A stretch of DNA of 63,950 nucleotides, filler included, from Collodictyon triciliatum (Eukaryota), in NCBI GenBank assembly GCA_043381765.1. It is 14 parts of 14 records of this genome, joined end to end, with 100 filler letters (N's around TTAATTAATTAA, not from the genome) between each part and the next. Parts side by side here need not be neighbours in the genome. Positions count along the whole stretch, not along the records: positions 1 to 4,644 come from JBHJMP010005890.1; 13 more parts are not named here. One strand, written 5' to 3'. A program made the position numbers and the translations under genes. Shown here piece after piece: positions 1 to 63,950 of this stretch (position 1 is the first letter of the stretch; each line of letters starts with the position of its first letter). Under the pieces are notes generated by a model. It searched no databases. It saw only the letters and a list, made by a program, of their open reading frames with translations, and was not told where the DNA came from.

Positions 1-185
1 CTTTGCAGAGACATCAAAAGTTGTTTAAACCGATCAAGTAGCTAACACTACCTAATCAAAGAGGTATGCTAAGCTCCGTGATGCGATGCCGCAAGGTGTT
101 GCTTTTTGCCCTTTTCTCATCCAATATCCATGCCATCGACCTTGTTCTTTTTTCGCCCCTTCATTCTTTCAATCACCTTCGTCAT
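1..185 (+). repeat. Left arm of a long inverted repeat (partner 2487-2671)
   Basis: 1-185 is the reverse complement of 2487-2671 with one mismatch (position 171). The left arm is cut by the window/scaffold start. Confidence 0.95.
13..107 (+). ncRNA. Candidate small ncRNA, copy 1 (unidentified)
   Basis: Identical to 2565-2659(-). Stem TACCT/AGGTA (49-66), hairpin GCGATGCC-GCAA-GGTGTTGC (83-102, GNRA loop, G-U pairs), then T5 (103-107). 5' end inferred from TATA spacing in copy 2. Confidence 0.5.
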
Positions 186-1072
186 CCTCTTCCACACATT
201 TTCCTCTTTCTCTTCCTCTTTCTCTTACACTACAGTAGCCATCTATATTCAAATACATCCAGGTTCTTAAACTTCTTTCTCCAATAACCCCACTTTTTAC
301 TGCTACAATATTCGTCTTTTCACACACCCTTCAATAAGACATCCGTCCAACCGGTGCTCCTGTCAATCATGTCTCCATTCTTGCATCACTCCTCACCCTC
401 CACTTTATCGGACCTTTACCCCTAGATTCATCTCAATCCTAATATCTTCCTCCACTTCTTGCTCACAAACTTAAGCTTGTAGTCGCCAAAGGATGGTATC
501 ATCCCAATGTACACGTTCAGCTTTTTCGCGTTACTTTCTTCTACTGGCTGGGTGTTGCTGTATTCACAAATCTCTCATTCTTCCTTCTCCGCAATCTAGC
601 TTCCAAGCGCTCACAATAGCGTATCGTCTTCGTCGCTTGGCATCTACAACATATTTACCGACTCTTTATCGTTGTTGTTTGGAATGTTGCGTTGTAATGC
701 TGGATAGATAAGGTATATCTTTGACAAGGTAATATAGCGCCACCGAAATATTTTATGTGTTGAGGTGGTGGCTATCTCGAGTGCCTTAACCTCGCCCGCT
801 TTATGACACATCTCTGATGACCAAAGCGTGCGAGCTGCCATCTTGTAGGCACCGAAGCGAGAGTCGCCTAATCAAACCGTCTTTACGCCAAGATGCAATA
901 CAGCGGCAAAGCAATCGCCCACCCGAAAGATGCGAAGCAATACGAACCTCTCTCTCACACAACCATTTTTCGTGTGGTGGTGGTGGTGTCAATGACTTCA
1001 GACCCTCATCTGGCACATACTTGATAAGAGGTTGTCGATTATTGTTATTCCTCTGTGTTTAAAATGCTGGGC

Positions 1073-1260
1073 GGTGAGCAGATTTCGGAAGTACTGCAAT
1101 ACCGAATCCACCCGTGACTGAGGGTCTGGCAAGCCAAACTCCTGCAGTCGCCCTGCAAAAATAAGTTTAATATCGTTGGCTCCGCGTGGGAGCCATATCA
1201 GATATTAAGCTGATAAGAACAGATACTACACTTGATCTTAGCCAAAAGGCCGAGAAGATA
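1073..1260 (-). ncRNA. U2: U2 spliceosomal snRNA
   Basis: Minus strand reads TATCTTCTCGGCCTTTTGGCTAAGATCAAGTGTAGTATCTGTTCTTATCAGCTTAATATCTGATA..., with branch-pairing GTAGTA, Sm site ATTTTTG and stem-loop IV loop TATTGCAGTA; about 188 nt. Confidence 0.97.
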
Positions 1261-2486
1261 CACCATGTTTCCAGATCAAGAAATTCCCAGTGTCCCAACC
1301 ATGTCACTATACCATGTCCTTGCATCACTCTCTGCTGATGGGCCTGGTGTAAACTCGTCATATGCGGACATCCCAACGCAATCATTTTTTAATTCACCTC
1401 CACACCCAGGCACATCAACCAATCCAATCACTCACACAACTTGCTGTCTCATTTAAACACAGTCAAAATAGCCTCACAGTCAATCGGATTGTTGTGTTAC
1501 GCATCAGCACGATACATGGGGTATACATACAGCTGTGAAGCGCTCAGCCTGCAACCATATGGCGGTGCTGCACTAAATTCCACATCTAGACACACCTACA
1601 AACGAAAGACCTTGCATCTTTGGCACCGTCCGCATCAGAGGCTTTTGATAGCCCGGCAGTTGTATACGTCGCCTACTACATATCTTCGGTGCCTACGTCC
1701 TATGCAATAAATGCAGTCACGGATTTATATAACGAGACACCAAAGGGACGAAAAAATACAATGATAGCACATGTCCGCTCGCCAAAATGAAAGATGGAGA
1801 AAAGTTATGTCACACACTTTGGGTGGGAGCCTACGGTAAATACGATAAATAGATGGATTGGAGAGCTCAAGCAAGAAAGATGGACACATCATGTCTCGGG
1901 TGTAGTGTGATGTTTATCAGAGCACCGTGAATGAGTAAAAAGTATCATAGCTTGCAATCACACAAGAAGATACGCCCCTCAAAGAATACCGATTTTGCGA
2001 GACAGGATATCAAATGCTGCAGACCTTTTGAAGGGAAGAGACCAATTGTAGCGCTTGATGATATTACAAAAGAAACGGTGCGGATGACTATAAAATACAA
2101 GGAAGTGGTGAGACATAGCTGATAGAAGCGAGAAAGCGAGAGCATCTTTTGTAAGTGCCAGTCGAGGAGCATCAATGTCGATGTATCGGATGATGAATAT
2201 GTTAGCCGATGTCAATTGCATCGCACTGAAGCAGGGGATGTTATAACGATAAGGGTATCTAGATAACATGAGCATCGGGGAAAGCATGATTTATAACGGG
2301 GAAGCAGGAAGCGACGGATGGACAAACGAATAGACAATGGAAGGCAGGTCGGGATGGGATGATTTATGGGCTCATAATTATGGAAGGGAGGCAGGGAAAT
2401 ACAAGAAAGAATTACTGCGGTCTTTGAGGAGAAACGGAACGGAGGGAAGAGAAAAGGTAAAAGGTTAGAGGAAGGAAGCGGTGGAT

Positions 2487-2671
2487 ATGACGAAGGTGAT
2501 GGAAAGAATGAAGGGGCGAAAAAAGAACAAGGTCGATGGCATGGATATTGGATGAGAAAAGGGCAAAAAGCAACACCTTGCGGCATCGCATCACGGAGCT
2601 TAGCATACCTCTTTGATTAGGTAGTGTTAGCTACTTGATCGGTTTAAACAACTTTTGATGTCTCTGCAAAG
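2487..2671 (-). repeat. Right arm of the inverted repeat (partner 1-185)
   Basis: 184/185 identity to the reverse complement of 1-185. Confidence 0.95.
2565..2659 (-). ncRNA. Candidate small ncRNA, copy 2 (unidentified)
   Basis: Same sequence as 13-107. Preceded on its own strand by TATATAT about 30 nt upstream and a CCCAC element about 65 nt upstream; ends in a GNRA hairpin plus T5. Confidence 0.5.
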
Positions 2672-2682
2672 TACCCATGCGC

Positions 2683-2725
2683 ATATATAGACCGGCACAG
2701 CACACACAGCAAACACACAGTGGGT
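2683..2725 (-). promoter_or_regulatory. Putative snRNA-type external promoter (CCCAC upstream element + TATA box)
   Basis: Minus strand ACCCAC (2725-2720) and TATATAT (2689-2683). Spacing resembles USE/PSE+TATA type-3 Pol III promoters (inference). Confidence 0.4.
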
Positions 2726-4400
2726 GCGCCTCTCTCATATGTCGACATACGCATTAGGTATCATCCCGCTGACATTCGATTTTTTTTTCGTTTTTGTTTT
2801 TTTTACACGTTTTCATTTTCTTGTTCTTTTACTTTTTTTNNNNNNNNNNNNNNNNNNNNNNNNNNNNNNNNNNNNNNNNNNNNNNNNNNNNNNNNNNNNN
2901 NNNNNNNNNNNNNNNNNNNNNNNNNNNNNNNNNNNNNNNNNNNNNNNNNNNNNNNNNNNNNNNNNNNNNNNNNNNNNNNNNNNNNNNNNNNNNNNNNNNN
3001 NNNNNNNNNNNNNNNNNNNNNNNNNNNNNNNNNNNNNNNNNNNNNNNNNNNNNNNNNNNNNNNNNNNNNNNNNNNNNNNNNNNNNNNNNNNNNNNNNNNN
3101 NNNNNNNNNNNNNNNNNNNNNNNNNNNNNNNNNNNNNNNNNNNNNNNNNNNNNNNNNNNNNNNNNNNNNNNNNNNNNNNNNNNNNNNNNNNNNNNNNNNN
3201 NNNNNNNNNNNNNNNNNNNNNNNNNNNNNNNNNNNNNNNNNNNNNNNNNNNNNNNNNNNNNNNNNNNNNNNNNNNNNNNNNNNNNNNNNNNNNNNNNNNN
3301 NNNNNNNNNNNNNNNNNNNNNNNNNNNNNNNNNNNNNNNNNNNNNNNNNNNNNNNNNNGTTTCGTCTTTCTTCATGGTAAGTAATGAGTAGTCCATTCCT
3401 TCATGAACCGAGCGGATATGCCGAATACACTGCGAACCGTGATTAAACCCGAAAGCGCTGCGAAAAGGACGTGACACTTATTGTGGACAACTTTGCACTC
3501 AGGACTCAAGATCCCTTTTTTTATTTTTGTAAGACATTAGGCCCGACCAAGATTCTACTTCACCTGATGTCTTTCGGACAGAAACAGTCCCCGTCGACCT
3601 TGCTCGAGTGAGGGAGATGTGGGAGTGTGTCGTAAGATATCTCCCACAGTATATCCAACCCCTGCTACCCACGCAACCGACCAACCAGTTGGGATGCCCA
3701 CCTGACCAACTCGCTATCACTGACTTCTCTCCAGTGCTACCCTCTCCACAGTAGTCTTCTCCTACTTGCGTTTGCTCTCTCCCATGCGCACTTTTTCAGG
3801 TCTTACGATGCGGAAAACTTGAAAATATGATTAAATGTATAACGTAGCACGAGTGATAAATATATCATAATCATGTCGAATCAATCGTATGAGGCTGAAA
3901 ACAAGGTAAACAGACATCCTGCTCAATACAAGTATGCGTGCCAGAGGACTGGTGCTTGACGAAAAATCCTACTCAAAATAAAATATTGAGCATATGCAAA
4001 AGTATGAATTTATCGGTCGATTATGGATGGGTGAATGTGCGCAAGACAAATATTACACTTACAATATCGTTGCTAATATTGTTAACAATCAGAGAAAAAT
4101 ACATCGTAATCCAAACATCACGGCTGCAAATTAAGGCAAGGATGCTGTGGCATATAACCATGAAAATGTTCAATGCCATGGAAAGGTATAAGAACTCATA
4201 CAATACGAAAAGCAAACGGAAAGAGGAGGTACACTTGTGAAGTAAGAGATTACGAAACATAAGGCATAAGTATGGACTCGTTGTATTTGTCTGTTTATGT
4301 ACTGCATTTCGATCTTTCAGAATCTCGAATATACTCGCAACCTCAGCCTCAGCTTCCACATTGAACCAAATGTCTATGCGAGTGTTATTGTGTCATGATT

Positions 4401-4440
4401 GATATTTATTTATTCTAGATATATAGAATAAATAAATATC
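4401..4440. terminator. Perfect 17-bp AT-rich hairpin
   Basis: GATATTTATTTATTCTA-GATATA-TAGAATAAATAAATATC is an exact inverted repeat; a role in 3'-end formation is inferred only. Confidence 0.5.
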
Positions 4441-4503
4441 AGATTATTTCATCCTCAATTGTTTTCTGCGTTTTTTTACTTATTATTATATCTAATTCAA
4501 TAT

Positions 4504-4644
4504 ATGGATGACGAAATGGATATATTGAACAAGTATTACAATGCACCCAAGCACACCAATTCATTTGCCGGACTCTGGGCGCTCGTAAAAGAATTTGGAA
4601 TTAAAAAAAAGACTATCGAGGAATTTCTCAAACAACAGCCCGAC
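4504..4644 (+). CDS. Polinton-type retroviral-like integrase, N-terminal fragment (truncated by scaffold end)
   Basis: MDDEMDILNKYYNAPKHTNSFAGLWALVKEFGIKKKTIEEFLKQQPD fits the L..YY.P....SF.G...L........V..(W/F)L..Q pattern of Polinton integrase N-termini. The DDE core is not visible. Confidence 0.6.
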
Positions 4645-4744
4645 NNNNNNNNNNNNNNNNNNNNNNNNNNNNNNNNNNNNNNNNNNNNTTAATTAATTAA
4701 NNNNNNNNNNNNNNNNNNNNNNNNNNNNNNNNNNNNNNNNNNNN
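4645..4744. other. Artificial scaffold linker (44N-TTAATTAATTAA-44N), first of 13
   Basis: The same six-frame-stop linker starts at 9385, 14124, 18862, 23599, 28336, 33072, 37808, 42543, 47278, 52012, 56744 and 61476. Confidence 0.98.
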
Positions 4745-4956
4745 CTTTTTCTTTTTCTTTTTCTTTTTCTTTTTCTTTTTCTTTTTCTTTTTCTTTTTCT
4801 TTTTCTTTTTCTTTTTCTTTTTCTTTTTCTTTTTCTTCTTTTTCTTTTTCTTCTTTTTCTTTTTCTCTTTTTTTCGTTTTTCTATGGAGCACGCCCTTAA
4901 CCATCTTCACAGCATTACTAATTTTCCATCATACTTGTCTCCAACTGTACAACTAG

Positions 4957-7900
4957 GTCCACCATCTGCAGCACACTCCTATGTAGATAATATTCAGAAT
5001 TTTTGCATAGGGAAGAAGGCGTGTATCAGGATGATTATTTGTGATTCTCAAAACATAAGGCAACATTTTCATCATGATATATAGCACGAAATATGTTGAA
5101 CTGGGCTTTTCATCACCTTTATCCAATTCTGGCTTGGATTTCTGGTTTACAAAGAGGTAGAAAATGCACACAAGAAATCATTTTAATTCTAAAAAAATTA
5201 CCAGGAGAGATACCGGGCCTTTTGTCTTGAAGGTTAGTGTTGGAACCCAGGCAATTATTCCAGAATTCTTACAAGGCGGTTTGTACCAAGGTATGGAACA
5301 TATCCTGAATAAACAACTAATTTTTTCAAACACAAAATAATGCGATGAGTTGAACTGGCTGCGTAATTACATCATATTGAACCATTTCAGCGCACTTTGA
5401 GCCGTTTGAAACTGGAATGGTGACCGTCTCTGCGACCTTAGATAATCAGCACATCAGGAATAGTCCAAGAGAGGTGCTCGTATATCCTGGTAATCGCGCA
5501 TTTTACAAATTGTCACTCTTATATCTGTCCTTAAAAAAAAATATTGTATTCATCATATCTAAACCTTGAGTGACCGTTTAAAAATAGACTAGAAAGGCAT
5601 TTCCGTATATCTGGGTGAAATTTTCCTTTAAAATCATGGTTTATTTATGTGCCCAACTGCTTTGGATTCAACTGGTGTGCTTCAGATTTCGAGAAAAGAC
5701 TTGCGGAGCTCCAGGCCAATCTGATAAAAGAACACCCTCATGAAGAATATGTGGATAATCTGCGATTCATGGTCAAAAGGTGTCATCCTATAATGAAATG
5801 AAAATAGACCTGTGATGACATGTTTTCTAAGTTTAGATTTCACTAATAAATTGATCGTATGTTAGAGAGACAATATTGGAAGATTCCTTCAAAGCATTTA
5901 GGAAATTATCACTATCTGACTGGAAAAGAAGAACATACGTGACATTTAGTGACGAAAGGTGATTACGTCTTCACGTATCGATGAGCTTCCAGTAGGCAGA
6001 TATTACACAACCAAGCTTCTAAACTTCAATTTTATTTGCTGTTGAATCTTCTGTAAAGTGGCGAAGATTTTCACGGTCTCACGAAAGAATGGCTGACCGA
6101 ACTTTGCATCCGATTGTTCGATTCATCCAATCGCCTTTTCAAATCGTAAACATTATTTCTATCGTATACTATACGGAGTTGCATCTCTCGTCATTATTTT
6201 CTCTCCTTTTTCTAGAACGGCATCAGGTAAAGGCCGAATGGAACTTTATTTTCACGAGAGCATCCAAAAAGACCTATTGGACATATATCGTTTCTGTGGG
6301 AGGATTGTTGGAAAGGTATTATCAAAACTAACATCGCTGTGTAAATTTTACAAATTTATTTTTATTTCTTTGGAGAGGGCTTTATCAAAAGAATAAAGAA
6401 AGTAAATCACCTGCTTTTAATTATGCGTTGCAAATAGAATTTATATGATGGACTGATACGCAGAGACAAGCTCGGTATTATCCCGCTGCCCATTCACTTT
6501 ACCAGTAGCATATACCGGCGTATCTTGGGTCTCCCTTTTGTTCTGAGCGAATTAGCCGACACCGACGAAGAGTGAGCATCTCTTCTGTCAAGCTCATTAA
6601 ACATATAAACATATTAAAACAGATTTATTAACAGAGTCTACTTGTACCAAAAACATAAACATTCTTCCCAAAAATGCATGAAGGGCTATTTTGAAGAATA
6701 AAACCGCTTCTAAAATACATCTTTTCTTTACTAGAATGCAAAATAGTCTGCAATGGGTACTTGACACACCAAACATAAGTGGTGTTATTTTAGAATCGTT
6801 TGAGGCAATAGAGAGGGTTTGTTTTTTGTTCGATTCAATACATTTATCTAGTGCTATCGATCAAATATATAAACAGGTAGGGAGATATGAGCTTTGCCTC
6901 CATCCAATATGCAAATTAATTTAATTTAATTTTATTCCAGAAATTCTTTATTTTCTTTTTGAGAAGAATTATAATTATAAAAAAATCCATCTGTGACTTT
7001 GTAAACACCAAAACATATAGGTCGATGGACATACACTTGTTCGGGAGTTGACAGAGAATGGTTCAAAAACTGCGGTTGATGTAAGTTACGAAATCGGACG
7101 ATGATAAAACGTATACTTGCTCGCCGCGCAATTTTTTTCCAACCACCTAAGCAAATCTTGAACCTATCTCTCCAAACATCAAGAACCTCAGCGATGGAGC
7201 TTAATGTTCGTATCTAATCTATACACAGAACCGTAACAAACATGAGTTTGTCCAATTGAAACTGGAGTACAGGGTCTACGGCCGATGTAAAGATGGGCTC
7301 GACAGGTGTGTTCTTATGGTATCTGATATATATACGGATTAGGGCGTATTGATTTGTTTACCATTAACCACGATTCCCCTGCTTGCCTTCTTTCCATATA
7401 GTTTCCTGGCTGGTGTGTGGGATTTGATTCCACAAAGACTTCTTGAGGCCTTTGAGTATTATTCACACACACATATATATATATATCCTTGATTCTTTAC
7501 TGGAGTGAATTTATACTTCAATAAATCTATCGGATATGCGACATATAGAACGAAAGGAAAATTTAGTTTTGTAATCTAATATAATCTAATCTAATCTACG
7601 AAAACATGGTTTGGTTTCCAGCGAATCGGAGCTGGATTTGCTCGTCGGTGGGTTGGAGAACATCGACATTGAAGATTTGAGAGCGAACAGCCTCTATGAG
7701 GGATTCCTCTCTTCTTCGCAACAGATCGTATGGTTCTGGGATATTCTTCGCAGCTTAAGCATTGAACAGCGGCGGCATTTCTTGAAGGTCACTACACGTT
7801 GCAGAAAATCATACACGAATGCTGATGAAGAATGAAACTCCCTTTTCAAACATCATTAGCATCTTCATTATTCCTCTTGAACGAAATCTTTGTTCCGCAC

Positions 7901-8330
7901 CGTGTCAATACAAATAACAGAACAAAAACAAAATAAAATAAAATAGTTTGCAACTGGCTGCGAAAGCACTCCGTTCGGTGGATTCTCGAGCTTAAAACCG
8001 CCCTTCAAGATATTCCGGAGTGACCGGGAAAATGGACTCCCCTCTGCGAGCACCTGGTTTGTACTCGTCGATGCATATCTGTCGCTTCTAGAAAAGTCTG
8101 CTTGTGGCACAAGAGTTTTGCCTCGGTGATGCTGAATCGAAATGGAAGACGAAGCATTCTGTTCATCCCATACGCCACTTCTTTCTTTCTTTCTTTTTTT
8201 TTCGCAATAACAAATCTTGATGACTTTTAGCTTCAACATCCTCCGGCTTCCCGTGTACAAAACCAAAAGCGGACTTCGCGACCATCTGCTCTATGCCATC
8301 AGGGAGTGTCAGATATTTGGAACAAACTGA
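4957..8330 (+). CDS. Filamin-repeat + HECT E3 ubiquitin ligase (AREL1-like architecture), multi-exon, 5' partial
   Basis: Filamin-like AHFEPFETGMVTVSATLDNQHIRNSPREVLVYPG; HECT motifs RETILEDSF, ELDLLVGG..NIDIEDLR, VWFWDIL, FATG. The catalytic LPSASTC|FN.L.LP.Y is split by an intron; stop TGA 8328-8330. Confidence 0.9.
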
Positions 8331-8702
8331 AGCCATCGAGTTTCGGTGTGTGGCCAAAGTAGCAGAAAGAAAAAAAAAATCAGGGGAACCATAAACTTTA
8401 AAATAAAACCATGAAAGGAGAAAAATGAAGGAATGAACGAGAAGTGAACCAGTCTGCCATGATTTCTTTTCTTTTCTCTTTTTTTCAGGAAGGTTACTGC
8501 TCCGTAGTAAGCAATCGAGTATTATTGGAGGAGATGTGTGGTGGGTGAGAAAGAAGACTGCCTTGGCTTTTGCAAATGCAACGAAATGCGGCGGTTTTGG
8601 CACGGAGAAGTCATTATTTTACAGTGGCATCGACGTGTATAGAAGCTCATGCATTCTTTTCGATTTAATGACAGCACCGAGTCACTGTTGTCGACAAGCT
8701 TC

Positions 8703-9284
8703 TCAAAGGTTCTGCTTTGTCTTTGCTGTGTTCATGTAAGGACGCAGCGACCATTCCACTTCAGCCTCCACCATGTCCACAGTGCCCAGACGAATCTGGT
8801 AGAGCCTCATTTCAAAGCGCGGGCCGACTTCTTCGATTTCAACGTCTTTTCCCTGCTGTGTGAAGTTGTGGTGCCTGGAAGGAGCAGAAAAGTTAGGAGG
8901 TTGATAATACAGAGATGGTCTGGAACTCATTATCACACTTTGTTTGAAATTAAGAAAATAAAGAATATATATATATATATATAAATTATTGTTTTAGTCG
9001 ATGTTGAAGAGAGAAAAAAAGGAAAGTAATACAAGACCACAGATTATGTTTACTGAGGGGGGAAACAAAAGTAATAGTAAGGATTACATCACCGATAAAA
9101 AAAAACATTCCTCAAGCGTTAAGAAAAACTATTGATACCTGAATGATATAAAGTCGTTCTCGTTTGAGAAAGTAATGACCCTTTTTCCGTCTGGCTTTGA
9201 CGGTGGGAACAGATACTTGAGAATAGTTTTGACACGCTCTCCGAGCTTCGTATTGAAGTTATTGAAGATCAAGTGGGGATGAAC
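8703..9284 (-). CDS. IMP4: U3 snoRNP protein Imp4 (Brix domain), last two exons
   Basis: [25 protein letters not shown]...[17 protein letters not shown]...[17 protein letters not shown]...[12 protein letters not shown]. Confidence 0.93.
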
Positions 9285-9292
9285 CTTTTAGC

Positions 9293-9384
<92 letters not shown>

Positions 9385-9484
9385 NNNNNNNNNNNNNNNN
9401 NNNNNNNNNNNNNNNNNNNNNNNNNNNNTTAATTAATTAANNNNNNNNNNNNNNNNNNNNNNNNNNNNNNNNNNNNNNNNNNNN

Positions 9485-9617
9485 CAACAATAATAACAAC
9501 AATAATAACAACAATAATAACAACAATAATAACAACAATAATAACAACAATAATAACAACAATAATAACAACAATAACAACAATAATAACAACAATAACA
9601 ACAATAATAACAATAAT
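9485..9617. repeat. (CAACAATAATAA)n microsatellite
   Basis: Tandem repeat at the scaffold start. Confidence 0.9.
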
Positions 9618-9675
9618 GAATAGAATACGATTAAGCCTCCACGAAGGCTAACAGCTACTCTTACTCAAATAATAG

Positions 9676-10183
9676 ATGAAAGATTCTCCATTATTACTTG
9701 GGTATCTCATCATCGTCCTTAGCTCTTACCACCTAACATGGATGGCTCATATCTGTCTCAGAGTTTTGATTTGCTTGGGCTCTTCACCAAGGGATGATGG
9801 CTTGCGAGGATGGATATTTTATGACCCTGTGCCAATAAGCCGTTCGCAGCACGATTTCGCAAATGTTTGTATAGCTATTTTGTTTTCTTTCTGTCACGAT
9901 ATCATTATTCTTGTTGTAACAGAGGATATGACTGGGTGAGTAGAATTTAACAGTAAGATATGCGCTTTATCTCTTTTAAAAGGATAACGCAGAGACCTCA
10001 GCGCTACCATCTTTGATCACGCTTACTTCCGTGTTATACAAAGAGTCCATGAGAGATAAGCTCAACGATATCACGTAAGTGATATACATATTCCAACTGA
10101 AAAAATTATAAGAGAATCTGAAAAGAAAGTTTGGAGAGGGTAGCACCCAGGCTGTATATTTTCGACATGCTTATTTCGTCTTC

Positions 10184-10269
<86 letters not shown>

Positions 10270-10418
10270 GATGCTCTATATGCCTGATGGACTTTGAAGA
10301 GGGTACGGAAATCACAATCCTACGCTGCATCCACCATTATCACAAAAACTGCATCATGGACTGGCTGCGCCGCACTCCGCTTTGTCCTCTCTGCAAACGC
10401 TCTCCTTTAGATACTTAG
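9676..10418 (+). CDS. RING-H2 E3 ligase with an upstream hydrophobic segment, multi-exon
   Basis: Last exon 10271-10418 encodes CSICLMDFEEGTEITILRCIHHYHKNCIMDWLRRTPLCPLCK (C3H2C3). Upstream exon boundaries are less certain; (TTA)n lies in the last intron. Confidence 0.8.
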
Positions 10419-23979: not shown

Positions 23980-26268
23980 ATGTCGCAAGAGCCCGTATTG
24001 GTAGAGGAGCCTCTGGACGGCCAAGCCGCAGCCCAGATCTTTGGCCAAGGAACCGGGTACACATACGACGATCTGATCCTACTGCCAGGACACATCGACT
24101 TTGCCCCCGACCAGGTGGTTCTCAAGAGCAAACTGACCCGCAACATCACGCTCAACTCGCCGCTTGTCAGCTCGCCCATGGACACAGTCACCGAAGCCAA
24201 AATGGCCATCCACATGGCGCTCTTTGGAGGCATCGGCTTTATCCACTACAACAACACGATCGAGGAGCAAGCCTCCGAGGTTTTCTCTTTTGCTTTTGGC
24301 CAACAACCCCGACCTGCTCTCTGAGAATTCAATACCATGTTCCTTGAGAGAGAGAGAGAGAGAGAGAGATAATAGCCATCATCAGAAGGGGTGCAAACAA
24401 GCGATCGGAGCCTGTCTGATCCGCCTGGCCAAGCAGTTGCTGATCCGTGTTTGTGCCTCACAGGTCCGCAAGGTCAAGCGCTACAAGAACGGCTTCATCA
24501 CAGACCCGCTTGTCCTCACGCCGAACCATCGCGTGTCCGACGTGCAGCGAATCAAGTTGCAGCACGGCTTCTGCGGAATCCCCATCACCGACAACGGCCG
24601 AATGGGTGGGAAGCTGCTCGGCATTGTGACCAACCGCGACATCGACTTTATCGAGGACAAGGAGCTCTTTCTTAGCGAGGTCATGACGACAGATCTTGTT
24701 GTGGGCCAAGAAGGCTGCACCCTCGACCAGGCCAATCGCATCCTGCGCGAAAGCAAGAAGGGCAAGGTAAGTATTATTGTCTTTGATACATCCTGCTATT
24801 GTATTCCATATTTAATTATCTTTATTCTGTTAATTTATTTACATGACTTTATTCTATAACTAAGAAAAATAAGAAAAAAATCAGGTATTTTAGGATTATG
24901 TCTCCCTGCGAGATGTGCTATTGTTCGTTCTTTTCACTAACATGTCATGACATTATTCTTGCGAAATGCATGTAGCTCCCTATCGTCAACGACCGTCATG
25001 AACTTGTTGCCCTCATTTCCCGCAACGATCTGCAAAAGAATCGTGACTTTCCTCTGGCTACCAAGGACAAAGGAAAGAAGCAGCTGCTTGTCGGTGCGGC
25101 TATTGGAACCCGTCCTGAAGATCGCACACGATTGGAGGCGCTTGTCCATGCCGGCGTGGATGTCATCGTGATTGATTCATCCCAGGTATCTGAGGGCAAC
25201 TATATTGCTGATATTCCTCTTTTTCTTCTTTCCATCTTTACATGTGTCTCCACTTTGTATGTTTCATCTGCGACGGTGACCTATGAACCACACGTCTCAC
25301 TTTTTGTCACCAACAACCCATCGGAATTCGACCGACTTTTAACGACGGACGACTACATTCAAATAGGGAGACTCTGTCTACCAAATCGACATGATTAAGT
25401 TCATCAAGCAAAAATACGAGCACTTGGACGTAATTGGCGGCAATGTGGTCACAAAGTCGCAGGCGTACCATCTCATCCAAGCTGGAGCCGATGGACTTCG
25501 TGTTGGAATGGGCGTCGGGTCAATCTGCACAACCCAAGAAGTCATGGCTGTTGGTCGCGCCCAGGCCACTGCTGTCTACGAGTGAGTCCATTCGCATTTC
25601 CTGTACCCAATCATTCCCGATATTTTGCTTCACAGGCACACTTTTCTGCCTTTTTTTTTTAAAAAAAAAAGAAACAAAAGAATGGGGCAGACGGTAAGAG
25701 ACATATGGGTAAAGCAAGAATGATTTCCCAATGTGTTTATGAGGTGTAAACACCAATACACGACGACACCACCAGGGTTTCTCGCTTCGCAAACCAGTTT
25801 GGAATCCCGGTCATCGCTGACGGAGGAATCCGAAACATCGGACACATCACAAAGGCGCTGTCCCTCGGCGCAAGCACTGTGATGATGGGTTCGCTCCTAG
25901 CCGGGACCGAGGAGACGCCCGGTGAGTACTTTTTCAAGGATGGGCTGCGCCTCAAGAAATACCGCGGGATGGGCAGCTCGGAGGCGATGAAGAAGGGCAG
26001 CGACACGCGCTACTTTTCGGAGAAGGAGAAAATCAAGGTGGCCCAGGGCGTGTCTGGCGCTGTTATGGACAAGGGCTCCATCCGCTATCTGCTGCCGTAC
26101 ATACTCCAGGGCATGAAGCACGGTCTCCAGGACCTCGGCGTTCGCTCCGTCGAGAAGCTGCGCGAGAATCTGCACGAGGGAAAGACCCGCTTCGAGATTC
26201 GGACGCACGCTGCCCAGTCCGAGGGCTCTGTCCACAGTCTCTACACATACGAAAAGAATCCCTTCTAA
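23980..26268 (+). CDS. IMPDH: Inosine-5'-monophosphate dehydrogenase, 5 exons
   Basis: [26 protein letters not shown] pair, DSSQ|GDS, catalytic [30 protein letters not shown]. Four GT-AG introns; stop TAA at 26266-26268. Confidence 0.97.
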
Positions 26269-26383
26269 GCGCTGCCATTTTGCGGCAGAACAAAATAAAA
26301 GTGAATGAGCCCGAAACGCGAGCGGTGCCGAAAGTGCCACGCAGCCGAGCGCCCAAGAGGTCGGAAAGCAAATGGTAAAAAAG

Positions 26384-26456
26384 TGCTCCGAGTGAGGATC
26401 GAACTCACGACCTTGGGATTATGAGACCCACGCTCTACCAACTGAGCCATCGAAGC
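26384..26456 (-). tRNA. tRNA-Met (CAT), elongator
   Basis: GCTTCGATGGCTCAGTTGGTAGAGCGTGGGTCTCATAATCCCAAGGTCGTGAGTTCGATCCTCACTCGGAGCA; G1:C72 and a TTC T-loop. Confidence 0.95.
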
Positions 26457-27007
26457 TTCTTGACTTTCACCAAAGTGATAGTATATAATACTCAACATCA
26501 TAATTATATTTACCTTTCCTCCTGTGATTTTATATGCGTTATCATACTTTTTCAAATCTTTTTGCCGTTTGAAGCAGCTTAAATAGAGTCCGAAGCACCC
26601 TTGAATCGAATCAAGGAAATAATAGAGTCTGAAGTGATTTTCGAAGTGTTTGTTCATATATTCCAGATTAGAAAATTCTCTCCGAAATTGATCAAAAACC
26701 TCATCCACAGAAAATGATCAAAAACCAAAATCGACGATCATCCGCCAAAGCGATGTTGCGTTGCCATGCCAGCCGCGCCGACTCGTGATCTGCTGTCCGC
26801 CTACGCATAGCAACAAAGCACTGCTGCCTAGGAATGAACAGAAAAGCATATCATTCCAGGACTCTCGTGTTCGGAACATTTTTTCCTTTCTTTGCTTCCT
26901 CTCACTGGCCATTGATCGCCAGCCGTGGATCCCTCAGAGTAACCGCTTGTTTTCTGTTTCTGTTTCTGTTCTTTTTTTTTTTTTGAGCCTTTTAGAAGAT
27001 CAAGAGA

Positions 27008-27572
27008 ATGTCAGGAAAAGGAGGCAAAGCTGAAGTACCTGAACAAACCCCTGCTCAACCACAGAACCCTGAGCAGCTGACTCAATTCGTTTGTTCCCAA
27101 TAGCTGCTTTGGCTCTCGCTCTGCAAATAACAATTCCCCATACGCCCCTCTGAAGAAAAACAATCGCACAGGCAATTTAAATAAATAATCCGAAAATCAT
27201 GCCTACCGACACACGCTGTTCTCTTCTCTTCGTAGGTCCAGACACTTCTGCTTCAGATGCAAACCCGATTCCAGGAAATGTCCAACACAATTATTGGTCG
27301 CAGTAAGTGCTAACAAAAACAAACAACAGGACATCGTTGTTCAAACAAAAAGAAAACCCAAGGAGAAGAAGAGAAAAAGACCCGCTGTGTTTTCTTCTTC
27401 GTTTTCATAAACAGTTTTGCCTCGCTTTGATCAAGCCTAACGCGAATCGTCTCCAATAGTCGATGAAATGGGCAACCGCATTGATGAGCTCGAAAAGTCC
27501 ATCGGTGAGTTGATGGCTCAGGCTGGAATCGAAGACTCAGGCCCCAACCAGCAGCCTCCTCCGAGCCAGTAA
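27008..27572 (+). CDS. HSBP1: Heat shock factor binding protein 1, 3 exons
   Basis: ..NPEQLTQF|VQTLLLQMQTRFQEMSNTIIGR|IDEMGNRIDELEKSIGELMAQAG..*. Confidence 0.92.
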
Positions 27573-27898
27573 ACTGTATGTGCTGGATTGGCCAAGCAAT
27601 CGAACCAGATGAAAGAAAGAAAAAAGATATTGAAGAATATAAGGGCAACCATAATGACACGCCAGTTCCTTCGCCCCATCCTGAATCCCTCTGCTGCAAC
27701 ACGAGTAATCCAGCTTGCAAACAATAAAAAGAATACCAAGCCACAAATCTGCTCAACTTGCTTTCAGATATACGGTTGTCGTTGAAAAGCACATCACGGG
27801 ATGTTTTTGTTCTTTTTGCTTTCTTCGGCTTGCTTTATTAATTGGCGAATGTATGTATGAAGAGAGGAGGGTTGATACGATGGATTGTGGTGTTGTGT

Positions 27899-28156
27899 CT
27901 AGTTGTGCTTCTTTGAGGTGGCGAGACATTCCAGGGGCAGGTTACACTCCGAATCCGAAAAGTACTTTACTACTGTGGGAATGTCATGCAGGTCAAGCTC
28001 ATCGGCCTCTACAGAGATGGGCTTTTTGGAGTCGGTAAACTTTGGAGAGATTCCGGCCAGTTGTGTACTCTCTTTTGGGATGAGGCCCATGAGCTTGAGA
28101 AACTCAGCTGGGGTCAGCTTCTTGCCTTTGTGAAGAAACACGTACTTGATTAAACC
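27899..28156 (-). CDS. Terminal exon of an unknown protein
   Basis: CAG acceptor followed by 85 open codons (GLIKYVFLHKGKKLTPAEFLKLMGL...KKHN*) with strong codon bias. Confidence 0.6.
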   Translation of the reverse strand, partial: GLIKYVFLHKGKKLTPAEFLKLMGLIPKESTQLAGISPKFTDSKKPISVEADELDLHDIPTVVKYFSDSECNLPLECLATSKKHN

Positions 28157-28435
28157 CTGTAGGTGCGATGAGAAAGCGGGGGATGTCAAGATTAGTTTGG
28201 TTTGTATGTATCTATGATGTATGTATGTATGTATGTATGTATGTATGTATGTATGTATGTATGTATGTATGTATGTATGTATGTATGTATGTATGTATGT
28301 ATGTATGTATGTATGTATGTATGTATGTATGTATGNNNNNNNNNNNNNNNNNNNNNNNNNNNNNNNNNNNNNNNNNNNNTTAATTAATTAANNNNNNNNN
28401 NNNNNNNNNNNNNNNNNNNNNNNNNNNNNNNNNNN

Positions 28436-29571
28436 ACGAATCTACGGCACTCACGGACCAGATATGGTCGAGCTTTTAAGAAAATCGCCTTCGACTGTTG
28501 TTCCACTTATAATCAAGAGGCTGAAACAAAAAAACGAGGTTGCAATCCTTATATATTGTTGTTACTTAAACTATGTTATGGGATTTGTAAGGATTTCAAA
28601 GATTCAGCAAGTCACTTACTTCCAGTCCTTAAATAAGCAGACGCATTTTTTTGATAGCTCTATGTCATATTTACTCAATTTTATTGCATTTGCCCATTTT
28701 ATTTCTATTGACATATTATAGGAATGGAGGTCTGCACAGAGAGAGTGCAACAAGTTCTGGCGCGATGACATGGAAAAAAATTATCACAGGTCGCTCGACC
28801 ATCAAAGCTTCAACTTCAAACAGAATGACCGCAGACTACTTAGTGCTCGGGGTACAAATTTTCTCATGAATCATTCAGCGAAGGGTTTCGGATTTTTTAA
28901 TCCAATATTTTAGCGTATCTGCATATTAATGTGTTGGAAAGGAGGATACCGTTTATATATAAAAAAATGTGATTAAGTAACACCATAGTTCATAAAGTAT
29001 CAACATGCAAATTTACATGTCACAATATGTATTTTAATTGTCATAATCATTCAAAAAAATGCTGTCAAGACCCTCTTTCCCATGTAATCGTTCAAAATAT
29101 CTAACTTTCATAATGTCTAGGCCTTGTGGCAGACATCAAAGACATCAAGAGTAAACAAGACCATCCCAATAAAGACCAGTATACATTTACTTTTCCCGAC
29201 AACAGTGTCTTACGTGATATGATGGACTTGTTAGGATACTTAATGAGGCCAGTTCTCGATGATGAGAAAGATATTCAAACTGTAAGTCTTCAATCAACAA
29301 AATCTTGGTTGAAGTTACAAAAATGTGTTGGCAATTATATAGCATCACTATGAAAATTATTCACCAGAGTGAATTCGATGATGTTATTTTAAATGTCAAA
29401 AGAATTATACTAATTGATTTTGGTACCATGTTTAGTTTAACCATTTTTGTCAAGAGTTTCTTGAAACTTTTTTCAGATGCTCTCCAGGTTTATTCCCCTC
29501 TTTTTCTTTTGCTTGTAATATTTTGTTTTTATTTTTACTTTTAGTATTACTTTTATTACTATAATTATTAC

Positions 29572-29637
<66 letters not shown>

Positions 29638-32130
29638 ATCAATCATTCAACCAATCAAGTTTCTCTGTTGACGTATTAGTTAAACTTTTTTTTTCCCATA
29701 GACGATGTCGACAGCAAACCAAAGCGAGAAAAATCAGAGAAGGTAGTCCATTTTCTGTCTCAATTGATTGTAAAATTGCTTTGTTTACATCTACTTTAAG
29801 TCATTAACCCATCTGTGATATAGGAAAAAATTGATGGGAGCAAAGGTAAAATCAATATCATCTTTATCTAACAACCGTGTTCACACACTGCCACAATGAA
29901 ATAATGAGTATTGATCATTTTTTCTTTCTCTTTTTGCTATTTTTCAACATCTTTCATATTCAGGGGAGTTAAAGTCATATATTTTGAATTCTTCTGGACA
30001 ATTATCACCACCTGCTTGTGCACAAACCCAACGAAATCCGAAGCCTCTAAATGTCGCTGTCAAGCAAAACACACCAACTAGTTCACAGCTATTCTACGGG
30101 AACAGCACACTCTACGTCGTTCTTCGGCTCCATCAAGTAAATTTTAGATACTAACATAACTTCCTTTAAATGTGGGAGTCGAATTATTTCTTCAGTACTC
30201 AGATTAACTTTCAATTTCTTATTTTTTTTTTTTTTACTTCAAGATTCTGTACGAACGCATGCTGAGAGCAAAAACACTTTCGAAAGATTCCAAGGTTTTT
30301 TTTTTCCCTTGTGGATAATGCTGAAAAAAAATAAAATAAAGATAATCTGCATAGGGTCTGAATTTTTTTTTGATTTACTTAATTGTATAATTCAAAATTA
30401 AACCTCTGTGATATGATGTGTTGCTACAGAACCGTTCCATGGTCAGCTTCTTCTCGCCCAACGCACCCCATTTGACGAACGTACCACTCAAATTACGAAA
30501 GCATATAATTTCCATACCTCGATAAAACATATTGCATGTATATTTATATGATACAATCGAAAAATAAATTGAAAGGAAGAATAAAAAAAAAATGATACAA
30601 TCGAAAAATGAAATTAAAATTATATCTTCACAAAATAGCCACAGGAAATATATGCCGCTTTCATCGAGCTCTTGAAAAGCATTTCAGCCGGAAACCTAGA
30701 CCCAGCTAAATATGAGGACGAATCGCGTACTTTATTCGGAATGTCAGGTAATCGCTTTCCTTTGTTCTTTCTTTATGTATTCCCCTTCAGTAACGTTCGT
30801 ATAAGTAAATTAACAACAATTCACAGCATATCTATGAAACCATTCTACAATCATTCCTTTTTTTTTTTTTTTATTTCTTCCATTTCTTCCATTTTTTTTT
30901 TAAAAAAAACAACAACCATAGGTTACTTCCTGTGTACGATGGACAAACTATTGCCGCTCATTCGGAGGGAGGTAAGGGCTAATCTATCTCCGTATGTATG
31001 ACAACGATGGGATATCCTAAGGTGTTTTTGTATATGCTCGATCGAGTTGCGTAAGTTGTTGACCATCCTTAATACTGATATTAACCTCACTTCAGCTCCA
31101 CAGCCTTGTTCAATGTGAAACAAGCATAAAATTGATCGAGCTGTACACTTACGAGCGGGGACGAGCAGGCGGATTCAATAATGCTGTTTATCTTGCGAAT
31201 ACCCTTTCCATGCTAAGCGACGAAGCTTGCTACCGATTCGAGCTGGTACTATCATTCGAACCATATCAAAAAAATCAACTATGTTTCATTGAAGCTATGA
31301 CGTAGAGACATATTAGTATATATTAAGATAAATCTCCGATTTCCTTTCGCATTTCTAGACCAGTGATGGTGCCATGGGCATACAGTTGATTGATAACGAA
31401 CCGCCCAAGTCTGAAATAGCCTCCATCGAGGTAAGATGGACGAGATACATTGAGAGATACATACAAAACGAGTCTCCTGCTTTTGACCCGCGTCAAAATC
31501 ATCTATACTTGATGAGGTAAATAATCTCAAGAATGAAGGTTCCCCAGCCCTTCCTTTTTATCCTTTGTAATTTTAAGCGAATTTGAATAGCAATTATTTT
31601 TTCTCTTTATTCGATTCAAATGTTTTGAATATCAAATGTAGTATGTGAGGGTGATAAAAGAGTAAATCTGTTGAGTGATCTGCCATGCAATAATCTAAAT
31701 CAGCGAACTTGAATCCAGAAACCAGAGAAAAAATGCTTCAAATGACAACGTGATGGATAATGTAATCCTGGAAAACAACCTCGAATGCAAAATCTCTCTA
31801 AGGTCAGTGGGTTAACCCTTCTTTGTAGATTCTTATCTACCTCATTCTTTTCTGTGACTCTATTCTTTCGAAAATGTACTTGAACTCTATTTCGCTTATT
31901 GGAAATACTGTTCTCTGATAATATATAAACCCCACAAAATGCCCAGAACTTTGAAGATGGTATATGTCGAAGACACAGAGGACTTTATGTACCGCAAAGG
32001 CTCCGTTGGTCGAGCAAGAGTGTCTACCATCGCGCTTAATCAAACCGTTCGCAAGAAGCATAATCAAGTGCTCGATATACTTCGCCAAGGATTGCATGGA
32101 TATACCACACCCGAGGCCATCCCCAATTAA
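28436..32130 (+). CDS. SIN3: Sin3 co-repressor, central and C-terminal part, multi-exon
   Basis: IYG.HG...VVPLIIKRLKQKNE|EWR..NYHRSLDHQSFNFKQND; LFYGNSTLYVVLRLHQ|ILYERM; KYEDESRTLFG; LENNLECKISL|..MVYVEDTEDFMYR. Confidence 0.93.
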
Positions 32131-32608
32131 TGAACACCTTACGAAAATTACAACCCCAACAAAACCCACACAACTTACAGCTGATANNNNNNNNNNNNNN
32201 NNNNNNNNNNNNNNNNNNNNNNNNNNNNNNNNNNNNNNNNNNNNNNNNNNNNNNNNNNNNNNNNNNNNNNNNNNNNNNNNNNNNNNNNNNNNNNNNNNNN
32301 NNNNNNNNNNNNNNNNNNNNNNNNNNNNNNNNNNNNNNNNNNNNNNNNNNNNNNNNNNNNNNNNNNNNNNNNNNNNNNNNNNNNNNNNNNNNNNNNNNNN
32401 NNNNNNNNNNNNNNNNNNNNNNNNNNNNNNNNNNNNNNNNNNNNNNNNNNNNNNNNNNNNNNNNNNNACACTGCTGTAATATAAAGGAATACTTTTCTTA
32501 TTCATTTTTTTCTTATTCACAACCCCTTTTCCTCTCCTTTATGTTCGTTCTTTTCAGAAGAAATAAAATCCACGTTTTCCCCTGCTGATTTACCCAAATT
32601 TGCAGATT

Positions 32609-33053
32609 TGAACTGGATATTATGATTCAAATTAATTTGACCACACTGCGCATTTTGGAGTCTATTCAAGATGATATTTTATCGATGACACCCGAATCTG
32701 CGTTGCAGTACACCCTCCCGGAGTCTCTTAAAAGTAAAATGGATCTGATATATTAAATTACATGGCAAAATTGATTTTTTTTTTTAATTATCATAGTTCT
32801 GAAGTCTGTCTACATATGGAGCTATATATTATGAATGGAGCTCATTAGTATATTCAAATGCGTCAGCCATTTTCACTATTACATTTTTAAATTCATATTA
32901 TTGATGAATTCGCATAAAATATCTATAGTTCAACACACTCGGAATATTCAACGAATCTACGGCACTCACGGACCAGATATGGTCGAGCTTTTAAGAAAAT
33001 CGCCTTCGACTGTTGTTCCACTTATAATCAAGAGGCTGAAACAAAAAAACGAG
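32609..33053 (+). CDS. SIN3: Sin3 exons that belong upstream of 28436 (misordered contig or duplicate)
   Basis: FELDIMIQINLTTLRILE.. then IQRIYGTHGPD..; 32951-33071 is identical to 28436-28556. Confidence 0.85.
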
Positions 33054-33469
33054 GTTGCAATCCTTATATATNNNNNNNNNNNNNNNNNNNNNNNNNNNNN
33101 NNNNNNNNNNNNNNNTTAATTAATTAANNNNNNNNNNNNNNNNNNNNNNNNNNNNNNNNNNNNNNNNNNNNAATATGAATATTGATGTCCATCTGAATTA
33201 TTATCATTTTTGTGACAGGTTTTCATGAAGTTGTTTTGATGATATATGCAGATAAATGAATAGTTTAATAATTAAGAATCAAAAGAGTCGAAGAGTAAAA
33301 TCATATGAGAAAAGGAATGAGTGATAGTGATGGGATTATAATAATAAAATCTTCTTTAAATAGCGCTAGTTTTCTCATGTAATCATATGTACGAATATTT
33401 TATTTTAACGTTGTTATGGTATGGATAAATTATATTCATCAAAAAGGAATAATTGTGTTCTCTGCCGGA

Positions 33470-36400
33470 ATGAACGTTGATATTCGAAACAATACTATCA
33501 GTGTTGATGAGGTAAGCAATCATTTGATTAAATATTTTGACAATATTCTATAATCATCCTATTACAAAATATGGACGAATTGACACACTATTGCTCAGGT
33601 CTCTCCAAGATGGACCTCCCATCAAGCTGACCGCTCAACAGCCGGAAAATATACAATCACAAACGAAGTCGATGAAACATCAGATTTCCTCAGGTTGATT
33701 AAAAAGCTCTTTGATGTCTGCTCTGTTTGCCACAAACCATCCGAATTTTTGTTTTCGTTTATATTAATAAATTGGGTGATTTTTCTCATTATATTTTATC
33801 ATCCTTATTATCCAATAAATAATTATATGAGTGAAATAGTCCTTGTCTTCTAAATGGTGACCCTGGAAGTGGGTGTGATGGAAAAATTCGAGATGATGTT
33901 CACGGAGGGTTCAACGAACATACAAGAAATCAGTGTAATTCTTGATTTATTACCATTTTGATATTGACGTGAACTGTCCTAATATACATCAAATACAAGG
34001 CCACTGTCAATATTTAGATAGAGATGTTTCGATGATAGATGAACATGAAAGGGGCGGTCAAACTGCTATTCAGTCACCACTACCAGATTACTTTGGAAGA
34101 GGAATGTGCTCTGAACTTGTTATTTTTCCAAACATTGACCCAAATGTTCTGGATGATGAAATGTGCTTTAGAGAATCCATCGGTTATTCATTTCGCGGTG
34201 ATAAAGTGTATGAGGTGCGTTCAAATTCTAGAGGAGGGGGATGTACTGTATCATGCTCATCAAGGAAAAAAGTTGCTCCTGCTAGAATTCCAACTACTGA
34301 ACCAAACATTACTACCACCGAAAGTTTACAAATTCAGCCGCTTGTTGACGGGATGTCGAGGATTACCGCAGCAAACTCAACACCTGGTTCAAGTTCACCA
34401 AATATATCCTTACAACAGACCCAAGTGCTGACGTCTCAGTTGTTGATGAGCCCTACCAAGGAAGAGGATATGAAACTCGTTGAACGCCTTGTTGCACTTC
34501 ATATTTCTTTAGTTGAGAGACAGACTCAGAGCCTACGTGAACAGGCTGAGATTGCCGAGAAACAGGCAGCCATCCAGACTCAGAGCCAACGAGAACAAAG
34601 TGAATCAAACCAAAGACTGATTCAGGGCCTTATCGATCAGGTCACACGACTGCCTGCATCTGAGCAAACATCGCAAGTGATTGATTCATTGGTGCGCGCT
34701 ATTTCGCCACAAGGAGCATATTCGAGCTCTGGTCAAGCAAATGCAGCCATATTTTCAACCACGCTGCAATCTCAACTTCATGATAACGTTGTCACCAATA
34801 CAAGCCAACAATCCAGCGTTAATATTACTCCTATTACTCAATCGATTCCAACAAATCCTGTTGCAGTTCAACCAAAACCTCATAATTTTTCGCAAACCCC
34901 ACCTCAGCAAGGAGCAACACCGACAACACCGGCATCAAATCAGTCCGGAGCAAACCAACCGACAGGACAGCCTGCTGGCAGTGCGACAGAGACTCCACAA
35001 AGTGATGGGAACACAAATGCGCAGGCAAATGCAGGACCGAGTAATTCAACAATTTCTACACAAAGTGCTGGTAACACAAATCCGCAGGCAAATGCAGGAC
35101 CGAGTAGCGCAACAAACTCTCCACAAAGCGATGGTAACACAAATCCGCAGGCAAATGCAGGACCGAGTAATTCAACAAATTCTACAGAAAGTGCTGGTTA
35201 TACAAATCTTCAGGCAAATGCAGGAACAAGTAGTCCAACAAATCTCCCAGGAGAAACTCATGCGAATGCCTCCGAGCTTGCAAAAGCCATATCTAAGCAA
35301 CGAGACCGACAGTATGGAAATAATGCCGATAAAAAAAGAGCTCTTCGCATAATCAAGCTATTCATGAAGGAACAAACCGCTTGGGATGAGAGCTTGGAAG
35401 AACTCACTGCACTGGCCCCGGCAAGAGACAAACTCATTTCGGAGAAGCTGATAACCGCTATTGGCAGAATGATAGACGAAAAAATGGAAAAGCCGGACCG
35501 TTTGCTAAATGCCTTGAATACTGTTGTGGGGAATACACTGAAGGAAGATTTCGACCACACGCTGCTTGCTCAAGTCCTGGATATTCTGATAGACCGTGTC
35601 GGAACTCTCTTTGCTTCGGACGAGGCTTTATGTCAGAGGATATTGGACAGTCTGATTTCCATTCTGAATTCGCTATATGTTTCTGGAGCATCAGGAATTC
35701 CTAAAGAAAAATACAAATCATACAAGGAAACATTTGGACAGAGCTGGATCGATAAGAAAATTGAGACTCGTGGTGAAGAAATCGAGAGTAAAATGCAGAT
35801 TCAATATGTTCAGGCCAAGAAATCCTTGTTCTGTGAGCTACTGAAGCATATTGGCGATGGCCAGAGTCCAGTCGTGAAGAATCTGAAAATTGCTGGTAGA
35901 GTTGGACTCGGTCTGTTCAACGCTGCATCTGCTGCTTTCTCTTTCGACATCAGCGGCACTCTGGCATCATTGCAGGAGGTTGCTACCGCTGTTGGAGAAA
36001 TCGATATCAAAAAGAATTGGTTTACATTCTATAACTTGTTTCGTGTCAGTTTATTCGTCGGTGCCGATGAGGCGAAAAAAGCGTGGGATTCTCAATTTTC
36101 AGCGAAGAAGGACAAAGTTGGAGAAACGCTGGCATTCCTAATTATTGATACAATTTATGAATGCTATCTCCACAAATACAATAGCTCTGAGGGACAAAAA
36201 GTCCGCGAATTCCTGGAGCATATCACAAGTCATGAAAAATGGTTGAAAAGTGAGGTTATTAATCGATTTGTGGAATCAAAAAAGCAAGAAATGGCAGGAT
36301 ATAAGCCAAAAGGGTCAACATTACCTACAACTCTTTTTGAAAAGGCTGGTAAAGACGAAAGAACAATTCAAGACATCATCGAGAATATCAAGGAAGAGAC

Positions 36401-37807
36401 CATTCGAAATGAAGAATTCAAAAGTCGTTTTAATACGTACATCTCTGGACAAGCCGAAAGAATGGCGGAGAAAGGAAAGGTGTTTGATGCCCAAGAATAC
36501 ATCCTGAATTTCTTCACATCTGGAAATGAAAAAGTGCTGCTCATACTTGGCGATTCTGGCTCTGGAAAATCACTGTTACAACAGTATATTGTGCGATTGC
36601 TTTGGGAAACGTATGAATACGGAAAGACACATATTCCTTTGTATGTTGCTCTCACTTCGTTGGAAAAGCCCAGAGAAAACGCCATCGAGGAACTGCTTCT
36701 TTCTGAGAGTAAAAACAGCTTCTACATCCCAGACTCTGATTTTCGGGTCGAACATATCAAAGAACTGAAAAAGATGAAATTCATCATTTTCCTGGATGGA
36801 TACGATGAGATTGAAGATAGTGGTACATCTTTCTACAAATCAAATAAGCTTGAAGAATGGCCCAACTGCAAGTTTGTGATTGGATGCCGAAAGCAGTTTT
36901 TGGACAAAAAATCTCAGTACCAATCGCTGTTTGCACCCAAAGCCAATCATGGGTACTCTCTGGATGAAATATATCTGAGACCTTTTGAAACTAAGCAAAG
37001 GCTCGAATACTTCAACAAGTATACTGAGAGAAATCCCATTGAAGGATGGGAAAAAGGAGAAAAGTATGAGGAAGAGTTGAAGAAAATCAAGGAGCTTGAC
37101 GAATTGGCTGTCACTCCGTTTATGATTTTCATGGCAGCCACTACCCTGCCGTCCATACTGAAGGAAAGAGTTGAGTCGAAGTCAGGAGATAATGCAAAGA
37201 TGCTGCGAACAGACTTTCTAGAGAAGTTTTCGAGGAGATGGTTCGAACGCGAAAGAGAAAAGCTTGAAGAAAATTTGTCATTGAAGCAGAAAATGCCTGA
37301 GAATTTGCCAGGATTGCTTTGGATGAAGTGCAAAGATATTGCAGAAGTCATGTTCCAGAAAGGCCATCTTGCTTTGGAGTATGACAAAGTTGAGGGGAAG
37401 GCAAAGAAGCATGATTACGATGAGTTTTTCCATCCCAATCCAGACCATATGATTGACGGTGAGCCAACTTATTCAGTCTTTGTGCTACGATGTGCACCCA
37501 TTAAGAAATCTAGTGCTACAACGTATGAGTTCTTTCACAAATCACTCTACGAATTCTTTGCTGCTGAATACATCAAAGATGAAATCAATAGTTCTGATGC
37601 AGAAAATGAAGCTTCTGCCCAACCATCAACTGAAGCTCAAAATGTTGCAACTTCCTCTGAATCCGTGAATTGTATGCCTGAAAAATCTGATGCGAAATCA
37701 CCAAGTTTCAAGCTTTTCAATGCTGTTCATTCTGTGATGAAATCAAAAGTGAAGACGAATGTTCTGGATAAAAAGCTTGAGCCTGCCATTCTGCTCAATC
37801 TGAGTGA
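33470..37807 (+). CDS. NACHT (STAND) NTPase, 3' partial; exons about 33470-33511, 33599-33693, 33840-33935, 34000-end
   Basis: Walker A VLLILGDSGSGKS (about 36549-36572), Walker B FIIFLDGYDE, KFVIGCR, TPF, winged-helix YEFFHKSLYEFFAAE. Three small 5' exons join in frame through GT-AG introns; start codon uncertain. Confidence 0.88.
34995..35245 (+). repeat. 60-bp (20-aa) coding tandem repeat, 4 copies
   Basis: (P/T)QS(D/A)GNTN(A/P)QANAGPS(N/S)..N-type units inside the NACHT gene. Confidence 0.85.
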
Positions 37808-38101
37808 NNNNNNNNNNNNNNNNNNNNNNNNNNNNNNNNNNNNNNNNNNNNTTAATTAATTAANNNNNNNNNNNNNNNNNNNNNNNNNNNNNNNNNNNNN
37901 NNNNNNNAAAACCAAAAAAACCAAAAAAACCAAAAAAACCAAAAAAACCAAAAAAACCAAAAAAACCAAAAAAACCAAAAAAACCAAAAAAACCAAAAAA
38001 ACCAAAAAAACCAAAAAAACCAAAAAAACCAAAAAAACCAAAAAAACCAAAAAAACCAAAAAAACCAAAAAAAAAAAAAGTTGACTCATGGTCTTCACAG
38101 A

Positions 38102-41100
38102 ATGGATTGTTCAAGCCCAGCGTCCCCAAAGCGACAGGAATCCGGTCTTCACATCGACACCAACACAGCAAACCATACACAAACAACGGCAGACTGCTTT
38201 TCGCAACACGAGCGGCCAAGCGAAGACAGCTTTTTCGAAGACTTTGACGAAGACTTTGACGAAGATTTCGATCACGTCGAAGAGGAATCCGCCGCCAAAA
38301 GAGACGACCGCACACACCACAGAAAACCCCGCTCAAACACGACACAGGCAGACTCGGCCCAAACGAAAATCTGCCTCCTGGAAAACACGTTCTTTGCAAG
38401 CGGAAGCCAACGCAGGCCGGGATCGTCTCTGAGCGTGAGCAGTCGAGACTGGGAAACAGTGGCCCAAAAGGACTCTGCCGAAGCGTCCAACAACGCGCAG
38501 GATTTCATGCAGACGCTTATGAGTGATCCGTACGCGTCGCCCACGGATTCGGGCGCCAGGGTTTCTGTAGCCACGGCTGCGGACTCGGAGCGCTTCTCGA
38601 CAACCGGCGTGTTGGCGATTCGCAACAGCGACAACTCGGATGTGGGCGTGTGGGTGAATCTGACGGGCCTGGGTTCTCAGCTTGCCGCAGATGACGGGTT
38701 CCGTCCTTTGTGCGATGGGATGACTGTGGAGGTGAGAGATGTGCATCGCAAATGGCTCTGGCCTGCTGGCAAATACGAGCTGATGCTATATTCTGTTGAG
38801 CTGTTTCCTGTCGTCTTTGAGTTTGCAGAGTTTTTTTCTTTTTGGGAAGGCTGATGATTTCTCTCTGTCATTTTTTTTTTAAAGCTGATTAATTCATGTG
38901 GGGCTGCTTGAATTTGTAGTATCAGTACTGCCCCTTTAGCATATTTGTATTCCTTGTATCCTTTATTCTTTAATTATTTTATTATTATTCATATTGATAA
39001 AGGCATCTGAGGTGAAAAGTTCTTTTGTATACTTAATGCTTTTATTTGTTGGAAGAAATAGTTAATTGTGTTGCGTTTCTGTTCCTCGACTTTTATCAAA
39101 CACCCAATTCGATCTTTTTTTTTAGAGTGTTTTTAACATCTACCTTGCTTACAGAGTTTGCTACACGCAAGGCTTCTCTATCCGCTAATATCCATAGTTC
39201 CCAACTGGGCGGTGCAGGATCTTTTGGTAAATGCATTCCAGTTGTGTCGTTCGGAAGTTCAGTTGTTGGATTTGTTTGTTGGTCTTGTAGCCGAAGAAAT
39301 TAAGTGGATCTCCATTGTTGCAGGTAATGTAATAACCATAAACAATATGTCATGCAAACATAATTGACTATGATATGCGAAGGGAAATGACTTTTTTTTT
39401 CAGTTTCTTTCTTATCACAACATTTACACTTTCAATTGAGACCAGCTAATTGGTTTGGTGAATTAACGCGGGATGCCTTTTTTTACTTTTGAAAAAATAA
39501 AGAATCAAGACAAGCAGCGCGAATGTCTCTTTTCTATGAAAAATCGACATTCTTCAAACTCTGCCACGCATTTCATGTTGTTGCCGGTCTTCAATACGTC
39601 GGTCATGCCATTTCCGATACTGTGATATCAGTTATCCGAGAAGCCAGCCGATTCGATGTAAGAATTTACGAAACGAAAATAAAACTAGTCCAGATCGAAG
39701 TATTTCGATGATATTAACATTTGCAGTCTTTCCTTTTGAGAACACAAAGCTAAATCAAGTTATGTTTTTTTAACGTTTCTTTGCAGTATACATGAACTTA
39801 CCTGCAATAGTATTTTTGTTCGAATTATGCAATCCTTATCATAATTTAATTCATCTCTTAGATCATGGACTTAAAAAGTGTTGATGAGGCCGAGGAAAAA
39901 TCATTCAAGATAGGATTTGCAATCAAATCTATAACAGACGCCATCACCACAAAATTCCACACATTATTCTCGTATGTTTTGGGTTCCATTATCTAAATGT
40001 ATAATTCTATATTTAATCCTTCAGTTATTGATTGATTATATATATATTATAAAAAACATTTTTTTTATCATGCTTTCGTACTGAATTCATCGGTCTCTTT
40101 GCTTTGTTGCACTGATTACTATCAGAAAGACAAACTGCGTCTACTTGGCAGCGCTGCAGAACCTAAACGAGATATTCTCAAACTACTTCAAAGAATACCG
40201 CTTTGTACGTCTGACATTTTTTTTGTACTAATGAAAATAATCGAATTATTCCCCATTTCAACATCTTAATTGATATTTACGGTAGGATTCTGGTATGTTC
40301 TTTATGCTGTTCTCCTTCGTAGCTCCTGTGTTGATGAACCCAAACCAATATGGAATTCATCCATGTAAACTTTTTCGAAGGAATTTTGATCATTTTTGAA
40401 ATATAGTGATACTGACACATTTTCATACCCATTTTGTCTCTTGAGTCGGCGCCTTACCTCTGAGATAACTATTTTTTTTTCTTTTTCTTGATACGCAGTT
40501 CCGTTGACGGATTACCAACAACAGATTGTATCGATGCTTTCTCAAATTCTTTTAAAAATATCGTTGCGTAAGTTCTCGATGAATTTTAAATAGCCTCATT
40601 TGAATTTGTTAAGATTTTGCGTAATGGCAAGCCCTTTCATTTTAGGTGGCACATTTCCAGCAGGCCCGTATTCATGTCTGAATCGGATCATTAAGTTCGA
40701 GCTGAATCAAAAAACATATTTGCTACGAAATAACTGCACGCAATTTAGGAGATATATAACTTATTTCTTATTAAATCTCTAGTGAAAACACTCCGAGGTT
40801 GACGAATTTTGTTGAAGCCTTTATCGTAATATTATTTTCAATTTTTTATTTTTTTGCTTTGTTCTCCAAGCCATTCAATCTTTTCAATGCAAAGGATGCG
40901 TATATTTCTTCTTTCTATGTCCATCGCATTATATCATACCTTAATGATCATTTTCCTCCTTCAAGGATTCACCACAAATTACACTGGAATTATTTGAGGC
41001 TGTGAATTACGGTTCTGTGGCCGAAGAGCCATGCCTTCAACCACTTTTATCTCTGATTAGAGAGCACACCATACGCCTCGTAAAAGTATGTGATTCATTT

Positions 41101-42418
41101 GAAGGAAAACAATTGCTGAGTACATTCTATCTGCCTAACCCTCCTGGCTATTTATCGAAGCAATTTACTTTATTCTCTATCTATTTCACTTCATTTTTCC
41201 GGCCATAAGTTCTCTAACATGATACCAGGTTTCTCCGAAATGTATATCCAATCTGAATAAGTTGCAGACAACCGGTCTTTTGAAGCTTCCAAGGTTCCGA
41301 TCACTTTTTTTTTTTTTACCTGAACGCATAAATTCTCAGCAATAAAGATTATCTTATCCACATTCAAAGTTGTTTTATTTAACCGTCGGCGTTGATGATA
41401 TGTCATTTATCATTACAGGGATGTTGTTGTGACTCTAAAACTAATGCACTCTGTTATCCCAGACTTGGGTGACCATGCAGGTAATATCTCCTTTATTTCA
41501 TGACTAGCTTGTGAGTAAAATTCACATTATTCCTATGGAGCTAAAATGCACATTTAATGTAAAAGTTCTCCAGAACATAATCACCCTGATGAAAAATGAG
41601 AAGATTGGTAAGATCATCTTTTACCTTCATAGGAATTTGTTCTTTTAGGGCGCAATCCTCTGTCAAAAAATATGAAAATGAGATGATATAAAATGAAATC
41701 CTTGTATAATAAACCAGTTCTTCTCCAGGTATTCCTGTATCCGAAAAAGTTGTTAAACATTCTGTTTTATTCGGACCTAGGATGGAAAAATGTTTCACAG
41801 GTAACTGAATTGCATATCCGCCCCTTTTTAAATATCATTTAAACATGCATGATATACTTTGATATGTTTTGTAAAGTATCTCGTTTCCCCTCTTAAACTA
41901 ACAACAGGCTGTGAAGCTGTGGACTGGTTTATTACTCACATATATCAGTTCTCATCCTTTTCGATAGAAAGAAGGCGTCCCATGGCTGTGGAGTTTGGGT
42001 ACTATCCTATATATACACTCCATCAACCAGATAATAAATTAATGAACTGTATAATAGTAACTGAGCACTTTTCGTATGATGTAGGTCGAGACTCCTTAGA
42101 ATGCAGATTCTATCATCCGTTGGGTCAAGTTCTAGTTTCAGGGACAATCCGTCCCTCTACAAATTTACCGTAACACCCCCTATCAATTGATATTAATTCG
42201 AATAAAATCAATTAAAAGGCATCCATTAATCATATAGAAAATAAATAAATAAAAATAAATAAGGTGCTGAAGAAAGTCGTACACAGTTTCTGACAGCTTT
42301 CATGTCTGTATTTGATTGATTTATATTTTCTAAAATTGGTACAAAATAGGAGAAGAAATCTCAGCACGTTCTAAACTCTACCATTCTTTGGGGCCCTTCC
42401 AAATCAAAACCTCTTGAC
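38102..42418 (+). CDS. RasGAP-like domain + DEP domain protein, multi-exon, 3' partial
   Basis: LLDLFVGLVAEEI; SLFYEKSTFFKLCHAFHVVAGLQYVGHAISDTVISVI; MFFMLFSFVAPVLMNPNQYGI (RasGAP blocks); CFT|GCEAVDWF..MAVEF|GRDSLECRFYHPL..FRDNPSLYKF (DEP). Confidence 0.7.
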
Positions 42419-42644
42419 GTAAAATCAAATCAAATCAAATCAAATCAAATCAAATCAAATCAAATCAAATCAAATCAAATCAAATCAAATCAAATCAAAT
42501 CAAATCAAATCAAATCAAATCAAATCAAATCAAATCAAATCANNNNNNNNNNNNNNNNNNNNNNNNNNNNNNNNNNNNNNNNNNNNTTAATTAATTAANN
42601 NNNNNNNNNNNNNNNNNNNNNNNNNNNNNNNNNNNNNNNNNNGA

Positions 42645-45600
42645 TTCAAAATTATCTCGTCATCACGAAATCATACACTAGACACTCAAAGTGGAGAAAT
42701 ACATATCCAGGCACTAGACACAAGACGCCTCAAGAGGTTAAGATCAGAAGAATTATCGTTTATGCCCAAAAATCCTTCTAAAAAAGACTTCGGATTCACA
42801 AAGACACCAATCTATGAAAACGATTCAAGAGTGGCAAGTAATACACAAGACTTTGAATTCACAAAGACGTCAATCTATGAAAACGAATCAAAAGAGGAAA
42901 GTAATACACAAGACTTTGGATTCACAAAGACACCAATATATGAAAACGAATCAAGAGTGGCAAGTAATACACAAGACTTTGAATTCACAAAGACGTCAAT
43001 CTATGAAAATGAATCAAAAGTGGAAAGTAATACACAAGACTTTGGATTCACGAAGACACCAATATATGAAAACGAATCAAGAGTGGCAAGTAATACACAA
43101 GACTTTGGATTCACAAAGACACCAATCTATGAAAACGATTCAAGAGTGGCAAGTAATACACAAGACTTTGGATTCACAAAGACACCAATATATGAAAACG
43201 AATCAAAAGTAGCAAGTAATACACAGGATTTTGGATTTACAAAGACACCAATCTATGAAAACGAATCAAAAGTGGCAAGTAATACACAAGACTTCGGATT
43301 CACGAAGACGTCAATCTATGAAAACGATTCAAGAGTGGCAAGTAATACACAAGACTTTGGATTCACGAAGACACCAATCTATGAAAACGAATCAAAAGAG
43401 GAAAGTAATACACAAGACTTTGGATTCACGAAGACACCAATCTATGAAAACGATTCAATAGTGGCAAGTAATACACAAGACTTTGAATTCACGAAGACAA
43501 CAATCTATGAAAACGAATCAAAAGAGGAAAGTAACACACAAGACTTTGGATTCACGAAGACACCAATCTATGAAAACGATTCAAGAGTGGCAAGTAATAC
43601 ACAAGACTTTGGATTCACAAAGACACCAATCTATGAAAAAGATTCAAGAGAGGCAAGTAGTACACAAGACTTTGGATTCACGAAGACACCAATCTATGAA
43701 AACGAATCAAGAGTGGCAAGTAATACACAAGACTTTGGATTCACGAAGACATCAATCTATGACAACGATTCAAGAGAGGCAAGTAATACACAAGACTTTG
43801 GATTCACAAAGACACCAATCTATGAAAGTGAATCAAGAGAGGCAAGTAGCACACAAGATTTTGCATTTACAAAGACACCAATCTATGAAAACGAATCAAA
43901 AGAGGCAAGCAACACACAAGATTTTGCATTTACAAAGACACCAATCTATGAAAACGAATCAAAAGAGGCAAGTAATACACAAGATTTTGGATTCACAAAG
44001 ACACCAATCTATGAAAGTGAATCAAGAGAGGCAAGCAACACACAAGATTTTGCATTTACAAAGACACCAATCTATGAAAACGATTCAAGAGAGGAAAGTA
44101 ATACACAAGACTTTGGATTCACAAAGACACCAATCTATGAAAGTGAATCAAAAGAGGAAAGTAATACACAAGACTTTGGATTCACAAAGACGTCAATATA
44201 TGAAAATGAATCAAAAGTAGCAAGTAATACACAAGACTTTGGATTCACAAAGACGTCAATCTATGAAAATGGATCAAAAGAGGAAAGTAATACACAAGAC
44301 TTTGGATTCACAAAGACACCAATCTATGAAAAAGATTCAAGAGTGGCAAGTAATACACAAGACTTTGGATTCACAAAGACACCAATCTATGAAAACGAAT
44401 CAAAAGTAGCAAGTAATACACAGGATTTTGGATTTACAAAGACACCAATCTATGAAAACGAATCAAAAGTGGCAAGTAGCACACAAGACTTTGGATTCAC
44501 AAAGACGTCAATATATGAAAATGAATCAAAAGTAGCAAGTAATACACAAGACTTTGGATTCACAAAGACACCAATCTATGAAAACGAATCAAAAGAGGAA
44601 AGTAATACACAAGACTTTGGATTCACAAAGACGTCAATCTATGAAAATGGATCAAGAGTGGCAAGTAATACACAAGACTTTGGATTCACAAAGACACCAA
44701 TCTATGAAAACGAATCAAAAGAGGAAAGTAATACACAAGACTTTGGATTCACGAAGACACCAATCTATGACAACGATTCAAGAGAGGCAAGTAATACACA
44801 AGACTTTGAATTCACAAAGACACCAATCTATGAAAGTGAATCAAGAGAGGCAAGTAGCACACAAGATTTTGCATTTACAAAGACACCAATCTATGACAAT
44901 GAATCAAAAGAGGCAAGTAATACACAAGACTTTGAATTTACAAAGACATCAATATATGAGCCAACTATAACAATTACTCATCATGGCATCTCATATTCAA
45001 CGCCGAAGAAAAATAATTTCCAAACAGAATCAAACATGTTATATTTATCAGAATCAAAAACAGTTCCAAAGAAAAAGTCTAGTGTGTCATATCCATCCAT
45101 AAAAACATCGTTATTTGAAAATCCGTCTCAGTCCCAATCCCAATCCCAATCCCAATCCCAATCCCAATCCCAATCCCAATCTCAATCTCAATCCCAGTCT
45201 CAATCCCAATCTCAATCCCAATCTCAGTCTCAGTCTCAGTCCCAATCTCAATCTCAATCCCAATCCCAATCCCAATCCCAATCCCAATCCCAATCCCAAT
45301 CCCAATCCCAATATCAGTCCCAATCCCAATCCCAATCCCAATCCCAATCCCAATCTCAATCCCAATCTCGATCTCTATCTGAGACAAATGGAACACCTTC
45401 TCAATCCAAATCTCAATCTCAATCTCAATCAACATCAAACTCAATATCTCAATCGTTATCTGAGACAAATGAAACACCTTCTCAATCCCAGTCTCAATCT
45501 CAGTCTCAGTCTCAATCGCAGTCTCAATCCCAATCTCAGTCTCAGTCTCAGTCTCAATCCCAATCTCAATCCCAATCCCAGTCTCAATCCCAATCTCAAT

Positions 45601-47277
45601 CTCAATCCCAATCTCAATCTCAGTCTCAGTCGCAATCTCAGTCTCAATCTCAGTCCCAATCGCAATCTCAATCGCAGTCTCAGTCTCAATCCCAATCCCA
45701 ATCTCAATCCCAATCTCAATCCCAATACCAATCTCAATCCCAATCTCAATCCCAATCTCAATCCCAGTCTCAATCTCAATCCCAGTCTCAATCCCAGTCT
45801 CAATCTCAGTCTCAGTCCCAATCTCAATCCCAGTCTCAATCCCAATCTCAGTCCCAGTCCCAATCTCAATCTCAATCTCAATCTCAATCCCAATCCCAAT
45901 CCCAATCTCAATCCCAATCTCAATCTCAATCCCAATCCCAATCCCAATCTCAGTCTCAGTCTCAATCCCAATCTCAGTCTCAGTCTCAGTCTCAGTCCCA
46001 ATCTCAATCTCAATCCCAGTCACAGTCACAGTCTCAGTCTCAGTCTCAGTCTCAATCTCACTCTCAATCCCAATCCCAATCCCAATCTTCCATTCCAGAT
46101 CCCGTCATCACATCGGTGTCCACGAACACCGGCCCTGCTGTTGGTGGAACCCCCCTCACGATTTATGGCTCCGGATTTCTATCGTTTTCATCTTCTCCCC
46201 AAGTATTTATCGGCGAATTTGAGGCTATCGTTGGGTTCCACACTGGAAAGTTGATATCTTGCATCTCTCCTCCCGGTATAGGTCGAGACCTTCCCATCAA
46301 AGTCATAAGCGGGAGCTATGTTCTCGAGGCTACTTCTACTTGGGATTATTCCCCTCCTATTGTCAGCTCTATAAATCCATCGAGGACTTCTTTATCCGGA
46401 AACTTTCCTGCCACTATTACTGGTGAAAATTTCGGACCGCCTTCTTCACCCAATCCCTCGGTGACCATCGGAGATGTCATTTGCGCAAATGTTTTGCGAT
46501 ACAGCGATACAAATCTAGTTTGTATTTTGGGTGCTGCTCAGTTTCCATTTACTGGTGCAGTCATAGTTACGGTAGGAGGGCAAATGTCAAACACAGATGT
46601 TTCATTTGAGTACTTTGAGAGCACTATTTTGTCCATCGCACCCAACCTAGGTTCGGCCGAGGGTGGAACAAAGGTTACCATTGTCACAAAAGAAGTCTCA
46701 GACGGTACATACCCGATTGAATTTCATTATGTGGAAGATGGAGCCGAGAAATCTACAACTATTAATGGCGCAGAACTTGTTAACAATCTTGTTCATTTTA
46801 ACATTCCATCTCCAACTCAACAGTTCTACTCAAGCCAAACCGCAAAGGTGATTTCGATTCGATTTAAATATGCGCTCACAACAACTTAATTGACCATTGC
46901 TTATTTCCTATATATCCTCTCAAAATTATAAGAATCATGTTTTTATACATTCCTAACAAAGTACAAAAAAAAATCTGCAAACCTTAGATTAATATATCGC
47001 TTTCCGACTCGCAATCTCTCGGACCGGAGCTCTTTTACATCTATTCAGTACCTGTGCTGTCATCATTCGAGCCTACCGACGAGGACCACACCAAATCCTT
47101 TAACGTAACTTTGGTCGGGTCCAATTTCGTGGAGATGTTCCCAAAGTACGCCGTCTGCACAATCGAAGGACAAAATCAAGTAAACCTGTTAATTAAGCCC
47201 TTATTTTGTAAATATCCCCAAAACTCGTAAACAACATCTCAATTTTACAACTTGAATTCGATAACAGGGTGCTTTGG
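42645..47277 (+). CDS. Large repeat-rich IPT/TIG-domain (probably cell-surface) protein, partial at both ends
   Basis: Frame is open from the scaffold start. 21-aa repeats, (SQ)n tracts, then IPT/TIG domains ([61 protein letters not shown]). Further exon at 46988-47179. Confidence 0.85.
42786..44960 (+). repeat. 63-bp coding minisatellite ([21 protein letters not shown]), about 34 copies
   Basis: In-frame tandem units with limited substitutions. Confidence 0.96.
45126..46088 (+). repeat. (TCNCAR)n coding repeat giving two poly-SQ tracts
   Basis: Mostly synonymous variation between units; the tracts are separated by SLSETN(G/E)TP spacers. Confidence 0.93.
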
Positions 47278-48108
47278 NNNNNNNNNNNNNNNNNNNNNNN
47301 NNNNNNNNNNNNNNNNNNNNNTTAATTAATTAANNNNNNNNNNNNNNNNNNNNNNNNNNNNNNNNNNNNNNNNNNNNTTGGTTTGCCACGGGTTTGGGTT
47401 GAATTGGGTTGAGATTAAGCATGCAGGGATAATGCAGGAACACCTTGTGGTCGTGCGCGATAGGTCGATGTGACCGCGCCAACCATGCAAATCCTGGCTG
47501 ATGTTGCGATTTTTTGTTTTGTGTTATTTTTATTTTTTGATTTTGCATTTTTGTAGTTTATATATAACGTGTGTCACGAAAGCCAGCCGCGCGCCAAACC
47601 CGTCGCCTCCCTGGAGAACAATTGGCGGACAAGGATGGCAAGTGACGCATATTTCCGCAAGAGTTACATTTGTTGTTAGAGAGGGGCACGAAAGGCACAG
47701 TTGATGAAGGCCGATGATGTCCCCGACGAGAAGGAAAGCGCCAAGAAGCCGCTGGATGATGTACTCTTCACACATACCGCTCCACCCTTTGTTTTTTTTC
47801 TTCGCTAAACGATCCAATGCATTTTGAGCAAAGAGATATGGGGTACGAATCGTTCAATACATCGCAAGAAAAAAAAAAGAGACAGATTTCCGCCACCTTT
47901 CTTTGTCTTGTCTGTGGCCGCATAACACAAAAAACCTTCATATTTTCAAGCGAAATGGCTGGAGATGATATAATCAAGCGTGTGTGTGTTTGGAGTGCAT
48001 AGAAATCTGGCAGTGAAGGGCTGAAAAGCACACACTCACAGAAAACAAGAAAACGAAGAGCATATTATGGAATTAGTAATTACTAGTTTCGCTCAGCTAA
48101 CTCACTAA

Positions 48109-48180
48109 TCCGATATGGTGTAGTCGGTAGCACACGTGGCTTTCACCCACGCAACCCGGGTTCGATTCCCGGTATCGGAA
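48109..48180 (+). tRNA. tRNA-Glu (TTC)
   Basis: TCCGATATGGTGTAGTCGGTAGCACACGTGGCTTTCACCCACGCAACCCGGGTTCGATTCCCGGTATCGGAA, followed by a T5 tract. Confidence 0.95.
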
Positions 48181-48512
48181 TTCCTTTTTGCCCTTTTTTG
48201 TGTGTCCTTCCTCTGCTGTGTTGCGGCTTGTTCGCTTGTCCTGCCCGCGCTTCCTTTCGAGCCTACGTTCCTGCCCCAAAAAACTGCGGAGCTCCATCCC
48301 AATTCGTCACTCTGTATTAGCGAAGGTTAAAGGCATCCGACTGAAACTCCCACCGGAATTATTCCTTTATTTTTCTATGCAAGGTTGCGACAAAAGATTT
48401 TATCTTTGTTTTATGGATGTAGATGACTTAATGTAGTGTTTTTTTTTTCCAAGGCCTTCTTCGATGTTTCTCTTGAAGCCCGGAGCTTTCCAGGAACCCT
48501 GAACGAACTGTA

Positions 48513-51500
48513 TCAATTGTATTTCTTGAGTCTCAGGTCCTGGATGACGAAGGAGAGATATGCAAGGGCCGTTGTGGCGATGAAGCAGAGGATGACATAG
48601 AGGGCTGACTCTCCATACTCATATCCATCGTACGCGTAAAGTCTCAAAACATCCTAAAATTTTCAAGAATTCAGAACGGTTGCAGGAACTAAAAAAATAA
48701 TGATAAGCATGCTCCGATAAACACGATGAAGTAAACTTTGTAAATGTTTTGAAAAGCGTGTTCATTTTATCATAAACTGTGCAATCATTTAAGTAAAAAG
48801 ACCATACCTCTCCAGTTTTGAAGGTGCAGATAGGAGGGTCATCAAATACGAATCCCTTCAAGGTTTTTATGTTTATTATTATTTTAATGTGATGAAATCA
48901 CGGTTAAATTGCCGGAAGATATTATTGAATTATGATTATTTAAGCTGATTGTGCCTCGTATCACATGCAATCATATATCGTCTATTTCAATCTAATAGCA
49001 GACTACCTCAAACTCGTTAACAGCCAAGGCTTGAACACCCCATCTGGTCATGGAGATTTCCAGAATCCAAGCAACTGATGCAGCCATTCGCTAGGTACGA
49101 AAATCATCATATTTTCTTATGATCAAATTATCTGCTGATGAAACGGATATTTTTGCAACAACAACAAAAAAAAATTAATAAAACTTACATCCTGTATGAC
49201 GAGATATCCTGTTAAGAGAATATACGATGCACTAACAACGGGTCCGAAGATAGCTCCAATTATTGAGTTTGGCACAATAGAACCGATGAGGAGACTCAGA
49301 GACTGCGATGATTTTAAAAAATGAATGAGGAAAATTTACGGGAGAGATGTATATATTAATAGTTGTTTTGTCTTATCATGAATGAAAACGTACATGCGAC
49401 GAGTTGTACGTGACAAACACAATTAAAAAGTATTTGAAGAAATGCTCTGAGCCGTTGCGCATGTCAACCAAATAGTACATTATTGGGCAAAAGAGAAGGG
49501 AGGCCACGGTAACTGGAATGCGGTCTGTAAAGAATCTCGAGAAAAGATACGAATGCAGGTGATAATCCCGCTTTCTTCGGTCTCTTATAAACAAATCCCT
49601 TTCCCCCGGGATAACTTGCATCAGTTCGATACTCGAAATAACTAGCGGACCAAGCGTAGAATACAAACAAGTGCTCATACGACCTCGGGTGCCACGATAA
49701 GTGTCCAGTTGGTTGAAGATAACAATACCTCCCAGAAAAGACTTTTCAAAATACATTCGATTAGGAAAAATTATGCTTAATACATTCTCTTGTCTTATGC
49801 TTTAAATCTATGAAATGATGAACACTTATATATATATATATGTTTGAATTGGAGCTTATGGGTAATTGCTGATAAGGCGAAAGTTCAACAGTGTTCGTAC
49901 AAGTATGATAGCGACGATGGCACGACTAGCCAGTTCAATCGGGTTTCTTCTGAAGCCAGTGAGGTTTCTCCAAAATAAAAGTTTAACTTGGTCGACTGCC
50001 GTTGGTCTTTGTGATTGGGATAAATCTCATTAGAAAAAAACTTGAAATCATTTAGGACAAGGTTTCAGTCCAAAAAAAATTGAATGGATTTGTATTACTT
50101 GTCTGAATCCTTGGCCAATTTTGAATCATCGATAGGACTGTATTGGCTTTGAATGTTTAACTTTGCAGACATTTCCTTACCAATGGCAGAAGTGGGATAT
50201 TTCTGAAATGGATTGTTGCAGGCAGGAAAATTGTCTTAATGAATTTTACAACTTCATCCGCAATTAATTTATTATTATGAACGAGACGTGTCTTGAATTG
50301 CAACTTTTTTATATATATATTTTTTTAATATATATACCTGTCTTAGCTTCCGAGTCTCTTCTAGACTGGGTGAAACTTTAAGAGTTTTGGTACCGACAGA
50401 TGGGTCGGCCAACTCGGCAATTGCCTTGGCTGGATTTGTCCGGTCAGAGAATCCGTACCTGGGCCATTTTCATTTCAATTGAAACCAAAATAAAATTGAA
50501 AACAAAAGAGAAGGGGAGATAGCGTAGTGCATAGCAAAAATTGATAGAAAGTAAATGAGCCCAGTTTACCCAACAGCTGAGAAATACTCTTTGCAGCGAT
50601 CGACGGGTCCAAAGTAAAGGGTTTCGCCCTCAGACAAAACAACCAACGAGTCCAAAAGATAAAAGGACTCGATTCTGTCGTACAGACAAAGTTAGTTTGC
50701 TGTTATCAAAAAGAGATGGTTGGCACACAACTAAATCGTATTGAACTATTGGCTGAATACTGTACATACGAAGGATTATCTAGGGTGAGGATGACTGTGC
50801 GTCCTTGTTGCGCGAGTCTTTTGAGGAAATAAATCACCGCAAGCGACGAGTCACTGTCAAGTCCAATAGTTGGCTCATCGAGGAAAATCAATCCAGGTCG
50901 TGTGACTAATTCGATTCCGATACTGACTAGCCTCTTGTCCCCTTTTTCAAGTCCTTCGATAAAAAAATTACCGATAGGAGTATCCCTGGTCTTGAATATT
51001 TTTTGTGTGATGAGAAGCTCGATGGATGCTTTCTTGGTAGTGTCAGAGAACCCAAACGCATAGAAATCATATGTTCAAATTTCGCATATATTTGTCCTGT
51101 GCTGTTTTACCTTGGTGAGGCCCATTAGGTCGATGAGTTCATCAACAATTTGGGACTTTTCATCCGCAGCCATAGACTATTCAAGAAGGGAAGCATCATT
51201 AAGCCCATAATCAAAAGAAAAAATAGCAGAGGAGAATGAAGTCTGAAGCCCTATATTGTGATTCTTTTCATATCTGGTGGCGAAATAGTAACCTATTGCT
51301 CAATCTTACCTTTGGAAGCCTAAGGGAAGCATAAAAGCTCAGCGTTTCATGCACAGTGAATGCTTCTGGGAGTTTGTGATCCTTAGTCGCATAACTTGAT
51401 ACCTGGGTCAAACCCGTGTTGAAAGTCAGGATGATAAGGTCAAGTATTTGTAGGCTGATAATGATTAAATTGCAAACCTTGCAAAGAGTTGTATGGTCGA

Positions 51501-52011
51501 TAGGGGCGTTGTTAAGCTCCACAACTCCATCAACGTTCTCGGGATGGTCAATGCTGCCGGCGAGGATGTCTAATAGAGTCGTTTTTCCAGATGATGAGCT
51601 GCCCATGAGTGCACACAGTTGGCCACATCGAGCCTCTCCAGAGACATTCTATTGATGAGGTACAGGTGGAAATATGATAGAAGATAGTATCATTGACAAA
51701 CTTAGTTATCTACACACAAGGTTGTGATTTTTCCAAAAGGTTGGGTGAGAACAAGACCCTGTATATGATACACAGCTATACCTCGATCTTGCCATTTCGG
51801 CTTATTGAGACTTTTTCCTTATCTTTTTAATTTCGTTCTTTTTAAAGTATTTGTGTCTGATGAAAAAAATCAAGAGTTTGGGAATATGTGTACTTGAATG
51901 ATGCTCTTGAAAGGGCCATTCTTTCCTTCGCGCGCTTTGTAGGAAATGTTTTTCCACACAAGGTCGATTTCAGACGTGCGTTTGAATCCCGCGCTGCCGC
52001 TTGGTTGTTCA
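48513..52011 (-). CDS. ABCG-family transporter (NBD then TMD), multi-exon, 5' partial
   Basis: DLVWKNISY; ALMGSSSSGKTTLLDILAG; FTVHETLSFYASLRLP; IFLDEPTIGLDS; LSEGETLYFGP; ERDLFIRDR..Y; QALAVNEF; stop TGA at 48513-48515. Confidence 0.9.
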
Positions 52012-52112
52012 NNNNNNNNNNNNNNNNNNNNNNNNNNNNNNNNNNNNNNNNNNNNTTAATTAATTAANNNNNNNNNNNNNNNNNNNNNNNNNNNNNNNNN
52101 NNNNNNNNNNNC

Positions 52113-52263
52113 ATTCTTACCAGAGGTGGTTACAGAGATGCGGTGCCTGGAAGAGCTCGACCTGTCATGGAATAGACTAAGGAGCTTACCCAAGAACATA
52201 CTCTCTCTTTCAAACCTCAGAAACTTGGACATTGGTTGCAACCAAATCATAACACTCGACAGG
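52113..52263 (+). CDS. Leucine-rich-repeat protein exon (fragment)
   Basis: LPEVVTEMRCLEELDLSWNRLRSLPKNILSLSNLRNLDIGCNQIITL, then a GT donor. Confidence 0.82.
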
Positions 52264-52541
52264 TTTATGTGTGAGCCCGGAGGAGAGAGGCCGGAGCTAG
52301 ACTAGGTGTGTGGGTGAAATACAAGGGAGAACAACAAAGGGTGGTGTCACAACAAGCGATTTAGGAGATGGACTTTATCACATAAAGCGATTAAAGAATC
52401 AAAGGAAAATGCATACGAGTAACAGAAAGGTCGCTCAGCAAGTCGCATAAAAGCATTTTGCGGACGGCTCAATAAAACAGGACTCGAAAGGCGCAAAAAG
52501 AGGGTTTGTGGACATGAGAGCGGAGAGAGCAAAAAGTACAT

Positions 52542-52613
52542 GGGCTCAACCGGGAATTGAACCCGGGACCTCTCGCACCCAAAGCGAGAATCATACCACT
52601 AGACTATTAAGCC
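52542..52613 (-). tRNA. tRNA-Pro (TGG)
   Basis: GGCTTAATAGTCTAGTGGTATGATTCTCGCTTTGGGTGCGAGAGGTCCCGGGTTCAATTCCCGGTTGAGCCC. Confidence 0.95.
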
Positions 52614-53119
52614 GCTCACCTGTGGAGCTAGGTAATCGCATGGTACATAATCCATATACTCTATTGCTGTCTGCTCCTTTCGTGTCTTTTCTTTTTACTT
52701 TTTCTTTTTACTTTTTCATACTCTGCATCCTTTATTATCGCCATCATAACCAACGAGCCGGCTTTATGCTTCATGGCATATTCTTTTGATAAAACAAGTG
52801 TGCTCTTGCAAGATCTGCTTGTGGGATAGAGGCAACGACTCGATGTCCTGTGCGACAAAATCACACAAAGCTCAGCCGACATCGTTTTGCTAATAGAAAA
52901 CAAAAAACAAAAAACAAAAAAACAATCAAGGCACTGTGCTTAAGTCGCGCCGTTTCAAATAAGATATGATGCATAAACCCCCTCAGTGGGATTTGTATGT
53001 TCGTGGCCGTATTTCTTGTGCGCACAACACAAGCAAATCTCACGCGTGAGGCACGGCCACACTGAAGAGCTTTGTTAAAAAAAATATTACAGAAAGCATA
53101 GTCAACCGCTTGAAAGACC

Positions 53120-54443
53120 ATGGCCTTGCCAAGTGCGACAGATTTCGTGCCTATCGAGTTGTTTGGCGGTGCAATGCAGCTCAACGGGCCACCTTCATGG
53201 GTCGATCTTAGCAACTTCCGACAAATACCGGACAACCAAGAAGTCTTTGGTGACCGCATCAATGCAGAGTGGAGTTGTATAGTTGAGTTTCTGGAGTACC
53301 AACGAGACCAAGCAGACAGCCACATAGCCCAGTTTGTTTCCCATAAAATAAGGGACTCTTTTTATTTGTTTTTTAAGATTTTTCTTTAACATTTACCAAC
53401 CAGATTCAGGCTTTAGCTTTCTTTTCTTTAAGAATAATATATTTCTGTGATTTTACCGTGAAAAAGGTTTTCATCCAACCATTACACTGTGTAAAAACTA
53501 AGGTTCTTATTCACTGACCTTTGCCAAGAGAATGGTGTGGATAACCCTGTGGACATGAGCATTATGTCTGTAGTATCAGCCGACGCTAGTCTACGAGCAA
53601 ACTTTGTGTGAGCTAGCCACAAGTCTCACATTCTCTCATATATATATTCTTTTTTTTTTTTTACAAAAAAAAAAAGCTTCATCTGTGTTATCGTTTCTTT
53701 CATGGATTTGTTTTCGTTTTCGTTTTCGTTTTTGTTTTTGTTTTCCGGATTTTGGTTATTCTTTTCGCTGTGTGTGGCGATTGTCTCAACTATGAAGATT
53801 TTTGCAGATGATACTCTCATAACTATACCTAAAACATGACATCAGTCGGTCACTGCTCTAATACTACAGATTTCATATACAGTTCTATTTAAAATTCATT
53901 TAAAGGGTGACAAGGCTGTTCTTATATACTGTAGAGATTATCCTATGTATTTGTTGTACGGAACTCAAAATGTGTCCAAGTTTCGAAATACATCAAAAGA
54001 TAAAGTACACACATGGCTGGGTGTTGTCAGGTCATCTATCTCAAATAAAATGCCAAAGAAAAGACTGAATTATAATATCCACATGATTGTTATGCAAAAT
54101 ACATCTATGGTTGTTTGTTAGCTAGTCTTCTTTTCTTCTTTTCTTTTTTAAACACAAATTACATTCGTATTATCTGCTTACTTTTAGTTCTGCAAATTGA
54201 AAGGGAGAAATAAAAAAATTGTTTATGTGAACTTCGAACAATATAGCGTCGTCTATTTAGTTAACGCATATCCTTTCATAAAGACTTCCGCGGGTGAACT
54301 GCGAACTTGTGTTGTCTTTCAACCTTCGGGAGGATGCAGGCACCACTGCAGAATACATCACAGAAATGACAGCCATATTTCGCCACGTCTATTCCAGCCT
54401 TAAAATCTGTGACTGGGGCCTCTTTCCAGCACCTGCAGAGTGA
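53120..54443 (+). CDS. MOG1: Mog1 / Ran guanine nucleotide release factor, 4 exons
   Basis: LFGGAM..P..WVDLSNFRQIPDNQEVF..IVEFLE; GTQNVSKF; VR|LPRVNCELVLSFN; SLKICDWGLF. Confidence 0.92.
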
Positions 54444-55191
54444 GCAGAAACAGAAAGAAAACAAGGCGAAAGAATAAAATGATATAAAGCAAATACAGCA
54501 GGACGTAGTAGAATATATCAGACACACGTGTTACTCACAGGAGGATAAAACCCCTAAAATATTTTTACTGAAAATAAAATAAAAAAATGATTCATCCTTT
54601 TTTTTTCCTATTATTTATGATACGCCATCATTACCCTCCAAACCAAAGCGACACAACCCCACGGACATCATAAAAGCGTGGGCGAGCGAAAAGGCGAAGG
54701 CCGAGAGGGAACCAAGAATTCTATTTAATCATGCCTTTTATGGACAGTCCAATGCGAACAATCGCCTCACAAAAACCCATGCGATCACCTTGTTTGTGTT
54801 TGTGAGAGCCTCTCTTTTTTTTTCTTTTCATTCTTTCTTTTATCTTCCAGACCGAAAGTAATCGGATTGCAGGAAAAACTGAAACGACAACGAAGAATAA
54901 GACGAAGAGCTGATTTCACACAGCAAAAAAAAAAAAACTTTCTGCTGGAAAAGAAGTAAAGCAATCAATAGACGGAAAGAAAGAAAAAAAAAAGAGGCAA
55001 AAATAAGGAATTGCTTTGCTTTCATCTCGTTATTTACCCCTTCAAGTCTTGAATAAAAGCCCATAGCAGATCCGTCCACGTCTGAAGAAAAAGAAAAAAG
55101 AAAGTAGAACAAAGTTCAAAGTACAAGCGCAAATCAACGGCACAGGCAACGAAGAAAGAAGAAAGAAAGCAAAGCTGCTTCGTAAACTACA

Positions 55192-56402
55192 ATGCAACGC
55201 TCGTACTCCCTCCACCCATATATCAGTCCCTCTGTGCAATATCCTGTGCCTCTCATAGCCACGGCTGCCTCGTCATCATACCACTCGCCCTCACGTAAGA
55301 CATTACCCAACTCAACTCAACTCGTGCCCTCTCTTCGATCCAAAAAAAAAAAAGAGAGAGAGAGATCATTTCACCATTCAAGAAATGAAAAAGAAAAGAA
55401 AAAAAAAGCTCCCTTAACAAACACACGTGCAACAGCCTCGCCTCCATTCACGCACGCCCAACTCGCCCAAAGCCGATCGCTTCGCCCATACGCACAAACA
55501 CACCAAACTTACTCCCCAGTCCAAACATCCCCACTTCAGCGCAGCTTTTCCCCCTACACAGGCGCCTCCCACTCGTACACACAACCCACCCAAACTGCAT
55601 ACGATCCCAACGTAAGTAAACCATGATTTATGTGCCACTTTTTCTCCTCTTTTTTTCTTTTTTTTCTTTTTTTCTTTTTTTTCTTTTTTCATTTTTCATT
55701 ATTTTGATTTTTTATTCTTTTTTCTTTTTTTCTTTTTTTTCTTTTTTCTTTTTTTCTTTTTTTCTTTTTTTCTTTCTTTTTCTCTTTTTCATTTTTTTCA
55801 TTTTTTCATTTTTTTCATTTTTTCATTTTTTCATTTTTTCATTTTTTTTTTAACTAAATGAGTTCTCCCACAAATCAGACAGACAAACGAAAAAAATAAA
55901 TCAAGATACAGGTAAGCACCTTCCAACTATACGCCCCGGCCATCTCACATCAGAGCCCAGCTGCGCCATCAAACGCCCTAGGCAGCCCGGTAATCAAAAG
56001 CCCGACCCGCCGATCCTTCTCTGGCACCAGCACCGCGCCTCTTCCCGCAGACGCATCCAAGCAGCTGACTCCGCAACGATTCGGCCGCGCGACTGAGTTG
56101 CGTTTCGAGTCGCAGTCTGAGCCGCACTCTCCCCGCTGCGAGAGCCAAACAGCAGCTTCTCTGACGGCCGCCGAATCGCCTGTTCGAACCGCCCGCGTTC
56201 GCCCGGCTGCCCGCACCGGCCCGCGTGAGGCTTTGGAGGCGATTCGCCATCAAACGGAGGCTCAGCAGCGCGTCCGCACCGCCACAGTCTCGGAACTCCT
56301 GGAGCAGTCTGCTCATTTCCGCGCAAAAGATCAGCTTCGTCGCGACCAGGACTCGGTTCTGCTTGCGGAAGTGGCTGCAGCCCAGTTGCGAGTGGCTACC
56401 GA
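55192..56402 (+). CDS. Hypothetical low-complexity (Ser/Pro-rich) protein, multi-exon, 3' partial
   Basis: ATG at 55192; GC-rich exon-like blocks separated by pyrimidine-tract introns with GTAAG donors. Confidence 0.5.
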
Positions 56403-57119
56403 GTGATTTTTTCTCTCTTTTTTTTTCTCTCTCTTTTTTTTTTTCTCTCTTTTTTTTCTCTCTCTTTTTTTTTCTCTCTCTTTTTTTTTCTCTCTCTTTT
56501 TTTTTCTCTTTTTTTTTCTCTCTTTTTTTTTCTCTCTTTTTTTCTCTCTCTCTTTTTTTCTCTCTCTCTTTTTTTCTCTCTCTCTTTTTTTCTCTCTCTC
56601 TCTTTTTTTCTCTCTTTTTCTCTCTCTCTTTTTTTTTCTCTCTCTCTCTTTTTTTTCTCTCTCTTTTTTTTTCTCTCTCTCTTTTTCTCTCTCTTTTTTT
56701 TCTCTCTCTTTTTTTTCTCTCTTTTTTTCTCTCTCTCTTTTTTNNNNNNNNNNNNNNNNNNNNNNNNNNNNNNNNNNNNNNNNNNNNTTAATTAATTAAN
56801 NNNNNNNNNNNNNNNNNNNNNNNNNNNNNNNNNNNNNNNNNNNAAAAAGAAAAAGAAAAAGAAAAAGAAAAAGAAAAAGAAAAAGAAAAAGAAAAAGAAA
56901 AAGAAAAAGAAAAAGAAAAAGAAAAAGAAAAAGAAAAAGAAAAGGAAAAGGAAAAGGAAAAAGAAAAAGGAAAAGGAAAAAGAAAAAGGAAAAGGAAAAG
57001 GAAAAAGAAAAAGGAAAAGGAAAAAGAAAAAGGAAAAGGAAAAGGAAAAGGAAAAGGAAAAGGAAAAAGAAAAAGAAAAAGAAAAAGAGAAAGAAAAAGA
57101 AAAAGAAAAGGAAGGCAAC

Positions 57120-60100
57120 CTTTCTGTAAACGCACTCATGAAGCAAGAGACCATATGCATAAACATCGAGCTTCGACGTCCATGTGTCTCCTCGAAAGAT
57201 TTCAGGCGCCATGTACATCTACATTTTGTAAAAGAACTGTTTATTTGGATTTTGAAGCGTAAAGAGTTCAGTTTTATAACCTTTCATCAGTGTTTGCAAT
57301 TCTCATGAGTAAAATACATATAAAAAAGTAGAGGCAGAATTAATGAGAATATTAATCAACAGAATGCAAAAGGAGACGACAGATCAGTATATCAAGCATG
57401 ACATATTATAAGAATGGTGGAAATGAAAATGAAAAATGAAGCGAATCAGTTGACTAACAGGGGTGCCACGTAGGCGCGCATCGTGAGCGCTGTCAAGCTG
57501 TAGAACTTGTGACAATCCAAAATCTGCCAGTTTAGGATTCAGAGTCTCATCCAAAAGAATGTTGTCAGGCTTTAGGTCTCTATCAATTTGTTTAAGTAAT
57601 CGTAATCAACAACTCATACGTGACAGAAAAGGCAATATATCGAGTAATGCTGCTATATTTTTTTAAAATCAAATGAAAAAATTACCTGTGGACAATTGGT
57701 GGGCTTCGTAGATGGAGATAATTCAACCCTAGTGCTGTGTGCAATGCAATCTTGAGAAACTCGGCACTACGAAGCCTGCGTTCCTTAAGGAGGGTACCCA
57801 AACTTCCACCACGACAATACCTTAGATTAACCACGAATTGAGTAGATAGCCAAACAGGGTTCAGACCCACAAAATGTATATATTCTTTGTTAAAACTTTG
57901 CATTCTAGAATAAACGTATGTATCTAATATATCTAATTGAGAGTCATTTGCTTTATAAACAGGTGTACTGTAAGTTCGGCCGAATACTCATAAGAGAATA
58001 AGAGTTCAAAATCAAGATAATTGACACATGCCATTAGGCAGTAAATTTCCTATCAGTGACTTCAGCTAAATTGACAAGCTTACTTACTCGGTAATCATCA
58101 GGAGATTAGGCGGATGGATACTTGCTCCCAAAAACAAAACGATGTTTGGATGCCGTAGTTTGCTCATGATAGATATTTCGGATTGGAACTCTGTCATTCA
58201 TCTTCACTCAGTTTTTATGAGGAGGCATGACATAAAGATCAGAGACCAAAGTATGCGCTCTTGGTTTCTGAAAATTAACATAAAGGTGGCGGGTCTTGTG
58301 ATTCTACCTTTGTGAACTCGGACGTCTCCTTTGACATTTCGTAATTCCTTGATGGCAACGTGGGCCCCTTGCCAAGTACCTATGTTGAAGATAGTGTCAT
58401 TTCAATAGGCTCGTTGAAAGCTTTTGTTAAAAAAAAAAAACTTGATATTTCAAATTGAAAATCTTTTTATATAGTGGTGGTAAATTAATGGCTTCATAGG
58501 TAGAAAAGGACTTCGGCATTAAATTTACCCATGTAGACAACTCCGAATGCCCCCTCGCCCAGCTTTTTATCAGCCTTGAGTTCATTAAATCTGATTTCCC
58601 ACTCAAATGAAGCCTGGTCAGAAAAATTGCTCTGTCAGTTGTCTCAAAGAGATATGAAATAGATTTCTCTTTGCGAAAGTAGTCTTCTTTATTGCGCATA
58701 TCACGATTTTCAAAATATAAATAGGTCTGAGATACTTCTATATTATCGGTGATATTCGTGTTGCCTCTCATTATATATCTTCGTCTTCTTAATCATATCA
58801 CTTTCATTAATACCGCTGGCTCCGATGCTGTAGCCCCTGTTAAAGGAGCTGGTCGAGTTGCTGGTGAGACCATCCCATGTGCGAAGAGCGTGAGAAGTTC
58901 GGGTGGGAATTGAGATGCGCTGATGGCTTGAAGAAACTCGTTAATCGTGATTTCTCCATTGCGGTCCTCGTCAATCTGTTTCCATCCAGTGAATATGTAT
59001 CAATCGTTTGTATTCTACATATAAAATAAATACGTCTATCGACTGAAACCCCATCTCCTAATGTTAATGATATTGGGACTTGAGCGCTCGTGCAAGCGCC
59101 TTACTTTCATAAAAAGCTCCCGGATTTGGTGGTCTGTCAAGGCTGCGTTGTACTTTTTGAAGGCCGCTGTCATCTCCTTCAATGATACCCGGTTGTCCTT
59201 GCTTTGGTCCATTCTAATCGATCGTATAGCTACCTTTTAGAGTCTTGAATGGATATTTATACTGTGGTTGTCATATTTCAAAAATCGATGTCGCTCCGTC
59301 GCTTCTTCTGGTCAGAAAACGAGGAGAGTGGTAATTGAAGGGATAACATACTCTTGAAAGACCTTGAGGGCAAAAGACATCTCCTGTGCTGTCAGCTCTC
59401 TAGTTTCTTTGGTCTCTCTAGGTGCGCTCGGTGAGCTTGGTGAGCTTGGTGCATCTTTGTGTATTGCAAGTGTAATATTCGAGGGTGAATATATCTTTTT
59501 TAAAATAAATATATGATAGTCATACTATCAAATGAAAGTCTAATCATATGGTATTTTAATGCAGTGCTATTTTAAATAGAAAAAGTAATCATATGTAATA
59601 ACATGTGCAACATGACTCTCACTTGCAGCAGCCTGACGTGAACCCGGGTTCCGTTTAATAATTGTTAGTAGGTTAATGTGAGAATCGGAGAGTGCAGCAA
59701 TAAACTCTTCGAGCTTAATTGTTCCAGAGCGGTCTGTGTCAATCATGCGAAAAATCTTGTCTGATTCTGTCTGTAATTGAAATAGTGATTAAGTAAAACT
59801 TAATGAAGTACATGCAACCCCCACAAAATTATGAACGATGAATTCTGAAAGAAAATAACAAGAGAAAAGTCTCATTAACATTGATATTCACGGCAGAGTA
59901 AGTGTTGTTCTGCAAAGACCTGGTCAATGGTTGGGTTGTTCAGGTGCACAAACGTAAAAAACTCGCGACGATCAAGCGAATGATTGTGGTCCGTGTCGAT
60001 TGCTCGGAACAAACCAGCGTACTGCTCATAGCGGGCACCATACACGGGCTGAGAGACAGGAAGTACTTAGTAAAGAGCATTTGCTGCGAGAGCAGGACGT

Positions 60101-60159
60101 CATAGAAGCACCACTGCGGTTATTTGAGAAAGGGTGATCTGTTTTCACTGTGTGGTGAT

Positions 60160-60244
<85 letters not shown>

Positions 60245-60329
60245 CAAATGGATGTTCAACTTGTGCGAATCTTACTTGCTTTGTTGCCACAGGGACTGGC
60301 ACGAAGGTGTAGACCTTTTTCCCATCCAT
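57120..60329 (-). CDS. Four-EF-hand + TKL (Raf/CTR1-like) protein kinase, multi-exon, 3' partial
   Basis: EF loops DTDHNHSLDRRE, DTDRSGTIKLEE, DQSKDNRVSLKE, DEDRNGEITINE; kinase WEIRFNEL..GEGAFGVV, VAIK, LRHPNIVLFLGA, HR|DLKPDN, DFG, GTP|MYMAPE. Confidence 0.9.
60164..60241. repeat. (GA)n intronic microsatellite
   Basis: Dinucleotide repeat in the first kinase intron. Confidence 0.92.
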
Positions 60330-61575
60330 CAAACTTGACCGGGATGTCTTAATGTCAGTATTCTAAACTGTTAGAGGACAAGAGCAGTCATATCTTTGCT
60401 GGAGTCAATTGTTTTTCAATTAAAGAGGTCAGAACAGAAACGGCTGCTTCACGTCTTTGTTTAGGTTTGGCCCTGTTGGGTGCTCCGCTGTTCGTTCTGA
60501 TGCGTCTTTTACAGGCTGGTATAACGAACAAAGAGCAGGAACAGTTTTGGAAGGGTAAAAAAAAAAGGATAAAATTCTGAGTTTGTGTAGCCCAGATTCC
60601 GTGGGTTGGGCAAAGCACCGCGAAAGCAGACTGACCTCTTGGAAGGATCGGCAAATTTTCATTCCCCTAGGAAACGATGACCGAAGACACGGGTTCATGA
60701 AAGCAAGAAAATAGGAGCTGTAGAGGAGGGTAGAGGTAAAGTTGATGTTACCAAAACAATGATTAAAAAGTGACCGTTGTCACATTCTCATTGGGATGAT
60801 GGTTAAAAAAAAAATATGAAAAATGACACACGCCTAATTACGAAGATAATAGTAAAATGGACTCAGGCACAGTTTCCTTGTATCTCGGTATTGTCGGTGT
60901 AGAATTGAAAGCAACAGTTGTATATCTCACTTTCTTGCCTGTCTGCATCTGCAGGGTTACGCCGGTGCCTTTTGTACCTCTCCACACGCAATCTATTGCT
61001 TTTTGACCGCGCAATAGGACACATTATCTTTTGTTTTCGATGGTGCGGCTGCTGCACCCTCAAAGTCCGTTTGTGGTTTGTGCTTCATGAAGACGTAAGT
61101 AGAAGTTCGACGACTTTTATATATTTAGGCATTCATAGAAATCCAACGAATCTAGCTGTCCTTACTCTGCCAGGATACCGTATGTTGCTCTCTGCCTCTG
61201 TTTGTTGTATCAGGTTAGTTTTATTCTTTATTCTATGGTAATTATGAATTAATATCTTGTTGTAATTTAATTTCTGGATCAAAATTAACATAGTATATTT
61301 ATATTATATATTCCATAAATGTAAATAAAACGATATGCCTAGTATGCTGCTTTGAGTCATTCACCATTTTATAGGAACATGGTTAATCCCAAAGAACTGT
61401 GAAGCCTTTGCGAATCTGTGTGGTCTTGAATCAGATCCAAAACAAACAAAAAAAACAAACAAAAAAAACAAAAAANNNNNNNNNNNNNNNNNNNNNNNNN
61501 NNNNNNNNNNNNNNNNNNNTTAATTAATTAANNNNNNNNNNNNNNNNNNNNNNNNNNNNNNNNNNNNNNNNNNNN

Positions 61576-61745
61576 ATAAATCAATAAATCAATAAATCAA
61601 TAAATCAATAAATCAATAAATCAATAAATCAATAAATCAATAAATCAATAAATCAATAAATCAATAAATCAATAAATCAATAAATCAATAAATCAATAAA
61701 TCAATAAATCAATAAATCAATAAATCAATAAATCAACAAATAAAT
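61576..61745. repeat. (AATAAATC)n tandem repeat
   Basis: Tandem repeat at the scaffold start. Confidence 0.92.
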
Positions 61746-62818
61746 CGGGTGGTTGCTTCAAGGTAGAATGCTCACAGAGCACCACGGATGGACGTAGAAA
61801 CGATGTAACAAAGAGCCCTCATTTGCAAGATTCTCCAATACAGGGGTGTTTATATTTTTTGCTGCGTGGAGACTTGTATCACCCCAGCCCACGTCGTCCT
61901 ACATTTATGAACGTCAAGGAGTCGAGGGGCGTTGTATTTCTTACTGATAATTTATCGGTAGTTTTTTTCTTTCAAAAAACAAACAAACAAACAAACAATC
62001 AATCAAAGTTCGAGTGTAGATAGAAATAAACATATGTAAGAAAAGTGCCCAGCAAAAGTCATTTTTTGGATTACAAAAATACCATAAGGATGAGGACAAT
62101 GTTTGGACGACTTCCATTCGCAAGAATACAAGGCAGAATCGAAAAGAAAAGCAGAATACACATCATTTTTCTTTCCTTCTTGCCCTTTTGCGAATAATCC
62201 TTGTTTATATGCTATTTTGTATTAAGCTATCTGATGGTATTCGAATGGAAAGGTAAAAAAAGAAAAAAAGAAGCCAATGTTTTTTTTCAGATATGCGCAT
62301 TCACATGCAAGTTCACAATCTAATAAGCTTTTCTGCAACCTTTGAATCGAATAAAGGAAAAAAAAAAAGCTTTTCTGCAACACTGTGTCGTTTTGCATAT
62401 ATACACATCACGAATTTCTGATTTTCTTCTTCCGTTTTTCTTTTTGTTTTGTTTATTACAGTATTCAATGGTTGTTAATTTATTCCCGAGCGCTTTTAAT
62501 CGTTTCATGAAATGTGTTGCCAAAATATGGGGACTCAAATCGTAATTGGATGCCGGTAAAAAGTAACAATAACCACAGTCATAAAAAAGGAGATTGATAT
62601 TACTGTCTTACGACCTGAATACTTCGATAATTAAACAAACATGCATATATGTTTATTCGTGGATGCAAATACTTTCTTCCACTTTTTTTTTGTATGAACT
62701 GAATATAGTTCTTTTAAGCATCACATTTTTTGTATTTTTACTATGGCGAGTTTTATGTGGAAAAAAAATGATAAGAGACACACGAAGGTAGTATGCTCTA
62801 TTTTTTGCCTTCAAAAAT

Positions 62819-63710
62819 TTAAGAGGGTTTCGACTGCTTGAAAGATTTTAAATTGTCTTTAACTCTAGAATCAACCCGTTGCAGAAAAGCCATTTTATCC
62901 AGGTAGCTATCACACCCATTTTTGCATGTGGTTAAATGCGTACATTTGCATAAGTAGGAACTCGGAAGATAGAAAAGAAACGTGGATCGGAAAGTGAAAA
63001 AATTATTTAAGTTGTTACTCTTGTAGTATAAGGTGCACTCACCCAGTCTTTGTGGCGTGTTTCAATTCATCCGATATCTTGGATGTCTCTTTGTACTCGG
63101 TCCAATCTATTCTTGACTTTTCCAACGTGCTCATTTTCTTTTTTTTCCCAATATCCGCCAAAATATCATCCAGATTGTTCGATGACCTGTATTTTTTTTT
63201 TTTTTGAGATTAGGAGTGGATTTATCGGTAGGCAAGTGCTACTATCAAAGACGAAAGCATAGCATACCAGATTGGCAAGAGAAAGTATAGAAAAAAACAA
63301 CATCAAACGTATTGTACTTTTTCATCAATTCGTCACGTTTTTCTTCATTTTTGAGGGCTTCGTTCAGTTTCTTTTCCTCTTTTGAACCAGAAAGGACAGT
63401 CCTCTCAACTCTAGGAAAAAAAATGCACATGATTCTTTTACTTCTTTCCTTGTCAAGATGGATATGCGTATTTGTAGTGGTAAATAATTTCATAAGGGAT
63501 TACAATTGCCATTTTAAATTGACAAAGAAAGAAAATTTCCCGTGCTTATCTGATAAAAAAAAACAAAAAAAAACAAAAAGAATTCTATTGAATTGAGCAA
63601 AATTAAATAAATTGAAAAAAAAGAAGAAATAAACTTTATTCTCTCTCCAGCAAAGTCCAAGACCTCTGATACTTTGACAAATTTTTGCTCTGTCGATGCC
63701 AAAGTCATCG
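62819..63710 (-). CDS. CFDP1: BCNT-domain protein CFDP1/Swc5, 5' partial
   Basis: VKVSEVLDFAGE; LDDILADIGKK.KMSTLEKSRIDWTEYK..ISDELKHATKTG|YLDKMAFLQRVD..*. Confidence 0.85.
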
Positions 63711-63860
63711 CTGATTCGTGTTATTTTCTCATGTTAAGATGATAACACACAGGAGTTGGAAATAGTAAATTGCTTATCAATTTCGATATAAAAAAAGAAG
63801 GAAAATGCGAAGCTACAAAATGGTCTAAAAGCAAAAAATTGAGAACAAGTTTTACATGAG

Positions 63861-63900
<40 letters not shown>

Positions 63901-63950
63901 GAATAAAAGTATTTTTTTTTTTTAAAAAAAAATTTATTTGAAATAGCTTT

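Follow-up and report, generated by a model that had tools for sequence, protein, structure and literature searches.

The trans-splicing of spliced leaders (SL) is patchily distributed, with cases in Metazoa, Euglenozoa, dinoflagellates, Perkinsea, and Rhizaria (PMC6053224), and whether it arose many times or has an ancient origin is still debated (PMC7986045). The trans-spliceosome uses U2, U4, U5, U6, and an SL snRNP that replaces U1 (PMC6053224). The search tool SLIDR expects an Sm site 20-60 nt past the donor, with AT{4,6}G as the default pattern, and the SL-B type of Hydra carries Sm-like variants such as AAUUUUGA (PMC7986045).

We analyzed a window of protist DNA (the whole stretch, 63.9 kb) in which two inverted gene copies enclose the U2 snRNA gene. 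Our results show that these copies are very probably spliced-leader RNA genes, the first 50-51 nt of which are spliced onto many mRNAs. The leader is longer than the 39 nt of trypanosomes (PMC2879531) and lies near the upper end of the span of 16-52 reported in PMC6053224. The initial annotation had proposed a lineage-specific small RNA beside U2; the RNA is real, expressed, lineage-specific, and without a curated family, but its identity as a spliced-leader RNA had been missed. RNA contigs join its first 50-51 nt to many different mRNAs.

Results

Separate contigs of ~4.6 kb, connected by linkers of the form N44-TTAATTAATTAA-N44, make up the window, and the SL/U2 contig comprises positions 1-4644 only. 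A repeat search identified two inverted arms of 185 nt that are 99% complementary and spaced 2301 nt apart (Table 1). In the alignment, 184 of 185 positions are identical; the sole mismatch, 171 versus 2501, is far outside the RNA, and the similarity ends sharply past position 185, which is 173 nt downstream of the start site. A 29-nt probe from the repeat unit gave two matches in the window compared with none in 100 shuffles, and the leader sequence occurs only twice within the 63.9-kb window. Copy 1 runs rightward and copy 2 leftward, both facing inward to U2, whose Sm site, AUUUUUGC, is found at U2 position 100. The repeat search, the alignment, and the Rfam match to U2 thus bear out two claims of the initial annotation, namely that nearly identical inverted copies enclose U2 and that they are convergent. 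Upstream of copy 2, at a distance of 180 nt, a gap of 519 N begins at position 2840. Because the contig breaks within the SL RNA gene, the gene is probably multicopy.

Table 1. Features of the SL/U2 contig, with positions in the window
Feature	Position	Strand	Remark
Repeat arm 1 = SL RNA gene copy 1	1..185	+	contig start cuts the gene 12 nt upstream of +1
51-nt leader exon of copy 1, same sequence as in copy 2	13..63	+	donor GT at 64-65
Copy 1 intron part	64..107	+	donor; stem-loop I 3' half to 82; stem-loop II (GCAA loop) 83-102; U5 103-107
Copy 1 T6 run, candidate end of a ~140 nt transcript	148..153	+	sequence
U2 snRNA gene	1069..1261	-	Rfam RF00004, 170.7 bits, full-length model 1-192
Repeat arm 2 = SL RNA gene copy 2, complete	2487..2671	-	repeat search, alignment
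Copy 2 T6 run, candidate end of a longer transcript	2519..2524	-	sequence
Copy 2 U5 run, context C-UUUUU-GC	2565..2569	-	starts 38-39 nt past the donor
Predicted stem-loop II, 8 bp (three G-U), GCAA loop	2570..2589	-	fold prediction
Predicted stem-loop I, encloses the donor	2590..2639	-	RNA positions 21-70
Copy 2 5' splice donor GT (AG|GTATGC)	2607..2608	-	pairs with exon CACUACCU in predicted stem I
Copy 2 leader exon, 51 nt, without ATG	2609..2659	-	cDNA contigs span 2658-2609
Upstream region	2660..2774	-	also in freshwater metagenome X1 record 2 (2655-2774, 2 differing letters)
TATATAT	2683..2689	-	-30..-24 relative to +1 = 2659
CCCAC, putative upstream promoter element	2720..2724	-	-65..-61 relative to 2659

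The TATA box at -30 and the CCCAC motif at -65, both described previously, are present when positions are counted from +1 = 2659. This base, an A with the TATA box 30 nt upstream, is likely the first transcribed one. An A-to-T reading at 2659 may reflect either a modified nucleotide or a difference between strains. Two 151-nt contigs of the freshwater metagenome X1 cover 2506-2774 with 5 differing letters in total. Comparison of the SL and U2 promoters revealed no common word of 8 bases or more; the only notable 7-mer in common, CATATGA, lies at -82 in SL and at -103 in U2 and is no evidence of a common promoter element.

The sequence itself holds a clue to an SL RNA: 51 nt past the start lies an AG|GTATG whose donor is predicted to pair with an upstream CACUACCU. 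Single-sequence prediction for the 95-nt RNA gave a fold of -22.4 kcal/mol (z = -1.67) in which stem I contains the paired donor; 11 of 200 shuffled sequences were equally stable. The 8-bp stem with its GCAA loop directly before T5, also recognized in the initial annotation, appears in both the minimum-free-energy and the centroid fold. The donor GTATGC resembles those of the cis-introns in the window's IMPDH gene (GTAAGT, GTATCT, and GTGAGT).

Downstream of the hairpins, CTTTTTG begins 38 nt past the donor, inside the 20-60 nt range expected by SLIDR, with a C instead of the leading A of the pattern, and UUUUUGC is common to the SL U run and to the Sm site of U2 on the same contig. For the U5 run, both an Sm-like site and a terminator are candidate roles, and the mature 3' end may lie either at U5 (~95 nt) or at T6 (about 136-141 nt).

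We searched positions 1-2820 against Rfam at the gathering score and at E values up to 10. The SL unit was unmatched, and U2 was the sole real match; two others (E 0.63 and E 2) fall outside the RNA and far under the gathering score.

Transcript evidence was drawn from assembled Logan contigs, as opposed to raw reads, aligned to 2300-2839. Contigs matching this interval numbered 832 of 814,179 in run X18, 722 of 1,032,498 in X20, and 540 of 3,786,010 in X5. Runs X18 and X20 come from one study, and their RNA status is a guess accompanied by a cDNA-type adaptor; X5 is an Illumina metatranscriptome from a different study. Among the 26 pieces listed (a further 2070 matched), 21 are leader-only pieces from these three runs. 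The majority of these (16 of the 21 listed) stop exactly at 2609, and the remaining ones at 2602, 2607, 2608, 2610, and 2612. At the other end, every one of the 16 X18 and X20 pieces listed begins at 2658. The break point in the RNA contigs corresponds to AG|GTATGC, where the genome goes on with GTATGC past 2609.

Among the matches listed, at least 22 contigs extend past the 3' end of the leader (8 in X18, 9 in X20, and 5 in X5), with a median length beyond it of 116-255 except for one 31-letter entry. Where more than one contig was pooled, agreement among the listed continuations was just 0.48-0.60, indicating that the continuations differ from one another. One X18 contig of 914 nt has the leader at its end. 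Contigs with a part off 2300-2839 numbered 24, 22, and 23 per run, most others being short and leader-only; because so few extend off the interval, the distinct targets shown are in the tens, not hundreds.

On the 5' side, the same adaptor-like sequence was present in 19 of the listed X18 and X20 contigs, 15 of them at 2658. Full-length cDNA ends have one more G beside the adaptor than truncated ends. Template-switch chemistry is the basis for reading such an extra G as a hint of a cap, and we take it as no more than a hint here. The only RNA-library contig among the matches listed that crosses the donor is one from X5 (2550-2634), with 26 letters on the exon side, below the bridging threshold of 31. 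Three X5 contigs contain T5 (2550-2634, 2543-2579, and 2500-2579); each falls short of 31 letters on at least one side, and carry-over of DNA is possible.

Coverage gaps, which prove nothing, occurred on the intron in X18 and X20, upstream of 2659 in X5, and below 2498 in all runs. Summed depth in the leader bins was ~1,000 times that of the intron bin; this is no measure, since depth is one figure per contig. Word shares were 0.31-0.39 in X2-X4 and X6-X17 and 0.08 in X19, which is no evidence of habitat or spread.

We scanned public contigs for the exon-plus-donor pattern. There were no matches in prokaryote genome contigs and none in viral contigs; JGI metagenome contigs gave a single match, L001. 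This contig was rejected as a copy of the SL RNA gene because it is cDNA-like: 24 nt of the leader tail are followed by a 34-nt UTR and a complete 387-aa ORF, and it diverges from the SL RNA gene directly after the common donor GT. The scan thus yielded no diverged copy of the gene. The ORF encodes pyruvate dehydrogenase E1-alpha (PF00676), with 81% identity to EP00002_Diphylleia_rotans and 58% to the next best match. The IMPDH gene of the window is 80-96% identical to that of D. rotans, exon by exon. The SL/U2 contig itself (1-4644) carries no protein gene linking it to Diphyllatea, and the link between the SL and this lineage runs through L001 and the other contigs of the same chain. With the IMPDH of the window at 80-96% identity to D. 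rotans and the pyruvate dehydrogenase E1-alpha of L001 at only 81%, the leader may well be common to at least two diverged diphyllateans.

Discussion

Together, these data revealed a leader present on many different transcripts, a break located exactly at the donor, and a 5' end mapped by cDNA adaptors. Since one leader occurs on many transcripts and is encoded by a small donor-bearing gene, we infer that the join acts in trans. Three of the features expected of the SL class were found at this locus: a common leader on unrelated mRNAs, a small separate gene in which a GT donor follows immediately, and, in the single-sequence prediction, the placement of that donor inside the first stem-loop.

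In the mechanism that we propose, the SL RNA gene would be transcribed on the minus strand from a TATA-containing promoter, starting at 2659/2658. The RNA would open with the AUG-free leader exon (50-51 nt). Next would come a canonical donor, AG|GUAUGC, that stem-loop I would hold by means of exon CACUACCU, then another hairpin, with GCAA as its loop, and finally a U-rich run, CUUUUUGC. The spliceosome would then use the SL donor in trans. By analogy with described systems, the SL RNA may be transcribed by Pol II and capped, the U run may be bound by Sm proteins, and branch and acceptor chemistry would be that of trans-splicing; the same analogy would extend to a role in resolving polycistrons, if any.

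The same SL RNA might instead be produced by Pol III from a U6-type TATA promoter, as a 95-nt RNA ending at T5 with a 3' hairpin and an oligo-U tail, in which case the U run would be a terminator and La/Lsm site rather than an Sm site. The TATA at -30 together with the upstream CCCAC and the stable hairpin immediately before T5 are consistent with this biogenesis, as is the sequence past the run, which is pyrimidine-rich and shows no 3' stem-loop in the predicted fold, the 141-nt fold being only as stable as shuffles (z = -0.02). We nevertheless regard a Pol III origin as rather unlikely. By analogy, a leader that supplies mRNA 5' ends would be expected to carry a Pol II-type cap, and the additional G at full-length relative to truncated cDNA ends may point in the same direction. 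The three X5 contigs cross T5, albeit with fewer than 31 letters on at least one side, and a variant in X1 (2565 A>C, reading CUUUUGG) cuts the run to T4 followed by GG. Moreover, the arms are still 99% identical across a further 78 nt past T5.

A different proposal would deny the leader function altogether: a Pol III small RNA with another role, U6-class or regulatory, whose 50 nt appear on mRNAs through a library artefact such as template switching. The lack of an Rfam match would be compatible with such an RNA, and chimeras can form in libraries of the template-switch type, to which X18 and X20 belong. However, random template switching has no reason to halt at a splice donor, whereas 16 of the 21 leader-only pieces among the matches listed break at the same base of AG|GT. 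The leader-mRNA join is also seen in X5, an Illumina library from another study, and the independent public contig L001 has the leader before a short UTR and a complete ORF. An artefact is therefore very improbable. We consider it extremely improbable that a mobile element contributed the arms as its terminal inverted repeats, or that they are a chimera of assembly or amplification, the gene-like features being incidental. The inverted arrangement, the position of one arm at the contig end, and the start of an ORF at 4432-4644, with a possibly integrase-like look, would suit such an origin. Against it, the arms differ by one base and are separately flanked; on its outer side, arm 2 adjoins the promoter, which an independent metagenome carries as well (X1, 2655-2774); and the arms are transcribed and spliced. 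A palindromic chimera would continue into the interior, but the similarity stops 173 nt past the start site.

Our preferred reading, SL RNA genes feeding a trans-splicing pathway, has consequences beyond this locus. Full-text literature searches covering Diphylleia, Collodictyon, Diphyllatea, and CRuMs turned up no account of nuclear SL trans-splicing, and the leader sequence string was absent from the papers searched. This is probably the first SL system for the CRuMs supergroup; the lineage concerned, the relatives of Diphylleia, is one of freshwater protists. We also favor, with fair though less assurance, the broader proposal that Diphyllatea, and hence CRuMs, possess an undescribed nuclear SL trans-splicing system, with an unusually long 50-51-nt leader common to at least two diverged members and SL genes that are interleaved with U2 and whose abundance lets them assemble from many freshwater metagenomes. 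CRuMs form a deep branch beside Amorphea, and an SL system there would be an independent data point for the debate on origins; if the leader also occurs in Mantamonas or rigifilids, the system would trace back to a very deep branch of eukaryotes adjacent to Amorphea. The finding accounts for the 5' ends of diphyllatean transcripts and is relevant to the annotation of 5' UTRs and possible polycistrons in diphyllatean genomes. As a lineage-specific tag of 50 nt, the leader could be used to pull full-length diphyllatean mRNAs from freshwater metatranscriptomes or single-cell libraries.

Compared with the SL RNAs of trypanosomes and nematodes, the RNA described here has the same order of a 5' leader exon followed by a GT donor, a donor paired (here by prediction) in the first stem-loop, a U-rich site downstream, and a leader found on many mRNAs. 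It shows no sequence or covariance-model similarity to them (Rfam, E up to 10), and only two stem-loops are predicted ahead of the U run, with no further one past it. The organism is a protist of the CRuMs supergroup, and the gene flanks U2; SL RNA genes in other lineages are linked to 5S rRNA genes.

With U6-class (type 3) Pol III genes, the locus shares a TATA near -30, possibly an upstream element as well, and a terminal hairpin followed by a T run. It differs from them in that its RNA contains a 5' splice donor that is in use, provides mRNAs with their 5' ends, matches neither U6 nor any other Rfam family, and is represented by RNA-library contigs across T5 (fewer than 31 letters on at least one side). 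A U6-class Pol III reading draws on the TATA box and the T5 run only, and it is a poor match for an RNA from which mRNAs receive their 5' ends.

Within the lineage, the only trans-splicing that we found in print is that of a group II intron in the mitochondrion of Diphylleia rotans (PMC4779616). That case involves an organellar split intron joining the pieces of one gene, without a leader, a spliceosome, or a small nuclear RNA gene (PMC4779616). Hydra SL-B is similar in combining a long leader with a short RNA (46-bp SL and 107-bp SL RNA; PMC7986045) but belongs to an animal lineage and is unrelated in sequence, and the U run here follows C, not A. The SL of Paulinella micropora, a member of Rhizaria and thus of another supergroup, differs in its leader of 28-33 bases and its polyadenylated SL RNAs (PMC6053224). 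It was found in the same manner, from common mRNA 5' ends (27 genes) together with genomic SL RNA genes (PMC6053224), and that evidence resembles ours in both type and scale.

A gene pair flanking U2 very probably encodes spliced-leader RNA

A repeat search showed that the first 185 nt of the window recur in inverted orientation, the copies being 99% complementary. Alignment placed the single mismatch at 171 versus 2501, and the similarity breaks off sharply at 185. The copies are convergent and face a full-length U2 snRNA gene identified by Rfam, confirming two near-identical inverted copies enclosing U2, as the initial annotation had described.

Thirteen linkers (N44-TTAATTAATTAA-N44; 4645–61575) separate contigs of decreasing size (4644, 4640, 4639 ... 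4632 nt). The gene pair is therefore confined to the 4644-nt contig starting at position 1, the contig end truncates copy 1 just 12 nt before its start site, and the pair has no physical linkage to the later protein genes. Any apparent gene linkage across a linker is likewise spurious. Numerous contig ends in the window are microsatellites or homopolymers, and some interrupt long ORFs.

We consider it very probable that the two arms are paired genes for a spliced-leader (SL) RNA. The proposal of a lineage-specific small RNA clustered with U2 was right about the kind of gene and its neighbor but missed its identity.

Features of the window
Feature	Position	Strand	Remarks
SL RNA gene, copy 1 (very probable)	1-185	+	185 nt
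SL RNA gene, copy 2 (very probable)	2487-2671	-	185 nt
U2 snRNA gene	1069-1261	-	RF00004, 170.7 bits
CATATGA, SL side	2735-2741		-82 of SL gene
CATATGA, U2 side	~1358-1364		-103 of U2
ORF start	4432-4644	+	reaches contig end; possibly integrase/transposon protein N-terminus, by resemblance
ArsB/CitMHS-type transporter	11094-13416	+	two exons; other contig
IMPDH with CBS domain	24001-26265	+	five exons; other contig
tRNA-Met	26383-26456	-	~120 nt beyond IMPDH stop
NACHT ORF	33939-37805		interrupted by contig end
IPT/TIG ORF	42645-46886		interrupted by contig end
tRNA-Glu	48109-48180		other contig
ABC transporter pieces	49379-51648	-	other contig
tRNA-Pro	52542-52613		other contig

Predicted RNA layout and promoter

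Read by eye, the RNA strand comprises 51 nt without ATG, with AG at the end, followed by GTATGC. In the predicted 95-nt fold, exon CACUACCU pairs within stem-loop I with the bases flanking the exon–intron boundary (two on the exon side, five on the intron side); a second predicted hairpin and a U5 run follow, reproducing the 8-bp stem, GCAA loop, and T5 noted initially. Its free energy is −22.4 kcal/mol, with z = −1.67; shuffling the sequence gave equal stability in 11 of 200 cases. As modeled, the arrangement of exon, donor, stem-loops, and U run is that of a spliced-leader RNA.

TATATAT lies 30 nt upstream of the start at 2659/2658 and CCCAC at −65 to −61; relative to 2659, these agree with the initial estimates of about −30 and −65. 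CATATGA, in a similar 12-nt context (GTCSRCATATGA), occurs upstream of both the SL and U2 genes and may be a shared snRNA-type element; two genes with unequal spacing prove nothing. Rfam covariance searches, a check named in the initial annotation, returned no match for the unit in the whole window at the gathering score or in 1–2820 at E up to 10, placing it outside every curated RNA family.

The leader is common to many transcripts

Public runs were searched for window 2487–2760, part of which was present in 20 of the 24 runs listed; none of the 24 contains half or more of its words. We aligned to window 2300–2839 the contigs of X18 and X20 (two organisms, same study), X5 (an Illumina metatranscriptome from a separate study), and X1 (a freshwater metagenome). 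Matching contigs numbered 832 of 814,179 records in X18, 722 of 1,032,498 in X20, and 540 of 3,786,010 in X5. The three RNA runs account for 21 leader-only pieces among the 26 aligned pieces listed (2070 further pieces exist). Of these 21, sixteen end at 2609, the final G of AG/GT, and the remainder at 2602, 2607, 2608, 2610, and 2612. Every listed piece from X18 and X20 (16/16) starts at 2658.

Short leader-only pieces form the majority of aligned contigs, and off-stretch parts occur in only 24, 22, and 23 contigs per run. At least 22 contigs (8 X18, 9 X20, 5 X5) extend past the leader 3′ end, and 16 further rows of loose ends exist. Among the loose ends listed, median lengths are 116–255 letters, save one of 31, and mutual agreement is just 0.48–0.60, indicating that the continuations belong to different transcripts. 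One 914-nt X18 contig carries the leader at its extreme end. The leader is common to many transcripts, its match to the gene breaks exactly at the donor, and its 5′ end is mapped.

Nineteen X18/X20 contigs enter a common adaptor-like sequence 5′ of the leader, 15 of them at 2658. This sequence is probably a template-switch cDNA adaptor, which would mark the RNA 5′ end and make both libraries cDNA. Full-length cDNA ends in these runs have T beside the leader where window 2659 (minus strand) is A; possible explanations of this T are strain variation, an extra base, or modification of the cap-adjacent first nucleotide. Four Gs precede the adaptor at full-length ends versus three at truncated ends.

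Length of the SL RNA

The U run (C-UUUUU-GC) begins 38–39 nt past the donor, and is perhaps an internal, candidate Sm-like site within a longer transcript that perhaps ends at the T6 run (2524–2519), ~136–141 nt in length. UUUUUGC is common to the run and the Sm site of the adjoining U2 gene, X1 has CUUUUGG in place of CUUUUUG there, X5 contigs include the run and continue to 2550 and 2500, and repeat conservation extends to +173. However, no stem-loop can form downstream of the run, the 141-nt fold is not better than shuffles, and no X5 contig reaches 31 letters to both sides of the run. SLIDR expects the Sm site 20–60 nt past the donor, with AT{4,6}G as default motif (PMC7986045, excerpt); the run lies inside this range but does not match the motif. 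A 95-nt SL RNA terminated at the T run appears rather unlikely.

Transcription of the SL RNA would begin at 2659/2658, downstream of TATATAT; its fold would present the donor within stem I, and the spliceosome would join the 50–51-nt leader to acceptors near pre-mRNA 5′ ends. We infer the polymerase, cap, Sm binding, acceptor sites, and any polycistron-resolving role. Elsewhere, SL trans-splicing uses U2, U4, U5, and U6, with the SL snRNP replacing U1 (PMC6053224, excerpt).

A leader-bearing mRNA and the host lineage

A scan for the leader tail plus GT across JGI metagenome contigs gave a single match, the 1293-nt cDNA-like contig L001, which diverges from the SL gene immediately past the common GT. 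Its 24 nt of leader tail are followed by a 34-nt untranslated stretch and a complete 387-aa pyruvate dehydrogenase E1-alpha ORF. The best match of its product, a protein from a Diphylleia rotans transcriptome, shows 81% identity (second-best match, 58%), and the IMPDH exons of the window are each 80–96% identical to D. rotans IMPDH. These similarities indicate that the assembly is diphyllatean (CRuMs) and that the independent leader-bearing mRNA is likewise diphyllatean. From the sequences, 81% versus 80–96% identity suggests two different diphyllateans having the same leader.

The IMPDH introns are GT-AG, ~170–200 nt long, with donors GTAAGT, GTATCT, and GTGAGT; the leader's GTATGC is therefore an ordinary donor in this organism. 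A pyrimidine tract with several AGs upstream of the IMPDH ATG could be a trans-splice acceptor region. X1 contains the SL gene and promoter (2506–2774) with few differences, including at 2565 and 2539, and 16 further runs from 15 other studies have a similar word share.

Comparison with known spliced-leader systems

Before this gene pair, the CRuMs supergroup had probably yielded no evidence of SL trans-splicing. Published lineage lists, in excerpt, name Metazoa, Euglenozoa, dinoflagellates, Perkinsea, and Rhizaria, with CRuMs unlisted. In the literature searched, we found neither the exact leader string nor a report of nuclear SL trans-splicing in this lineage; an earlier description may still exist. 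The words "leader", "splic", and "UTR" are absent from a recent diphyllatean transcriptome paper (PMC11603278). The only Diphylleia trans-splicing in the literature searched concerns a mitochondrial group II intron, unrelated to the SL system (PMC4779616, excerpt).

By function, the RNA is an SL RNA, outside all curated SL RNA families. Its 50–51-nt leader lies at the top of the published 16–52 range (PMC6053224, excerpt). It is comparable with Hydra SL-B, with a 46-bp leader in a 107-bp RNA (PMC7986045, excerpt), and with Paulinella, whose leader of 28–33 bases was discovered from 27 genes (PMC6053224, excerpt).
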